From NCBI GenBank assembly GCA_050115495.1, contig JASFQK010000014.1, positions 32,001-96,000 of the forward strand: a stretch of DNA of 64,000 bases, read 5' to 3'. A program made the position numbers and the translations under genes. Positions 1 to 64,000 of the stretch are shown here, one piece after another. Position 1 is the first letter of the stretch. The number at the start of each line of letters is the position of its first letter. The notes under the pieces are model-generated. The model saw nothing but the letters and a program-made list of their open reading frames with translations, did no database searches and was not told where the DNA came from. The DNA is from Phycisphaerae bacterium. Lineage in GTDB: Bacteria; Planctomycetota; Phycisphaerae; UBA1845; Fen-1342.

Positions 1-131
1 TTGCTCCTTTGCCCCTTCCCCCACAATTCCCGACACACCCCCGCCCGCCACAATTGAATTCCCCCACCCCTCCCCCGTCCTCCCAGCAGAGACCCCGGCG
101 AATGGTTCGACCGGCGGCCAAGGAGAACGCC

Positions 132-332
132 ATGAACACCTACCTGCTGCCCCTGGATTTGGCGGTGCTGAGCTCGAGGCTCTCCCACGCCCTCGGCTGC
201 CGGGTGACGGTGGCCGACGTGCGTGGCATCCTCCGCGGGCTTGGCCTGGTCGAGGGCCCGTTTGGTTGGCTCACCGAAGACGTCCGGCCGCTGATGTTGG
301 CCTGTGTCGAACACGCCCGGGCCTCGGTATGA
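132..332 (+). CDS. small hypothetical protein (66 aa)
   Basis: AGGAG RBS at 121-125 ahead of ATG 132, in frame with the 9..332 ORF; no recognisable motif. Confidence 0.45.
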   Translation: MNTYLLPLDLAVLSSRLSHALGCRVTVADVRGILRGLGLVEGPFGWLTEDVRPLMLACVEHARASV

Positions 333-444
333 CTCCTCCCCTCGCTCCGCCTTTGCCGCGCGGGTCGCCGGTCGCTATGCTCTAAGCGACGTGATCGGCG
401 ACCTGCGTCGGCCTCCCGCCGGCGCCCCAACCTGAGGGCGAAGA

Positions 445-1482
445 ATGCTCACGCGTACCACGTTGCGTCTGCTGTGCACCGCCATTGCGGTGCTGGCTGT
501 CTCGACCGCCGCCGGCGAGGACCGCTGGTGGGACACGGGCCACGCCCACATGACGGCCGGCGCCATCCCTCACCTGCCCCAGCCGTTGCGGGCCTTCTTC
601 GAGGCCAACGCCGAGCGTATCGCCACCTTCTCCGGCGTCGAGCCCGCCGGCAGCCACTGGATCGACATCGACTACTACCCGGAGTTCTTCGCCGGCACGC
701 TGCCCCACGACTACGACGAGCTCGTCGCCCTGTACAACGAGCACATCGTCCAGAACAACGGCACCGCCCCGTGGAACACGGCCTACTACATGGACATCCT
801 GACGACGAACATGGCCGCCGCCGACAACGACTCCCGCTGGCTCGCCCTGCGCGGCCCGATCGCCATCGTCGCCCACTACGTCGAGGACATGCACAATCCG
901 CTGCACATGACCCTCAACTACAACGGCCAGCTCACGGGCAACACCGGCATCCACGCCCGCTACGAGGGCAACATGGTCGTCCGCCATCTCGCCGGCGACC
1001 TGCCCATCACGCCGAACCCCACTTCCTGCCATTACCTGCCCTGGATCGTCGACAGCATCTTCGACGAGATCGACGTCAACTACTGGTACGTCAACGACAT
1101 CATGGCCGCCGACGACCTCGCCCGCGCCGCCGATCCCTCTTACGGCGAGACCTACTACGACGTCCTCTGGGCCGAGACCGGCGGCTTCACGCACCAGCTC
1201 TTCCAGGATGCCTCCGAGATGGTCGCCTGTGCCTGGTACACCGCCTGGATCGACGCCGGCGCCCCCATGCCGCTACCGGCTCCGTTCACCCGCGGCGACG
1301 TCAACTGCGACGGTGTCGTGAACAACTTCGACATCCCGCCCTTCGTCATGGCGTTGACCGACCCCGACGGCTACCAAGCCGCCTACCCCGCCTGTGGCCA
1401 CATGCTCGCCGACGTGGACGCCGACGGCCTCGTCACCAACTTCGACGTCGCCCCGTTCCTCGCCCTCCTAACCGGCGACTAG
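445..1482 (+). CDS. secreted S1/P1 nuclease / Zn-dependent phospholipase C-fold protein with C-terminal dockerin-like domain
   Basis: Signal peptide, then WWDTGH (WGxxGH-like), HWIDID, HYVEDMHNPLH and IHARYE zinc-ligand motifs; tail GDVNCDGVVNNFDIPPF...ADVDADGLVTNFDVAPF. Confidence 0.8.
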   Translation: MLTRTTLRLLCTAIAVLAVSTAAGEDRWWDTGHAHMTAGAIPHLPQPLRAFFEANAERIATFSGVEPAGSHWIDIDYYPEFFAGTLPHDYDELVALYNEHIVQNNGTAPWNTAYYMDILTTNMAAADNDSRWLALRGPIAIVAHYVEDMHNPLHMTLNYNGQLTGNTGIHARYEGNMVVRHLAGDLPITPNPTSCHYLPWIVDSIFDEIDVNYWYVNDIMAADDLARAADPSYGETYYDVLWAETGGFTHQLFQDASEMVACAWYTAWIDAGAPMPLPAPFTRGDVNCDGVVNNFDIPPFVMALTDPDGYQAAYPACGHMLADVDADGLVTNFDVAPFLALLTGD

Positions 1483-1510
1483 TCCGAACGGTAGGTCGGG
1501 TCCAACGCCG

Positions 1511-1620
1511 AAAACGGGGACTGGCTCCGCCCCAACAACTTCGGTCTTTGCGACAACCCTCCGCCCGGAGAACTCGCCTTTCCGTCACAACCGTCCGCCG
1601 GCGGTGCCTGTCCCCTTTTT
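1511..1620. repeat. REP-like element family C (GGGGACTGGCTCCG...GGTGCCTGTCCCCT)
   Basis: Paired imperfect inverted arms; further copies at 11644-11720 and, degenerate, at 12621-12696. Confidence 0.75.
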
Positions 1621-2149
1621 CGGCGCGCCAGCAACGCCCCCTCTGCCGCGTCATCCGCCATTCGAGTGTCGTTTCCGCCACAAGCAACCGGCGGCCACAG
1701 ACTGCACCACACTCGCTCGCCAGGAAATCACGCCAGACTTAATCCGATTTCCGCCCCTCAATCATCAAACGCTAATCCAACCCGCTTACATACCCCTCTC
1801 AAGATGTAGATAGTGTCTGGCTACCGTGCCTGAGACATGCCGTCGCACGCGTAGCGAGGGGAGTGATACCGGGAGGCGTCCTCACACCCCACCTGACACG
1901 AATCTCCTGCCGTTTACCGGAGGAGCAGTGGCTCTACACCGCACGCCGGTAGTGCGGTTGTCTCGCCACAGTCTGATGAGAGAGGCTTGGGCGCTGGAGG
2001 TGCCCACGAGAGAGGAAGGAGGCTACGCACAAGGTCTGAGTCTGGAGGAGGACTATTCGAGTCCTGTAGTGTTTGTTTGTCTGCTTACCTGGCGACCGGC
2101 GGAATCAAGCAGTTCAGCGCCGGCTCCGCCACGGAGGATGGAGTCAGAA

Positions 2150-3007
2150 ATGAAGAGAAGTATCTTTGCAGCAGTCTGCGTCGCCCTGTTCGCCGCCACG
2201 ACCTTCGGCGACATCATCGAAACCGGCAGCGTCCACTGGGACAGCGCCTCGATCGTGTACATCGGCTACGACGACGATGGCAGCATCGTCATCAATGATG
2301 ATAGCGACCTCGTCGGGATGGCAAACGCCTATCTCGGCCGCACCACCAGCCCCATCACCGCCGAACTGACCGTCACCGGCGCCGGCTCAACCTACAGCGG
2401 CGGCGTGTTGCAGGTCAGCTACTACTCGTTCACCCACGGCGTGCTGAATGTCACCGATGGCGGCAGTGTCGCCATCGCCAGCGCGGTTTTCGGCGCCGGT
2501 ACCGGCACCGACACCACCGTGAACATCACCGGCGGCGGCACAGTGACGGCCACCGGGGCCGTGAACATCGGCCGGGAGAGGAACTGCACGACCAATGTCC
2601 TGGTCAGCGGCGCCGGCTCGCTTCTGGATACGCCCACTCGCTTCATGATCGTCGGCTCGACCACCGCCACCGACACCGTCCTGACCGTCGAGAACGGCGG
2701 CCTGGTTCGCGCCAGGTCCCTGTACGTCTACGGCAACAACTACATCCGCGTCGGTCTCGGCGGCATGGTCGCCATGCTCGGCGACGTCGACAACTACGAC
2801 GACTTCGCCGCGCTCATGGGCGGCGATGAGACGATGTATTACTGGTCTTCCAGCGCCAACGACTGGGCGAACCTCGCCGACGCCACCCTCGGCGTCGACT
2901 ACACGCTGACGGTCGACGGCGGCTTCACGACCCTGACGGTCGTTCCCGAGCCGACGACGCTGGGCCTGCTGCTCGCAGCCGGCCTCGCCCTGCTCCGCCG
3001 TCGCTAG
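2150..3007 (+). CDS. PEP-CTERM sorting domain protein with beta-strand (passenger-like) repeats
   Basis: Signal peptide MKRSIFAAVC...; repeats such as LTVTGAGS / LVSGAGS / LTVENGG; ends VPEPTTLGLLLAAGLALLRRR. Confidence 0.9.
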   Translation: MKRSIFAAVCVALFAATTFGDIIETGSVHWDSASIVYIGYDDDGSIVINDDSDLVGMANAYLGRTTSPITAELTVTGAGSTYSGGVLQVSYYSFTHGVLNVTDGGSVAIASAVFGAGTGTDTTVNITGGGTVTATGAVNIGRERNCTTNVLVSGAGSLLDTPTRFMIVGSTTATDTVLTVENGGLVRARSLYVYGNNYIRVGLGGMVAMLGDVDNYDDFAALMGGDETMYYWSSSANDWANLADATLGVDYTLTVDGGFTTLTVVPEPTTLGLLLAAGLALLRRR

Positions 3008-3120
3008 GCCGCAGCGCTGCCCCTTCCTCAAACGTTGTGACGTGCCATTCGCAGGGGGCGGCTCCCCACCGGAGCCGCCCCGTGCGTCGGCTGTCGTTCG
3101 CCGCGCCAGCAACGCCCACC

Positions 3121-3148
3121 GTAGCGGCCGACCTCCGTGTCGGCCGTC
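3121..3148 (+). repeat. GTAG-type REP hairpin, family B
   Basis: GTAG-CGGCCGAC-CTCCGT-GTCGGCCG; copies or variants at 15904-15931, 15959-15987, ~20494-20523, 24410-24438, ~35555-35582, ~35795-35823, ~35851-35878 and ~52877-52903. Confidence 0.8.
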
Positions 3149-3202
3149 GTCTGTCGACCAGCGCTGACTCCGCCAACCCACCCCCCGACCGCAGTGCCCC
3201 CC

Positions 3203-3239
3203 TGCCTCGGTACCCTGAGCGCAGTCGAAGGGGTTGCCT
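3203..3239 (+). repeat. REP-like family D (CCCTGAGCGCAGTCGAAGGG)
   Basis: Near-identical copy at 7023-7059 and core copy at 8250-8269. Confidence 0.75.
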
Positions 3240-3254
3240 TCTTCCCTTCCCCCC

Positions 3255-6131
3255 TCACCCCACAACGATCGTCCGTCCATCCGCCAACGTCCACGCCCGC
3301 GCCGCCGCCACCGATCCCCCCTGCCGGAACCACCGGAACAACCGCACGTGCATCGCGTACGCCTCGCGCCGATCCAGCGCCCGCCGTGCCGCCTCGCTCA
3401 GCACCGGCGGCGTCGGATTCGCGCACACCCGTTGCATCGCGGCTGCCAGGTTCGCCACCACCTGCGGATGCTCCCGCCGCACGTACTGCCCGACATTGTC
3501 GGCGTCCACGTTGGCGATCGTCTCGTATACCGCCGGCACGAGCTGCGCCCCCACCATCGGCAGTACGTCCCGCGCCGACCCCACATCCGTCGCCACAATC
3601 CGCAAGCCCATGTACAGCGCCTCGGCCAGCGCCAGGCTCCACCCCTCCCAGAACGACGGCAGCACAAACGCATCCGCCGCCGCGTAGTAGCTCGCCACAT
3701 CGTCCGCGTACTCGGCGAAGATCACCGCCCCCTCGACATCGCCCCGCCGCATCTCCGCCCGAATCTCCTCCAGGTAATCCTCCTCCATCGCCTGCCCGAG
3801 GAAGACCACCTTCGCCGCCGGGTGAGCGCGCCGCACTTCGGCCAACGCCGCCACCACCAGCTTCTGCCCCTTGTCCCGGTAAATCGAACCTACGTTCAGG
3901 AAGGCGAAATCACCGTCGGCCAGGCCCAGTTTCGCCCGCACCCGCCGCCGCGCCGCCTCCCGGTCCGCCAGCGCCAGCCGCTCCGTGTCGATCCCGTTCG
4001 GCACGATGAGCATCCGCCGCACGTCGAGCCCGAGCCGCAGATCGCTGTACAGCGCCGTATTCCCCGACGTGCACAGGTACGCCGTCGTCGCCGCATCTGC
4101 CGCCCGGAACGCCGCCTGCTTCGCCGCCGGCAGCGACACATAGCTCGTATGCACCGTCTGCACGAACGGCAGCCCCATCTCCCGCGCGATGTCCGCTCCG
4201 AACGGCGTGAAATGCGCGTTGACCAATTCGATCCGCTCGTTGCTCAGCAGCCGCCGATACGCCGCCTCCCGCCCCGTCTCCGGCAACGAGAGAATCTCCA
4301 ACCCGAGCGCCCGTGCCTGCTGCACCGCGTGTCCCCGCCGACCTAGTACCAGCAACCGCGGCTCGAACCCCTCCTCGCGGAGAGTTTTCGCCACATCGAG
4401 CACCACCTGCTCGTAACCCCCCTGCACAAAGTGCTCCGCCTGCAACAGCACCCGCCGCCGACTACCCGGCACATCAAACGGCTCAGGAAGCTGCCGCCTC
4501 CGCTGCTCCGCCGGCACCGTCTCCTCATAGGACCCGCGGCTCCGCGCGAACGCCACCGCCAGGTCAAACAACGTCTGTCCCGGCGGCGACCGGAACACCG
4601 CCCGGTGCAGCAGCTTCAACCGCTCGACCACCTCGATCTGCCCCGCGAAACAGACGTCCACGAGCCCGCGCAATTCCCGCCGGCACAGATACGGCGACAA
4701 CGTCCGCTCATCGAACCACGCCGCTACGCACGCCCCCGCCGGCCGCGGCCGCTCGGCCAGCGCCGCGAGGCTATCCGCATGCACCAGCACCAGCGGCCGC
4801 TCGCCTTCCGCCGCCTCCATCCGCTCCAGCCGGCGAATCTCGTCTCCCGTCGTATCCACCTTCGCCAGCCACCGTCTTGTCCGCTCGTCGGCGTAGATCA
4901 CCGCCGGCTGTACCAGCGCCTCCCGCCGCCGCCGATCGCACGCCATCAGCCGCTGCACGCCTTCCAGGATGCGCAGCTCCACCGCCCGCGCGCTCAGCGT
5001 GTTATCGTGCACCCGGTACTGGTACACGCACTCGTCCGTATCCAGATGCGCGATCTCCACCAGCGAGTTCATCCGCATCCAGTAGTCGTAATCCTCCAGT
5101 CCCATTGTCGGTGTGTACTCCCCCGCCAGGCACCCCGCCCAGTCGCGGTACACGAACGCCGGCCCGATGAAGTTATCTTCGACCGTGTTCAACGGCGTCG
5201 GATCGTGCGGCAGGTGAATCGCCGGACTGTCCGCCACCGGCCGATTGTGCGGGCGGAACGATGGATCGTGCAGCGGCGCCCCGCGATCGTCGATCGCCAG
5301 GTAATTCCCGTAGACCATCGCCGTCTGCGGATGCCGCCGCAAATAGTCCACTTCGAGCGAAAGCTGCGACGGTTCCATCAGATTGTCGGCGGACGTCCAG
5401 CAACGGTACTGCCCGCTGGCGAATTCGAACCCGTTACTCAACGCTTTCGGCAGCCGCTGGTTCCGCTGTCGTAGCACGCGCACCCGCGGATCATCGACGT
5501 ACCGGGCGAGCACCGTCGCCACGTCGTCCGTCGATCCGTCGTCGAGCACGATCAACTCGAACTCGCCGTACGTCTGTTTCAGCACGCTCTCGATCGCGTC
5601 GCCCAGCAGGTTCGCCTGGTTGTAAACCGGCAGCACAACGCTCACCAGCCCCGGCGTTTCGACGTTCGGATCCTCACCCGGCCGGATGCGCGTCCGTTGC
5701 CGCTTGCCGCCCCGTTTCACCGCCGCCAGCCAGTCGTCCGGCCGCGTCCCCCGCCACCGCAACGGCCGCAGCACCGCCCGCCCGCCCGCCTGTAACAAGG
5801 CCCCCACGCCCTGTCGCGAGTGATAGCGCACCCGCCGCAGCTTATGCACCACCCACCGCGCCGCCGCCTCCCGCCGGCTCCCTCGCGGAAACGCAGTATG
5901 CCGAACGCGATACAGGACTTGCAGCAGCTTCCACCCCGTACCACCGGTGATCTCGCTCAGTTGCCCGCGCAGCACTTCCGCCTCATTGGCCCGCTCGTCG
6001 ACCTGCCGTTGCAGCCGCTCCACCTCCGCGCGCAATTCCTGCACCCGGTCGCGCAGCGCCTCGACCTCACGCGCCGTCGGCGATACCTCGCCGGCCTCCA
6101 ACTCGACCTGCTCTGTCGGCATCTCGTCCAC
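3255..6131 (-). CDS. bifunctional glycosyltransferase (N-terminal coiled coil + GT2 + GT4)
   Basis: VSVVLPVYN...ELIVLDDGSTD...TSADN (GT2); C-terminal NGID, KGQ and FVLPSFWEGWSLALAEA (GT4/GT-B). Confidence 0.9.
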   Translation of the reverse strand: MDEMPTEQVELEAGEVSPTAREVEALRDRVQELRAEVERLQRQVDERANEAEVLRGQLSEITGGTGWKLLQVLYRVRHTAFPRGSRREAAARWVVHKLRRVRYHSRQGVGALLQAGGRAVLRPLRWRGTRPDDWLAAVKRGGKRQRTRIRPGEDPNVETPGLVSVVLPVYNQANLLGDAIESVLKQTYGEFELIVLDDGSTDDVATVLARYVDDPRVRVLRQRNQRLPKALSNGFEFASGQYRCWTSADNLMEPSQLSLEVDYLRRHPQTAMVYGNYLAIDDRGAPLHDPSFRPHNRPVADSPAIHLPHDPTPLNTVEDNFIGPAFVYRDWAGCLAGEYTPTMGLEDYDYWMRMNSLVEIAHLDTDECVYQYRVHDNTLSARAVELRILEGVQRLMACDRRRREALVQPAVIYADERTRRWLAKVDTTGDEIRRLERMEAAEGERPLVLVHADSLAALAERPRPAGACVAAWFDERTLSPYLCRRELRGLVDVCFAGQIEVVERLKLLHRAVFRSPPGQTLFDLAVAFARSRGSYEETVPAEQRRRQLPEPFDVPGSRRRVLLQAEHFVQGGYEQVVLDVAKTLREEGFEPRLLVLGRRGHAVQQARALGLEILSLPETGREAAYRRLLSNERIELVNAHFTPFGADIAREMGLPFVQTVHTSYVSLPAAKQAAFRAADAATTAYLCTSGNTALYSDLRLGLDVRRMLIVPNGIDTERLALADREAARRRVRAKLGLADGDFAFLNVGSIYRDKGQKLVVAALAEVRRAHPAAKVVFLGQAMEEDYLEEIRAEMRRGDVEGAVIFAEYADDVASYYAAADAFVLPSFWEGWSLALAEALYMGLRIVATDVGSARDVLPMVGAQLVPAVYETIANVDADNVGQYVRREHPQVVANLAAAMQRVCANPTPPVLSEAARRALDRREAYAMHVRLFRWFRQGGSVAAARAWTLADGRTIVVG

Positions 6132-6359
6132 GAACCAGCCTCATCCACCCAGCATACTACCCGGCACCACGCCGTGCCCCGCACTATAGCCGCTACGAAC
6201 CCCCCGCTAAAGCACCCCCAGCCACCTCCAGCGCAGTCCGCCAAGGCGGCTCGCGCATGTGAGTTGTCGTGAGTCGGTCCGCGTGGGCCGGGCGTCCGAG
6301 CTTGTGACGCGATCCTCAACACTGGGTGGGGCAGGCGTCTCGCCTGCCGTCTTTGCCGA

Positions 6360-6857
6360 TCACGGCGGCGTGGGCGGCTCCCCCCGCGGATCATGACGCA
6401 GCGCCTGCCCGACCACCACCGCCGGCGTCTGCGTCGTGTCCAGTTCGAACGCCAGCGTCACACCCTTCCAGTACAGCGCCGGCGGCTGGCTCAGCATGAT
6501 CCCCGACTCCGGCGTCGGGCACCGCTCCCAGTAAATGAACGACAGCGTCGGGTCCGGCCAGCTTCCTTGCTCGACCGCCACGACGTCGTACCGCGCTACC
6601 CGCCACGTGTACTCCCAGTCGCCGCGTGTCTTCTTCCAGAACGCATCGCAGCTCCGGCACAGCGCCACCACCCGCGTATCCCCCGCCGCCACGGAGCCCT
6701 CGTACGGCAGCTCGTCGGCCAGCACCACGTTCACTTTCGGCAGCGGTCCCGGCGGCCGCGGCGGCCCACTGGAATAGCACCCGCCAGCCGCCACCAACGC
6801 GCCCACAACCAGCAACACCGCCAGCCGCTTCTGTCCGTTCAGAGACCCGCCGCGCAT
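6360..6857 (-). CDS. hypothetical lipoprotein
   Basis: Hydrophobic signal ending LVAAGGC; GGAGG upstream; start uncertain. Confidence 0.55.
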   Translation of the reverse strand: MRGGSLNGQKRLAVLLVVGALVAAGGCYSSGPPRPPGPLPKVNVVLADELPYEGSVAAGDTRVVALCRSCDAFWKKTRGDWEYTWRVARYDVVAVEQGSWPDPTLSFIYWERCPTPESGIMLSQPPALYWKGVTLAFELDTTQTPAVVVGQALRHDPRGEPPTPP

Positions 6858-7153
6858 CACCATCCTCCCACACTGTCGCCACCCCCGGCTCCACCGTTGG
6901 ACGCCCAACTCCCCCACCAGTTCCCGAGCCGGAGTCACCCCAATTGTAGGGCGGGCTCAGCCCGCCGACCGCTCCACCGCCCAAGCACGCCACTTCACTC
7001 AGAACCCGCCCGCTCGCCTCTTTGCCTCGTTACCTTGAGCGTAGTCGAAGGGGTTACCTCGTTACCTGCCCCACCTCTCCACCACCCAGTCCCACGCCAC
7101 CCACAACAACAGCCCGATCCCCCCGCACCAGTCCCGCAGCATGCTGACCGACG

Positions 7154-7555
7154 TCATCTCTGCTTCTCCGCTCCCTCCTCCCGAGTAAGCTCCGTCGCCT
7201 GCACCGCAATTCGCCGCGCCGCCGCCCGCCGTTCCTCCTCGCCGGCCTTCGCCTCGGCCTCGCGCTGCTCCCGGATCCGCTTCCCCTCGGCGATCGCCCG
7301 CAACTCCGCCTCCGCCGCAAGCTTGATCGCCACCCGGCGCCTGGCCTCCGCCTCCGGCGTCCACGGCAGCAACAGCGCCGCGATCAGCCCGATCGGCCCG
7401 AACAGCACACAGAGCCACGTGCAGGCCGGCCCGCGACCGGTCAGATTGTCCAGCCAGTTGCCGACAATCAACCATCCGACAATCCAGCCAACGCCCGCGA
7501 ACACGACCAACAGCACAATCGTCTGGATGTCCCGCGCCTCGCTTGCGATACACAC
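7154..7555 (-). CDS. small membrane protein with C-terminal coiled coil
   Basis: Two hydrophobic segments (LFGPIGLIAALLLP) followed by a charged helical tail. Confidence 0.6.
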   Translation of the reverse strand: MCIASEARDIQTIVLLVVFAGVGWIVGWLIVGNWLDNLTGRGPACTWLCVLFGPIGLIAALLLPWTPEAEARRRVAIKLAAEAELRAIAEGKRIREQREAEAKAGEEERRAAARRIAVQATELTREEGAEKQR

Positions 7556-7608
7556 GGCTCATCTCCCTGCCCCGGGTGCCATTGGTGGCTCGCCCACCAG
7601 TCCCCACC

Positions 7609-8121
7609 TCACATCCCAAACCGCGGCCGCGTCTGCACCTGCACGTATACGATCCTCCGCGCCTCCGCCGGCAGCATCAGCACCGACCCGCCCAGCATGC
7701 GCTTTTCCCGCGGCTGCAGTTGCTCGCCCCATAGATGATCCGTCGCCACCTCAAACTCGTGCTCGTCCAGCAACCGCACGTGCAGATCCGCGGTCACCAT
7801 TGCGTCCGTGACGTTGGTGACCTCCATCCGCCAGGAGACACGATAGACGTTGGGGTTGTCGTCCAATACGACGAACGTTGGATCGCTCCCCTCTACAAGA
7901 CTGCGCGACACCGTCATCGGCACGTGATCCGGGGCCGCCGATGGCTCATCCAACAACTGCGCCAACAACTCGAGCTCGTGCTGATACTCTCGCCCCTCTT
8001 CCACCCCGGCCGCATGCCCCACGTGCCAGCAGATGTACCCCGTCAGTGACAGCAGCGCTCCGATGACCAGAATCCACCGCCAGCGCCGCCACACCCAAAA
8101 TCGCAGGAAATCCACGTCCAT
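7609..8121 (-). CDS. hypothetical membrane-anchored protein with beta-sandwich-like C-terminal domain
   Basis: N-terminal TM helix; VSWRMEVTN...VRLLDEHEFEV...LQPREK pattern. Confidence 0.55.
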   Translation of the reverse strand: MDVDFLRFWVWRRWRWILVIGALLSLTGYICWHVGHAAGVEEGREYQHELELLAQLLDEPSAAPDHVPMTVSRSLVEGSDPTFVVLDDNPNVYRVSWRMEVTNVTDAMVTADLHVRLLDEHEFEVATDHLWGEQLQPREKRMLGGSVLMLPAEARRIVYVQVQTRPRFGM

Positions 8122-8394
8122 CCGTCACCCCGTCGGCGCATAATGTGGCATCACCAGCGGTCGGCGGCTCTGCCACGGAGGGTCACATCATGCACGTGTA
8201 CCGCGCCCAGGCCCATCAGTCCATCCCCACTGCCGAGACGGTCCTCGAGCCCTGAGCGCAGTCGAGGGGGTTGTTTTTTCAACACAACGGCCCCCGTCGT
8301 CGGCGTCACCCTCCGGCCGGACGCTGCCTCTCTGGAGGGGTTCACCTTGACGGGGGCCGAGCGTGCTCCGCCCATCGCTATATCCTTGTCGGCG

Positions 8395-8610
8395 TTACGG
8401 CAGGCGAGCCCTACCTCGCCCTGAATCCTCGTGTGCGATGCCCAGAATCAGCGCCACCCCCACCGCCAGCATGGCCAGCAGCGTGTCTTCCTTGACGGCC
8501 AGACCCACCTCCGCCGCGTACGCCGTCACGACCGTCGCCACCGCCACCTGCACCTTCCGACTCGCCAGCGGCCACAGCCACCGACGCCAGCCCGTCACCT
8601 TCGGCTCCAT
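8395..8610 (-). CDS. putative small 2-TM holin-like protein
   Basis: 71 aa; LASRKVQVAV followed by two hydrophobic helices and a basic tail; last gene of the head operon. Confidence 0.5.
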   Translation of the reverse strand: MEPKVTGWRRWLWPLASRKVQVAVATVVTAYAAEVGLAVKEDTLLAMLAVGVALILGIAHEDSGRGRARLP

Positions 8611-8624
8611 CGCGTTCTCCCGTT

Positions 8625-9110
8625 TCAATCCTGCCGCACCGAAGTAGCCGCCTCTTCGGCGACGCACTTCCCCGCCTCGGCGGCGACGCCCTCACGCACC
8701 CGATCCACACGCCGCAGCACGTCCTTCAGCAGCAGGTCCACCACCGCCTGGTCGCTGGCCAGCTTCGCATCGACGCCAACTACGCGCAGCGCCCGCGCTC
8801 GCTCATGCTGCACCGTCCAGAACTCCAGCAGGTCCCGCTCGTTCCACGCCGCACTTAGCGCCGCCTGACCGGCCGCCCCTATCGGCGTACCGGCCTCGGC
8901 GAGCCGCGCGACCAGATCGCGGAACAGCAGCACGCGCAGCGCTTCCTGCTGCTGTTCGAAGACGGCCTGCGACACTTCGTCCGCCCGCTGCTGCGCCGCC
9001 ATGGCGATGCGCAACGACTCGCGCGTGCACCCGCCGGCCAGCCCGCCGAGCAGAACCAGAACCACCAGCAATCCGCCGGCACCGCACCTCGACCGCTCGC
9101 ATCGGTTCAT
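8625..9110 (-). CDS. helical lipoprotein in phage-derived operon (spanin-like candidate)
   Basis: LLVVLVLLGGLAGGC lipobox; alpha-helical body; ATGA overlap with upstream gene. Confidence 0.6.
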   Translation of the reverse strand: MNRCERSRCGAGGLLVVLVLLGGLAGGCTRESLRIAMAAQQRADEVSQAVFEQQQEALRVLLFRDLVARLAEAGTPIGAAGQAALSAAWNERDLLEFWTVQHERARALRVVGVDAKLASDQAVVDLLLKDVLRRVDRVREGVAAEAGKCVAEEAATSVRQD

Positions 9111-9421
9111 CCCACACCTCCCACCAGGCTCAGCAACCGCACGGCGCACACCACACCGTCGCGCCACTTCTCCGCCGCCACCGCTTCCGCCAGCCGCTGG
9201 GCCGTATCCCGCACCTCTTCGTGCGCAAGCCACCCTCCGGCCGGCGTATCCCGCGGCAGCTCCGCCGTCGTGTAATCCCGTGTCGTCGGCGTCTGCGCCG
9301 CCTGCCACCGCTGCCCCTCAATGAGCAGCGCATCGATCACATGCCGCGCCGCCGTCACGAACGCCCGCGCCGTCCCCGCGTCCACATTCTTCACCAACGT
9401 CTCAAGATCCATCACCGCCAT
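9107..9421 (-). CDS. hypothetical protein in phage-derived operon
   Basis: Clean ORF with GGAGG RBS; hydrophobic C-terminus; coupled to the next gene. Confidence 0.65.
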   Translation of the reverse strand: MAVMDLETLVKNVDAGTARAFVTAARHVIDALLIEGQRWQAAQTPTTRDYTTAELPRDTPAGGWLAHEEVRDTAQRLAEAVAAEKWRDGVVCAVRLLSLVGGVG

Positions 9422-9440
9422 CCTCCGCCGAAAACGCCGC

Positions 9441-9476
9441 CCCTATGTCCCTTTGTTCCTTGACCCCTTTGCCCCT
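9441..9476. repeat. octamer short tandem repeat (TTGYYCCT / AGGRRCAA family)
   Basis: ATGTCCCT-TTGTTCCT-TGACCCCT-TTGCCCCT; same family at 1-16 and 15821-15860. Confidence 0.65.
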
Positions 9477-9481
9477 CCCAC

Positions 9482-9769
9482 CTAGACCAGCTCCAGATTC
9501 TCCACCTGCCTCGACAACCGCCCAAACCACTCCATCTCCGTCTGCCGATGCGAGCGCAGCTCTTCACGCAGCGCGACCAGCGCCTCCGTGTTATGCCGAA
9601 TCACGTCCAGCAGGTGATCGTTCAGCTCCACCACCTGGCTCGCCCGGCTGACCGCTTCACGCAGCGTGGTGGCCCCGCGCATCCGTTCCTGTCGCTCGAT
9701 CCACCACATGACGAAGAGCAATCCCGCCACGCCCAGCGACGGCAAATGTGCCAGAACGTCGCTGAGCAT
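9482..9769 (-). CDS. single-TM coiled-coil protein (BhlA/XhlA holin-like or i-spanin-like)
   Basis: N-terminal TM (LGVAGLLFVMWWI) then heptad-rich LLDVIRHNTEALVALREEL; TGATG overlap with upstream gene. Confidence 0.6.
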   Translation of the reverse strand: MLSDVLAHLPSLGVAGLLFVMWWIERQERMRGATTLREAVSRASQVVELNDHLLDVIRHNTEALVALREELRSHRQTEMEWFGRLSRQVENLELV

Positions 9770-10095
9770 CAGTCCACCAGCTCATACCAGACCGTGATCG
9801 TGTGCGCGCCGCTCGGCAGACCGAACGAATCCGTCAGCGCCAGCGCCTTGCCCCGGTCGGCGGACAGCCCGTAGCGCCGCCCGAACACGAGGTCGAGCGT
9901 GGTGTTCGCGGCCATCTGCATGTTCTTCAGCACGTCGCGCTCGTCGGGCCCGCTTGGGTCGCTGAGCAGCTTGAACGTCCCGCTCCCGCCCGTCGCCACG
10001 CACACCCGGGTGACCACGATGATCTTCCCCGGCACGCCCGGCACGAGCGTTTCCCTGAGCCTCGAACTCAAGTATTCGGCCATGAATACGGCCAT
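9769..10095 (-). CDS. small beta-rich putative virion structural protein
   Basis: GAAGGAG RBS; alternating beta pattern (LVPGVPGKIIVVTRVCV...GKALAL...TITVWYELV); follows the gp36-like gene. Confidence 0.6.
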   Translation of the reverse strand: MAVFMAEYLSSRLRETLVPGVPGKIIVVTRVCVATGGSGTFKLLSDPSGPDERDVLKNMQMAANTTLDLVFGRRYGLSADRGKALALTDSFGLPSGAHTITVWYELVD

Positions 10096-10129
10096 CGTCC
10101 GTTCTCCTTCCTGCGGGCCGGGGCGTCGC

Positions 10130-10567
10130 CTACAGCCCGTCCAGCTCCTGCGTCGCGAAACCCTGTCGCCCGCTGCGGTAGCGAGGCGTGTCCTCCGCCG
10201 GCGTGCTGCCCGTGGGCAGCTCCACAGCCCCGCTGGCCACCCGCTGCAACCACCGCCGCGCTTCATCACCCAGCACGCGCACCCGTCCCGGCAGGTCGTT
10301 CACAAACGGCGACGCCTGCCACGCCAGGAACTCCGCCAGGTCCAGCACGCGCGACCGCAGCAACGTCGCCAGCTCCGGATGTGCCACCAGGTCCACCGGC
10401 GTCGTGTACTGCCGGCAGAGATAGCTGTCCGCCTCGGCCTCGGCCTCCGCACAGATCTCGCCGGCGACGGTCGAGTTCGGCGTCGTCCCGTTGACCCGGT
10501 CGGTCAGCCGCCCGTACAGCGTCGCCCCGAGGCGGGCGTTCAAATCCGATGCGCTGATGTACGCCAT
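10130..10567 (-). CDS. Mu gp36-like head-tail adaptor (DUF1320 family)
   Basis: MAYISASDL..RLG...LTDR...AEAEADSYL..QY..P...ARRWLQRVASGAVEL; position after the major capsid gene. Confidence 0.85.
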   Translation of the reverse strand: MAYISASDLNARLGATLYGRLTDRVNGTTPNSTVAGEICAEAEAEADSYLCRQYTTPVDLVAHPELATLLRSRVLDLAEFLAWQASPFVNDLPGRVRVLGDEARRWLQRVASGAVELPTGSTPAEDTPRYRSGRQGFATQELDGL

Positions 10568-10685
10568 CGCCCTCGTCCTCCATCAGAGCCCGCCCGATGA
10601 GGCGGGGCGGCCGGACGTCGCTTGCAGCAGACGAACGTCACGGCCGGCCCTCGCCTCCGGCGCGGCTCCCGGTCTCGATCGGGGA

Positions 10686-11609
10686 TCAACTGAAGGTTAC
10701 GAGGCAGGCGTCCTGCCAGAAGCCATACCCGGCCTCGTGGATCGCCTTCACCCCGTACTGGTGCTGGTTCTCGTTGATTTCGAGTTCGCTGCCCTCGGCC
10801 AGGGCCTGGACCTGCACGGGCAGCTCTTCCTGGAAGATGAACGGCCGCGACTCTCCGTCGGTGCGGAACACGGCGAACTGCGTCGTCCACGTCAGCCGCG
10901 GGTTTGCGGCCCACTCGACCTGGAACGGCTCGCCGACCTTCAGCGGGTTCGCCGTCCGATCGGTGCGGTCGGCCAGGGCCATCATCGTCGCCGCCCAGAA
11001 CGGCATCGGCACCATGACGAGGAAGCTCCGCGCCGCCTCGTTCATCGGCTCGCCCTGGTCATCGCGGAAGCTCAGGACCTGCCCGATCGCCGCCACGATC
11101 CCCGCGAACATCTCCTCGTCGGTCGGCGCCGTCGCGGTGGCAGCGTCGCAGCTCAGCGAGTTGCTCTGCGAACCCGAGTCGCCTTCGCTGTGCGTCGTGT
11201 CGAAGAACGCATTCCCGTCGTAGCAGGCCTCGCTCTCCCCGCTCAGCAGGAGAGCCGTCAGCAGCTTGTTCGGATGCGTGGCCACCCGGCGGGCCATCTC
11301 GTTCACCCGCACCATGATCTGGCCGGTCTTGTCCCGCCGCTGCTCGTCGGCGTCGACGCGAATGGTCGACTCCCACACCTTGTTCACGATGGTCACGCCG
11401 CTGGCCCGCAGCGGGCGCACCTTGCGACCGCCCTGCCACTCCCGCACCTGCGGCACCATGCCCAGCCAGCGGTACGTCTCCGCTTCCTGCGTGCTCACGA
11501 AATGCATCGCGAGCTTCGTCCACCACGCGCTCTGGGCGTATTCCTCGAGCCGCCGATAGAAGCGCCCGATGATCGCCCGAGACGTCAGCCCCGTATCCAC
11601 AATCGCCAT
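10686..11609 (-). CDS. Mu-like major capsid protein (gpT family)
   Basis: STQEAETYRWLGMVPQVREWQGGR, NKVWESTIRV, CYDGNAFFDTTH, RPFIFQ and GYGFWQ motifs; AAGGAG RBS. Confidence 0.93.
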   Translation of the reverse strand: MAIVDTGLTSRAIIGRFYRRLEEYAQSAWWTKLAMHFVSTQEAETYRWLGMVPQVREWQGGRKVRPLRASGVTIVNKVWESTIRVDADEQRRDKTGQIMVRVNEMARRVATHPNKLLTALLLSGESEACYDGNAFFDTTHSEGDSGSQSNSLSCDAATATAPTDEEMFAGIVAAIGQVLSFRDDQGEPMNEAARSFLVMVPMPFWAATMMALADRTDRTANPLKVGEPFQVEWAANPRLTWTTQFAVFRTDGESRPFIFQEELPVQVQALAEGSELEINENQHQYGVKAIHEAGYGFWQDACLVTFS

Positions 11610-11643
11610 CTGTCTCTCCTTGCACCCCTGAAAAGCCCCGTCG

Positions 11644-11720
11644 AAAAAGGGGACTGGCTCCGAGCCCCCAGGTTCCTAGTGCCGCCAAGACCGCCCGCGG
11701 CGAGGTGCCTGTCCCCTCTT
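11644..11720. repeat. host REP-like family C element inside the capsid operon
   Basis: AAAAAGGGGACTGGCTCCG...GGTGCCTGTCCCCTCTT, matching 1511-1620. Confidence 0.8.
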
Positions 11721-11802
11721 TCGCGCCGGCAACGCAACGGCTGCCGAGCTGAAGGCACTCTGTCATCCCTCGTCCGCCACAGGGGGCGGACGCTACGGCG
11801 TC

Positions 11803-12543
11803 CTACGCCGCGATGTCCCGACTCAGAATGATCCACTCGCTCCCCGTGCACAGCAGGTGCACGCAGTCGTAGCGGGCGTCCATCGCCGCGTACGTGGCCG
11901 AGTTGTCGATCGTCTCGGCGGCGTTGCCGTCGAGCGTGATCGCCGCGGCGTCGGCCGATGTCTTCACCACGCGCAGCCAGCCTCCGGCCCGCACCGTGGC
12001 GACCGGCGGCAGGGTCAGCGTCCGCGCCACCGTGTTCCCCATCAGCAGCACGCGGTTCATGTGGTCCAGCGTCAGCGTGTGGTTGGCGTCGCTCAGCACG
12101 AGCGCCGGCCGCCCTTCCAGCACGCCGCTGAGCGCCGCGATCGGCTGGCAGCGGACGCGGGCCACGCCGCTACCGTCCGTGCCGACGATGCGCCCGACGC
12201 GCGAGTTCCCCGCCGGCGTGAGCGTCAGCGTCTCGTCGTCGCTGGCGTAGATGTCCTTGCCGACGTCGCCGAGGACGACGCCCGTCAAGGTGTGCACGAC
12301 ATCGATGCCCTGGTGCAGGCGAACCGACACGCCGCCGGCGGTGTGGCCGGTTGCGGTGTTGTCCGCCGCCCGATAGGCGATGCCCAGAAACTCATCCCCG
12401 GCGACGAGCGGCCGGGCGTACCCGGTCGACCGATTCCGGCCCACGAAGGCGTTCCGGTAGATCTTCACGTCGTCATCCACCGGGACGTCGATCAACTCCG
12501 CCGACGCGTAATACGCCACATCCCGATCCGCACTGAGTGCCAT
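11803..12543 (-). CDS. Mu-like capsid decoration/cement protein fused to a C-terminal fibre-like domain
   Basis: N-terminal MALSADR..PV...KIY...GYARP...ADNT...DVGKDIYASDD...SRVGRI, in the slot between protease and MCP; extra TLTLPP...VVKTS...ETIDN...LLCTGSEW domain. Confidence 0.7.
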   Translation of the reverse strand: MALSADRDVAYYASAELIDVPVDDDVKIYRNAFVGRNRSTGYARPLVAGDEFLGIAYRAADNTATGHTAGGVSVRLHQGIDVVHTLTGVVLGDVGKDIYASDDETLTLTPAGNSRVGRIVGTDGSGVARVRCQPIAALSGVLEGRPALVLSDANHTLTLDHMNRVLLMGNTVARTLTLPPVATVRAGGWLRVVKTSADAAAITLDGNAAETIDNSATYAAMDARYDCVHLLCTGSEWIILSRDIAA

Positions 12544-12708
12544 GCCCGTTCTCCTGTGTCCTGCGATCCTCGTCCGGCCGGCAGTTCCGGCCGCACGCTT
12601 CCGTTCTGATTGCCGGCGGAGAAAGGGGACCGACGCCGCGCCCGACCGCCCTCGCCGTGGCCCACGCCAGACGCCCAGCGAGGGCCTGTCCCCTTCCTCA
12701 GCCGCCCG

Positions 12709-13848
12709 CTAGCGAATTCCGCTCAGCAGCACGCGGCCGCCCGCTACCGCCCGTGAGTACGCCGCCAAGTCTTCCGGCGTGACGCCCCACCGGCGAAACG
12801 TCTCGTCCTCGCGCCGCTGCTCGCGCGCCGTGTTTGCCACCGCCCCGCCGCGATCCCGCCGATCGAGAGCCTGCACGCGTCCCGGCGGCAGGATGACCGG
12901 CGCCCGCGTGAGGCGCTCTTCCGTCGCCGCCGCGTCGCGCAGGTAGTCCTCGCGCCAGTCCATGCTGGTGCTGTCGAGGATCTTGCCCTGCCGCAAGCCG
13001 CGTTCGACGAACGTGTCCGCCTCCTGCGTCGCGAGCCGCCGCCGCAGACGCGTGATTTCGGCTTCGGCCTCGGCCAGCGCCGGCGACAAGTCGTCTGCCG
13101 GCTCTTCCGCGCTGTCGTCCTCGTCGTCGAGGACGCTCTCGTCCGCGCCGCGGGCCGAGGCCGCCAACGGCGGAACGGCGCGCATCGCCGGATCGTTCGT
13201 CAGCGCCACGGGGCCGAGAGCGGCGAGGTCGCTGTGCTCCTCGTCCGTCCAGAAGATGACCGGCGAGAAGTAGCGGTACTCACCGCTGCGGAGCAGTTCG
13301 GCGGCGCGCTCGGTCCAGGTGACATCGATGGCCCAGAGGCCGTCGTCGCGGACTTCGAGTCCGCCGATCCAGCCCGCCGCCGGCCGCAACCCGTCGGCCC
13401 GCGTGTTGAAGCGATCGAAGCTCTGGTGTTCGTAGTCGATGGCGAGCTTTCGCCCGATGGATTCGAGCCAGCACTGGGCCGACTCGGCGTGGCGGCGCGT
13501 AAAGGTGAAATCGCCGCCGGCGCTGGCCCGTTCGACCTGCACCTGGCCGAACGGGATCAGCAGGAATTCGCGCACCGGCTCGCCGCCGGCCGCGGCCAGA
13601 CGCGTACATGCCAACAGCGAGCACGGACCGGCGGGCTGCTCGTCACTACCGACTTCCTGCGCGACTTCGAGCGCCGCGGCGCGGTCGGCGAGATCCGCCA
13701 GCACTTCACGCACGCGGCCCAGTTGCCCGGCCACGTCCTCCTGCACCAGCCCGGCCGCTTCGCGCAAACGCGTCAGAAGCTGCTCCCGCGCCACGTGCAC
13801 CAGCGGACTTGCCGTCTGCGTCCTGTCCTCGTTCACGGTTTGCTCCAC
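12709..13848 (-). CDS. Mu-like prohead protease I / scaffold (gpI)
   Basis: IDYEHQS, PAAGWI, WTERAAELLRSGEYRYFSPV and ALTNDPA motifs; acidic linker plus helical scaffold tail. Confidence 0.92.
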   Translation of the reverse strand: MEQTVNEDRTQTASPLVHVAREQLLTRLREAAGLVQEDVAGQLGRVREVLADLADRAAALEVAQEVGSDEQPAGPCSLLACTRLAAAGGEPVREFLLIPFGQVQVERASAGGDFTFTRRHAESAQCWLESIGRKLAIDYEHQSFDRFNTRADGLRPAAGWIGGLEVRDDGLWAIDVTWTERAAELLRSGEYRYFSPVIFWTDEEHSDLAALGPVALTNDPAMRAVPPLAASARGADESVLDDEDDSAEEPADDLSPALAEAEAEITRLRRRLATQEADTFVERGLRQGKILDSTSMDWREDYLRDAAATEERLTRAPVILPPGRVQALDRRDRGGAVANTAREQRREDETFRRWGVTPEDLAAYSRAVAGGRVLLSGIR

Positions 13849-13869
13849 GGCTGAAACCTCACTTTCTAC

Positions 13870-14394
13870 TCAGGCGGCCCCGCTCTGCCGGGCTTGCGAC
13901 CGCCCCGCCCGACCACCGGCGCCGTTTCCGTTCCCATTCCCGTTCACGCCCGGCGACAGGCGCAGCGTCTCCACGTTCCCCTTGCCGTTGACCTGTCCTG
14001 TGCTGATGAACCCGTTCGCCTGGTAGAACCCGCGCGGATCGCCGGAGGTGATGTCCACCTTGGCTCGCACTTCGGTCGCCCGGCTGATTTGCAGCAGCAT
14101 GCTGCCGATGTGCAGGCCGCGATACGCCGGATGAACCAGCAGATTCACGAGCCGATGCCCGCGGGTCGTCACCGCCGCCCCGACGAGCACGCCGTCGAGC
14201 TCGGCGACGTACACCTGGTGGTACGGCCCACCGACGATCTCCGCCAACTGACCACGGCGGAAGAAGTAATCCCGCCGCAGGAAGACGTCGTAGAAGAACT
14301 GGAGCGGGGAGACGTCGCTCGACTCCGCCCGGCGGAGCACCAATCGCGCCGGACCGTCCGTTTCGTGAGCGTGCTGCGGATCGTCATGATTCAT
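13870..14394 (-). CDS. GNAT family acetyltransferase
   Basis: VAELDGVLVG, LLVHPAYRGLHIGSMLL (acetyl-CoA motif A) and GFYQANGF; ATGA overlap with the portal stop. Confidence 0.85.
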   Translation of the reverse strand: MNHDDPQHAHETDGPARLVLRRAESSDVSPLQFFYDVFLRRDYFFRRGQLAEIVGGPYHQVYVAELDGVLVGAAVTTRGHRLVNLLVHPAYRGLHIGSMLLQISRATEVRAKVDITSGDPRGFYQANGFISTGQVNGKGNVETLRLSPGVNGNGNGNGAGGRAGRSQARQSGAA

Positions 14395-15671
14395 GACTGA
14401 CGCCCCCCGTTCAGAACCGGCTCATCGCCGCGGGCTTCGGGGATGCCGAGCGCCCGGTGCACCCACTGCCGCGGCACGGCGAGGCCGAGATCGTTCACGG
14501 CCACCGCCAGCACATCCGCGAGCACCTTCGTGTCCACCGATTGCACCAGCGACCGCCGCAAGGTCGGCACTGCCACGCCCTCGCCGAAACGAGCCCGCAC
14601 CAACGGCGTGAGCAGATCACGGCGAATCGTGCGGCTCTCGGCAGCGATGTCGTTGACGAGCAGATCCTCGCGAACACGGTCGTGCACCTCGGCCGCCGCC
14701 CGCGAGCCCGATTGCCGTAGATCGGTAGTCAGGTGCTGGCCGAGCCAGAGGATGGTGACTTCGGTGTTACAGTATTCCTGAAGCGGTTCGTACGGCCGCT
14801 CGCCCTTGCTGCCGTCGACAAAGTGGAGTTCGACGTTCTTGGAGAACGCCGCCACGGCGTCGCTGCTGAGGGCGTCGAGCATCCGCAGCAGCTCCTGCTT
14901 GTCGGCCTCGGGCAGACCGGGCTCGAAGCGGGCGACGCGCAGGGGCATGCCGGCGATCTGCGAGAACGTCAGCCAGTCCTTAAAGCTCAGGTTCTGGGCG
15001 AGGAAGAGCACCGCCGACGCTCGCAGCAGACCGCCTTCGAAGTGACGGCCGGCGACGGGCTGCGGCTGGTGAACGATCCACTTGTTGGGCTGTTCGTCGA
15101 GGGCGACGCCGACGTCCGGTCGCTCGGCCGTGAGGACGCGCAGGCGCCAGGGCTCCTGCGGATCGCCGACGAGGCGGCCGTGCGGGACGGGCACGAGGTC
15201 GACGAGTTGGCCGGCCTCCCAGATGAGCTCGACCGCCGCGACGCCGGTCGCAATGGCGGACGCGAGGTGATCGAGGATTTCGGTGAAGTTGTCTAGTTGG
15301 GCGAGCGTCTCGCGGCAGAAGTCGGGGGCGCCGGTGGCGTCGGGTGACGCGTCCGCCGACGGCAGGATTTCCCAGTCGAGGCCGGTGAGGGCGAGTCGGC
15401 GGGTCTGCTCGACGGCGGCGAGGCGCGGCCACTTCTGCAGCATCTCGCGGAAGATCTCGAATTGGGCCTGGGGCCAGCCGGCGTCGGCGGCCTGGAGGCA
15501 GGCGACGAGGCGCTGGGGCGTGAGGCCGCGGGAGGGATACGTGTGCTGATTGTCGGCCCGCCAGGGACGGATCACGCGGCCGGGGCTGTCCGCCTCGCGG
15601 GGTCCGCGGGGCAGGAGCGAGCCGAGGGCCCGGAACAGGCCGGCGAGGACGTGCTGTGCGGGGTGTGCCAC
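14391..15671 (-). CDS. Mu gp29-like portal protein (DUF935)
   Basis: YPSRGLTPQRL...ADAG, RRLALTGLDWEI, AAVELIWE, GMPLRVARF, LGQHLTT, AEVHDRVREDL; AGGAG RBS. Confidence 0.92.
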   Translation of the reverse strand: MAHPAQHVLAGLFRALGSLLPRGPREADSPGRVIRPWRADNQHTYPSRGLTPQRLVACLQAADAGWPQAQFEIFREMLQKWPRLAAVEQTRRLALTGLDWEILPSADASPDATGAPDFCRETLAQLDNFTEILDHLASAIATGVAAVELIWEAGQLVDLVPVPHGRLVGDPQEPWRLRVLTAERPDVGVALDEQPNKWIVHQPQPVAGRHFEGGLLRASAVLFLAQNLSFKDWLTFSQIAGMPLRVARFEPGLPEADKQELLRMLDALSSDAVAAFSKNVELHFVDGSKGERPYEPLQEYCNTEVTILWLGQHLTTDLRQSGSRAAAEVHDRVREDLLVNDIAAESRTIRRDLLTPLVRARFGEGVAVPTLRRSLVQSVDTKVLADVLAVAVNDLGLAVPRQWVHRALGIPEARGDEPVLNGGRQS

Positions 15672-15991
15672 GGTCGTCTCTCCTGGTGGGCCAGTCGGCG
15701 GCGTGCCGCGGCCTCACACGAGAAAGGATAGCACGAGAAGATAGGAATGCTAGGATACCCGGTTGGTTTGTCGTGGGCTGGCGTGGATTGCGCTGTTCTG
15801 GCGGGGATTGGTTGGGGGGAAGGAGCAGAGGGGCAGAGGAACAAAGGAGCAAAGGGGACTGCGGTCGGGAGCGGGTTGGCGGAGGGGGCGGTTGTTGGCG
15901 ATCGACGGCCGACACGGAGGTCGGCCGCTACGTTGCGCGGCGAGCGTCGCTCGGTATTCGACGTCGGCCACGGGGGGCCGACGCTACGGGG

Positions 15992-16074
15992 TGTGGCATG
16001 CCGAAGCGTAGCGCCGGCATGTCCTTCGCTCGCGTCAAGGAAGACATGCCGGCGCTACGCTTCGGCATGCCACA
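15992..16074. repeat. long palindromic REP/MITE-like family A
   Basis: GTGGCATGCCGAAGCGTAGCGCCGGCATGTC, loop, then its reverse complement; variants at 20202-20285, 24443-24527, 28000-28087, 35610-35697 and a half copy at 52927-52958. Confidence 0.85.
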
Positions 16075-16120
16075 TACCCACCGGATGCAATCCGGTGCCA
16101 CAATGTGCAGAGGTCGGCCG

Positions 16121-16927
16121 CTACGGGAAGTAGATCCACCAGGGAGGTTCGAGGGATTCGGGCAGGGACCAGCCGGCGAGCGCCATCGCGGCCAGGGTGC
16201 ACACCAGCGCGATGGCCAGGACGCCGAACGTTGGCGCTGTATTTGTTACCTGGGTACGGGCGAAGGTCCGCCATAACAGGAGCGCGTGGATCAACGGCAC
16301 AGCCGGCCAGGCGAAGGGCACGCCCACCGCGAAGTGAGGCACCAACAGGAGCAGCACGACCGACGGCCGAATCCCCTTCGCCGTCAGCATCGGCAACATG
16401 TAGAGCCACGCCCGCAGGCGCTGGTGCCAGCTTGGACGGGCAACGTGGAGGACTTCCGGCAAGGTGAGTAGTGGCATCGCTCCCGCCGCCGACAGGAGGA
16501 TGGTTCCGACGAAGCGTGGCGTCCAGACGTAGAGGGCGCAGCGGGCTGCCGCCGCCGGCGAGGCCCCCGTCCAGACAGCGACCGCGACGGCGAGGAGCGC
16601 CGCGGCGGCGAGGCAGTTCCACAGTGTCCCCACGACGGCCATGAGAATCGCGGCAGACAGAGGGCCGTTGACGTCCAAACGTTTCAGCAGCCGCGTCGCG
16701 GACACTGACCCGAAGGCGAGCACCGCGAGGCTGCGGATGAGGACCTGGTGCGGTTGCCAGAGGTCGGCGCGGTCGAGCCAGGTCGGGATGTTCTCGCGGA
16801 GCATGCCGCTGGCGTATTCTTCTGCAGTGAACTGGAAGCCGCATTCGGGACAACGCGGCTCGGCGAGGCCGCGCAGGCAGTAGCGGCAGCGTGGGCAGAG
16901 CACTTCGCGTTCGACGGCGTCGGCCAT
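16121..16927 (-). CDS. zinc-ribbon membrane protein
   Basis: N-terminal CPRCRYCLRGL...CPECG followed by several TM helices. Confidence 0.7.
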   Translation of the reverse strand: MADAVEREVLCPRCRYCLRGLAEPRCPECGFQFTAEEYASGMLRENIPTWLDRADLWQPHQVLIRSLAVLAFGSVSATRLLKRLDVNGPLSAAILMAVVGTLWNCLAAAALLAVAVAVWTGASPAAAARCALYVWTPRFVGTILLSAAGAMPLLTLPEVLHVARPSWHQRLRAWLYMLPMLTAKGIRPSVVLLLLVPHFAVGVPFAWPAVPLIHALLLWRTFARTQVTNTAPTFGVLAIALVCTLAAMALAGWSLPESLEPPWWIYFP

Positions 16928-16954
16928 GCGGGAATGGTACGGGCGGCCGAGCGG

Positions 16955-17878
16955 TCAGGCGAGCGGGTCGGGCGTGCCGGGGTGACCCTCGGGGTGGGCG
17001 CGGGCGTGGTCGGCCGGTTCGAGGTGCGAGGTGATGTGCACCGTCTCGCCGGGGAAGAGGGCTCGCATCGCGTCCTCAAGCTGGGTGACCCGGCGATGCG
17101 CCGTCACCATCGGAAGTTCGCCGGGGACGAGGACGTGGACGTCAATCCAGAGCTCGTCGTTGACGCGGCGGCAACGTAACTGGTGGTGGTCGGCGATGAG
17201 GCCGTCGTTCACGCAGCGCTGGAGACCAGCCTGCAACTTAGCGATCAGCTCGGGTTCGACCGCATCCATCAGGCCGGCGACGGAGCGGCGCACGAGGGCC
17301 CCGCCGCTGTACATGATCCACGCGCCGACAAGCAGCGCCGCCAGCGGGTCGAGCCAGGGGATGCCCGTGAGCATGACGAGGCCGACGCCGGCGATGGCTC
17401 CGGCCGTCGTCCACATGTCGGAGAGGACGTGCTGGCCGTTGGCGACGAGGATGAGGGTGTTGTATCGCCGGCCGACGCGAATGAGCGCGAGTCCGAGGGC
17501 GAGGTTGATCGCCGCCAGAACGGCGGAGATGGCCAGTCCGGCGCCGAGGTGGCGCAGCTCGGGCCCGCGGATGAGGCCGATGATGGCGCTGGCGATCACG
17601 GCCAGCGAGGCGGCGAAGACCAGGGCTCCCTCGAAACCTGCGGAGAAGTAGGCGACGCGGCCGTGGCCGTAGGGGTGGCGGCGATCCGCCGGCTGGGCGG
17701 CGTACCAGAAGCTGAACGCGGCCAGGATGGTGGCGACACCGTGGACGACGGACTCGGCGGCGTCGGAAAGAATGGCGGTGCTGTGCGTGATGGAGTAGGC
17801 GGTGACCTTGCCGACCAGCATGACCATGGCGGCCAGCAGGCTGATCGTCATGGCGGTCTTTCGCGGGTCAGCAGACAT
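16955..17878 (-). CDS. cation diffusion facilitator (FieF-like) metal efflux transporter
   Basis: SDAAES, HPYGHGR, HVLSD, WLDP and C-terminal IDVH...TSHLEP. Confidence 0.92.
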   Translation of the reverse strand: MSADPRKTAMTISLLAAMVMLVGKVTAYSITHSTAILSDAAESVVHGVATILAAFSFWYAAQPADRRHPYGHGRVAYFSAGFEGALVFAASLAVIASAIIGLIRGPELRHLGAGLAISAVLAAINLALGLALIRVGRRYNTLILVANGQHVLSDMWTTAGAIAGVGLVMLTGIPWLDPLAALLVGAWIMYSGGALVRRSVAGLMDAVEPELIAKLQAGLQRCVNDGLIADHHQLRCRRVNDELWIDVHVLVPGELPMVTAHRRVTQLEDAMRALFPGETVHITSHLEPADHARAHPEGHPGTPDPLA

Positions 17879-17904
17879 GGCGGAGCCTCACTCGGCCGAC
17901 CGGC

Positions 17905-19305
17905 TCAGGCGAACAGACGCCAGCCGGCGGCCACTGCGGCGCAAACGACGAGGGCCAGTGCGAGCGGCATGAGGTTCGACCATAACGTCCACTTCACGCT
18001 GCGCGTCTCGCGGTAGATGGTCCACGTCGCCGTGGCGCAAGGGAAATGCAGCAGCGAGAAGAGCATCATGCAGAAGGCGGTGAGGAGTGTCCAGCCGTGC
18101 TCGCGGAAGAGCGCGCCGGCTTCGGCCGCGTCGAGCTCGGTCATCTGGCCGCCGGCCAGGTAGGCCATGATGATCGTGGGGAGGACGATCTCGTTGGCGG
18201 GCAAGGCGATGAAGAAGGCGAGCAGGAGCACACCGTCGAGGCCGAACCACCAGGCAACCGGATCGAGCCAGCCGGTGAGGTGGGCCATGATGCTGGCGCC
18301 GCCGACGTGGACGTTGCCGAGCAGCCAGATCACGCCGCCGGCGGGTGCGGCCGTTACGCAGGCCCGTGCGAGCACGAAGATGGTGCGGTCCATGATCGAG
18401 CGGTGGATCACGCGGAGGATGGCCGGTCGGCGATAAGGCGGTAATTCGAGGTAGAAGTGGCTCGCTTCGCCGCGAAGGACGGTGCCGGACAGCGCGCGGC
18501 AGGCCAGGAACGTGACGATCACGCCGAGCAGGCAGACGCCGGCGACGCAGGCTGTGGCGAGGACGCTGCGCCAGGCGGGTGGGGCGAGCGGGGCGACGAA
18601 GACGGTCGCAATGAGGATGACCGTCGGCCAGCGGCCGTTGCAGAGGACGAAGTTGTTGGTGACGATCGCGAGCAGGCGTTCGCGCGGCGATTCGATGATG
18701 CGGCACGCCGTCACACCCGCCGCATTGCAGCCGAAACCCATGGCCATGGTCAGGGATTGCTTGCCGTGGGCGCCGGCCCAGCGGTACAGGCGGTCGAGGT
18801 TGAAGGCGATACGCGGCAGGTAGCCGACGTCCTCCAGCAGCGTGAAGATCGGGAAGAAGATCGCCATCGGCGGCAACATCACGGAGATGACCCAGGCCAG
18901 GCCGCGGAATACGCCGTGCACCAGGAAGCCGGTCAGCCACCAGGGTGCGCCGACGGCGTTCATTCCCGCGGCAAGCTGGTCGTGGACCCAGAAGAGGCCG
19001 GTCGCCAGCCACTGGCTCGGCACGTTGGCACCAGTGATCGTCATCCAGAGGACGCCGGCGAGGAGCAGCAGCATCGTCGGGAAGCCGGCCCAGCGGCTGG
19101 TGAGGATCTTGTCGGCGAGGAGGTCCCAGTCGATGTGGCCCTTGCCGGTGACGTGGATGGAGGCGCCGGCGATTTCCTCGGCGCGGGTGTAGAGCGAGGC
19201 GGCGATGCGGTCGTGCACGCCGGTGCCGAGCTTGTCGCGCAGCTCGTCAGCGCGGGTCACGACGGCGGGCCAGCCACCGTCGGGTGGGGTCGGCGTGCGG
19301 GTCAT
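17905..19305 (-). CDS. feoB: ferrous iron transporter FeoB, membrane (Gate) half
   Basis: LLEDVGYLPRIAF, MGFGCNA, FYLELPPYRRP and LLHFPC motifs. Confidence 0.9.
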   Translation of the reverse strand: MTRTPTPPDGGWPAVVTRADELRDKLGTGVHDRIAASLYTRAEEIAGASIHVTGKGHIDWDLLADKILTSRWAGFPTMLLLLAGVLWMTITGANVPSQWLATGLFWVHDQLAAGMNAVGAPWWLTGFLVHGVFRGLAWVISVMLPPMAIFFPIFTLLEDVGYLPRIAFNLDRLYRWAGAHGKQSLTMAMGFGCNAAGVTACRIIESPRERLLAIVTNNFVLCNGRWPTVILIATVFVAPLAPPAWRSVLATACVAGVCLLGVIVTFLACRALSGTVLRGEASHFYLELPPYRRPAILRVIHRSIMDRTIFVLARACVTAAPAGGVIWLLGNVHVGGASIMAHLTGWLDPVAWWFGLDGVLLLAFFIALPANEIVLPTIIMAYLAGGQMTELDAAEAGALFREHGWTLLTAFCMMLFSLLHFPCATATWTIYRETRSVKWTLWSNLMPLALALVVCAAVAAGWRLFA

Positions 19306-20099
19306 GTGTACTCCCCCCGGCCGCCCGTCGCGATGAGCTGCCGCAGTTCGCCCGTTGCGACCATCTCGCGCATGCGTTCGTCGCCGGCGAGGAGGCGGAG
19401 GGCGATCCAGCGGGCGCACTTCAGGCCGGGCAGCGATGCGGTCAGCATGGCGGCGAGTTCGGCGACGGCGGGTTCGAGCTCATTGTCGAACTCGAGGCGG
19501 ATCGGTTGGGGCGTGCTGCGGCCGGCGGCAATCTCGTGCACGTGGTTGATCAGGTGATCGAGCCCCTGCCCCCGGCGAGCGGCCGTCGGCACGACCGGCA
19601 CGCCGAGCTCCTCTTCGAGCACGCGGGCTTCGAGAGCGATCTTCTTGCGGTTCGCCTCGTCGATGAGATTGGCGCAGACGACGACGCGGTCTGTGATTTG
19701 CAGGATTTGCAGGGCGAGGCCGAGGTTGCGTTCGAGGACGGTCGCGTCGCAGACGACGATCGTGCAGTCGGGGTTGCCGAAGAGGATGAAGTCGCGGGCG
19801 ACCTGCTCGTCGATGCTGTCGGCCAGGAGCGAATATGTGCCGGGAAGGTCGACGAGCTTGAACGTGGAGCCGGCGTGCTCGAAGGAGCCCTCGGCGCGGG
19901 CGACGGTCTTGCCGGGCCAATTGCCGGTGTGCTGGCGGAGGCCGGTGAGGTGGTTGAAGACGGTGCTCTTGCCCGTGTTGGGGTTGCCGGCGAGGGCGAC
20001 GACGAAATCGTGCCGTCCGCCGATCGTCAGGGCGACGGCTGACGGAGACTCCGCCGAGGGACGACCACTGCACGAACCGCAATCGGGCACGCCTGGCAC
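19302..20099 (-). CDS. feoB: FeoB N-terminal small GTPase half
   Basis: GNPNTGKST, GNWPGKTV, DLPGTYSL, NLIDE. Confidence 0.92.
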   Translation of the reverse strand: MPGVPDCGSCSGRPSAESPSAVALTIGGRHDFVVALAGNPNTGKSTVFNHLTGLRQHTGNWPGKTVARAEGSFEHAGSTFKLVDLPGTYSLLADSIDEQVARDFILFGNPDCTIVVCDATVLERNLGLALQILQITDRVVVCANLIDEANRKKIALEARVLEEELGVPVVPTAARRGQGLDHLINHVHEIAAGRSTPQPIRLEFDNELEPAVAELAAMLTASLPGLKCARWIALRLLAGDERMREMVATGELRQLIATGGRGEYT

Positions 20100-20666
20100 C
20101 TTCCTTTGCGCTCAGGAGACCGCGAGATCAACCGCGAAGCATACCATGTCCCCGCTGGGCGGGGCGACCGGTCACAGGTGTGCTATTGCCAGTGAACTTG
20201 CGTGGCATATTGAAGCCTCAGGCGCCGGCACGTCTTCTTCTCGCGCTGGGGCGACATGCCGGCGCTGCGCTTCGGCATGCCACACGCCGAATGGCGCCCG
20301 ACGCGCGCTTCTGTCCGAGCCGCAACCGGCAGGGAGCGGTGTACGCAGACGGCACCGTTATTGGCGGCGACCCGTCGCTGCCGCTCAGGGCTCGGATCGG
20401 GGGCGGCGGCGCGTCCTTGGGGGTATCGAACGTGTGCCGGGGTCAAGAGACGTTGCTCAAGAGCAGTGGCACACCGTGGCGTTTGTTGGCGATCGACGTC
20501 GGCCACGGGGGGCCGGCGCTACGGAGATCGCCACGACGGACGCTCGCCGACAACCGACGTCCGACACGGAGGCGGACGCTACATGCCACGCAACTCGCAC
20601 AGCCAGAACATCAATGGACGACGGCCGCGCCCGGCAACCCGGGGCGGCCGTCGGCACGCCCGAACA

Positions 20667-20894
20667 TCACACCATTACCGAAATCTGTCCCGCATCGTCG
20701 GCTCGGAGGGCGATCATGGCACCGCGGAAGCGGTAGCAGGCCGTGTCGCCGATTGGGCTGTCCATCACCCGCTCCACGACCGTTCCGGGAAGAAGGCCGA
20801 GGTCGAAGAGGCGCTGACGGAGGGAGCCACTGGCGGAAACGGAAAGGACGCGACCGGCATTGCCGCGTTTCAGGTTGCTCATCGGCATACTCAT
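20667..20894 (-). CDS. feoA: ferrous iron transport protein FeoA
   Basis: RQRLFDLGLLPGTVV...SPIGD...RGAMIALR; AGGAG RBS. Confidence 0.9.
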   Translation of the reverse strand: MSMPMSNLKRGNAGRVLSVSASGSLRQRLFDLGLLPGTVVERVMDSPIGDTACYRFRGAMIALRADDAGQISVMV

Positions 20895-21036
20895 CGGATT
20901 CACTCCTGCGGGCGGGAGCGTTGGTCGTAACCCGCATCACCGCCGTTGGTTGCTATCGTCTCGCGGCCGATTCGATCTCAGGTGTCCAGCGGCCGCGTCG
21001 ATTCACCCCACATGGTGAATCGTAGCACACCCTTAG

Positions 21037-21058
21037 AAACGTAGCCACGGTTACATTT
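21037..21058. promoter_or_regulatory. candidate metal-regulator operator upstream of feoA
   Basis: Imperfect palindrome AAACGTAGCCACGGTTACATTT in an AT-rich stretch. Confidence 0.45.
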
Positions 21059-21357
21059 ATTCCCTGAGGGGGTATTTTTCTTGCGGTGTCTGGGGAGTCT
21101 CTCAGGTCGGGTGACGTAACTGGTTGTTATGACATGTGTTAGCGAATGTTGGCCGATAACCTGCGCGCCCGCTTTCCGCGACGCAGACGTGCCGCGGCCC
21201 CTGTCGCGACATGCGGGGCGAGCGTGGTTTAGCTCGCCCGATAAGCGGGCCCTGGTTGTGCAATCCGCACCCGCAATGGATCGATTAACGGCTCCCCTGG
21301 AACCTGTCCGGCGGACGGTCTCCCAGGGCGGTTGGTGTCCCGCTAAGGGCCGCCGGG

Positions 21358-23079
21358 CTACATGTTACCCCAGCCGACAGGGGAGGCCCCCGCGCCGGTG
21401 TTGATCGTGTAACCCCGCTCATGCGCCCAACGCCTAGCCGCTGCGCTGAGCTTCCGTTGCCCGCAGTTCAGGAATACCTCGGCCATCTCCCGGTTGCCGC
21501 GCTCGTTGAGCGTTTGCGCAAGCTCCGCCAACACCTCGTCTTTGCCGCAGCCGATCAACGCGTAGAGCGCGTTGTGCATCGCCCGTGTCGAGTCGCCGAT
21601 GACGTCCTGCATCAGAACCGCCCTGGTGGTGGGCCAGCGATCGAGGAGTGCCTGACGCTGCCGCCTGGCCACGAGGTAGTGAATGCGGTCGGATTCGGTG
21701 GTAGGAATCCACCGGAGCCTCTCGAGTGCCAACGCCGCATCCGGCCCTGTCCCCCAGTCGAGCAGGCAATCGACGAGGACTCCGGCGGCATCCTCGCCGC
21801 CCAAGCGGAAGATCGTACGAATGGCCACAGTGCGCTGGTCCGATTCCAGCTCGGGGAGCTTCCGGACGATTGCGACCAGAGCTGTCCGGTCGCCAATCAA
21901 GCCCAGTGCCTCGATCGACGCTTCGCGCAGGTCCCGGAGCCGGTACCAGTCTTGGGATCCCTGCTCCCTGTTCAGAATCGTCACCAGCGGGACTACGGCC
22001 TGTTTCGCACGCAGCTTGCCAAGAGCCTCGGCAGCAGCCTCCTGCACCTCCATGTCCTCATCACTGAGTGCGGTGAGCAGAGGCCCGATCGCTTCGCGGT
22101 CGCCTAGCTGGCCCAGTGCGCGGGCGGCTGCTACCTGGAGTTCGCTGTCCTCGGCACGCAACGTCTCGATCAACGCTCCCACATCACGCCGACCACCCAG
22201 CGGCTGCGTGTCACGGTAGTTCTCCAGCCACCGCGCCCAGCGGTAACGGGGACTACCCAGTTTCATAAGCGTTCTCGCTATGTCGTGCGTCGCGTCGGCG
22301 CTGGCGTCGCAGAGTCGGGCTTCCAGCGGTTCGATGGCCGGCTCGCCTATGTGAACAAGAATAGTCATCGCCAAGTCGCTGACGCTGGTTGACGAGAAAC
22401 TCCCGAGGACGGGATCCGCTATGAACTGCGACTCGCCTCGGCGCCTGGACAGAAAGCGGAAGGTGCCGAGGACACGAGAAAGTGGGTCGACCGCAGCCGG
22501 GCCGATCTCGGCCAGAGCGACTGCTGCAGCAACCCGGACCTGGCTGTGTTCATCCTCCAACAACTCGATGAGCGGTTCGACCGCTGTGGCCTCACGAAGC
22601 CATCCCAAGCTGTTGGCCGCTGATAGCCGCATCGGCCAGGCGTCGTCCTTCAACGCCGCGATCAACCGCTCCGCGGTGTCAGGACCGCCTACCTGAGCCA
22701 ACGCCCGAGCGGCAGCGGCCCGAACGAACTCATCTTCGTCATCGAGGGCAGCGGTCACCGCCTGCCCAGCGTCCGGGCCGCCCACATGGCTGAGGCCCAC
22801 CGCTGCGGATGCACGCTCCTCCCAGCTTGCGGCGCCCAAACGCGCGATCTCCTCCGCCTCTGTCCGGGTCTCTTCGGTCTTGGCGGGCGGCATGCTCGTG
22901 TCGGGGATCGCCGCCGCGGACTCGGGATTGGGCGTAGGTTCACTTCGCGGCGTGCCAGCCGGCTCGTACCGCCCCAACGGCCCGGCGGTCCGGGGTCTTT
23001 GCGGCCCGCAGCCACCCACACCCGCTATCACAAACACGACCGACAAGCGTAAGGCGAGTAGTACTGTCTGATGCTTCAC
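21358..23079 (-). CDS. HEAT/PBS-lyase repeat lipoprotein
   Basis: Lipobox VGGC; repeated ALxDEDxxVRxAAAxALG units; GGAGG RBS before GTG. Confidence 0.85.
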   Translation of the reverse strand: MKHQTVLLALRLSVVFVIAGVGGCGPQRPRTAGPLGRYEPAGTPRSEPTPNPESAAAIPDTSMPPAKTEETRTEAEEIARLGAASWEERASAAVGLSHVGGPDAGQAVTAALDDEDEFVRAAAARALAQVGGPDTAERLIAALKDDAWPMRLSAANSLGWLREATAVEPLIELLEDEHSQVRVAAAVALAEIGPAAVDPLSRVLGTFRFLSRRRGESQFIADPVLGSFSSTSVSDLAMTILVHIGEPAIEPLEARLCDASADATHDIARTLMKLGSPRYRWARWLENYRDTQPLGGRRDVGALIETLRAEDSELQVAAARALGQLGDREAIGPLLTALSDEDMEVQEAAAEALGKLRAKQAVVPLVTILNREQGSQDWYRLRDLREASIEALGLIGDRTALVAIVRKLPELESDQRTVAIRTIFRLGGEDAAGVLVDCLLDWGTGPDAALALERLRWIPTTESDRIHYLVARRQRQALLDRWPTTRAVLMQDVIGDSTRAMHNALYALIGCGKDEVLAELAQTLNERGNREMAEVFLNCGQRKLSAAARRWAHERGYTINTGAGASPVGWGNM

Positions 23080-23390
23080 CGCCCAGGTCCTCCACAAGAC
23101 AATCCGCCACCCAATGCAAACCGCCCTGCTGAGACTGATCACCTTTCCGACCTTTCCCAACGGACGTCCACCCGGCTACGCGGTCAGGTGAGGTTCTGTC
23201 ATTGTAAGACCACGCTTGGCCTCGCCACAATCCGGCGGCTGACGGGCCGGGGAGAAGCCGCGCTCCAGCTTGCTGCTCGTGATCGTTGGCACGCTACGTC
23301 GTCCCCGGTAGTGAGTATACTCCGTTGCGTAATCGCCTGAGGCGTGCGCCTGCAGGTTCGGCGAGCCGCCGAGGTGGCGGAGGTGAGCGC

Positions 23391-24395
23391 GTGGCACGAG
23401 ATGACCGAACGAATGACGGTGCCCGGGCGCGAAGCCCTGCGAACCGGTTGGGGCTGGACTACCGGGCCGCTGCCCCCCACCGACTCGTCGGTTGCTCGCC
23501 TATCGACGTCCACACGCACGTACATCGTTGCCCGACCACGGCGGCGTTCTTTGAGGCCGCCGACACGTACGGGATCGGGCGGATCGTTTCGATGTCGCCG
23601 CTGGCGGATGTGCCGGGGTTGCTCACGGACTGGCCGGGGCGGCTGGAGTTCATTGCTGTCCCGCGCTGGCGGGAGTTGGCCAACGCGGCCCACTTTCAGC
23701 GGCAGTGGCTCGCCGATCTGGAGACGTTCCGGACGCACGGGGCCCGGGTGATGAAGTTCTGGGCGGCGCCGCGGCTGCGCGGGGACCTCGGGCTTACGAT
23801 CGATCACGACTTCTTCGGCCCGCTCATCCGAGAAGGGCTCGAGCTCGGCTACGACTTCATGGTGCACGTCGGCGATCCGAGCCCGTGGTTCGCGCCGGGC
23901 GGGCAGTACGCCGACGCGAGCCGGTACGGGACGAAGCTGCGGCAGTACGAGCAGCTCGAGTTTCTTCTGGAAGCGGTCGCGCCGCGGTTCGTCATCGCGG
24001 CGCATCTTGGCGGGAGCGTCGAGGAGCCGGACTTCCTCCAGGGGCTGCTCGATCGCTATTCGCACCTGTACCTCGATTGCAGTGCGACAAAGTGGATCGT
24101 TCGCGGCGTCGCGGACCAACCGGAGTGGCTGCGGGCGTTCTTCGTGCAGAACGCGGATCGCATCTTGTTCGGGACGGACATCGTCGTGGATGGGCGGTTT
24201 GACTTCGAGCATTACGCCAGCCGGTACTGGGCGCATCAGACGATGTGGGAGACGGCGTATCGCGGCGAGAGTCCGATCGATGACCCGGACGCGGACGGGG
24301 CGCCGCGGCTCGCAGGGATTGATCTGCCGATGAAGGTGCTGGAGAAGCTGTACGTCGGGAATGCGCGGCGGTTGGGGTTTGGGGAGGGGGCGTAG
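23391..24395 (+). CDS. amidohydrolase family (TIM-barrel metallohydrolase)
   Basis: IDVHTH, MKFW, MVHVGD, IAAHLG, LYLDCS, RILFGTD, NARRL. Confidence 0.88.
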   Translation: MARDDRTNDGARARSPANRLGLDYRAAAPHRLVGCSPIDVHTHVHRCPTTAAFFEAADTYGIGRIVSMSPLADVPGLLTDWPGRLEFIAVPRWRELANAAHFQRQWLADLETFRTHGARVMKFWAAPRLRGDLGLTIDHDFFGPLIREGLELGYDFMVHVGDPSPWFAPGGQYADASRYGTKLRQYEQLEFLLEAVAPRFVIAAHLGGSVEEPDFLQGLLDRYSHLYLDCSATKWIVRGVADQPEWLRAFFVQNADRILFGTDIVVDGRFDFEHYASRYWAHQTMWETAYRGESPIDDPDADGAPRLAGIDLPMKVLEKLYVGNARRLGFGEGA

Positions 24396-24575
24396 CGTTT
24401 GTCGGCGTTCGACGTCGGCCACGGGGGGCCGACGCTACGGGGGTGTGGCATGCTGAAGCGCAGCGCCGGCATGTCTTCTGCTCGCGTCAGGGACCATATG
24501 CCGGCGCTGCGCTTCGGCATGCCACACTGATCCGACGGCTACACAATGGTGGGGATGGGCGGGTAGCATCTGGGC

Positions 24576-26246
24576 ATGACGGATGTGGCGGGTCAGGATC
24601 GTTCTTCGCACGCGAGCAGGTTGGTGCTCGTGCTCATCCTGCTGGTGGCGGCGGGGCTGCGGCTTGTGGATCAGCCGGGAACTCCGCCGGGGATGAACCA
24701 TGATGCGGCGGCGAATGCATGGAACGCGTGGTGTCTGCTGAAGACGGGCACGGATCAGGAAGGCTGCGCGTGGCCGATCTTCTACTTCCGCGCGCATGGT
24801 GAGAACCGGAGCACGCTCTTCCTCTACCTGCTGCTGCCGTTTGAGGCGATCGGCGGGCTGAGCGTGTACACCAGCCGGCTGCCGGCGATTGTCGGCGGGC
24901 TGGCCACAGTGCTGCTCGTGTACTGGGTTGCGCGGTGGCTGTTCGATCAGCCAACCGCGCTGGCCGCCGCCGGCTTGCTGGCGATTAATCCGACGCACAT
25001 ACAGATGAGCCGTTGGGGGCACGAGGCGTCGGTGGCGCCGCTATTGACGCTGCTGCCGCTGGCGGCGTTGTTGTGGGCCGGTCTGCCACCGACGCAGGGG
25101 CAGGTTCGGCCGCGCCCCGGGCGGGCGCTGCTCGCCGGGCTGCTCGCGGGCGTGTGCTGCTACGGCTATCCGGCGGTTCGGCTGTTCCTGCCGCCGCTGG
25201 CCGTGGCCATCGTGCTGGTGGATGTGCGGGGCTGGTGGAGATTGCTGAACGATTGGCGCGGGCGGTTGGCCGTTGCCGGGCTCGCGCTCGGGTTGCTGGT
25301 TACGTTCACACCGCTGGCGTGGCAGCACGTCGTCGATCACGAGCACATCGGCAAACGGGCCGCGACAACGTGGATCTGGCAGGCCGACGATCCGCCGGCG
25401 ACGAAGGCCACGCGCGTATTGGAGCGCTACGCGGAACACTTCTCGCCCAAGTTCCTCCTGCGCGCGGGCGATGCGGACGAGGTGCTCTGGACGACCGGAT
25501 TCGGGTTTCTGCCGTGGTACTGCGTGCCGCTGCTGGCCGCGGGGCTGGTGGTCGTCGTGCCGCGCTTGCGAGATTCTGTCGCCGCCCGGCTCATTCCGGC
25601 GGGGATTGTGCTCTTTCCAGTCGGTGACATGCTCAACCGGCACATCAGCATGCACGGCCTACGCAGCTCGGCGGGGCTGATCTTCCTCATCCTGCCGGCG
25701 GCCGTGGGAGTGGGGCAAGGACTGGCGTACCTTGCGACGCGGCGCAAACGGGCGGCACTCGTGGCGGCGACGGTAGCGCTCGTCGCCCTGATCGTGCCCG
25801 AGACGGCCCGCTTCCTGCACGCATACTTCGTCGAGCGTCCGCCGCGCAGCGCGGTCTACAACGGCACGCAGGTCGACGTGCTCGAAGCGTGCCGCTATCT
25901 GAAGCCGCGGTTCGACGACGTCGACGCGGTCGTCTGCACGGCGTACGACACGAATCAGCCGTACCTGCTGATGCTGGTGAGCCTGGGCTACGACCCGCAG
26001 CGCTGGTTCGCCGAGCCGCGGGAGATCGAGCGCGGCCTGTGGGATCGGTACCTGCGCGTGGGCAAGATGTACTTCACGTTCGCCGACGAGCGCGACGCGC
26101 TCATCGCCCGCTGGCGAGAGAACGGGCGACCCGACCGCGTCTTTCTCATCCTCAACCCGGACGAGCCGGCGCCGGGACCGGCCGTGCATCGCATCATCCG
26201 CCCGGACGGTTCGACGGCCCGCGTGCTGTACGACGTGACGCTCTGA
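24576..26246 (+). CDS. ArnT/PMT-like GT-C membrane glycosyltransferase (paralog 1)
   Basis: GLRL...PPGMNHDAAAN, SRLP, multiple TM helices. Confidence 0.82.
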   Translation: MTDVAGQDRSSHASRLVLVLILLVAAGLRLVDQPGTPPGMNHDAAANAWNAWCLLKTGTDQEGCAWPIFYFRAHGENRSTLFLYLLLPFEAIGGLSVYTSRLPAIVGGLATVLLVYWVARWLFDQPTALAAAGLLAINPTHIQMSRWGHEASVAPLLTLLPLAALLWAGLPPTQGQVRPRPGRALLAGLLAGVCCYGYPAVRLFLPPLAVAIVLVDVRGWWRLLNDWRGRLAVAGLALGLLVTFTPLAWQHVVDHEHIGKRAATTWIWQADDPPATKATRVLERYAEHFSPKFLLRAGDADEVLWTTGFGFLPWYCVPLLAAGLVVVVPRLRDSVAARLIPAGIVLFPVGDMLNRHISMHGLRSSAGLIFLILPAAVGVGQGLAYLATRRKRAALVAATVALVALIVPETARFLHAYFVERPPRSAVYNGTQVDVLEACRYLKPRFDDVDAVVCTAYDTNQPYLLMLVSLGYDPQRWFAEPREIERGLWDRYLRVGKMYFTFADERDALIARWRENGRPDRVFLILNPDEPAPGPAVHRIIRPDGSTARVLYDVTL

Positions 26247-26293
26247 CGGCGGCGCATCTTTCTGCCCGTCACGCCGGCGGGTAGCATCCGTTC

Positions 26294-27982
26294 ATGCAAG
26301 CCGGCGCTAACGCTATTCCGCCAGAGCCAACGACCACGCCGAGCCGCCGGTCGCTGGTGGCGCTGGCCGTCATTCTGGCCGTCGCGGCGGCGTTGCGGCT
26401 GCCGACGCTGGACAGCGTGCCGCCGGGGCTCAATCAGGACGAGGCGGCGAACGCGTGGAATGCGTGGTGCCTGCTGAAGACGGGCACCGACCAGACCGGG
26501 GCACCGTGGCCGATCTTCTACTACCGCGCCCTCGGCGAGAACCGCAGCGCCCTGTTCCTCTACTTTCTGCTGCCGTTCCAGGCAGTCGGCGGGCTGAACA
26601 TCTGGACGACGCGATTGCCGGCGGCGTGCGCGGGGGTGCTCACGATCTTGCTCGTGTACTGGGTCATGCGGCGGCTGTTCGATCGGCCGGCGGGACTCGC
26701 CGCCGCGGCCTTGCTCGCGATCAACCCGGCGTTTATCCAGATGGGCCGCTGGGGGCACGAAGGTTGCGTTACCCCCCTGCTCACGCTGGCGCCGCTGGCG
26801 CTGCTGCTGTGGGCCGGATTGCCGCTGTCCGATCGGCCGGCTACGCCGCGGCCGTGGCGGGCACTCGTTGCCGGTCTGCTCATCGGGATTTGCTGCTACG
26901 GCTATCCGGCGGTGCGGCTGTTCGTGCCGATCTACCTCGTCGGAGCGGTGCTGGTGACGGCGCCGGGCTGGTGGGGATTGCTGCGGACCGTCGCCGGCCG
27001 GCAGACGCTGCTCACGCTGGCGATCGGCGTGGCGGCGACGTTCGGCCCGCTGGCGTACATGCACATGACCGACGACGCCATCGGCAAACGTGGCAGCATG
27101 ACGTGGCTGTGGAAGCCCGACGACCCGCTCGCCACCCGCGTCGAGAAAGTCGCCGATCGGTACGAGCAGCATTTCACCGCCGAATTCCTCTTTCGGCGCG
27201 GCGACGCCGACGCGATCGCCTGGACGCCGGGCTTCGGGCTACTGCCGAGGTACCTGCTGCCGCTCCAGGTTGCCGGGCTGATTCTGCTGCTGCCGCAGCT
27301 GCATCGACGGCGGGCGGCGCGGCTCGTTGCGCTCGGCGTGCTACTCTATCCGGCGGGGGATCTGCTCAACTGGCATACGAGCCTGCACGCGTTGCGCAGC
27401 TCGGCGGGGCTCGTGGCGTTGATACTGCCGGCGGCGATCGGCGTGGCGGTTCCGCTGTCGTACGCGGTGAGCCGGCGACTGCCGGCGGTGTTGCTGGCGT
27501 TCAGCGTTCTGCTGGCGGGGTTGATCTTGCCGGAGGAAGGCCGATTTCTGCACGCGTCGTTCGTCGAGCGGCAGACGCTGCATGAGACGTACGTGGGGAA
27601 TGCGGTGCCGCTACGGGCGGCGTGTGAATGGGTGCGGCCACGGTTGGCGGACGTCGACGCGGTCATCTGCACGACGCTCGATATGAACCAGCCGTATATC
27701 GTTACGCTGGTGACGCTCGGGCACGATCCGCGCAACTGGTTTGCCGAGCCGCGCGAGTTCCACAACGACGGGAAGTGGGATGTGTACACACGGTATGGGC
27801 GGTTTCATTTCCTGCCCGAAGTCGAGCGGGCGGCGTTGCTGGAGAGCTTCGCCGGCAACGGTCGGCCGGACCGCGTTGTGCTCTTTCTGAACCCTGCGGA
27901 GCCGCTGCCGATTCCGCCGGCGGCGACGATCGTGGGGCCGGATCGGCAGCCGGCGTTGCTGATTTACGACGTCGTGCGGTGA
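26294..27982 (+). CDS. ArnT/PMT-like GT-C membrane glycosyltransferase (paralog 2)
   Basis: ALRL...PPGLNQDEAAN; colinear and highly similar to the upstream gene. Confidence 0.85.
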   Translation: MQAGANAIPPEPTTTPSRRSLVALAVILAVAAALRLPTLDSVPPGLNQDEAANAWNAWCLLKTGTDQTGAPWPIFYYRALGENRSALFLYFLLPFQAVGGLNIWTTRLPAACAGVLTILLVYWVMRRLFDRPAGLAAAALLAINPAFIQMGRWGHEGCVTPLLTLAPLALLLWAGLPLSDRPATPRPWRALVAGLLIGICCYGYPAVRLFVPIYLVGAVLVTAPGWWGLLRTVAGRQTLLTLAIGVAATFGPLAYMHMTDDAIGKRGSMTWLWKPDDPLATRVEKVADRYEQHFTAEFLFRRGDADAIAWTPGFGLLPRYLLPLQVAGLILLLPQLHRRRAARLVALGVLLYPAGDLLNWHTSLHALRSSAGLVALILPAAIGVAVPLSYAVSRRLPAVLLAFSVLLAGLILPEEGRFLHASFVERQTLHETYVGNAVPLRAACEWVRPRLADVDAVICTTLDMNQPYIVTLVTLGHDPRNWFAEPREFHNDGKWDVYTRYGRFHFLPEVERAALLESFAGNGRPDRVVLFLNPAEPLPIPPAATIVGPDRQPALLIYDVVR

Positions 27983-28270
27983 TGCTGCTGTCGGGCGCTG
28001 TGTGGCATGTCGAAGCGCAGCGCCGGCATGTTGTTCGTGTCGCGAACGGAAGACATGCCGGCGCCTGAGAGCTTCGGCATGCCACACTCCGTGGCGGACG
28101 TCTTCCGCAGCACGACGCCACCTGTTCGAGCTGCGACTGGCGGAGAGTGGTTTGCGCAGACGGCGCGGTTGTACGCTACGACCCGCTCGCTGCTGCTCGG
28201 GGCTCGGATTGGCGTTGACACGCCTCATCCATCGCTGCCGCTCAGGGCTCGGATCCGGGGCGGCGCGGGG

Positions 28271-29095
28271 TTAGGTCTCGTCGTCCTCTTCTTCTTCCTC
28301 GTCCGCGGCCATGGCGGCGGTGATGGCCGTCTTCTCCAGGATGCTGTTCAGACGCTTGCGCACGAGGGGGAGGAACATCACGTGCGGGATGCGGCGAAGC
28401 TCCTTTGTTCCGGTGGCGTTGTAGACGATCAGCGTGCCGGCCAGGCCGAGCAGCAGCTCGAGCACGTCGGGGAAGCTGCTGCGAATGGTCTTCGCCCCGC
28501 GGCCGAGGGAATCGTCCATCTTGCCGAAGGCGTAGTGCTCGAACTCGTTGTGCGTGATCCGCCAGCGGTCATTCAAGCGGGCGTAGACCAGCATGATGAG
28601 ATACGGCACCAGCAGGATCACGCTGATCGACAGCCCCAGGCTGCGGTTGTACTGCACGTCCCGGTTGGCGAACCAGCGGTAGATGTCGCCGAAGAAGGTG
28701 TAGTTGCGGTCCTGGAGCCATAGCCCGAGAAACCAGAAGGCGGCGATCACCACGAGCCAGAAGACGGCGTGGTTGCGGTCGATGTCCACGCCGAGCGTGA
28801 GCACCACGATGATGGCGACCCAGATGTAGATCCAGCCGACCCATTCGAGCCGGCCCAGCACGGGGGCGGTCTCGGGCGTTGTCGCCGCCGGTGCGGTGCT
28901 CGTCTCGGCCACGGTGGCCTGGCCGGCGGCCGGCAGCGTCGCCGGTGCACCGAACGGCCACAGCACGAAGCCCGCGAGGATGAGCGGCCAGATGAACAGC
29001 AGCTTCGGATAGGTGATGAAAGTCACCTCGTGCCGTTTCTTGTCAGCGGACGGCCTGCTTGGCTTCGATGGCTGGGGACTGGTCGCGTTCTCCAC
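28271..29095 (-). CDS. hypothetical membrane protein
   Basis: Four TM helices, soluble C-terminal domain, acidic tail; AAGGAG RBS. Confidence 0.75.
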   Translation of the reverse strand: MENATSPQPSKPSRPSADKKRHEVTFITYPKLLFIWPLILAGFVLWPFGAPATLPAAGQATVAETSTAPAATTPETAPVLGRLEWVGWIYIWVAIIVVLTLGVDIDRNHAVFWLVVIAAFWFLGLWLQDRNYTFFGDIYRWFANRDVQYNRSLGLSISVILLVPYLIMLVYARLNDRWRITHNEFEHYAFGKMDDSLGRGAKTIRSSFPDVLELLLGLAGTLIVYNATGTKELRRIPHVMFLPLVRKRLNSILEKTAITAAMAADEEEEEDDET

Positions 29096-29139
29096 TATCG
29101 GCTCCTTCCTCATCACCGGCCACGCCGGCGAGCGGCTGA

Positions 29140-31191
29140 CTATCGTTCGACGCTGATCCGCGGCGCCACGCCGGAGTCGATGTCGGCCAAGCCGGCGGGC
29201 TGCGGCGAGCGTGCCCCGCCATTGCCGCCGGCGTTCACGGCCCACAACGCCAGGACGCCCGGCAGCAGCCAGACGAGGTTCGTCACGGCGCCGCCGTCAC
29301 TGGCGAGCATGACGGCACAGATGACCATGACCAGACCGCCGACCAGGTGGTGCACCTGCGGCCGCTGTCCGGCCATGATCACGATGGCCACCAGCAGGGC
29401 CACGATGCCCGCCAGCAGCTTGATGAGCTTGCGCATGAGGGCCCACCGGCTGCTGTCGGCGTGCTCGGTCGTGCTCCACAGGGTCCAGACGCCCGGCTCG
29501 GTGGGTTCCGCGACCGTGGTCGACAGCCAGGTCTGCTCGAGCACGGTGCGGAGCGTCACCCACATCCGCGTGACCGGAGGCTGGGCGGCGAGGGCGGCGT
29601 CGTACCGGCGATTCAGCTCGTCGGCGGTGTCGGCGGTCGGCACGAGGCGCTGGAACAGCAGCTTGCGGGTGTCGATATCACCATGGTCCACCGCGCTACG
29701 TCCAGTGCCGGTCACCGACGGGTTGAGCGTCAGGGCCTCGCTGTTGACCAGGAAGCGCCAGAACCAGCGCAGCCAGCCGCGCGGGGTTTCCTTCTCCTCG
29801 GTGACGTACGGGGTGACGAGGAGGGTCGTGCCGTCATCGCCGCGGGCGACGGTGTACGTCGGCGGTAGCCCGGCTCGCGCGAGGGCGGCGTCGGCCCGTG
29901 GCAACGCCGGCGCCGCCAGCCAGACCAGGCCGGCCACGCCGAGAGCCAAGCCGCCAATCACGCCGACGAGCCCGCCGATCGCCTCCCAGCCGTGCCGGAA
30001 GAAGTACGCCAGGAAGAGCGGCAGAGCCAGCCACGCCCACGGCCAGGCGAAGCCGGCCATGACGATCAGCAGGCCGGACAGCAGGCCGCCGATGCCGGGA
30101 ATCAGGGCGAACGCCAAGCTCCAGCAGAGCAGCACGGCGGGCAGCATGATTTCGGGCCGAGAGAGGCACTCCAGCGCGCCCGGGAACACACAGAACAGGA
30201 TAACCATTGTCAGGCCCATGCCCGGCGAGTGCAGTCGTCGCCCGATGGTCGACAGGCCCAGCACCATGAGCAGGAACAGCAGGCCGTTGGCCAACCGTGC
30301 TCCGGAGAAGTCGCCGGCCTGCCACCAGTCGGTGTCCTGCCATTTCGCCCGGTCGGCCCAGGTCATCGTGACGAAGTTGTCCTCGTCGGCCATGGACGTC
30401 ACGGGCGGCCGGACGCGGGCCGCACCAGCGTGCAGCAGGTACAGCAGCGGGCTGCGGGCGTCGTGGCCCTCCACGTGGGCATAGGGCAACTCGCCCGTTT
30501 CGTTGAAGTACGCGGCGCCGACGATGCCGTCACACGTGCCCGGCGTCAGCGGCGACGTCGCCACGTCGTGCACGCCGATCACGAGGCCGGCCAGCATCAG
30601 TACGAACAGCGCCCCGTTCGAGACGTTGACCTCGCAGCGAACGATCTTCGTCGAGCCGAGGCAGCGCCAGCCGCGCAAGAGCCAGTACAGGCCGGCGAGG
30701 GTCAGTAGCAGGTAGGACCACCATTGGCCCGTTTGTCCCAGGTAGCACCTCGGCAGGCCCAGGCGGCTCGTATCGCCGCGCATGAGGAGCAACAGACAGG
30801 TCGCCGCCAGAATCAGGGCGTCGAAGTTGCGCAGCGACAGCAGTGGTCGCATGCGGAAACTCAGCGCCAGAATCACGACGACGGCAAACCAGGTGAGTGT
30901 CGCGCCCGACAGCGGCGGCATGAGGCAGACGCGCCGTGCCGTAGGCGCGGTACGCTGGCTGGTCGGCATGGTGCTCGGTGGCCGGTCATGGTAGCCCGCA
31001 GCCGTCTCGCCCACGTCGAACATGGTGGTAACGTCCGACTCTTCCACGTTCGCCGGGGCGCTGGTGGGCTGTTCTGCCTGCGCCGTCGCGTACGACGACG
31101 AGGCGCCCAGGGCGGAAACGGTCAGCGCCGACAGACACCAGGCGGCCAGCAGTAGGGACAGCCGGCCGCGTTGCAGCAGCGAAAGATGCAT
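29140..31191 (-). CDS. large polytopic membrane protein (possible GT-C-like)
   Basis: Signal peptide, about 10 TM helices, GELPY...SPLLYLLH periplasmic loop. Confidence 0.65.
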   Translation of the reverse strand: MHLSLLQRGRLSLLLAAWCLSALTVSALGASSSYATAQAEQPTSAPANVEESDVTTMFDVGETAAGYHDRPPSTMPTSQRTAPTARRVCLMPPLSGATLTWFAVVVILALSFRMRPLLSLRNFDALILAATCLLLLMRGDTSRLGLPRCYLGQTGQWWSYLLLTLAGLYWLLRGWRCLGSTKIVRCEVNVSNGALFVLMLAGLVIGVHDVATSPLTPGTCDGIVGAAYFNETGELPYAHVEGHDARSPLLYLLHAGAARVRPPVTSMADEDNFVTMTWADRAKWQDTDWWQAGDFSGARLANGLLFLLMVLGLSTIGRRLHSPGMGLTMVILFCVFPGALECLSRPEIMLPAVLLCWSLAFALIPGIGGLLSGLLIVMAGFAWPWAWLALPLFLAYFFRHGWEAIGGLVGVIGGLALGVAGLVWLAAPALPRADAALARAGLPPTYTVARGDDGTTLLVTPYVTEEKETPRGWLRWFWRFLVNSEALTLNPSVTGTGRSAVDHGDIDTRKLLFQRLVPTADTADELNRRYDAALAAQPPVTRMWVTLRTVLEQTWLSTTVAEPTEPGVWTLWSTTEHADSSRWALMRKLIKLLAGIVALLVAIVIMAGQRPQVHHLVGGLVMVICAVMLASDGGAVTNLVWLLPGVLALWAVNAGGNGGARSPQPAGLADIDSGVAPRISVER

Positions 31192-32229
31192 CACCTGATA
31201 CTCCCTCAAGGACCCGCTCAGATTGCGACGGGCCGGAGAAAATCCGCGCCAATAAACCCACGCTCATCCTACCACGCGCCCGATGGGCGGGACACCCCGC
31301 CTCGTCGTCTGACACGGCGCGTCGCCCTCGGTCAGCATACTAACCGACAACGCCGCCGCGTTCCGTTCGCACCCCTAGCCTGCGGCCCCCGCCGCACGGT
31401 TTTATACAAGTCGGCGCGCGGACGGACGCAAGCCGCGGGCCTGTGCCGCGAGAGTATTCGTTTGCCGGCGGTGATTCTTCCGTCGAGTGCGGCGCGCTGC
31501 TGGCCGCGCAGACACGTCAGAACTTCGCCGCTTGTTGACGGCATCCTTGCGCGACGCAGGTGTGATGCGCGAACGTGGTGTCGCGAAGCCTCCTTGGGCA
31601 ATCGTGCGCCGGTGGTGAACCGCCGAGGCAGCGCTCCTTCGCTCGGCGGCGTTCGCCGGGCAGAGCCGGAACCGGTCCCGGACATTGAGTTATCAGACTG
31701 AGGCGTTCTGATGCGGGCACTACGGGCCCTAACCGGGAACATCTGTACCCATAATGGGTTGGAGAACGCGGTGGGGACTGCTACGATGAAGGTGTCCGGA
31801 TTGTAGCCGACCGTTGAGCAGGTACGTGGGAGTTGCGGGCTTCGATTTCCACGTCGCCAGGGCCGATGGCCGATGACGCTCACGAGAGGCGAGTCGAGCT
31901 GGGATGCGGTTGGATGCTGCGCCGGGAATTCCAAGACGCCCGTCCCATTTTCATTATGTGGACTATGTCCGCGCGGCGATCAGGACACGTGTCCAGGTCA
32001 GCCCATCAGCCGACATGCCCGGAAGCGTTCCTGGCGGCGTAACTCATTGCCGCCGATTGGTTTACAGATTGGCCCCAACGGCCACAGCCAGACTCTCGTC
32101 CGCGAAGCGCGGGCCGCGTTGCCATCGACGACGGTGCGTCCCGGGCTTTGCCGATGGTCACCGAGGGCCGTCCGGCGCAGCGGAGCTGCGAGCGAGTGCC
32201 CGGGCGGAGAGCGCCAACAGGAGATACCC

Positions 32230-35200
32230 ATGTGTGATTCGAGCCTCAAGCGTGCGTTTCTGGTGGCGGTCGGGCTGATCGCGGTCACGGCCGCGGCGGT
32301 CGCCGACGTCCAACAGGCCGGGGGCTATTACTACACGTACTTCGATGAGCAGATCCCGCTCGGACTGGATCCGGGGCGGGTGGCGGTGTGGATGGACGGT
32401 CCGACGACGGACGCCACGCTGGCGGCGTTCGGCCTGGCCGCGGACGATCTGCGCCCGTACACCAACGACGGCTGGCAATTCGCCGAGCTGTCTGAGCCGG
32501 TCCGCGACGCCACCCCGGTGCCCGTCCTGGTGCCGGCGCTGGCCAACGCGCAGGCGGCGGACTTCGTATCGCCGGTGCTGCTCGATAAGCGCGGCGACCC
32601 AGTGATCATCACGCCGGTGCTGCTGATCGGGTTCGAGCCGGACCTGCCGACGACGCAGGCGGAGACGGTCCTGTCCGGGTACGTGGACGGCGAGGTTCTG
32701 GAGCGTGACTGGGCGGACATGGACAACGTGTACCGCGTGCAGTGCCGGAGCCGCGACGGCTTCGAGGTCCTGGCGTTGGCGAACCTGCTGGCCGAACTGC
32801 CGGAGGTGCTCTACGCCGAGCCGGACATGATCATGACCGTGCACAAGACGTTGATCCCGAACGACCCGTACTTCTCGTCGCTGTGGGGCATCCGCAACAC
32901 GAGCAACGACATGGACATGGACGGTGACGAGGCCTGGGACAAGACGACGGGCTCGTCCTCGATCGTGATCGCCGTACTCGACGACGGTGTCCAGCAGAAT
33001 CACCCGGACATCAACCAGTACTCGGGGGCCGACTTCACCGGCGAGGGTTCGGGTGGCGGACCGGGGAACCAGTGTGATAACCATGGCACGGCCTGTGCCG
33101 GCTGCGTGTCCGCCATCATCAATAACAACACCGGTGTCGTGGGTATCGCGCCCGAGTGCAGGATCCGTTCGGCGAAGTGGAGTGTCTCAAACGTGCCCTG
33201 CGACGGTGCCGGGTACTATTACACGAGCTGGTTGGTAAGCGCGCTGAACTGGGCACAGAACATTGGGGCGCGCGTAACCACAAACAGCAACGGGCTGAAT
33301 CCCGCCAGCTCGGTTACCAACAAGTACAACAGCACGCGCAATGCGGGCCTGGTGCACTTCGCCGCCACCGGCAACGAGGGCAGCAGCTCCATCACGTATC
33401 CGGCCAGCCTCTCCTCGGTGAACGGGATCGGGGCGGTCAACAGCAACGGCAACCGGGCCTCCTTCAGCAACTACGGCACGGGCATCGCCTTCGTGGCTCC
33501 CGGCGTCAACATCCGCACGACCGACCGCACGGGCAGCTCCGGTTACGAATACGGTGACTACGCCTGGGTGGACGGCACGTCTTTCTCGTCGCCGTACGCC
33601 GCCGGCGTGGCTGCGCTGGTGCTCTCGATGGACAACTCGCTGACGCCGGCCCTGGTCGAGCAAGCGCTGTACAACACCTGCATGGACCGTGGGTCCAGCG
33701 GGTACGACACCGTGTACGGCTACGGCATCGTCAACGCCCGGGCGGCGGTCGATTACGTCGACAACACGCAGTACTACACGCTTACGATCAACACGAGCGG
33801 CCAGGGCAGCGTGACGCTGGATCCGTCCGGGGGAATCTACGCCTCCGGCACGAGCGTCCAGCTCACCGCCGAGCCCACGTACGGTTGGGTCTTCGACCAC
33901 TGGGAGGGCTCGCTGAGCGGCTCGTCCAACCCGGCGTCGATCACGATGAACAGCAACAAGACGGTCACGGCGGTCTTCGTGGAAGAGGTGTACACACTGA
34001 CCGCCATGACCCAGGGCAGCGGGACCATCACGCTCGATCCGCCCGGCGGCGCGTATCCCGTGGGCACAGTCGTGCAGTTGATGGCGCGGCAGGATATCGG
34101 CTGGCACTTCGACCACTGGTCGGGCCACCTGGATGGCTCGGGCAACCCCGAGTATCTAACGATGGACGGCGACAAAACGGTTGTTGCCGTCTTCGAGGAA
34201 ACCAGCTACTTCATCTCGATCACGATCGAGGGCCAGGGCAGCGTGACGCTCGATCCGCCGGGCGGCACGTACGCGTTCGGCACCGTCGTGGAACTCACGG
34301 CGGAAGGCGAATCCGGTTGGGTCTTCGATCACTGGGCAGGCGCGCTGAGCGGGGCGGAGAATCCGAAGTCGATCACGGTGAACGGTAACAAGCTGATCAC
34401 CGCGGTCTTCGTCGAGGAGCAGCAGCAGTACACGCTGACGGTCAACGTCACCGGCAATGGCGACGTGACACTCAACCCGCCGGGCGGTACGTACGACTCC
34501 GGCACGACCGTGCAGTTGACCGCGGATGCAGACGCGGATTGGTCGTTCGATCACTGGGAAGGAGCGCTCAGCGGCGCCACGAATCCGACGACGATCTACA
34601 TGGACAGCGACAAGACGGTCACCGCTGTCTTCGAGCCGACGAACGACTGCAACGGCAACGGCGTACCCGACGAGGACGACCTGTCCGCCGGCACGAGCTA
34701 TGACTGCAACGGCAACGGCATTCCGGACGAGTGCGATATCGGCGGCATCAGCCTGGACTGCAACACCAACGGCGTCCCTGATGAGTGCGAACTCGGCAGC
34801 GTCAGCGGCCTGGCGGCGGCGTACTACGACGGCGTGAGCCTCAGCGGGACGGTGCACGGCCGCGTGGATGCCACGGTTGACTTCAACTGGGCCAGTGGTG
34901 AGGCGTGGTCGGGCCTCGGCGTCGACACGTTCAGCGTTCGCTGGACCGGCTGGGTGCATACGCCGGCAGCCGCCGGGACGTACACGTTCTACACCACGAC
35001 CGACGACGGTGTGCGGTTGTGGGTCGGCGGGCAACTGCTGATCGACCAGTGGATCGACCAGTCGGCCACCGAGTGGTCGGGGACGATCAGCCTCGAAGCC
35101 GACGAGGACTACCGGCTGGTGATGGAGTACTACGAGAACGGCGGCAGCGCGGTGGCCGAGCTGCGCTGGGAGCCACCGGGAATGTCGAAGGTGATCATCC

Positions 35201-35526
35201 CGTCGTCGAACCTGGCCGCCGGCCGGGACTGCAACGAGAACGGTGTGCCGGACGCATGTGACATCGCCGGCGGCACGAGCACCGACACGAACGGCAACGG
35301 CGTTCCGGACGAGTGCGAGGCGAGCATTCTGGTCGGCGACATCAATGGTGACGGTCTGGTGGACAACTTCGACATCAGCCCGTTCGTGTACGCCGTCACG
35401 CACAGCGAGGTGGAGTTCGTGACGCAGTACCCCGCCGGCCAATACGGGGCGGCGGATATCAACCAGGACGGGCAGGTGGATAACTTCGATATCAGCCCGT
35501 TCGTGAGCCTGCTGACCGGCGGGTAA
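32230..35526 (+). CDS. S8 subtilisin-like serine protease with 4 InlB B-like repeats, PA14 domain and dockerin-like tail
   Basis: Catalytic AVLDDG / HGTACAG / GTSFSSP; four YTLT...PxGG.Y..GT.V.L.A...W.FDHW.G repeats; FSVRWTG...DDGVRLWV (PA14); DCNxNGxPD repeats. Confidence 0.93.
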   Translation: MCDSSLKRAFLVAVGLIAVTAAAVADVQQAGGYYYTYFDEQIPLGLDPGRVAVWMDGPTTDATLAAFGLAADDLRPYTNDGWQFAELSEPVRDATPVPVLVPALANAQAADFVSPVLLDKRGDPVIITPVLLIGFEPDLPTTQAETVLSGYVDGEVLERDWADMDNVYRVQCRSRDGFEVLALANLLAELPEVLYAEPDMIMTVHKTLIPNDPYFSSLWGIRNTSNDMDMDGDEAWDKTTGSSSIVIAVLDDGVQQNHPDINQYSGADFTGEGSGGGPGNQCDNHGTACAGCVSAIINNNTGVVGIAPECRIRSAKWSVSNVPCDGAGYYYTSWLVSALNWAQNIGARVTTNSNGLNPASSVTNKYNSTRNAGLVHFAATGNEGSSSITYPASLSSVNGIGAVNSNGNRASFSNYGTGIAFVAPGVNIRTTDRTGSSGYEYGDYAWVDGTSFSSPYAAGVAALVLSMDNSLTPALVEQALYNTCMDRGSSGYDTVYGYGIVNARAAVDYVDNTQYYTLTINTSGQGSVTLDPSGGIYASGTSVQLTAEPTYGWVFDHWEGSLSGSSNPASITMNSNKTVTAVFVEEVYTLTAMTQGSGTITLDPPGGAYPVGTVVQLMARQDIGWHFDHWSGHLDGSGNPEYLTMDGDKTVVAVFEETSYFISITIEGQGSVTLDPPGGTYAFGTVVELTAEGESGWVFDHWAGALSGAENPKSITVNGNKLITAVFVEEQQQYTLTVNVTGNGDVTLNPPGGTYDSGTTVQLTADADADWSFDHWEGALSGATNPTTIYMDSDKTVTAVFEPTNDCNGNGVPDEDDLSAGTSYDCNGNGIPDECDIGGISLDCNTNGVPDECELGSVSGLAAAYYDGVSLSGTVHGRVDATVDFNWASGEAWSGLGVDTFSVRWTGWVHTPAAAGTYTFYTTTDDGVRLWVGGQLLIDQWIDQSATEWSGTISLEADEDYRLVMEYYENGGSAVAELRWEPPGMSKVIIPSSNLAAGRDCNENGVPDACDIAGGTSTDTNGNGVPDECEASILVGDINGDGLVDNFDISPFVYAVTHSEVEFVTQYPAGQYGAADINQDGQVDNFDISPFVSLLTGG

Positions 35527-35968
35527 GCGGTGGTGCGCTTGCCGTTTGGCGTTAGACGTCGGCCGCGGGGGGGCGACGCTACCGGATGAGCGCGTGCCGA
35601 CCCACCGGTGTGTGGCATGCTGAAGCGCAGCGCCGGCATGTCGATCGTTCGAAGTGGCGACGACATGCCCGCGCCTTGGAGCCTGGACATGCCACACTGC
35701 GTGTCGGGTGTTGTGAGCGAGAGACGTTCGCTTCTGGGGCGATCGAAGAGCACTGCTCAAAAGCAGTGGCACACCGTGGGGGTTGTCGGGGTTCGACGTC
35801 GGCCGCGGGGGGCCGACGCTACGGCGTGGATCGTGCGATTCCCCGTATTCGACGGCCGGCACGGAGCCCGGACGCTACCCGACGGGGCGAAGCGGGTTTA
35901 AGATATGCCGTGCGGGCTGCGTTCGGCGACGGCGGCCCGGTCGCACCGCGGTTGCGGAGGCGCTCGGC

Positions 35969-36478
35969 ATGCAGATCCCCTCCGATTTCGACACGGCCAT
36001 CAGACGGAAATACCCCGAGGGCGTGGCCATCGTCATTGCTAAGGACCCCGACGGAAAACACAACCCCATCACCCTCTGCTGGGTCATGCGCACGTCGCTC
36101 GACCCGCCGATGCTGGCCATCTCCATCGGATTGGCGCGGCACTCGCTGTCCGCCATCCGCCACGCCCGTGAATTCGTCGTCGCCATCCTCGCCAGCGACA
36201 TGGCCGAGGACGCCCTCTTCCACGGCACGAAGTCCGGACGCGATCTCGACAAGCTGGCGGCGGCGGGCACCAAGATCCAGCCGGCCACCGTCATCGACAG
36301 CGTGCTGCTGGCCGACGCCGTAGCGAACTTCGAGTGTCGGGTCGAAGGCGAACTGCACACCGGCGACCACGTCATCTTCGCCGGCCGCGTCGTCGCCGCC
36401 CACCAGAGCACCAATCCCGAAGCACGCGGGCTATACGCCCTGGGCAATGATCAGTTCGGCGGGGTCGTGGCCCGTTGA
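35969..36478 (+). CDS. flavin reductase-like FMN-binding protein
   Basis: SLDPPMLAISI, GTKSGRDLDK, FECRV...GDHVIFAGRV. Confidence 0.88.
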   Translation: MQIPSDFDTAIRRKYPEGVAIVIAKDPDGKHNPITLCWVMRTSLDPPMLAISIGLARHSLSAIRHAREFVVAILASDMAEDALFHGTKSGRDLDKLAAAGTKIQPATVIDSVLLADAVANFECRVEGELHTGDHVIFAGRVVAAHQSTNPEARGLYALGNDQFGGVVAR

Positions 36479-36529
36479 GCGTGAGCCCGGCGCTGGACGG
36501 AACCGCCGGAATGGGGTATCAGGCGCTGG

Positions 36530-38128
36530 ATGTTGGCCAGCCTGCTTGAATCTGTGCGCGTCGAACATCCGGCGGGAATCCTCGCCGTGCTGCTGGGTGT
36601 GCTGGCCGTCATCTTCTGGCTGGTACAACATGCCGTCTTCGGGCGGATCTTCAAGGTCGTGCCTGCGCTCGTCTTCTGCTACTTCGTACCCACGGCCCTG
36701 ACGACCGCCGGCATCCTGCCCGCCGAATCCCCGCTGTATAGCTGGATCAAGAGCTTCGTGCTGCCGGCGGCGTTGTTGCTGCTGATTCTGGCGCTGGACC
36801 TGCCGGGGATCATGCGGCTGGGTCCGAAGGCACTGATCATGGTGCTGGCGGGCACAACGGGCGTCGTGCTGGGTGGGCCGCTGGCGCTGTGGATCTGCCG
36901 GGGGCTGCTGCCGGCGAACGCCTGGCAGGGAATGACGGCACTGGCGGGAAGCTGGATCGGCGGCGGAGCGAACTTCGTGGCGCTGGGCGATATCGCCGGC
37001 GCGTCGAGCACGATGATGGCCATCATGGTGGTGCCGGACGTACTGGTGGCCAACATCTGGATGGGCGTGCTGCTGTACCTGTCCGCACACCAGCATCGCA
37101 TCGACGGCTGGACCGGGGCGAACGCCCAGGCCATCCGCGAACTCGAGCGGCGGCTGAGCGACTTCCAGGAGCGGGTCCGGCGTGTGACCACCCTGCCCGA
37201 TCTGATGATGATCGTGGCCCTGGGTTTCGTCGTGAGCTGGGTGAGCTACGTGGGCGGACAGAAGCTGTTCGCGACGACGTCCGGCGTGGTACGTGAGGTG
37301 GGTCACCGGACGCTGAGCGCTCCCGGAGTAATGGACGACATCCCGCTGCGCGACGTGCGGCACATGCTCGATGCCGCCTTCGAGGCCGATGTAGACGTGC
37401 TGGCCGCCGGGCCCACGGTGCACACACTGGGTTACGGTGCGTGCCGGCTGACGGCGGAGTGTCCGGTCTTCAACGTCGGCGACACGATCTACGAGACGCA
37501 CGAAGACGTGATCCGCGAGGCGGCAACGGCGGTCTTCGCCGAGCCGTCGACGTTCGCCGCGCTCGACGTAATGGACATCGTGCACGGTATCGACGTGGCT
37601 GAGCGGGCAGTGCCGAGCGTGGTGGCAGCGGCGCGGTCCGGAAGCACGTGGTACCCCATCGGGCGGTTTCTCAGCGAAACGCTCGGGGCCTCGACGTGGA
37701 AGTACGTGCTGGTGACGACCATCGGCATTCTGCTGTCGCTGACCGCCGCACGCAACCTGGAGGGGGCAGGCGCCTCGCGCGTCGGCTCCGTGCTGCTCTA
37801 CCTGCTGGTGGCGTGCATCGGCGCATCGGCGAACTTCCAGGAGGTTCTGAAACAGCCGGCGTTTTTCCTGATGGGCTTCGTGTGGATGTCGGTGCACATC
37901 GCCTTCATCCTGGGCGTGGGCTACCTGATCCGGGCGCCGATCTTCTTCGTCGCCGTCGGCTCTCAGGCGAATATCGGCGGGGCGGCGAGTGCCCCGGTCG
38001 TGGCGGCAGCGTATCATCCATCTCTGGCGCCGGTCGGGGCGCTGCTGGCGATCCTGGGGTATGTGCTGGGGACGTACGCCGGCCTGGTGTGCATGCACAT
38101 GCTGAAGGCGGTGGCCGGCGCGAGCTAG
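36530..38128 (+). CDS. DUF819-type membrane protein with an extra soluble insertion
   Basis: GSWIGGGANFVA and SQANIGGAASAPVVA signatures. Confidence 0.82.
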   Translation: MLASLLESVRVEHPAGILAVLLGVLAVIFWLVQHAVFGRIFKVVPALVFCYFVPTALTTAGILPAESPLYSWIKSFVLPAALLLLILALDLPGIMRLGPKALIMVLAGTTGVVLGGPLALWICRGLLPANAWQGMTALAGSWIGGGANFVALGDIAGASSTMMAIMVVPDVLVANIWMGVLLYLSAHQHRIDGWTGANAQAIRELERRLSDFQERVRRVTTLPDLMMIVALGFVVSWVSYVGGQKLFATTSGVVREVGHRTLSAPGVMDDIPLRDVRHMLDAAFEADVDVLAAGPTVHTLGYGACRLTAECPVFNVGDTIYETHEDVIREAATAVFAEPSTFAALDVMDIVHGIDVAERAVPSVVAAARSGSTWYPIGRFLSETLGASTWKYVLVTTIGILLSLTAARNLEGAGASRVGSVLLYLLVACIGASANFQEVLKQPAFFLMGFVWMSVHIAFILGVGYLIRAPIFFVAVGSQANIGGAASAPVVAAAYHPSLAPVGALLAILGYVLGTYAGLVCMHMLKAVAGAS

Positions 38129-38179
38129 ACGCGGGAATGACGGGCGACATCCGGCGGGCGGAAACGAAAGGGATCAGCG

Positions 38180-39340
38180 ATGATGCGGCGAATTGGACGG
38201 GACTGGGCGTTTGGATGGGGCCTGATGGCGACGGTCATCGCCGGGGTGCTGCTGCTGGGGCTGTCCGCCTGTGACCGGCAGCCGGAGAAGCCGGCACCGA
38301 TCCCCTTCTCACCGACCTCGGCCCCGGCCGCCAGTCCGCACGCACCCGTTGTGAAGCTCACACCGGCGATGACCGCGCGGGCCGCCGAGCCGGCCGGCAT
38401 TCCCACCGGCCTGTTCATCGACCGTCCCGAGCCCGGCGACCTGCGGGTCATGTCGTACAACATTCACTGGGACGACATCTTCCCCGACGTCAACGCCGAC
38501 TGCGCCGAGAAGTTCCAGCGCGTCGTGAAGGCCCTGGCGCCTGACGTGCTCGCCCTCCAGGAGATCGGCGACAGGCACCGCACGCCGCAGAAAGACGGCG
38601 CGGACGTCAAGGCCCTGATGGACGCCATCGACCCGCGTCCCGGCGGCGAGACGTGGCACGTTTTCAAGGGGCACAGCAACGTCATCGTCAGCCGGTACCC
38701 GCTCAGCCATACCAGCGATCACACCGTCCCCGGCGCGTACCGCGACCCGGCGTGCGCCCTGGTCGATCTGCCGGACGAGCGTTTCGCCTTCGACCTGTAT
38801 GTCCTGAATAACCACTTCAAGTGCTGTAGCCGCCAGGGTGACCAGAAGAAGCGCCAGGCTCAGGCCGATGCCCTGGTTAACTGGATCCGCGACGCCCGCA
38901 CGCCCGGCGGCGAGATCGACCTGCTGGAGGGCACGCCGATCATCCTGGTCGGCGACTTTAACCTGGTCGAGGGCCTCGAACCGCTGAACACGATCCTCAG
39001 TGGCGACATTTCCGACAAGAAGACGTACGGGCCGGACTTCGTCCCGGACTGGGACGACTCCGAGCTGACGGCGGCCCACCCTCTGCACAACCTCATCGGG
39101 CCGGACGACTATACCTGGCGGGACGACGGCAGCGACTATCAGCCCACGCGTATGGACTGGGTCATCTACACCGACAGCCTGCTGGACGTCGCCCAGGCCT
39201 TCATCCTGAACACGACGACGCTGTCGAAGGAGGAGCTGGCCCAGGGCCGGTTGGAGCCCTACGACGTGACGCTGGACATGACGGGCGTCCATTTCGACCA
39301 CCTGCCGGTCGTCGTCGATTTTCGACCCCACCAGCCCTGA
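38180..39340 (+). CDS. endonuclease/exonuclease/phosphatase family lipoprotein
   Basis: LSAC lipobox; RVMSYNI, ALQE, VGDFN, RMDWV, FDHLPV. Confidence 0.9.
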   Translation: MMRRIGRDWAFGWGLMATVIAGVLLLGLSACDRQPEKPAPIPFSPTSAPAASPHAPVVKLTPAMTARAAEPAGIPTGLFIDRPEPGDLRVMSYNIHWDDIFPDVNADCAEKFQRVVKALAPDVLALQEIGDRHRTPQKDGADVKALMDAIDPRPGGETWHVFKGHSNVIVSRYPLSHTSDHTVPGAYRDPACALVDLPDERFAFDLYVLNNHFKCCSRQGDQKKRQAQADALVNWIRDARTPGGEIDLLEGTPIILVGDFNLVEGLEPLNTILSGDISDKKTYGPDFVPDWDDSELTAAHPLHNLIGPDDYTWRDDGSDYQPTRMDWVIYTDSLLDVAQAFILNTTTLSKEELAQGRLEPYDVTLDMTGVHFDHLPVVVDFRPHQP

Positions 39341-39528
39341 GGCGGGGTGGCTTGTTTGCCTCCCCGGCAGCGGGTAGATTACGAAACCCGGTTGCCTGCC
39401 TTCCGGGACGGTCTTGGCGGCGGGCATACCGGGCGTGCCACAGGCGCGTTGGCAACCATTAGACATGGTCACGTGACGGTCCGCCGCGGGCCGGTGCGGC
39501 CGTCCAATCCAGAGTGGAGTCCAAGTCC

Positions 39529-39753
39529 ATGGCAAAGTACAAGATCGAGATCGACCGGGACCTGTGCGTCGGTGATGGAGCGTGCGTCAACGAGGCGCCG
39601 CAGGCGCTCGAGATGGACGACGAGACCATCGCGGTCGTCACCAACCCCGACGGCAACACGCCGGAGGAGCTCCTCAACGCGGCGCAGGCCTGCCCCGTCG
39701 ACGCGATCAAGCTCATCGACGAGAACGGCAACCAGGTCTGGCCGGAGGCCTAG
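39529..39753 (+). CDS. monocluster ferredoxin (3Fe-4S/4Fe-4S)
   Basis: IDRDLCVGDGAC...AAQACPVDAI. Confidence 0.9.
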   Translation: MAKYKIEIDRDLCVGDGACVNEAPQALEMDDETIAVVTNPDGNTPEELLNAAQACPVDAIKLIDENGNQVWPEA

Positions 39754-39910
39754 GCCACGACTCGGTCGGCCGGCCGGCCGGCCTCAATGAACGACGAAGT
39801 GCCCTGGGCCACAGCCGATCGAGCGGCTGTGGCCCAGATCGGTTTACCCGCGCTCCATCGGGGAGGGCGTCCTGTCTCGGGGGGCGAGTGCTCAATCGGA
39901 GGATGAATCC

Positions 39911-42040
39911 ATGTTGCGACGTGCGTTGTGGTCGCTCGTGCTGGTGTGCGGACTGGCCGCCCCTGCGGTAGCCCAGTCGGCGGATGCCCTCGATGAAGCC
40001 CTGGCCCTCGTGGGCCTCCGGCGGGCGGACCTGGGCTGGTCGCCCAAAGGCTGGTGGCCGCGTTTCCCGGCGGATATCCCGCACAAATTGCGGGCCTTCG
40101 ACGCCCTGTTCAACGAGCCGCTGGACACGGTCACCTTCACCCGCTCACTCGGCGAGACCGCCTGGGAGAAGCTCGACCCGGCTCAGCTCGACGCTGACCA
40201 GGGCCGCCACAGCCGCAACCTCTTCCAGGCCGTGCAGCGTCTCGGCATCGACCCCAAGTTCGGCGGGTTCCGGGGCTACACGGCCAATACGCTCGCCCCG
40301 CGGGTGCCGCTGGACGAGGCGATTCTCCGGCTGACCGAGGCCGCCCACGGCGCGACGCGGATCTCTACGTTCGGCATGGACCTCCCCTACCCGACGCCAC
40401 AGAAAGACCTCGCCGAGATGACCGCCCCCCTGCCGGCCGAGGTCAGCGAGATTCTGGGTCAGCTCGTGCTGAACGTCGCCGTGGCACACCACTGGGCTGA
40501 CCTGGCGTTCCGCAAGGTCGACGGGAACGACCGCCTCGTGGTCGGCACGCGGTACAACCTGACGGAAGAGATGATCGACGCGTTCGATTACTGCCCGCAG
40601 GTGGACGACGTCGCTCACTCGCTCGACGAGGCCAGCCTGTGGTACGCCGGCCAGCAGTGCGTACAGGCGCTGGACGATACCCGGGTGGCGCTCGCGGCTC
40701 TGGAGCTCGAAGAAACGCCGGTGTGCGCGGTGGATTGGCGAACGCCGTGGGGTTGGATCCACGTTCACGGCGGCGGCGACGATCAGATCGACGGCACCGA
40801 CGCCCTGCTGATCGTCGACCTCGGCGGTAACGACCAGTACACCGGCGGCGTCGCGGCCAGCACGCCGGACCGACCGCTCGGCCTGCTGCTGGATATGGGC
40901 GGGAACGACCGCTACGCGTCCACGGTGCCCGCGATGGGGGCCGGGCTATGTGGTGCGGGCATCCTGCTCGACGCCGGCGGAAACGATACGTACGACGCCG
41001 AACGCGTGGCACAGGGTGCCGGGCAGTTCGGCCTGGGCGTTCTGGCTGACCTCGGCGGCGACGACCGCTACAACATGAAATACTGCGGGCAGGGTGCCGG
41101 CTACTTCGGCGTCGGCCTGCTGTTCGATTGTGCCGGCACCGACACGTACAACCTCTATGCCGACGGGCAGGGGTTCGGCGGCGCGGCGGGCGTGGGTGTC
41201 CTGGCCGATCGCACGGGCAACGATCGTTACACCGCGGAACGGAAGAACTCGGTGACCCGCCGGCCGTCGTATCACTCGCCGGAACTGGACGTCGGCGTGT
41301 CGAACTGCCAGGGCACGGGCGCGGGCCGCCGCGGCGATGGCTCCGACGGGCACTCCTGGGCCGGTGGGCTCGGCGCTCTGCTCGACGGTGAGGGCGACGA
41401 CGTCTACACCGCCGGCAACTGGGCGATGGGCACCGGCTACTGGTACGGCATCGGCGTGCTGCACGATCGTAGCGGCAACGACGAGTACCACGGCGTGGTT
41501 TATTCGCAAGGCACCGGGGCCCACTTCTGCATCGGGGCCTGCATCGACGAGGCCGGCGACGACAAGCATCTCGCCGAGGAGAACTCGCACAGCTCCATCG
41601 CCTGGGCCCACGATTTCACGATCGGCATCCTGCTCGACGTGGCGGGCGACGACCTGTACCACGTGAATCGCGGCGGGCTGGGCTACTCCGTCAACCGCAG
41701 TGTGGCTCTGTTCATGGACCTGGCCGGCGACGACCGCTACGAAAGCGTCGAGATCGAACGGCCGGGCTACGCCTTGAATAGCGAAGCCTTCCGGGCCCGG
41801 GGTGGCGTCGGCACGTACTTCGCCGACACGACCTCGCTCGGCCTGTTCCTGGACGTCGGCGGCGCGGATTCGTACTGGTCGGACGAGTTCGGCGACAACC
41901 GGCAGTGGCTGGACCCGGCCGACTCGCCCAACTGGGCCGACCGGAACTTCAGCGTCGGCGTGGACCGGGCCGAGGGCACGGTGAGCTTCACGCCGCGGCC
42001 GGTGAAGGTGCCGACGGGGCCTACCCCGGCGGTGCCCTAA
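39911..42040 (+). CDS. secreted protein with many LxDxxGxDxY Gly/Asp repeats
   Basis: Signal peptide; more than 10 repeats such as LLDMGGNDRY, LLDAGGNDTY, LADLGGDDRY. Confidence 0.8.
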   Translation: MLRRALWSLVLVCGLAAPAVAQSADALDEALALVGLRRADLGWSPKGWWPRFPADIPHKLRAFDALFNEPLDTVTFTRSLGETAWEKLDPAQLDADQGRHSRNLFQAVQRLGIDPKFGGFRGYTANTLAPRVPLDEAILRLTEAAHGATRISTFGMDLPYPTPQKDLAEMTAPLPAEVSEILGQLVLNVAVAHHWADLAFRKVDGNDRLVVGTRYNLTEEMIDAFDYCPQVDDVAHSLDEASLWYAGQQCVQALDDTRVALAALELEETPVCAVDWRTPWGWIHVHGGGDDQIDGTDALLIVDLGGNDQYTGGVAASTPDRPLGLLLDMGGNDRYASTVPAMGAGLCGAGILLDAGGNDTYDAERVAQGAGQFGLGVLADLGGDDRYNMKYCGQGAGYFGVGLLFDCAGTDTYNLYADGQGFGGAAGVGVLADRTGNDRYTAERKNSVTRRPSYHSPELDVGVSNCQGTGAGRRGDGSDGHSWAGGLGALLDGEGDDVYTAGNWAMGTGYWYGIGVLHDRSGNDEYHGVVYSQGTGAHFCIGACIDEAGDDKHLAEENSHSSIAWAHDFTIGILLDVAGDDLYHVNRGGLGYSVNRSVALFMDLAGDDRYESVEIERPGYALNSEAFRARGGVGTYFADTTSLGLFLDVGGADSYWSDEFGDNRQWLDPADSPNWADRNFSVGVDRAEGTVSFTPRPVKVPTGPTPAVP

Positions 42041-42177
42041 GGACCGGTAATCACTACCTGGCGAGTCCGCTTTGACAGGCGCCCTGGTTTGCCAAACAAT
42101 GGCGGATGTTGGCGCGGTTGGACGGCGGGCGCGCCAGTGGCGTACATCTGGCCCGGACCCGACTGGGTGGAGCGCGC

Positions 42178-44121
42178 ATGGCCATCAAACAACTGACCGA
42201 AGAACAGATCCACACCATGACGGTCGAGGAGAAGGACCGCTGGTGGCTGGAGAACGTCTACCAGGGTGACGTCCCGCAGATGACCGTGCGGGTCGTCATC
42301 ATGGGCTTCTTCCTCGGCGGACTGCTGTCGATCACCAATCTCTACGTGGGTGCCAAGGCCGGCTGGTCGCTGGGCGTGGCCATCACGGCGGTGATCCTGG
42401 CGTTCGTCTTCTTCAAGGCTTTGGCCAGCGTCGGCCTAGTGGGCAGGTACCACGTGCTGGAGAGCAACATTCTCCAGTCGATCGCCTGCTCCGCCGGCTA
42501 CATGAACGGCCCGCTGATCGCCAGCATGGCTGCCTACATGATGATCACCAACCACGTGATCCCGTGGTGGCAGATGCTCATGTGGCTGCTGGGTATGGCG
42601 CTGCTGGGCGTGCTCTTCGCCTTCCCGCTCAAACGGCGGTTCATCAACGAGGAGCAGCTCCCCTTCCCCGAGGGCCGCGCCGCCGGCGTGGTCATGGACA
42701 CACTGCACAGCGAAGGCGAAGGTGAGGACGCCCGCAAGTCGGTACTGCCGGCCCAGATGCTCGTGATCTTCACGGCCATCGCCGGCCTGTTGAAGTTCCT
42801 GCAGTGGGAACACCTCAAGGTGTTGCTGACCAAGGTGCAACTGAGCTTTCTGCACGTGCCGGAGTATCTCGACGCGTGGTACTACGAGAAGGTCAAGAAC
42901 GCTGGCTGGTGGATGCCGCACATCATGGGCACGCCGCTGCGGGACCTGACGATCCAGCCGCAGTTGGACATCGCCATGGTCGGCGCCGGCGGCCTGATGG
43001 GCATCCGCACCGGCGTGTCGCTGATGATCGGTGCCGTCGTCAACTACTGTATTTTGGCCCCGATCATGATCAACCGCGGCGACCTGCTCGGCACCGTGAA
43101 TGCAGACGGCGTGCTGTCGTTTGGTTTCCGCGCTATCACGACGTGGTCGCTGTGGTGCGGCGTGGCCATGATGACGACCGCCTCGCTGTACTCGTTCTTC
43201 GCCAAGCCGCAGATGTTCCTCAATGCTTTCAAGGGGCTCACCCGCAGGAAGCAGCGCTCGGTCGACTGCCTGAAGCAGATCGAGTTCCCCCTCTGGATCT
43301 CGCTGATCGGGGTGCCGATCGTCGGCGCCTACATGGTGTGGATCGCCCACTGGTTCTTCGGCGTGGCGATCTGGATGGGCATCATCGCCGTGCCGATGGT
43401 CTTCGTCTTCAGCCTGATCGCCGTGAACTCGACGGCGCTGACCTCGATCACGCCGACGGGACCGCTGGGGAAAATCACGCAGCTCGTCTACGGCGGGCTC
43501 GCCCCGGGCAACATCACCACGAATATCGCCACCGCGGGCATCAGCGCCGAGGTCGGCGGCCAGGCCTCCAACCTCATCCAGAACATCAAGCCCGGCTACA
43601 TGCTCGGCGGGAAGCCGCGTCTCCAGGCCATCGGCCACGTGATCGGTGCATTCGCCGGCTCGATCTTCTCCGTGCTCGTCTTCTACCCCCTGTTTCTGAG
43701 AAACAACCCCGCCGGGCTCATCAGCACCGAGTATCCCTATCCGGCGGCGACGATTTGGAAGGCAGTGGCCGAAATCCTCACGCGCGGGCTGGACGAGCTG
43801 ATGATGAGTGCCGTGTGGGCGGCCGTCATTGGCGCGGCCCTGGGCGTCGTCTTCGAGATGATCCGGACGGCCACCAAGGGCCGCTTCTGGATCTCGGGCG
43901 TGGGCATCGGCCTGGCTTTCGTTATCCCGCTCTCACTCTGCTTCGCCATGTTCATGGGCTCCTTCATCTTCTGGGTCGTGCAGCGCTTCTGGCCCCGGCG
44001 CGAGCAGTGGATGAACGAGGTCTTCGTGCAGAACCAGGAATCCATCTGCGCCGGGATCATCGCCGGTGCCGCTCTCGTCGGCGTCGGCCTGATGGCTCTC
44101 GACTTGTGGCTGGGAGGATAG
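42178..44121 (+). CDS. OPT family oligopeptide/metal-chelate transporter
   Basis: NLYVGAKAG, ESNILQS, LPFPEG, KPGYMLGGKPR. Confidence 0.9.
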   Translation: MAIKQLTEEQIHTMTVEEKDRWWLENVYQGDVPQMTVRVVIMGFFLGGLLSITNLYVGAKAGWSLGVAITAVILAFVFFKALASVGLVGRYHVLESNILQSIACSAGYMNGPLIASMAAYMMITNHVIPWWQMLMWLLGMALLGVLFAFPLKRRFINEEQLPFPEGRAAGVVMDTLHSEGEGEDARKSVLPAQMLVIFTAIAGLLKFLQWEHLKVLLTKVQLSFLHVPEYLDAWYYEKVKNAGWWMPHIMGTPLRDLTIQPQLDIAMVGAGGLMGIRTGVSLMIGAVVNYCILAPIMINRGDLLGTVNADGVLSFGFRAITTWSLWCGVAMMTTASLYSFFAKPQMFLNAFKGLTRRKQRSVDCLKQIEFPLWISLIGVPIVGAYMVWIAHWFFGVAIWMGIIAVPMVFVFSLIAVNSTALTSITPTGPLGKITQLVYGGLAPGNITTNIATAGISAEVGGQASNLIQNIKPGYMLGGKPRLQAIGHVIGAFAGSIFSVLVFYPLFLRNNPAGLISTEYPYPAATIWKAVAEILTRGLDELMMSAVWAAVIGAALGVVFEMIRTATKGRFWISGVGIGLAFVIPLSLCFAMFMGSFIFWVVQRFWPRREQWMNEVFVQNQESICAGIIAGAALVGVGLMALDLWLGG

Positions 44122-44123
44122 CC

Positions 44124-45173
44124 GTGGCCCATCGCGCTGCCTGCGGTCGGTTCTACCTGTGTCTGAGCACTCTGGCCGGGGCGTTGCTGGCGATCGGCCT
44201 GCCGGGCTGTTCTCCGCCGCCGCCCAGCCAGGACGCCCTCTTCTACTACCTCAGCGTCACGCGCTACGGCGGCAGCGTCCGTCGGGCCTGGCCGGCGGGA
44301 CAGGCCTACCTCGACGGCGTCATGACGCAGTACCGCGCGCTGGAGAAGGCGATGCGACCGCTCGACGACCAGCTCGTGGTCGAGTCGCTCTGGCCGGCGG
44401 AGGACCCGCGCTGGACGAACGCCGAAGCCCTCGCCGAGCACATCAAGGAGCTCGACGAGCTGCTCAAGGAAGACGGCGAGCGGGCCAAGTCGCAGACCAA
44501 GGCCGTGGAAGAGCTGACCAAGGCCTTCGACAACCTGCCGAAGGACCTGCCGTTCAACAGCAACCAGGCCCGCGCTGAGTTCGTCGGCCGGTTGTGGACA
44601 GCGCTGGTCGGCAGCCGCCAGCGTTTCGACCAGTACCTGGAAGGCGCGCCGATGCTCGTAGCCGAGCGCCGGGCGCTCTACGCCACGGCCCAGGCCGCAC
44701 TCACGGCCGCCACGCAGCCGGCTTCGCAGCCTACGACGACGCAACCCGACTTCGCGGCGCAGCACGCGGCACTGCTGGACATCCTGAAGAGTTACCGCGC
44801 GTCCCGGGTCGACTACGCGAAACACCGCCTCCCGATGCTGGCCCGCTTCCTCCGCGACATCAACAAGCGCGAAGAGCGGCAGGAGTACGAGCTGCTCTCC
44901 GCCGAGCGGGACAGCCTGCGCAAGGGACTCGAGTCGATCCCCAAATCGCTGCGTGACCGGGCCGAGGCGTTGGCGAAGGAGGTCAGGAAGCTGGAAGACT
45001 CCGTGGGCGAGCCGGGCGCCGACGCAGCCTACGTCCAACGCCGGATCGACTTCGGCAGGAAGTACGCCGAGACGCTGCGGACTCAGGCTACCGACTGGAC
45101 CGCCCGCGTCACTCAGATCGTCAGCAAGGCAGCGGAGAGCGCCGGGCCCGCCGTACGGTCACCCGAAGACTAA
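44124..45173 (+). CDS. helical hypothetical lipoprotein
   Basis: GTG immediately after the OPT stop; LPGC lipobox; coiled-coil rich. Confidence 0.65.
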   Translation: MAHRAACGRFYLCLSTLAGALLAIGLPGCSPPPPSQDALFYYLSVTRYGGSVRRAWPAGQAYLDGVMTQYRALEKAMRPLDDQLVVESLWPAEDPRWTNAEALAEHIKELDELLKEDGERAKSQTKAVEELTKAFDNLPKDLPFNSNQARAEFVGRLWTALVGSRQRFDQYLEGAPMLVAERRALYATAQAALTAATQPASQPTTTQPDFAAQHAALLDILKSYRASRVDYAKHRLPMLARFLRDINKREERQEYELLSAERDSLRKGLESIPKSLRDRAEALAKEVRKLEDSVGEPGADAAYVQRRIDFGRKYAETLRTQATDWTARVTQIVSKAAESAGPAVRSPED

Positions 45174-45259
45174 CGCGTCCTCCTCTGCGGCACGCGGTTG
45201 CCATGCGCCGTCGCCTCCGTGATGATACGTGCGCAGCCGCGTAACAGGAGATTTCCTCG

Positions 45260-45760
45260 ATGAAGCATGCATTGCCTCGCGCCGTCGTGGACGCGCCGAC
45301 GCACATGCTGCTGCTTCTGCCCGGCGACGCCACCGTCACCTTCTACCTCCGTGAAGATGAGTTCACCGCGGCCCGTTATCCGAAGGGCTGCCGTGTCGAG
45401 TATATGTTCCCGGTCTGGGATGACGGGCAGGTGATGTGCCCGGTCCTGCTGGCGCAGCTCGCCGGTCGCCACATCGGCACGTTCGATCGCTGGATTAACG
45501 CCGCTGAACCGGAGGGGCTGCGCCTCGTGCAGCTTCTCGCTTCGCAGAAGTCGCTCGACTTGCACCTGGTGACCGATCGCATGCTCCGCTCGTTCTCGCA
45601 GGCCAACTACCTCGCCGGTAAGGCCGCCGGTCTCGTCGCGACGCTGCGCGTCCGCCGCTCGTGGACGTGTGAGGAGTACAACGAGCGCCGCCAGCGGCTG
45701 GAAACGCTGTATCCCTCGCCGGAGCGACTTTGGCGGGCCGCCCGCGAAATGAAGCAATGA
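45260..45760 (+). CDS. hypothetical protein
   Basis: AGGAG RBS; globular composition. Confidence 0.65.
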   Translation: MKHALPRAVVDAPTHMLLLLPGDATVTFYLREDEFTAARYPKGCRVEYMFPVWDDGQVMCPVLLAQLAGRHIGTFDRWINAAEPEGLRLVQLLASQKSLDLHLVTDRMLRSFSQANYLAGKAAGLVATLRVRRSWTCEEYNERRQRLETLYPSPERLWRAAREMKQ

Positions 45761-45816
45761 AGCACTGATCCCCGGCGCCCCGCAGCAGGACCCCAGCCCA
45801 TGCGAGCATCATCGCC

Positions 45817-47781
45817 ATGAGTCGCGCGTGGCGGTTCTGGACGGCGACGGTACTGCTGGCCCTGGCGGGCACGGGCCTGGTGCTGTGGCGAGCCTGGGGC
45901 TGCGACGACGCCTTCATCACCTTCCGCTATGTGCAGAACACGCTCGCCGGCTACGGCCCGGTGTTCAACGTCGGCGAGCGCGTGCAGGGCTTCACGCACC
46001 CGCTGTGGTTCGTGCTGCTGCTGGCTGGCGGATTCTGCGCCGATGTGTATGCGGTCGCCGTTGTGCTCGGCCTCGCCGCCACGGCCGCCCTGTTCCTCAT
46101 CGTCGCTCGCACGTGGCGCGAACGGCTGAACGGCTGGTGGCAACTGCTGGTGGTCGCCGCCCTGCTGCTGAGCTCACGCGCATTCGTCGAGTACCAGACG
46201 TCCGGGCTGGAGACGTCGCTGACCAGCCTGCTCGTGGCGTCGCTGACGCTGACCGTGCTGTGCCGGCCGCAGTCAATTCTGCTGCCGAGCGTGCTGTGCG
46301 GTCTGCTGGTGTTCAACCGGGCGGATCTTGTCGTTCTTTGTGGCCCGATCGCCGGCTGGCTCGTCTGGCGAGCCTGGACCGAAGGCAGGTGGCGAGCGCT
46401 GCTGGCCGGAGCCGTACTGCCGGCGGCATGGTTCGGCTTCGCCACGATCTACTACGGCAGCCCCCTGCCCAACACGGCGTACGCCAAGGTCGCCTTCCCG
46501 CTGGCCGTCGCCCTGCGGCACGGTGCGGCGTACATCGCCGACTACGCTCTGCATGAACCGCTGCACGCCCTGCTGATCGCGATTGTGCTCGTCGCGGGCA
46601 CCGGCATCGCCATTCGGGACGTTCGCCAGCGACAGCGTGGCGCCGGGGCGCTGACCGCCGTCATAGTCGGTCTGTGGCTGAATCTCGCCTACGTTGCTTT
46701 CGTCGGCGGCGATTTCATGCGCGGGCGGTTCATGCTGCCGGCGCTCGTCGTCAGTGCGGTCGCCGCGGCCTGGCTGCTCGGCCAGGGGTGGCAGGAGCGT
46801 GATCCCGCCAGCCCGCTGACACTCGCCATCGGCACGCTTCTGCCGATCGTCTGCTGTCTGAAGATACTGCTCGAAGGCGGGGAGCACCTGTTCCAGGCGA
46901 CGCTCGATGACACGCAATCGCGGTCCCTGATCGTCGGCGGCGTGGTCTGTCTCCTGCTGCTGATCGGGGGCTTGAGCCGGATTCGGCGGTCGCGACTCCG
47001 GGGTGTGCTCCCCGGTCTGGCCGCCGCCCTGCTGTGCGTTATCCTGGCCCGGAGCTACGACAAGCTGCCGCGGGAGGCCGCGACGATCCTCGGGTTGAGC
47101 TGCGCGGCCGGCGCGATTTGCCTCGCGCGTTGGGTCCAGGGCCGACCGGTGCGGTCGCCGGCGCTGGCGGGGCTCGTGGCGCTCCTGCCCGCCGTGGTGC
47201 TCGCCGGTTTCGATCTTCCGGGCCGGGCCACGCCGCCGGCCCGTGCGACGGTCATCGCCGACGAGTGGATCTGCTACGCCGGCGGGTGGGACGAGAACCC
47301 GTTCCGCGAGCCGGTCCAGCGGACGAACGCCACCGTGCACGTCTGGGTGCAGCAGGGTCTGGCCGCCGCCCGCTACGCCGAGACGTACGGACCGATCGCC
47401 GTCACGCAGCGTTCGATCGGTCTGTTCGGCTATCACGCCGGCCCCCGCGTCCACGTGATCGACCGCCACGGGCTCACCGACGCATACATCGCCCGCTGTC
47501 CGGCAGATCCGGCGTCACGCGTCGGCCATCTGCGTCATGAAATCCCCACCGGCTACCTCGAATCGCTCGGGGCCATCGACCTGCTGCCACACGGATTCGA
47601 ACGGATGGAGCGGCTCGACCCCAGCCTGCGCCCCCAGGCTCTCGCCATGCAGCGCAACGCCCGCTGGGCCGACGACGACGCCCGCGAGCGGGCCCAACGC
47701 GTACACGACATGATCGCCGGCGGAATCTGGCGGGTTGAGCGACTCTGGCGCATACCGGCGTATGCTGGCGGCGGCTGGTAG
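45817..47781 (+). CDS. GT-C membrane glycosyltransferase (AftB-like)
   Basis: DDAFITFRY, GERVQGFTHPLW, SGLET, PNTAYAK, GGDFMRGRF, IDRHGLTD, RVGH. Confidence 0.82.
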   Translation: MSRAWRFWTATVLLALAGTGLVLWRAWGCDDAFITFRYVQNTLAGYGPVFNVGERVQGFTHPLWFVLLLAGGFCADVYAVAVVLGLAATAALFLIVARTWRERLNGWWQLLVVAALLLSSRAFVEYQTSGLETSLTSLLVASLTLTVLCRPQSILLPSVLCGLLVFNRADLVVLCGPIAGWLVWRAWTEGRWRALLAGAVLPAAWFGFATIYYGSPLPNTAYAKVAFPLAVALRHGAAYIADYALHEPLHALLIAIVLVAGTGIAIRDVRQRQRGAGALTAVIVGLWLNLAYVAFVGGDFMRGRFMLPALVVSAVAAAWLLGQGWQERDPASPLTLAIGTLLPIVCCLKILLEGGEHLFQATLDDTQSRSLIVGGVVCLLLLIGGLSRIRRSRLRGVLPGLAAALLCVILARSYDKLPREAATILGLSCAAGAICLARWVQGRPVRSPALAGLVALLPAVVLAGFDLPGRATPPARATVIADEWICYAGGWDENPFREPVQRTNATVHVWVQQGLAAARYAETYGPIAVTQRSIGLFGYHAGPRVHVIDRHGLTDAYIARCPADPASRVGHLRHEIPTGYLESLGAIDLLPHGFERMERLDPSLRPQALAMQRNARWADDDARERAQRVHDMIAGGIWRVERLWRIPAYAGGGW

Positions 47782-47785
47782 CGCC

Positions 47786-48925
47786 TTACTCCAATTGCTG
47801 CAATTCGTCGAGGAACGCCTTCGGGTGATTGGCCCACTTCTCGGCTTCCATGGGCGTGATCTCGCCGGCGAGGGCCAGCTTGGCCAGCGATCGCTCCAGC
47901 GTGATCATGCGCTCTTCGGGGATGTCCTTCGTGCGGCTCTGCAACTGCGTGTAGATCTGCTCGAGCTTGACCAGCCGAATGAGGTTCGAGACGGCGTACG
48001 TGTTGTTCAGCACCTCCATCGCCACGACGCGCCCGTTCCCGTCGGCTCGCGGCACGAGCTTCTGGGCGATCACGTGGCTCAGACCGAGCGAGAGCTGGTT
48101 GGAGACCTCGTCCTGCTGCCCCTCGGGGAACATGTCCAGAATACGCGTGATCGTGCCGCGTACGTCGCGGGTGTGCAGCGTCGAGAACACCAGGTGCCCC
48201 GTCTCGGCTGCGGTCAGCGTCCACGCGGTCGCCTCGCGGTCGCGCATCTCGCCGACGAAGATGACGTCCGGGTCCTCGCGCAGGCAGTCGCGCAGGCCAC
48301 GCTCGAAGCTGGGCACGTCGCGGCCGACCTCGCGCTGCGAGATGAGCGCCTGCTTGCTGTGCAGGACGTACTCGATCGGGTCCTCCAGCGTGAAGATGCG
48401 GCAGGGCCGCGTTTCGGCGATGCGGTTGATGAGCGAGGCGATCGTCGTCGATTTGCCCGCGCCGGTGATCCCCGTCACCAGCACCAGGCCGTGCTGCTTC
48501 CTAACGATGTCCTGCCAGACGGCGTTCGGGAAGCCGATGTCCTCGACCTTGGGCGGGTCGCTGTCCAGGGCCCGCACCGCCAGGGCCAGCCCGTCGCTCT
48601 CATGAAAGCAGTTCAGCCGGAACTGCATGCCCGCGCCCAGGTACGAGCTGTCCACCGAACGACTCGTGTCCAGCGTCGCCCATTCGGCGTCGCTGAGCAG
48701 CGTTCGCGCCAGGGCGGCGACCGTCTCCGGCTCCATCGGCGGGCCTTTGAGCTTCTGGAGGTTGCCGTCGATGCGGTAGATCGGCGGGCTGCCCGCCTTC
48801 AAGTGCAGGTCGGAGACGCGCAACGAGCCGTGGCGGGCGAAGTACTCGAGCAGGTCCCGCATGCTCAGCTTCTTCTGCTCGCTGATCGCGTACAGCTTGG
48901 TGTCCTGGTCGGGGCGGTCGCTCAT
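47786..48925 (-). CDS. pilT: PilT/PilU-family type IV pilus ATPase
   Basis: SDLHL, GITGAGKSTT, EDPIE, LREDPDVIFVGEMRD, AETGHLVFSTLH. Confidence 0.88.
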   Translation of the reverse strand: MSDRPDQDTKLYAISEQKKLSMRDLLEYFARHGSLRVSDLHLKAGSPPIYRIDGNLQKLKGPPMEPETVAALARTLLSDAEWATLDTSRSVDSSYLGAGMQFRLNCFHESDGLALAVRALDSDPPKVEDIGFPNAVWQDIVRKQHGLVLVTGITGAGKSTTIASLINRIAETRPCRIFTLEDPIEYVLHSKQALISQREVGRDVPSFERGLRDCLREDPDVIFVGEMRDREATAWTLTAAETGHLVFSTLHTRDVRGTITRILDMFPEGQQDEVSNQLSLGLSHVIAQKLVPRADGNGRVVAMEVLNNTYAVSNLIRLVKLEQIYTQLQSRTKDIPEERMITLERSLAKLALAGEITPMEAEKWANHPKAFLDELQQLE

Positions 48926-49239
48926 GCTGACTCCTTCGACGACTTCCCGTAGCACATCGGGCACAGTCGCTCACCAGAAGGCAGATGGTACACCTTGCCC
49001 GGCTGCCCGCAACGATGGCACAGGCCACTGCCCGTGGGTGGCAGACGCTTGCCGCCGGGCCCGACCCGCCCGCGCTCGGCCTCGGCCTGCCCGCGGCGCA
49101 TCCGCATGTGCCAGAACCACATCTTGATACCGGTCCAACCCACCAGCAAAACCACGAGCAGGAAGCCCAGTACAATCAGCGCCCCGATAATCAGGTAGAT
49201 GTTCATGCCGAACATCCGCAGTTGTGCGAGCATGTACAT
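48922..49239 (-). CDS. small TM protein with zinc ribbon
   Basis: N-terminal TM helix; CHRC...CPMC; ATGA overlap with pilT. Confidence 0.65.
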   Translation of the reverse strand: MYMLAQLRMFGMNIYLIIGALIVLGFLLVVLLVGWTGIKMWFWHMRMRRGQAEAERGRVGPGGKRLPPTGSGLCHRCGQPGKVYHLPSGERLCPMCYGKSSKESA

Positions 49240-49490
49240 GAGGGGACCTCCACTTACCCAGATGGTGCACCGAATTGTACCGGCCCGGGGAAGAGAGCTG
49301 AGCTTTCAGATCTCAGATTTGAGACCTCAGACTGGCGGGCGAGACGCCCGCCCCACCCCAGTTGGAGGCTGTCCCCCCGCCGGATGTCGGCGGCCCTACC
49401 GTCTCGCCGGACCAGCCCCCGCCGGCAAAATCTGAAATCTCAAATCTGAGATCTTCCCCTGTCAGCCTTTGTCGAATCCGGGATTCCGGC

Positions 49491-49538
49491 TTGACAGCCC
49501 GGCCCGGCTGGTCGATACTGTAAGTGAATACTTACAGT
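49491..49538 (+). promoter_or_regulatory. sigma70 promoter overlapped by a TetR-type operator
   Basis: TTGACA (49491-96), 17 bp, GATACT (49514-19); perfect inverted repeat ACTGTAAGT-GAAT-ACTTACAGT (49517-49538). Confidence 0.8.
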
Positions 49539-49567
49539 TGCGGCGGATGGCCGCCGCGAGGTTCCGC

Positions 49568-50161
49568 ATGGCCCGACCCAGCAATACGGATGAGCGACGC
49601 AAGGCCCTGGTGCCCGTGGTCGCCCACACCTTCGCCGAGCTCGGCTACCGCCGAACGACCACGGCGGTGCTCGCCCGCCGGTGCGAGGTGCAGGAGAACA
49701 TCCTCTATCGTCTCTGGGCCGACAAGAAGGCCATGTTCATCGCCGCCATCGAGTACGTGTACGAGATGTCGGTCGCCATCTGGCGGAAGATGCTCCAGGC
49801 CCAGGACGACGGCCGGACGACGGCCGAGCGGCTGCTGGCGTACGAGGCGGAGCACTTCGGCGAGTTCGGGCACTACCGCATCGTCTTTGCCGGGCTGAGC
49901 GAGACGGATGATCCCGACATCCGGGCCGCCCTGGCCGACATGTACCGTCGCTACCACCGCTTCATCCAGCGGGAGATCCGGGCCCACCGCGAGGAGCGGG
50001 GCTGCGACGGCGCCCCGGAGGCGACACTGGCCGCCTGGGCGGTGATCGGGCTCGGCACGGTGACCGGTATCGCCCGCGAGCTGACCCTGCTCGGCGACCG
50101 ACAACGGCGGCGGGCCTTCGGCGAGATCGGACGAACGTTACTGGAGGGCGCGACGGACTGA
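49568..50161 (+). CDS. TetR/AcrR family transcriptional regulator
   Basis: MARP...FAELGYRRTTT..LARRCEV....LYRLWADKKAMF HTH. Confidence 0.9.
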   Translation: MARPSNTDERRKALVPVVAHTFAELGYRRTTTAVLARRCEVQENILYRLWADKKAMFIAAIEYVYEMSVAIWRKMLQAQDDGRTTAERLLAYEAEHFGEFGHYRIVFAGLSETDDPDIRAALADMYRRYHRFIQREIRAHREERGCDGAPEATLAAWAVIGLGTVTGIARELTLLGDRQRRRAFGEIGRTLLEGATD

Positions 50162-50190
50162 GGACGCCCGCCCCGTTTTTTTGAACATCG

Positions 50191-50208
50191 TGTAAGTGAA
50201 TGCTTACA
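50191..50208. promoter_or_regulatory. second copy of the TetR operator
   Basis: TGTAAGTGAATGCTTACA, one mismatch to the 49519-49536 core. Confidence 0.8.
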
Positions 50209-50237
50209 ATTGGCCGGACCGCAAGCAGGAGGATGAC

Positions 50238-51815
50238 ATGAGACCCCTACCGTACATCTCGATCGCGGCTGTCGGAGTGATGCTACTGCTCGCCCTGAGC
50301 GTCGTCGGTTGCCAGAGCGCCGTCGATCGCCAGGCCGCCGAGCTGTTCGAAGCCAAGCTCGGCAACACGTCCATCACCGTTTTCGCCACCTATGTCCGGG
50401 ACGGCGAAACACCCACGTACGATCCGGCGTCCGCCGGCGAGATCGGCGATCTGCTCGCCAACGACGGCGTGGCCACGGTCACGCAGGACGCCAGCGAGGT
50501 TCCGATCACCAGCGAGTGGGGTATGAACGAGGCTCGCATGTTCCAGGAAAGCCTCGCCAACTTCACCGCCTATCTCGGCGAGCACCCGCTCACGACGGAG
50601 TACGGCCTGCTCGCCGAGTACCTCATCGGCGGACAAGGCGTGCCCGTCGGCGTGCACATCTACGTGGTCGACGGCGAGGGCCGCTGTGCCTACGGCACGG
50701 GCGTGAATTCGCACCACGACGCGTTCAACAGCGTCAATCCGCAGAACGTCGCGGACTGCACCACGATCGCACTCAACGTCCTAAATGACGACCTCGTCGC
50801 CAAGCTGGCCGCGAAGCCGGCGGCTGCCGCCGGCAACCTGGGACCGGACACGTCGGTGACGGTTCTGCCCATCGCGATGGCGGGCAATGCGTCGAAGGAT
50901 GTGGCGGACGTCGTCGGCCTGATCCTCGAGCGGGACGGCATGCCGAACGTGTGGACGACCGCGACGACCTACGCGCCGGCGGCCGAGGCCGTCTGGGAAG
51001 ACGTCATCACCGGCTTCGGCGAGTTCATCGTCGCCAATCCGATCGACACCGACGTCGCCGTCTACGGCCAATATCTCGGCAAACCGGGCGTGGGCGTCGA
51101 CGAAGTCCGCGCCGTCATCGTGGACCGGGCGGGGAATGTGCTGTGGTCCGACCGCCAGACGCCCGACGACGCCGACTTCCAGCGGATCAACCCGCGAAAC
51201 CCGATGACCTGCTGCATGCTGCTGGGCGAGCGGCTGCACACGCCGTTCGGGCTGTCGTCGGCGACGGCCGGCCGCGTCGGCGAAGGTCGCATGGCCCGGC
51301 TGTGGAAAGAGAAGTCCGGCACGCCGACAGACGAAGAGCAGTCGGCGATCCGTGCCCGGCAGCAGACGATGAAGGCGGCCCGAGCCACGACGACGCTCAG
51401 CGTATACCCCGTGCTCGCCGGTCCCGAGCCGAACCGGGCGCAGGCGGAGAATCTGGCCGGGCTGCTGGCCACGGACCTGTCGATGACGACGGTCGTCGCC
51501 GACCGGGACGTGCGGCTGCAAGTACCGCCGAACAGCAACGAGCAGCGCCGGTTATGGGACCTCGCCCGCGCGTTCCAGGCGGAGGTTCGCGAGAATCCCC
51601 CCGCCGGCGATTACGCCCTCTACGCCGAGTACGTCATTCGCACCAGCGATCAGAAGGTCTGGTCGGTGCACTTCGTGGTGTGCGACAAGGCCGGCGAGCT
51701 GGTGGTCGTCGATTTCCAGAACGAGTACCAGCCGGACTTCGTCGCCCTGCGTCCGCGGACCGTCGAGGACTGCAACAAACTGGTGGCCGTGCGTCTGGCC
51801 CACTGTCTGGAGTAG
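50238..51815 (+). CDS. lipoprotein with three tandem alpha/beta repeat domains
   Basis: VVGC lipobox; three homologous units of about 150 aa. Confidence 0.8.
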   Translation: MRPLPYISIAAVGVMLLLALSVVGCQSAVDRQAAELFEAKLGNTSITVFATYVRDGETPTYDPASAGEIGDLLANDGVATVTQDASEVPITSEWGMNEARMFQESLANFTAYLGEHPLTTEYGLLAEYLIGGQGVPVGVHIYVVDGEGRCAYGTGVNSHHDAFNSVNPQNVADCTTIALNVLNDDLVAKLAAKPAAAAGNLGPDTSVTVLPIAMAGNASKDVADVVGLILERDGMPNVWTTATTYAPAAEAVWEDVITGFGEFIVANPIDTDVAVYGQYLGKPGVGVDEVRAVIVDRAGNVLWSDRQTPDDADFQRINPRNPMTCCMLLGERLHTPFGLSSATAGRVGEGRMARLWKEKSGTPTDEEQSAIRARQQTMKAARATTTLSVYPVLAGPEPNRAQAENLAGLLATDLSMTTVVADRDVRLQVPPNSNEQRRLWDLARAFQAEVRENPPAGDYALYAEYVIRTSDQKVWSVHFVVCDKAGELVVVDFQNEYQPDFVALRPRTVEDCNKLVAVRLAHCLE

Positions 51816-51852
51816 CTGACCGAACGGGCCGGTTGCCGTGAGGCACACGAGC

Positions 51853-52833
51853 ATGAATACCCAGGTCATCGAAACGCCGGGCCGTCTCTCGTTCAAGCGG
51901 CTCATGCTGCGAGCCCTGGTGGTGTCGCTCGCCACCTGCGCCCTTGTGGCGGTCGGGGCTTTGCTGCTGGGTAAGTTTGACGAGACGACGGTCCGCATTT
52001 TGCTGACCCTCGGGGCGCTCGCCCTGCACAGCGGCGTGGCGATGGCCTGCGCCGCCTCACTGGAACGACGGCTGTGGCCACGGCTGAGCCTGCTGGGCCT
52101 CCTGGCCTTTGGGATCAACTTCTGTGTGCTCATCTCCTGTATCTGGTGGCCCGGGGGCCTGGACACGCCGGCGGTGAGAGCTTTCCTCACTACCGGCGTT
52201 GTCCTCGCTACGTACATCGTGGCGATTCCTTCCGCCGATCTGTACGACCGGCGGTACGCGCAGCCGGTGGCGATGGCCGGCATGGCGGCCTGCGTCGCGG
52301 CGTTGGTCATGACGCTGGTCTGCATCTGGAGCGAGTGGACGGATGATCTCACTTTCGCCAAGGCGACGGGCATCGTCGCCGTGGGGGCGTTCTCGCTCGC
52401 GCATACGTGCATCGTGGTGCGTGTTCCCCGCGACGGTGCGCTGATCTGGCTGGTGGGCGGCACGCTGGTCTTCATCTGGACGCTGGCGGCGATGTGGTCG
52501 ACCGCCATCGTCATCGAGCCTACCGACGAGATGTTCTTCCGCGTGTTCGGCGCGGTGGGCGTGCTGGACGCCACCGGTTCGCTCGCCCTGCTCATTCTGG
52601 CCAAGCTTCGGCGGATGGCCAGGCCGGAGCTGATGCAGTCGACGGCTGTCACGCTCGAGCTGCACTGCCCGCGCTGTCGGCTGGAGCAGGTCGTGCCCGC
52701 CGGGAAGTCGCAGTGTTCGGCGTGCGGCCTGAAGTTCACGGTCGAGATCGAGGAGCCGCGCTGCCCGAAGTGTGACTACCTGCTCTGGCAACTTCCCGAG
52801 CGGCGCTGCCCGGAGTGCGGGACACCGTTTTGA
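51853..52833 (+). CDS. membrane protein with C-terminal double zinc ribbon
   Basis: About 8 TM helices; CPRC...CSAC and CPKC...CPECG. Confidence 0.8.
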   Translation: MNTQVIETPGRLSFKRLMLRALVVSLATCALVAVGALLLGKFDETTVRILLTLGALALHSGVAMACAASLERRLWPRLSLLGLLAFGINFCVLISCIWWPGGLDTPAVRAFLTTGVVLATYIVAIPSADLYDRRYAQPVAMAGMAACVAALVMTLVCIWSEWTDDLTFAKATGIVAVGAFSLAHTCIVVRVPRDGALIWLVGGTLVFIWTLAAMWSTAIVIEPTDEMFFRVFGAVGVLDATGSLALLILAKLRRMARPELMQSTAVTLELHCPRCRLEQVVPAGKSQCSACGLKFTVEIEEPRCPKCDYLLWQLPERRCPECGTPF

Positions 52834-53341
52834 CGGCGTAGCGTCTCCCGGCGCGCCGGGATGCTGGACGTCGTGGTAGCGTCCGGGCTCCGTACCGGAC
52901 GTCTTCGGCGAGCCATGAGCCGGAGGGTGGCATGCTGAAGCCTTAGGCGCCGGCATGTGCGGGTTGCGAAAGTCTGTTCGTTCCCCGGCAAAGCAGCAGC
53001 ACTGCTCAAGAGCAGTGGCACACCGGTGGTGGGTGCGCGTTCGGGAGCGGGGGCTCATGCGGTGGGGATCTGCAATTTCAAATCTGAGATTGGGCTGCAG
53101 GGGGCTGACCCGCTCGCTACCGCTCGGGGCTCGGACTGGCGCCTGTGCGGAGCGACCCGCTCGCTGCCGCTCGGGGCTCGGAGGGGGTGGCGGTGTGCCC
53201 CTGCCCGCTGTCGCTGATCCCCCGCTGCCATCTCGGGGTCGACCTGCTATAATGACGGGACTCGATTCGTTGGCGCATGAACGCGCCTGGACCGGCCATT
53301 CGAGCGCTCGGTCCCCCGTTTCATCCCGGAGACCTCGGAAC

Positions 53342-54994
<1,653 letters not shown>

Positions 54995-55009
54995 CCCCCG
55001 CCGGCGTTG

Positions 55010-56434
55010 CTACGCGTTTCCGCGCGACGCGTTGCCTGCTCCGCCGAGCTCGTGCAGCTTCACGAAACGCATGCCGACTTCGTACCAGCCGTCGACATAG
55101 TCCTCGCAACGAACGATGTCCGCTTCGAGGTACTCGAGGTTCCACGAGCGGGCCAGCAGGTACACGTGCACGCGCTGGCCGAGGCGGACCGGCTTCTGAC
55201 TGAGCACGCCCAACCCCGCACGGGAGATGTTGTACGCCACCACCGGTTGCGCCGGGCCCTCCTGCTGCGGACCCGCCGGCCCCTCGCCCACGGCGTGCAG
55301 CCGGGCCGGGCAGTTGAAGCAGTAGCGTTTGTGCTCACGCTGATCGGCCCACTGTTCCTCATCGGGCGGCGCTGGCGGATGCGGCGTCACGGTGCTCCGG
55401 GCCGCGCGGACCATCCCGACCCAGGCCTCCATGACTTCGCCGTCGTGCTTTGCCGGCGTCTCGCTCTTGAGAATCTCCAGGGCCTGGTCCACGCCGATCG
55501 TGCGCTGCTTGAAGGGCCGGAAGGCCGTCATCGCGTCAAACGCGTCCACGACCGCGCACATGCGGCTGATCGGATGGATGTCCTGATCGCGCAGGCCGTC
55601 CGGATAGCCGCTGCCATCCAGCCGTTCGTGGTGCTGCCGGATCACGGTCGTGACGAGCGGATCGATGTCGGCGTAGGCGGCGATGTGCTCGCAGCCCATT
55701 TCCGGGTGCCGCCGCAGCAGCCACCAATCGTCCTCGGTCAGCTTGCCCTGCTTGTTGAGCACTTCCTCGGGCACGTACAGCTTGCCGATGTCATGGAGCA
55801 GGCCGGCCTCGCAGATGTGCGTCAGATCCTCGGTGCTGCGGTAGCCCAACTGGTAGGCCAGCGGCACGAGGCTCGTGGCCACGTTCACCAGGTGCGTCGC
55901 GGTGTAGAAATCGTGATGGGAAGCGGTAAACAGGTGTGAGAAGGACGACGGGTCGCTGAGCACCATGGTGGCGATGCTGCGAGCCACGCCCTCCATCCGC
56001 CGCGGCATGTTCGCCCGATCCGGGTCGGTGAGCACCTCGTTCACCAGTTCGAGACCCGTTTCGTAGATAATCGTCGCCTTCGACGAAATGGCCATGCGCG
56101 GATCCGCGGCCACGTGCCGAATTTCGGACTCCGCCTGGTCGTGGAACTGCCGCTGGTCGGCCATTCGGACGTAGACCAGCTCCACGCCACTGTGGAGCAA
56201 CCGCTCCCGATCCTCTTCGTTCAGCGGTCGCTCGCCGTTCAGATACGGAGCGTAGAGCGGTTCGGCATCTGCTCCGGCGCGATCCGGCTGAACACGCAGG
56301 AATATCGGGATGTTCGTGAAAGCCCCCGCGGGAATGTGAGTCAGCGGAACCGGCAGATACCCGGCTCGTGTCGAGGTGGACTTGCCGATGGCTGTCCGCT
56401 CGTCAATACTCGCCGCTCCGACTGACTCACTCAC
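55010..56434 (-). CDS. HD-GYP phosphodiesterase with C-terminal PilZ domain
   Basis: LLHDIGK, HHERLDGSGYPDGL, DAFDAMT..RPF; REHKR...NISRAG (PilZ); start uncertain. Confidence 0.88.
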   Translation of the reverse strand: MSESVGAASIDERTAIGKSTSTRAGYLPVPLTHIPAGAFTNIPIFLRVQPDRAGADAEPLYAPYLNGERPLNEEDRERLLHSGVELVYVRMADQRQFHDQAESEIRHVAADPRMAISSKATIIYETGLELVNEVLTDPDRANMPRRMEGVARSIATMVLSDPSSFSHLFTASHHDFYTATHLVNVATSLVPLAYQLGYRSTEDLTHICEAGLLHDIGKLYVPEEVLNKQGKLTEDDWWLLRRHPEMGCEHIAAYADIDPLVTTVIRQHHERLDGSGYPDGLRDQDIHPISRMCAVVDAFDAMTAFRPFKQRTIGVDQALEILKSETPAKHDGEVMEAWVGMVRAARSTVTPHPPAPPDEEQWADQREHKRYCFNCPARLHAVGEGPAGPQQEGPAQPVVAYNISRAGLGVLSQKPVRLGQRVHVYLLARSWNLEYLEADIVRCEDYVDGWYEVGMRFVKLHELGGAGNASRGNA

Positions 56435-56703
56435 GGCCGTGCTCCGCAGCCTCCTCCCCCCAAGCTCCAGAGCTCTGTTGCATCCATGGCGCCCCGCCCA
56501 CCCGTATGGCCGACGCCTCCGGTCGTTCATCGACGTGCAGGCGGTCCCTCTTGAGGATGACCTCTCATCCGTGTACAGGCGGGCGCGCACGGCGAGATTC
56601 CCGTGCGCACGGAAACCCCGCCGCGGATTATCAGCCGCCGGTTGGGCCTTCGCCCCCAAGCATCAGGCATCGACACGCAACGTCCGTCGCAACCGTTCCC
56701 GGC

Positions 56704-59226
56704 CTACGGAGGTGGCAGCAGCAGGTCCACGAACGGACCAATGTCGAAGTTGTCCACGTTGCCGTCACCGTTCACATCCGCCAGCATTCGGTTACAGCCG
56801 GGGTAGGCCGCGTAGTATTCGAGATAATCCGGCGGCGTGGCGGTGAGGGCCTTGATGAACGCGTTGACGTCGAAGTTGTCGATCGCTCCGTCGCAGTTGA
56901 GGTCGCCGATGGCTTGCTCCGGCTGGAACCAGTCGAGGATGTGCTCAAGCATGGTGGCCCGAGCTTCCGCCGTCGGCAGCGCCTCGAACGGGAAGCCCCA
57001 GAACGTTGTCCGATAAGCGCCGGTGTCCTTATTCACGGCCGCATTGCCGGCGTTGCCGGTGAACGCCACCTCAGCGTCCGGGTCGGCGTTGATCGTGTCG
57101 CTGTAGTTCGAAAACGGGTAGCTCAGGCTATACGGCCCCATCCCGCCGAACACCGAGCCGGTACCGGTCACGGTCGTCTGTGACACGTCGCTGGTCGCGC
57201 TGGATACACCCAGATAGGTGCTCATGAAGTTCGTCAGCCCGCGGTCGTAGTAGTAGTCCTGCCCGCTGATGAACAGGCATCTCCCGCTATCCAGGTAGGT
57301 TGCCAGAGCCATTTCGCCCGCGGCACCCGGGCCAGCCGCGCCACCGTACTCCACACCGGTGAACCAGATCACGACTTCGTACGGGGCCAGTTCGATCGCA
57401 CTGGGCTCGTTGTCCGAGTTATTCGTGTCCCAGAGGTCGTAGTCGTAGCCCAGCGTGGCCAGCGCTGTCGTGTAGTAGGACCGCACGTCCGGGTTGTTGT
57501 CGTCGTCATCGACGAGAAGGATGCTCGGCGTGTCCCGGGTCGTGAAGCTGAACGTCTCCGAGAACTCGCCGTCGCCACACCCGTTCTCCGCCCGCACGTG
57601 CCAGTAGTACGTCCGAAGCGGCTCCAGGGCGACACCGACTCTGTGGCTGGTCCCCGGCCCGCCGGCCGCGTCGAGGATGTACGTGAACGAGCTGTCCGCG
57701 GCCACCTCCACGTAGTATTCCAGAGCCCCGCTCGCGGCGTTCCACACGAGTTCCGGCGCCAGCGTCACGTTCGTCTCGCCGTTACCGGGCGATACGAGCG
57801 TCACCGTCCCCGGCAGGTCGTTCGACAAGTTGAGCCCGACGAACGCCGAACGCTGTCGCGACGCCGACGTCCCGCGCACCTCGACATCGTACTCACCGGC
57901 CGGAGCCATCGACAGGTCACTCACCGTCAACACCGTCGTGAACGGCGGCACCTGCCCGTTCACACTGAACTGGGCCGCCGCCCCCGCCGGCAGCGACTTG
58001 GCCGACAGCGTCACCGTTTCGGCGAACTCGCCGACCGGCTTCACCTGGATCGTGTACACCGCCTCGTCATCGCCCGGCAGGCACAGGTCCTGCGTCGCCG
58101 GCGTCGCGACCATCTTGAACCCATGGCCACCCGGCAAATACAGCGCGGGATCACCCATCAGGTTGAACATCTCCGCCATGTTCCGCCGCACGTCCTCCGT
58201 GAAGTAGGTGTCGTTGATCAGGCGGTAGATGCCCGCCTGCCAAGCCGGCCCCACCTCCCAGATGTCGTCAACGAAGAAGGACTCGAAGAAATACTTCTCC
58301 AGTCGGCGTGAGGACTCCCATTGATCCCCGCCGTAGTAGATGAACGTCGAGGCCGAGATGTAGGCCGCGGCTCCCTTCCCGATCGCCCGCTGCCACGTCT
58401 CCGCGTAGCACTCCGGGTACTCGAAGTGCGTCGTGCTGCACGAGAAACCGAAGACCAGGCCGTACAGGTTCTCGTTGTCCAGGGCGTTCACGTTGCCCTG
58501 CTCGAAGGACGGCGCCCACCAGCCCTCGCTACCGCTGTGCCCGAAGTACACCGTGAACAGGCAGCCCTCGTTCACGGCGTTGGTGACATCGCTCGTGTTT
58601 CCACCCAGCCGGGCGTAGATCTTCACGCTCTCGAATTCGGCAGGGTCCAGGTAGTTGGCGATTACCCAGTTGTGCGTCTCTTCGGCCCCGCTGCCGGTGT
58701 CGTTGGTGGCCAGCAGCGCCGCCCGACGCACGTAGTCCGGATTCGGGTAAATGCCGCTCTCCACCACCATGATCTTGTCGACGATGTATTCGAGCATGTC
58801 CGGGTCGGTGGCGGAAAGCCGCCCGATGAAGACGTCCGGATACCAGTCGTCGCCCGGATCCATGCAGGCGTACGGCAGGTCAGTCGTCGCGTGCTTCGTT
58901 GCGCCGCCCGACCAGTGCGGAATGGTGTACGTGTCCGAGGTCGAACCGCTCGTGTCGCCCACGAGCACGATGTAGTCCGGCGCGTCGGGCGTTCCCCATG
59001 ACTCCTGGATTGTCTCTTTGATCGTCGTGTTGCTCGTCCCGGACGGAACCAGGTACAATGTCACGTTGAAGCCGGTCCCGTTGCGCAGCGCGATCAGATT
59101 GTTGAGGCCGGTCGAGTTGTTGTAGCCCTCGGCGGCCACGATCAGGTAATTGCCCCCGCCCGCGCTCGCCGCCATCACGACGCCCGCGGCCAGGCATACG
59201 GCCAACAACCTCTTCACTCCCTGCAT
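56704..59226 (-). CDS. C25 (gingipain-like) cysteine peptidase with Ig/FN3-like domains and dockerin-like tail
   Basis: YIVLVGD, DLPY, DVFIGRLS, YFGHSG, GFSCST, NLMGDPAL; tail GDLNCDGAIDNFDV. Confidence 0.9.
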   Translation of the reverse strand: MQGVKRLLAVCLAAGVVMAASAGGGNYLIVAAEGYNNSTGLNNLIALRNGTGFNVTLYLVPSGTSNTTIKETIQESWGTPDAPDYIVLVGDTSGSTSDTYTIPHWSGGATKHATTDLPYACMDPGDDWYPDVFIGRLSATDPDMLEYIVDKIMVVESGIYPNPDYVRRAALLATNDTGSGAEETHNWVIANYLDPAEFESVKIYARLGGNTSDVTNAVNEGCLFTVYFGHSGSEGWWAPSFEQGNVNALDNENLYGLVFGFSCSTTHFEYPECYAETWQRAIGKGAAAYISASTFIYYGGDQWESSRRLEKYFFESFFVDDIWEVGPAWQAGIYRLINDTYFTEDVRRNMAEMFNLMGDPALYLPGGHGFKMVATPATQDLCLPGDDEAVYTIQVKPVGEFAETVTLSAKSLPAGAAAQFSVNGQVPPFTTVLTVSDLSMAPAGEYDVEVRGTSASRQRSAFVGLNLSNDLPGTVTLVSPGNGETNVTLAPELVWNAASGALEYYVEVAADSSFTYILDAAGGPGTSHRVGVALEPLRTYYWHVRAENGCGDGEFSETFSFTTRDTPSILLVDDDDNNPDVRSYYTTALATLGYDYDLWDTNNSDNEPSAIELAPYEVVIWFTGVEYGGAAGPGAAGEMALATYLDSGRCLFISGQDYYYDRGLTNFMSTYLGVSSATSDVSQTTVTGTGSVFGGMGPYSLSYPFSNYSDTINADPDAEVAFTGNAGNAAVNKDTGAYRTTFWGFPFEALPTAEARATMLEHILDWFQPEQAIGDLNCDGAIDNFDVNAFIKALTATPPDYLEYYAAYPGCNRMLADVNGDGNVDNFDIGPFVDLLLPPP

Positions 59227-59438
59227 GGGTTTTCTCCTTTCGGCCTTCCCATCCCATCGAATCGAGGACCTGCCGGCAGACAACCTCTCTTCCTGCGCGG
59301 TTGACGTGGTGCCGTCGCGCACAACCTCCTCCTCACCCGAACGCCCCCACCGCCCGGGGTTGCCGGCATTTCACGTTCAGTTTACACAGATTACCCCCCG
59401 GCGCCCCTCCCTTTTTTGGCCCCTTTCCCGCACCCGTG

Positions 59439-59669
59439 CTAGTCGAACCAGTCCTCGATGTCGTCGAGTACGTCGTCCAGCCAGTCGTCCACGTCGTGGC
59501 GACGGTGGTGATGGTCGTTGACGTCGTCGGCCCAGTCGTCGAGCGTGTCCGACGCGTTATCCAGGAAGTCCGCCGCCTCCCGCAGATAGTCGTCGCACCC
59601 CACGTTCATCGACAGGAGCAAAGCGGCCACAGCGAACAGGGCGGCAAGCGGCACGGCTTGGCGGCGCAT
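59439..59669 (-). CDS. small acidic His/Asp/Trp-rich lipoprotein
   Basis: Signal ending NVGC; DDWADDVNDHHHRRHDVDDWLDD. Confidence 0.65.
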   Translation of the reverse strand: MRRQAVPLAALFAVAALLLSMNVGCDDYLREAADFLDNASDTLDDWADDVNDHHHRRHDVDDWLDDVLDDIEDWFD

Positions 59670-59822
59670 GGCGGTTACCCTCGATGACGGCGCCTGCGGA
59701 ACACACTGCGAGCCACCCCGGCTCGACAGCCGTTCCACGGATTCCATTCTGCTAGACACAGTCTTCCCCCCGGCGTTAGCGGACCGCCCCCGCCGCCGGT
59801 CAACAGCCCCGCGAACAGGCGC

Positions 59823-60053
59823 TCACGGCGTCCCGACGAGGCCCGAGGTCGCTCCCTTCTCGATGCCCGATAACTCAGCCTCCGGTCCGCCAAATAGGTT
59901 TTGCAGGCTACGCAGCGCCCGCCGTTCCTGCTTCAGGGCGTCCTTGTAAGTGCTGGTCATCGTGTGGCGAATCTCGGGGCCGATCTCGCGGAGGGCCGCC
60001 TCGACGAGTTGAAGCACCAGTGTCTGTTGTTCTGAGGTCAGCTCAACCTTCAT
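59823..60053 (-). CDS. small helical hypothetical protein
   Basis: AAGGAGG RBS; MKVELTSEQQ...EIRHT. Confidence 0.65.
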   Translation of the reverse strand: MKVELTSEQQTLVLQLVEAALREIGPEIRHTMTSTYKDALKQERRALRSLQNLFGGPEAELSGIEKGATSGLVGTP

Positions 60054-60135
60054 GCCTGATCCTCCTTGCATCTATCTCAATTATACAGCATGATTTGCGC
60101 CCCTCATGCCCGAGTTGCGGAAGGGAGCGCCTTAT

Positions 60136-60807
60136 ATGGCGAGCTACTACGACGAGCACCTCGCCGCCGACCATTTGAAGCGGTGCTACGACCTCGCCCC
60201 GCCGCGCGTGCGGCGGTATCTCGCCGCGGAAATCCGGCATGTCGTGTCCCGGATTCGACGCACCGACGCGGTCCTGGAGCTCGGCTGCGGCTATGGACGC
60301 GTTCTGCGTGAGCTGTCGCCACACTGCGCAACCGTCACAGGCATCGACACGTCGGCGTCGAGCATCGCCCTCGCCCGCGATACGCTTCGCGATCTCGCGA
60401 ACTGCCGAGTTATTGAGATGAACGCCGCGGCGCTCGAGTTCTCGGACCACGCCTTCGACGTGACCTGCTGCATCCAGAACGGCGTGTCGGCGTTCAAGGT
60501 CGATCCCCCCCTGCTGCTCGCCGAGTGCATGCGTGTCACTCGCCCTGGCGGGCGCGTGCTGCTGTCGAGCTACGCCGAGCGGTTCTGGCCGGACCGGCTC
60601 GCGTGGTTTGAGCTTCAGGCGGACGCCGGCCTGCTCGGCCCAATCGACCGCGAGGCCACGGGCGACGGGGTCATCGTGTGCAAGGACGGGTTCCGGGCCA
60701 CGACCTTCAGCCCCGACCAGTTTCGTGCGCTGGTCGCGGCGGCGGGCCTGGCGGCCCACGTCGAGGAAGTGGACGAATCAAGCGTGTTCTGTGAGGTGCA
60801 ATGCTGA
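60136..60807 (+). CDS. class I SAM-dependent methyltransferase
   Basis: VLELGCGYGR, GIDTS, RVTRPGG. Confidence 0.9.
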   Translation: MASYYDEHLAADHLKRCYDLAPPRVRRYLAAEIRHVVSRIRRTDAVLELGCGYGRVLRELSPHCATVTGIDTSASSIALARDTLRDLANCRVIEMNAAALEFSDHAFDVTCCIQNGVSAFKVDPPLLLAECMRVTRPGGRVLLSSYAERFWPDRLAWFELQADAGLLGPIDREATGDGVIVCKDGFRATTFSPDQFRALVAAAGLAAHVEEVDESSVFCEVQC

Positions 60808-60810
60808 GGG

Positions 60811-62799
60811 CTACGGCCGTCGTCGGCGAAGCGTGAGGAACGCGCCGAAACCGATCACGGTGACGCCGTACGTGCTCATCCCGAGGGGGCCGCACGCACC
60901 ACAGCTTATCGGAAGCGTCACGCCCCCGTCGGCGTCATCACCGCCGGTGCTGTCGGTCGTGCCATCGGCGTCGTCCTGCGGCAGGCCGCTGGTGCCGTCG
61001 GCATCGTCGTCACCGCCGTCGGCGCCGCCGGTGTCTTCGCACACGTCGCCGATGCCGTCGCCGTCCGAGTCGGTCTGGTCGGCGTTCTCGATGTACGGGC
61101 AATTGTCGTCGCAATCGAGCACGCCGTCGCCGTCGGTGTCGATGTCGGGCGTGCCGCAGCCGCAGTCGCCGGGAGCGGTCTTGCCGGGATCGTTCGGGCA
61201 ATCGTCGGCGCTGTCGGGCGTACCGTCGTTGTCGGCGTCGGGCACGAGGCCGGCGTCGCGCGTGTTGTCGGTCGCGTGCGAGGCGACGGTGAATATGGCC
61301 GTCCGACCGGTGTCGGCGTTTGCATCCGAGTCGAGTCCGTCATCGCCGCCCTGGTCCTGAAGCGTGAGGGCGTACCCGACGGGCGTAACGAAGCGCAGGT
61401 AGTAGTCGCCGGCCACGACGCTTAGGCTGTACGCGCCGCTGTTGTCGGTGGTCGTGTTGCTGATCAGCTCGTCATCGGCGTCGCCGGCGGTTCCATTGGC
61501 ACCGGGGTAGTACACGAGCACGAGCGCGTTGGCCACGCCCGTCTCACCGCCGTCCTGGACACCGTCCTCGTCGGTATCGCCGAAGACAAGGTCGCCGATC
61601 GTGGAGAACACCGCCATACCCGCATCGACGTTCTCCGCATCCTCGCCCGAGGCGACCCAGAACGGGTTTGTCTTGCCGGTGGACGGCTCGGCGTCGCTGT
61701 CGACGGTGTCGTCGCTGCCGCGATCCCGCTGCGTGAGCGAGAGGTTCGACGCGCCCGGCGGCGTGAAGCTCACGTAGTACCGGCCGGGGACGAGGTTCGT
61801 GAAGCTGTACGTCCCGCTGGTGGACTGATCGCCGCCGACCTGCGTTGGCGTGCCGTCGTCGGCCACGCGGTACAACTTCACGGTGGCGTTGCCCGTGATG
61901 TCGCCTTCGCTGTTGTCCTGGAGGCCGTCGCCGTCCTCGTCGTGGAAGACGCGGCCGGAAACGCCGGCGTACTCGTAGAGGCCGGCGTCACGCTCGGTGT
62001 CATCCTCGCCGACGGTCACTTCGAAGCGCGCGGTGCGGCCGGTGCCGGTGTCCACGTCGCTGTCCACAGTCGTGTCGCTGCCCTGGCTCTGCGCCGTGAA
62101 GTGGTAGCCCGTGGGCAGATCGACCTGCACGTAGTAGAAGTCGTGGAGCACGTTCGTGAACGTGTACTTGCCGTCGTCGTCGGTGGTGGTGACGTCCATC
62201 TGCACGTCGTCGCCATCGCCGACCGTGGTGTTCACCGGGTCGATGAGGCGCACGGTCACGTCGGCCAGGCCGGTCTCGCCGGAATCCTGGATACCGTCGC
62301 CATCGTCATCGATGAAGACGAAGTCGCCGATCGACGCCGGCAGCACGAGGCCGCAATCGACTGTGTCGTCGAGTTCGCCGGCGGTCGCCAGGGTAATCGT
62401 GGCGGTGCGGCCGTCGTGGTCGGCGACGCTGTCACCGCCGGTGATGGTGAAGATCCGCCCGGTCGGGGCGGTGAAGATGACGTAGTAGGTGCCGGTAGCG
62501 AGGCCGGAGAAGAGGTACGCGCCGGAGTTGTCGGACGTCGTCGTGCTGATCAGGTTGTCGTCGCCGTTGTAGGCGGTGCCGTCGGCGCCGCGGTCGTAGA
62601 GGCGGATGGTCACGGCGGACACGCCGGTCTCGCCGTCGCCGGGCTCGTAGTTGCCATCGCCGTCGACGTCGTAGAAGACCAGATCGCCGATGGAGGCCGC
62701 CTGGGCGCTCCCGCCGGGAACAAGGAGTAGCGCCACGAGCAACAACACGGTGGCCCAGCTCATGCCCATCCAGCCAGTCGATCGCGTTCCCTGCTGCAT
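60811..62799 (-). CDS. surface protein with 4 SdrD B-like repeats, thrombospondin type 3 repeats and a Cys-containing C-terminal anchor
   Basis: Four IGD.VF.D.DGDG.QD units; DNCPYIENADQTDSDGDGIGDVC; ends CGACG-TM-RRRRP. Confidence 0.88.
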   Translation of the reverse strand: MQQGTRSTGWMGMSWATVLLLVALLLVPGGSAQAASIGDLVFYDVDGDGNYEPGDGETGVSAVTIRLYDRGADGTAYNGDDNLISTTTSDNSGAYLFSGLATGTYYVIFTAPTGRIFTITGGDSVADHDGRTATITLATAGELDDTVDCGLVLPASIGDFVFIDDDGDGIQDSGETGLADVTVRLIDPVNTTVGDGDDVQMDVTTTDDDGKYTFTNVLHDFYYVQVDLPTGYHFTAQSQGSDTTVDSDVDTGTGRTARFEVTVGEDDTERDAGLYEYAGVSGRVFHDEDGDGLQDNSEGDITGNATVKLYRVADDGTPTQVGGDQSTSGTYSFTNLVPGRYYVSFTPPGASNLSLTQRDRGSDDTVDSDAEPSTGKTNPFWVASGEDAENVDAGMAVFSTIGDLVFGDTDEDGVQDGGETGVANALVLVYYPGANGTAGDADDELISNTTTDNSGAYSLSVVAGDYYLRFVTPVGYALTLQDQGGDDGLDSDANADTGRTAIFTVASHATDNTRDAGLVPDADNDGTPDSADDCPNDPGKTAPGDCGCGTPDIDTDGDGVLDCDDNCPYIENADQTDSDGDGIGDVCEDTGGADGGDDDADGTSGLPQDDADGTTDSTGGDDADGGVTLPISCGACGPLGMSTYGVTVIGFGAFLTLRRRRP

Positions 62800-63000
62800 T
62801 GTTCGTCCCTCGCCAATCCGGGCGCCCGGTGAGGCGATCCGGGTAAGCCACTGCCCGAAGACACTGCCGCCCGCGCCCGCCGAAGCGCGGACGCGGTCCG
62901 CCCGCTGGTGGTTATCGGCACCAGTCGTCGGGTCGGTTTAGCCGTTCGCACGGACTGCGCGGACGATGCCGGGCGAGGCCCGCCTGCCTACAATCCCCGC

Positions 63001-63801
63001 ATGCCCGAATTGCCCGAAGTCGAGACGATCGTGCGCACGTTCGCCCCCGACGTGGAGGGGCGGCGGATCGTGGGTTTCGCCTCACGCTGGCCCCGGCAGG
63101 CCACGCCCAGCGTCGGGGCCATCCGCCGGGGTGTGGTGGGCAGGACGGTCGTTCGGCTGGCCCGCCGCGGCAAGTTCATCGTGTTTCATCTGGATCCACC
63201 GGGCTATCTGCTGCTGCACCTGCGGATGAGCGGGCGGCTGGAGTGGCAGCCGGCGAAGGGGCGGCCGCCGCGGCATGTCCGAACCACGTGGGACCTCGAT
63301 AACGGCCGGCGGCTGCTGCTCTGTGATGCCCGGAAGTTCGCCCGGCTCACGTACGTCGACGACCTCGCGGCGGCCACGGCGGAATTGGGGATTGAGCCGC
63401 TTGGCCGGCTGTTTACGGCGGCCCGGTTACACCAGCTTCTCGACGGCCGGAACCGCCAGCTCAAAGCCCTGCTGCTAGATCAGTCTGTCATCGCCGGCCT
63501 GGGCAATATCTACACGGATGAGGCCCTGTTCCGGGCAGGGTTGCACCCGCTGGCCCGGGCGGGCGAGGTGACACCGGCCCAGGTCGCCAGCCTGCACGGG
63601 GCCATTCGCGATGTCCTCCGCGAGGCCATCCGCCGACATGGCACGACTATCGATTGGATCTACCCCGGCGGCTGGATGCAGAACCACCTGAACGTGTACG
63701 GCCGAGCGGGCGAACCCTGCCGCCGATGTGGGACGCCGATCGAGGCCCTCCGCGCCGCCGGCCGGGGGACGCATGTCTGCCCGCGGTGCCAGCCGCGCTG
63801 A
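63001..63801 (+). CDS. mutM: formamidopyrimidine-DNA glycosylase (Fpg)
   Basis: MPELPEVE, RRGK, HLRMSG, GLGNIY.DE, C-terminal CxxC...CPRCQ zinc finger. Confidence 0.95.
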   Translation: MPELPEVETIVRTFAPDVEGRRIVGFASRWPRQATPSVGAIRRGVVGRTVVRLARRGKFIVFHLDPPGYLLLHLRMSGRLEWQPAKGRPPRHVRTTWDLDNGRRLLLCDARKFARLTYVDDLAAATAELGIEPLGRLFTAARLHQLLDGRNRQLKALLLDQSVIAGLGNIYTDEALFRAGLHPLARAGEVTPAQVASLHGAIRDVLREAIRRHGTTIDWIYPGGWMQNHLNVYGRAGEPCRRCGTPIEALRAAGRGTHVCPRCQPR

Positions 63802-63878
63802 ATCAGCGAACCACGGGGCCACTCCCTCAGTATGACCCGATAGCCAGCCTCCGAGACCGCGGCTATTCTGGACCGCTC

Positions 63879-64000
63879 ATGTGCGGCATCGCCGGCATTC
63901 TGTCGCTCTCGCCCGACGCGCCCGTCGATCCGGACGCGCTGCGCTTCATGGCCGCCCAGATCACGCACCGCGGTCCCGACGATGAGGGCTACTACGTCGA
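63879..64000 (+). CDS. asnB: asparagine synthase (glutamine-hydrolysing), 5' partial
   Basis: Own translation MCGIAGILS...MAAQITHRGPDDEG; runs off the window end. Confidence 0.88.
   Translation, partial: MCGIAGILSLSPDAPVDPDALRFMAAQITHRGPDDEGYYV

What the first reader, a model, noticed from the sequence alone, without database searches (positions are those of the whole stretch)
8395..15671. Stand-alone Mu-like head-only operon: candidate domesticated tailless capsid, GTA-like particle or nanocompartment
Seen: 11 intact co-oriented ORFs with strong RBSs and three start/stop overlaps. The order is portal, GNAT, protease/scaffold, decoration-fibre fusion, major capsid, gp36 adaptor, small beta protein, then four small genes. 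The operon is bounded directly by REP clusters and ordinary host genes. Established: in Mu-like phages the portal is immediately preceded by terminases (gp27/gp28) and followed by gpF/gpG, and gp36 is followed by gp37 and the tail sheath/tube/baseplate genes. MuA/MuB and the repressor are also required. None of these is recognisable in the window. Inference: clean loss of packaging, tail and replication genes with no pseudogene debris looks like selection for a capsid shell. Candidate roles are a multi-locus gene transfer agent, a tail-borrowing head, or a protein/nucleic acid compartment in a planctomycete.
Basis: partly seen in the sequence, partly recalled or inferred. Interest (0 to 1): 0.92.

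Follow-up and report, generated by a model that had tools for sequence, protein, structure and literature searches.

The report
Inherited tailless phage capsid operon
A whole family of planctomycete bacteria has kept, for a very long time and under strong selection, the head-building genes of a Mu-like phage without the DNA-packaging motor or a tail, which suggests that the bacteria have put a virus shell to a use of their own.

Summary
On the minus strand at 8395-15671 lie 11 intact co-oriented genes: Mu portal, GNAT, gpI protease/scaffold, cement-fibre protein, gpT capsid, gp36 adaptor, a jelly-roll protein and four small genes.

The operon is not a stray remnant.
- The portal is intact in 66 of 72 genomes of the window's Phycisphaerae family, covering 38 of 40 genera.
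- Gene order is kept in 52 loci.
- The head-gene tree follows host genera and the RpoB tree.
- dN/dS is 0.04-0.43 for every gene.
- A dedicated promoter box is conserved and occurs once in the genome.

The matching large terminase sits next to the portal in 181 of 207 genomes of sister families. It is found in only 5 of 71 genomes of this family. No conserved tail genes were found in the five near-complete family genomes searched.

The last three small genes have homologues at the start of the late operon of a real Mu-like prophage. They can persist without the head genes.

Best reading: a domesticated, terminase-less, tailless capsid-forming operon. What the particle carries or does remains unknown.

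The parts
15721..15757 (-). Dedicated promoter/operator box. It has two CTAG-containing repeats (family consensus atTTCTAGAcwTtCTAg), then an extended -10-like GnGCTATgCTT. It lies about 85 nt upstream of the portal start.
   Evidence: An automated filter found the box in 35 of 53 family upstream regions, and a stricter regex in 33 of 53. A PWM built from 31 of these sites scores 39.6 here, against 21.2 for the next best site in the 5.97-Mb genome. CTAG is rare in this genome: 1773 sites.
15672..15720 (-). 5' leader with a GC-rich inverted repeat and the ribosome-binding site (CCAGGAGA) of the portal gene.
   Evidence: Read directly from the sequence. GC-rich inverted repeats just before the ribosome-binding site are visible in most of the 32 family leaders printed. 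This was not tested statistically.
14391..15671 (-). Portal protein (Mu type, 426 aa). It lacks the MuF domain that is fused to the portal in a related prophage.
   Evidence: PF06074 1.5e-72 and phrog_113 1.8e-73. It is the only Portal_Mu in the genome. In the G265 prophage the portal is an 809-aa Portal_Mu+Phage_Mu_F fusion.
13870..14394 (-). GNAT acetyltransferase, translationally coupled to the portal (4-nt overlap). It sits where MuF sits in Mu-like phages.
   Evidence: PF13508 3.7e-11. Present in 52 of 52 family loci. Its family profile finds no homologue in 80 viral and 40 sister-family loci. The closest solved chain is a protein acetyltransferase at a weak E-value of 0.0028.
12709..13848 (-). 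gpI-type head maturation protease fused to a scaffold region.
   Evidence: PF10123 3.3e-35 and phrog_328. The motifs DYEHQ (H141), S195 and ALTN are identical in 57 of 57 aligned sequences.
11803..12543 (-). Cement/decoration protein (residues 1-131) with a C-terminal extension of about 110 aa, possibly fibre-like.
   Evidence: phrog_1731 9.4e-20, and phrog_4209 (tail fibre) at 0.0085. Sister-family homologues hit Phage_cement_2. The C-terminal half is missing in five genera (g10, g12, g43, g46, g17), consistently within each genus.
11610..11802 (-). Structured spacer between the cement and capsid genes. It holds one REP-like hairpin and a terminator-like hairpin.
   Evidence: Repeat family D1 copy at 11771-11801. 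Terminator-like site at 11669-11649. Fold.
10686..11609 (-). Major capsid protein (Mu gpT family, HK97-type by family membership).
   Evidence: PF10124 5.8e-43 and phrog_371 2.9e-52. Family identity is 66-82%. dN/dS is 0.04-0.18.
10130..10567 (-). gp36 head-tail adaptor / head completion protein.
   Evidence: PF07030 6.5e-14 and phrog_195 1.4e-17. Found in 45 of 52 family loci; the other 7 are cut by contig ends.
9769..10095 (-). s7: an accessory 108-aa jelly-roll protein, possibly a second decoration protein or knob.
   Evidence: AF2 model with pLDDT 95.2 and eight strands. Foldseek hits include the phage KHP40 cement protein (TMq 0.56), C1q heads and CBM4. ESM Atlas places it nearest viral clusters at TM 0.94. 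It is the next ORF after gp36 in 23 of 43 loci inspected.
9482..9769 (-). s8: small protein with an N-terminal membrane helix (invariant GLLFVMWW.ERQER) and a coiled coil.
   Evidence: Alignment A5 has 34 rows and 64% column identity. Weak PHROG hits to Rz-like spanins occur in 7 of 33 orthologues, to phrog_32121 in 18 of 33, and in the window protein at E 0.025.
9107..9421 (-). s9: small helical protein with a hydrophobic C-terminus, function unknown.
   Evidence: Found in 42 of 52 loci. No family hit. A homologue stands in the G265 Mu-like prophage late operon.
8625..9110 (-). s10: lipoprotein (lipobox LAGGC). The mature part begins CTRES and forms a long two-helix hairpin.
   Evidence: The lipobox and conserved mature N-terminus are seen in 38 orthologues. 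The AF2 model has pLDDT 87.5 with helices 3-45 and 52-133. The profile finds it in 63 of 71 family genomes and 2 of 207 others. Its 332 homologues are all unnamed.
8395..8610 (-). s11: 71-aa protein with two hydrophobic segments (holin-like shape).
   Evidence: Found in 40 of 52 loci. Weak holin hits occur in 3 of 35 orthologues, and in the window protein at E 0.02. A two-helix counterpart follows the s10 homologue in the G265 and G237 loci.
15906..16074 (.). REP-like hairpins and a 32-nt perfect inverted repeat, upstream of the promoter. These are host repeats, probably not part of the system.
   Evidence: Genome-wide count of 181 for the loose REP pattern.

Best explanation
The operon is a domesticated Mu-like head module. 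It was fixed in the ancestor of one Phycisphaerae family, has been inherited vertically since, and is kept by purifying selection.

Proposed course of events (all inferred, none shown):
1. The dedicated promoter is de-repressed.
2. The portal nucleates a procapsid built from gpT capsid protein and the gpI scaffold-protease.
3. The protease matures the procapsid.
4. The cement(-fibre) protein decorates it, and where present so does the s7 jelly-roll protein.
5. gp36 caps the portal vertex.

The family has lost, or never kept, the cognate terminase, the neck and tail genes and the transposition genes. The particle is therefore tailless and is not filled by a motor of its own.

The co-transcribed membrane proteins s8 to s11 include three (s9-s11) with homologues at the start of the late operon of a Mu-like prophage. 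These four most likely act on the cell envelope to release the particles.

Shown: the gene set, its conservation, vertical descent, selection, and the missing terminase.
Inferred: particle formation, emptiness, release, and any cargo (the portal-coupled GNAT is a candidate).
For: 1. Gene identities.

2. Distribution. The portal is found in 66 of 72 family genomes, in 43 of 46 high-quality ones and in 38 of 40 genera. It is nearly always a single copy with no stop. The MCP is found in 22 of 24 family genomes.

3. Gene order is the same in 52 loci. Portal and GNAT are present in 52 of 52, and s9 in 42 of the 45 loci that have gp36.

4. Vertical descent. Eight of 11 multi-member genera are monophyletic, and none is contradicted by a starred branch. 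The six-protein head tree shares 4 of 10 bipartitions with RpoB, all the well-supported ones; this was reached in 2 of 5000 shuffles. Flank synteny decays gradually.

5. Selection. Fifty-five gene-pair estimates of dN/dS lie between 0.041 and 0.429, small genes included. The protease motifs are invariant in 57 of 57 sequences. Median p-distances are 0.25 for MCP and 0.17 for RpoB.

6. Missing motor. The TerL profile matches 5 of 71 family genomes at 1e-30, against 181 of 207 in sister families; at E 0.01 it matches 8 of 72. None is found in the own genome. Three further terminase Pfam families and Baseplate_J were found in 0 or 1 of 5 near-complete family genomes.

7. By contrast, true mobile phages are patchy. 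MuA-like transposases occur in 23 of 72 genomes at 23-38% identity.

8. A conserved, genome-unique promoter box.

9. s9-s11 homologues stand at the start of the late operon, upstream of the terminase genes, in a complete Mu-like prophage.
Against: - No expression or particle data exist.
- The Mantel correlation of RpoB and head-protein distances is weak: r 0.26 (236 of 2000 permutations as high) for MCP, and r 0.19 (423 of 2000) for portal.
- Two near-complete family genomes (G087, G085) lack portal and MCP yet keep s9-s11. Two others (G022, G044) keep the head genes but lack s8-s11. So the head part and the membrane part are separable, and the head part is dispensable in some lineages.
- A portal and an adaptor under strong selection are hard to explain for a shell that never takes up DNA or joins a tail.
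- No endolysin is recognisable, and the spanin and holin hits are weak (E 0.002-0.04).
- Pfam-based absence is imperfect. PF05876 missed the GpA-type terminase of the unrelated prophage on contig C34, which PHROGs found.
- dS is 0.25-1.34, close to saturation in some pairs.
Confidence: 0.6

Rival explanations
1. Trans-complemented capsid. The host-encoded heads are filled and given tails only when a Mu-like phage infects or is induced, using the phage's terminase and tails. The result would be interference with the phage (phage DNA ends up in host-made heads), transduction of host DNA, or both. This would be a chromosomally fixed counterpart of the capsid module of capsid-forming phage satellites.
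For: - This reading explains why the portal and the gp36 adaptor stay under purifying selection (dN/dS 0.05-0.32) without a resident terminase or tail.
- Mu-like transposable prophages do occur in this family. MuA-like genes are in 23 of 72 genomes. TerL lies within about 10 kb of MuA in G014, G049, G072 and G085. TerL is multi-copy in G050.
- The own genome holds a compact Mu-like element whose gpI protease domain is 52% identical to the operon's.
Against: - Portals of the resident Mu-like prophages are only 26-35% identical to the operon's portal, so cross-fit with their terminases and tails is doubtful.
- No small terminase, pac-redirecting or replication function is present.
- Defence and satellite systems are usually patchy and fast-evolving. 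This operon is fixed, single-copy and evolves only about 1.5 times faster than RpoB.
- Most family genomes carry no Mu-like prophage (49 of 72 have no MuA match).
Confidence: 0.2
2. Intracellular nanocompartment. The shell stays in the cell, like an encapsulin, and encloses a protein cargo such as the GNAT or other enzymes. The s8-s11 genes are merely neighbours with a separate envelope function.
For: - The shell, protease/scaffold and cement are kept without a DNA motor.
- The GNAT is universal in the family operon (52 of 52 loci) and is translationally coupled to the portal.
- s9-s11 persist without the head genes in G087 and G085, and the head genes persist without s8-s11 in G022 and G044.
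Against: - Encapsulins have no portal, adaptor or maturation protease.
- No conserved targeting peptide is evident. The GNAT C-terminus is variable: tblastn covers about 75-90% of it.
- s9-s11 follow the head genes in 42 of the 45 loci that reach that far, with small gaps or overlaps in the window. This suggests co-transcription.
Confidence: 0.12
3. Multi-locus gene transfer agent. The terminase and tail are encoded elsewhere in the same genome and work with this head cluster.
For: - RcGTA-type agents do have unlinked loci (recalled, not from a call).
- The own genome has a tape-measure protein, a major tail protein and a GpA-type terminase on contig C34.
Against: - The C34 cluster is a complete, unrelated siphovirus-type module with its own lambda-family portal and its own capsid.
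- Its terminase is strong in only about 25 of 72 family genomes, is often multi-copy, and is absent from the near-complete genomes G057, G007, G048 and G054, all of which carry the head operon.
- The cognate TerL is missing in 66 of 71 family genomes.
- Sheath was not found in the own genome, and Baseplate_J was not found in 5 of 5 near-complete genomes.
- The promoter box occurs once in the genome.
Confidence: 0.04
4. Cryptic prophage remnant with no host function, kept by chance or by linkage.
For: - It is clearly phage-derived and incomplete.
- It has been lost in a few lineages: G087, G085, G074 and G082 have neither portal nor MCP, although G074 and G082 are only 88% and 62% complete.
Against: - Intact frames in 66 of 72 genomes across 38 genera.
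- dN/dS of 0.04-0.43 in all genes.
- Invariant catalytic motifs.
- A conserved promoter.
- Congruence with the host tree.
Confidence: 0.04

Closest known systems
Head module of Mu-like transposable phages (Mu gp29 portal, gpI, gpT, gp36)
   Same: The same protein families appear in the same order: portal, gpI protease/scaffold, cement, gpT and gp36. A complete relative stands in a sister-family genome, G265.
   Different: There is no TerS/TerL, no MuF, no gp37, no tail and no MuA/MuB/repressor at the locus. A GNAT stands in the MuF position. The copy is fixed, single and vertically inherited across a family.
Gene transfer agents of the RcGTA type (Rhodobacterales)
   Same: Both are phage structural gene clusters fixed in a bacterial lineage, inherited vertically, under purifying selection and flanked by host genes. 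That RcGTA has these properties is recalled, not from a call.
   Different: RcGTA keeps its large terminase and a tail and transfers DNA (recalled). Here the terminase and tail are missing in the family. The head proteins here are Mu-type rather than those of RcGTA's own head-gene lineage (the RcGTA side is recalled).
Order-wide TerL-plus-head cluster of the sister Phycisphaerae families
   Same: The two are related: portal 40-45% identical, protease about 33% and gp36 34-43%. The gene order is the same, and host genes flank the cluster in several loci. In the portal tree the two clades fall into one unresolved group.
   Different: The sister-family cluster keeps TerL (181 of 207 genomes) and three conserved downstream genes, including a gp37-like one. 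It has no GNAT and no s7-s11. Its capsid protein belongs to another clade than the window's.
Capsid-forming phage-inducible chromosomal islands (cf-PICIs)
   Same: Both are non-phage elements that encode their own heads but no tails. What cf-PICIs encode is recalled, not from a call.
   Different: cf-PICIs are mobile, patchy islands with integrase, replication and packaging genes (recalled). This operon has none of these and is immobile and family-wide.
Encapsulin nanocompartments
   Same: Both are host-kept shells built from a phage-type capsid protein without a DNA-packaging motor.
   Different: As far as I recall, encapsulins lack a portal, an adaptor, a cement protein and a maturation protease, and they load cargo through targeting peptides. 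The encapsulin survey PMC8346489 was seen only as a search listing. All four proteins are present here, and no targeting peptide was found.

Membership tests
Mu-like transposable prophage | MuA/MuB transposition genes and a repressor linked to the structural genes | tested here: not met
   None lies in the parts of the 64-kb window that I annotated. MuA/MuB-like genes sit on another contig, C3, in a separate 11-kb element. The 52 family loci show no such genes next to the operon.
Mu-like transposable prophage | Terminase genes directly upstream of the portal | tested here: not met
   A host zinc-ribbon membrane gene lies upstream of the portal. The TerL profile gives no match in the own genome and matches 5 of 71 family genomes.
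Mu-like transposable prophage | Head proteins of the Portal_Mu, gpI, gpT and gp36 families in Mu order | tested here: met
Mu-like transposable prophage | Tail genes (gp37, sheath/tube or tape measure, baseplate) downstream of gp36 | tested here: not met
   Downstream lie s7-s11 and then host genes. Phage_sheath_1 gave no match in the own genome. Baseplate_J was found in 0 of 5 near-complete family genomes.
Gene transfer agent | Vertical inheritance and purifying selection in a host lineage | tested here: met
   The Mantel test on distances was not significant.
Gene transfer agent | Own large terminase | tested here: not met
Gene transfer agent | Tail or other DNA delivery structure | tested here: not met
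   The only tail genes in the own genome belong to an unrelated prophage that is patchy in the family.
Gene transfer agent | Packages and transfers random host DNA | not testable with these tools
   This needs particles and sequencing of their content.
Encapsulin | HK97-type shell protein without portal, protease or adaptor | tested here: not met
   Portal, gpI protease and gp36 are all present and conserved.
Encapsulin | Cargo protein with a conserved targeting peptide next to the shell gene | tested here: inconclusive
   The GNAT is always adjacent (52 of 52 loci), but its C-terminus is variable. No dedicated test was run.
Phage satellite (PICI / cf-PICI type) | Integrase, excision and replication module; mobile and patchy distribution | tested here: not met
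   No such genes lie at the locus. The distribution is family-wide and follows the host tree.
Phage lysis cassette (holin, endolysin, spanins) for s8-s11 | Recognisable holin, muralytic enzyme and inner/outer membrane spanin pair | tested here: inconclusive
   The shapes fit. s11 has two hydrophobic segments, s8 has a membrane helix plus coiled coil, and s10 is a lipoprotein with a long helical hairpin. Homologues of s9-s11 stand at the start of the late operon of a Mu-like prophage, upstream of its terminase genes; that this is the usual place of phage lysis genes is recalled. However, family hits are weak: spanin in 7 of 33 orthologues, holin in 3 of 35. No endolysin was found.

The most novel reading that the evidence does not exclude
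A new class of virus-derived cell structure: a portal-bearing but terminase-less and tail-less capsid. It is encoded by a single host-regulated operon and has been kept through the diversification of at least 38 genera. It would be neither GTA, satellite, tailocin nor encapsulin. The sister families would then carry the terminase-bearing stage (a candidate order-wide GTA-like agent) and this family a later exapted stage. That would give a natural series for how bacteria turn a phage head into an organelle or a secreted particle.
Probability: 0.4. Interest if true: 0.92.

Novelty: new variant of a known kind. Interest (0 to 1): 0.85.

Why it matters
Domesticated phage parts known so far are tails (tailocins, injection systems), whole small particles with a DNA motor (GTAs), or bare shells (encapsulins).

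This is a head with portal, adaptor, protease and cement but no motor and no tail. It is fixed and selected in an entire bacterial family. That would be a further route of virus-to-host exaptation.

The case comes with a built-in comparison. Related clusters in the sister families still carry the terminase. The question of what a head is good for without DNA packaging therefore becomes directly testable by expression, microscopy and cargo analysis.

The same data point to a possible GTA-like agent across a whole order of Planctomycetota. My full-text searches found no description of either one.

Tried and rejected
1. Expression. One search for sequencing runs listed 2 DNA holders and no RNA holder, so expression is untested. 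I did not lay reads.

2. Binding of s8 (residues 27-95) to s10 (2-118). The complex job gave no verdict (score 0.00). It says nothing either way.

3. A 43-nt imperfect inverted repeat brackets the head part in the window (9440-9482 and 15815-15857). I took it as a possible cassette border. It is not found in the other family loci (no match with E below 0.002). It is low-complexity sequence, so I dropped the idea.

4. Regulon hunt. The promoter PWM finds no second full site in the genome. The genes near the four best partial sites (all scoring at least 16.6) showed no obvious regulator.

5. Family-profile HMMs for GNAT and s7-s11 found nothing in 80 viral and 40 sister-family loci.

6. ESM Atlas for s9 gave only weak structural neighbours. 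NCBIfam named none of 15 proteins beyond two weak GNAT hits. The PDB sequence search of the cement protein gave no hit.

7. PHROG scan of small-gene orthologues. I gave 126 of the 141 references that I had: 33 s8, 36 s9, 22 of 36 s10 and 35 of 36 s11. The s10 references dropped began upstream of the lipobox. One s11 reference had an internal stop. s9 and s10 gave only stray hits to unnamed families.

8. Earlier notes of this scan held nothing for this genome or this capsid protein.

9. Literature. Seven full-text searches found no paper on a Phycisphaerae capsid operon or GTA. I read passages of two papers (10.1101/2022.02.18.481119 and PMC12213060). Their GTA mentions concern Alphaproteobacteria or a reference list. 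All other papers were seen as listings only.

10. I first read the family operon as the sister-family cluster minus its terminase. The capsid tree does not support a simple version of that. The family's MCP is sister to 62 free viral contigs and is separated (support 100) from the sister-family clade. Those 62 viruses lack Mu-type portal, protease and gp36. The portal tree leaves the relation unresolved. The operon is therefore a mosaic, or it was captured separately.

Full report
**What is there.** The window is bases 32001-96000 of contig C14 of a 5.97-Mb, 85-contig, 92%-complete genome. Record titles of close relatives name them Phycisphaerae, Phycisphaerales or Planctomycetota MAGs.

On the minus strand, from 15671 down to 8395, lie eleven intact co-oriented genes:

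| Gene | Coordinates |
|---|---|
| Mu-type portal | 14391-15671 |
| GNAT acetyltransferase | 13870-14394 |
| gpI protease/scaffold | 12709-13848 |
| cement protein with C-terminal extension | 11803-12543 |
| gpT major capsid protein | 10686-11609 |
| gp36 adaptor | 10130-10567 |
| s7 | 9769-10095 |
| s8 | 9482-9769 |
| s9 | 9107-9421 |
| s10 | 8625-9110 |
| s11 | 8395-8610 |

Pfam and PHROG hits are strong for the six large genes. Three start/stop overlaps exist, and GGAG-type ribosome sites precede 8 or 9 of the 11 starts. Host genes flank both sides. REP-like hairpins and a 32-nt perfect palindrome lie upstream, and one REP copy sits between the cement and capsid genes. The only correction is that REP elements bound one side, not both.

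**The rest of the genome.** There is one Portal_Mu and one gpT. No match was found to Terminase_6N or Phage_sheath_1. No match was found to the terminase that accompanies related portals elsewhere, by tblastn or by profile.

The genome is not phage-free, however.
- Contig C34 carries an unrelated siphovirus-type module. It has a GpA-type terminase, a lambda-family portal, a protease-capsid fusion, a cement protein, a head-tail joining protein, a major tail protein and a tape measure.
- Contig C3 carries a compact element of about 11 kb. It has a repressor-like gene, MuA- and MuB-like genes, and a paralogue of the gpI protease domain that is 52% identical to the operon's. It has no portal, capsid or terminase.
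- The Pfam GpA_ATPase search missed the C34 terminase, which PHROGs found. Pfam-based absences should therefore be read with care.

**Distribution.** The capsid protein was found in 22 of 24 genomes of the same family at 66-82% identity. It was found in 11 of 16 genomes of ten other families of the order at 37-42%. The portal was found in 66 of 72 family genomes, 43 of 46 high-quality ones and 38 of 40 genera. It is almost always a single open frame at 59-71% identity.

I fetched 52 family loci, and the order of genes is the same in all of them.
- Portal and GNAT are present in 52 of 52 loci.
- gp36 is present in 45. The other seven loci are cut by contig ends.
- s9 is present in 42, s10 in 41, s11 in 40 and s8 in 33.
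- An s7-like ORF follows gp36 in 23 of 43 loci inspected.
- Two loci that reach far enough (G022, G044) lack s8-s11.
- Flanking genes differ between loci but are shared within subsets, as expected for slow rearrangement around a fixed locus.

**Vertical descent.** A tree of portal+protease+capsid from 53 genomes recovers 8 of 11 multi-member GTDB genera as clades. The other three are not contradicted by any starred branch. The labels need 11 changes against a minimum of 10, with a shuffled mean of 22.5 and 0 of 200 shuffles as low.

For 13 genomes with RpoB, a six-protein head tree and the RpoB tree share 4 of 10 bipartitions, all the well-supported ones. At least 4 were shared in 2 of 5000 label shuffles.

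Against this, Mantel tests on raw p-distances were not significant: RpoB against capsid r 0.26 (236 of 2000 permutations as high), and RpoB against portal r 0.19 (423 of 2000). Capsid and portal distances correlate strongly, r 0.73 (0 of 2000). I read this as a near star-like radiation with rate differences, but deep co-divergence is less firmly shown than shallow co-divergence.

**Selection.** Fifty-five within-genus gene-pair estimates of dN/dS (NG86) lie between 0.041 and 0.429. The capsid gives 0.04-0.18 and the small genes s8-s11 give 0.07-0.34. Three pairs were skipped because merged HSPs held stops. dS is 0.25-1.34, so some pairs approach saturation. Median p-distance within the family is 0.17 for RpoB, 0.25 for the capsid and 0.36 for the portal. 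The protease motifs DYEHQ, S195 and ALTN are identical in 57 of 57 sequences, including sister families and the C3 paralogue.

**The missing motor.** In sister families a large terminase (Terminase_6N/6C, Walker A GKS intact, 71% column identity across six families) lies directly upstream of the portal.

A profile of it matched 181 of 207 genomes of the ten other families at E 1e-30 (f7 92 of 101, f2 44 of 49, f6 30 of 35, f3 6 of 7). It matched only 5 of 71 genomes of the window's family. At E 0.01 the family figure is 8 of 72. The five family matches are real Mu-like prophages. In four of them a MuA-like gene lies within about 10 kb, and G050 holds many copies.

In five near-complete family genomes, TerL_ATPase, Terminase_3, GpA_ATPase and Baseplate_J were found in 1, 0, 1 and 0 of 5. 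The C34-type terminase is strong in only about 25 of 72 family genomes. It is often multi-copy, and it is absent from the near-complete genomes G057, G007, G048 and G054, all of which carry the head operon. MuA-like transposases are patchy: 23 of 72 genomes at 23-38% identity. So mobile phages come and go in this family, while the head operon stays.

**Origin.** The sister-family cluster is TerL, portal, protease, cement, capsid and gp36, followed by a gp37-like gene and two further conserved genes. In several loci host genes flank it, and two genomes of one family share its downstream neighbours.

The window's operon is related to this cluster: portal 40-45% identical, protease about 33%. It is not simply that cluster minus its terminase.
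- Its capsid protein forms a clade (support 99) that is sister to 62 IMG/VR viral contigs, at up to 53% identity.
- That pair is separated (support 100) from the clade holding the sister-family clusters and 8 viral contigs.
- Those 62 viruses lack Mu-type portal, protease and gp36.
- In the portal tree the family clade (100) sits in an unresolved group (93) with the sister-family clade (97), one viral contig and a prophage.

The operon is thus either a mosaic descendant of the order-wide cluster or a separate capture of a related phage. I could not decide which.

**Family-specific parts.** The GNAT stands where MuF stands in Mu-like phages; in the G265 prophage the portal is fused to a MuF domain. 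It has no homologue in 80 viral and 40 sister-family loci.

s7 folds with high confidence (pLDDT 95) as an eight-stranded jelly roll. It resembles a phage cement protein, C1q heads and carbohydrate-binding modules at TM about 0.5. It matches viral protein clusters in the ESM Atlas at TM 0.94. It has been lost many times, so it is accessory.

The other small proteins look like envelope proteins.
- s8 has an invariant membrane helix and a coiled coil.
- s10 is a lipoprotein with a strongly conserved mature N-terminus and a long two-helix hairpin.
- s11 has two hydrophobic segments.
- Weak PHROG hits point to Rz-like spanins for s8 (7 of 33 orthologues) and to holins for s11 (3 of 35).

The s10 profile is found in 63 of 71 family genomes and in only 2 of 207 others. 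One of those two is a complete Mu-like prophage in G265. That prophage has an S24 repressor, MuA, MuB, TerL, a portal-MuF fusion, gpI, cement and capsid. In it, homologues of s9 and s10 and a two-helix protein like s11 stand at the start of the late operon, upstream of the terminase. From what I recall of Mu, this is where its lysis genes lie. So s9-s11 are phage late genes.

The head part and the membrane part are separable. G087 (99% complete) and G085 keep s9-s11 but have no portal or capsid gene. G022 and G044 show the reverse.

**Regulation.** About 85 nt upstream of the portal start, family loci share an AT-rich box in otherwise 68% GC DNA. It has two CTAG-containing repeats and then an extended -10-like element. 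The consensus is atTTCTAGAcwTtCTAg, seven bases, GnGCTATgCTTg. An automated filter found it in 35 of 53 upstream regions, and a stricter pattern in 33 of 53. Most of the remaining regions printed show a similar box by eye.

A PWM from 31 sites scores 39.6 at the operon and at most 21.2 anywhere else in the genome. The operon therefore has its own conserved promoter with an operator-like repeat. The regulator is unknown.

**What it most likely does.** I commit to a domesticated head-forming operon. On de-repression it builds portal-containing procapsids, matures and decorates them and caps the portal. It does so without a motor or a tail of its own. The co-transcribed phage late membrane proteins probably release the particles.

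My odds:

| Statement | Odds |
|---|---|
| The operon is selected and makes particles | about 0.75 |
| The full statement, including emptiness and release | about 0.6 |
| Rival: heads completed in trans by infecting Mu-like phages (interference or transduction) | 0.2 |
| Rival: intracellular compartment | 0.12 |
| Rival: multi-locus GTA | 0.04 |
| Rival: functionless remnant | 0.04 |

The trans-completion rival best explains the selected portal and adaptor. It fits poorly with the 26-35% identity to resident prophage portals.

**Novelty.** Seven full-text searches found nothing on such an operon or on a GTA in Phycisphaerae. The closest known kinds are GTAs, capsid-forming satellites and encapsulins. 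Each fails at least one defining feature that I tested here. I file it as a new variant of phage domestication, with a fair chance (0.4) that it is a new kind of structure altogether.

Noticed in passing
L024, L026, L027, L029, L031 and L268 (sister-family loci); order-wide tallies: Sister families of the order carry a strongly conserved large terminase next to a Mu-type head cluster, in 181 of 207 genomes and mostly as a single copy. Three conserved genes follow it, one of them gp37-like. Host genes flank the cluster in several loci. It looks like a candidate order-wide GTA-like agent. My searches found no description of it.
   Followed up: partly
G000 contig C34:47001-66999 (L184): A siphovirus-type prophage module: GpA-type terminase, lambda-family portal, protease-capsid fusion, cement, head-tail joining protein, major tail protein and tape measure. 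Its terminase recurs at 77-85% identity, often in 2-5 copies, in about 25 of 72 family genomes. This is unusually conserved for a patchy, multi-copy element.
   Followed up: partly
G000 contig C3:180001-191600 (L265): A compact Mu-like element with a repressor-like gene, MuA, MuB, several unknown genes and a gpI protease/scaffold paralogue. The paralogue's protease domain is 52% identical to the operon's, and its C-terminal half differs. The element has no portal, capsid or terminase. It may be a degraded prophage, or a satellite-like element that relies on heads made elsewhere.
   Followed up: partly
G050 contig C2: Ten matches to the Mu-type terminase profile are spread over one 4.8-Mb contig, three of them full length. 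This suggests an active or recently active transposable phage in that family member.
   Followed up: no
window 17905-20099: FeoB is read as two overlapping minus-strand ORFs in different frames. The N-terminal GTPase part is at 19302-20099 and the Gate/FeoB_C part at 17905-19419. This may be a frameshift, an assembly error or a natural split.
   Followed up: no
whole genome: CTAG occurs only 1773 times in 5.97 Mb. That is roughly ten times fewer than base composition predicts, which makes the two CTAGs in the promoter box stand out.
   Followed up: no
L023 (G018) 8211-8879: Two tandem s7-like ORFs stand after gp36, in a locus where no s8 was detected.
   Followed up: no
family loci of genera g10, g12, g43, g46 and g17: The cement protein lacks the C-terminal, fibre-like half in these genera. 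The loss is consistent within each genus, so the extension is an accessory domain gained or lost along host lineages.
   Followed up: no
window 15815-15890 and 9440-9482: A pyrimidine-rich low-complexity stretch lies upstream of the promoter and its purine-rich counterpart lies between s8 and s9, on the coding strand. They are 77% complementary over 43 nt. The pair is not conserved in other family loci.
   Followed up: yes
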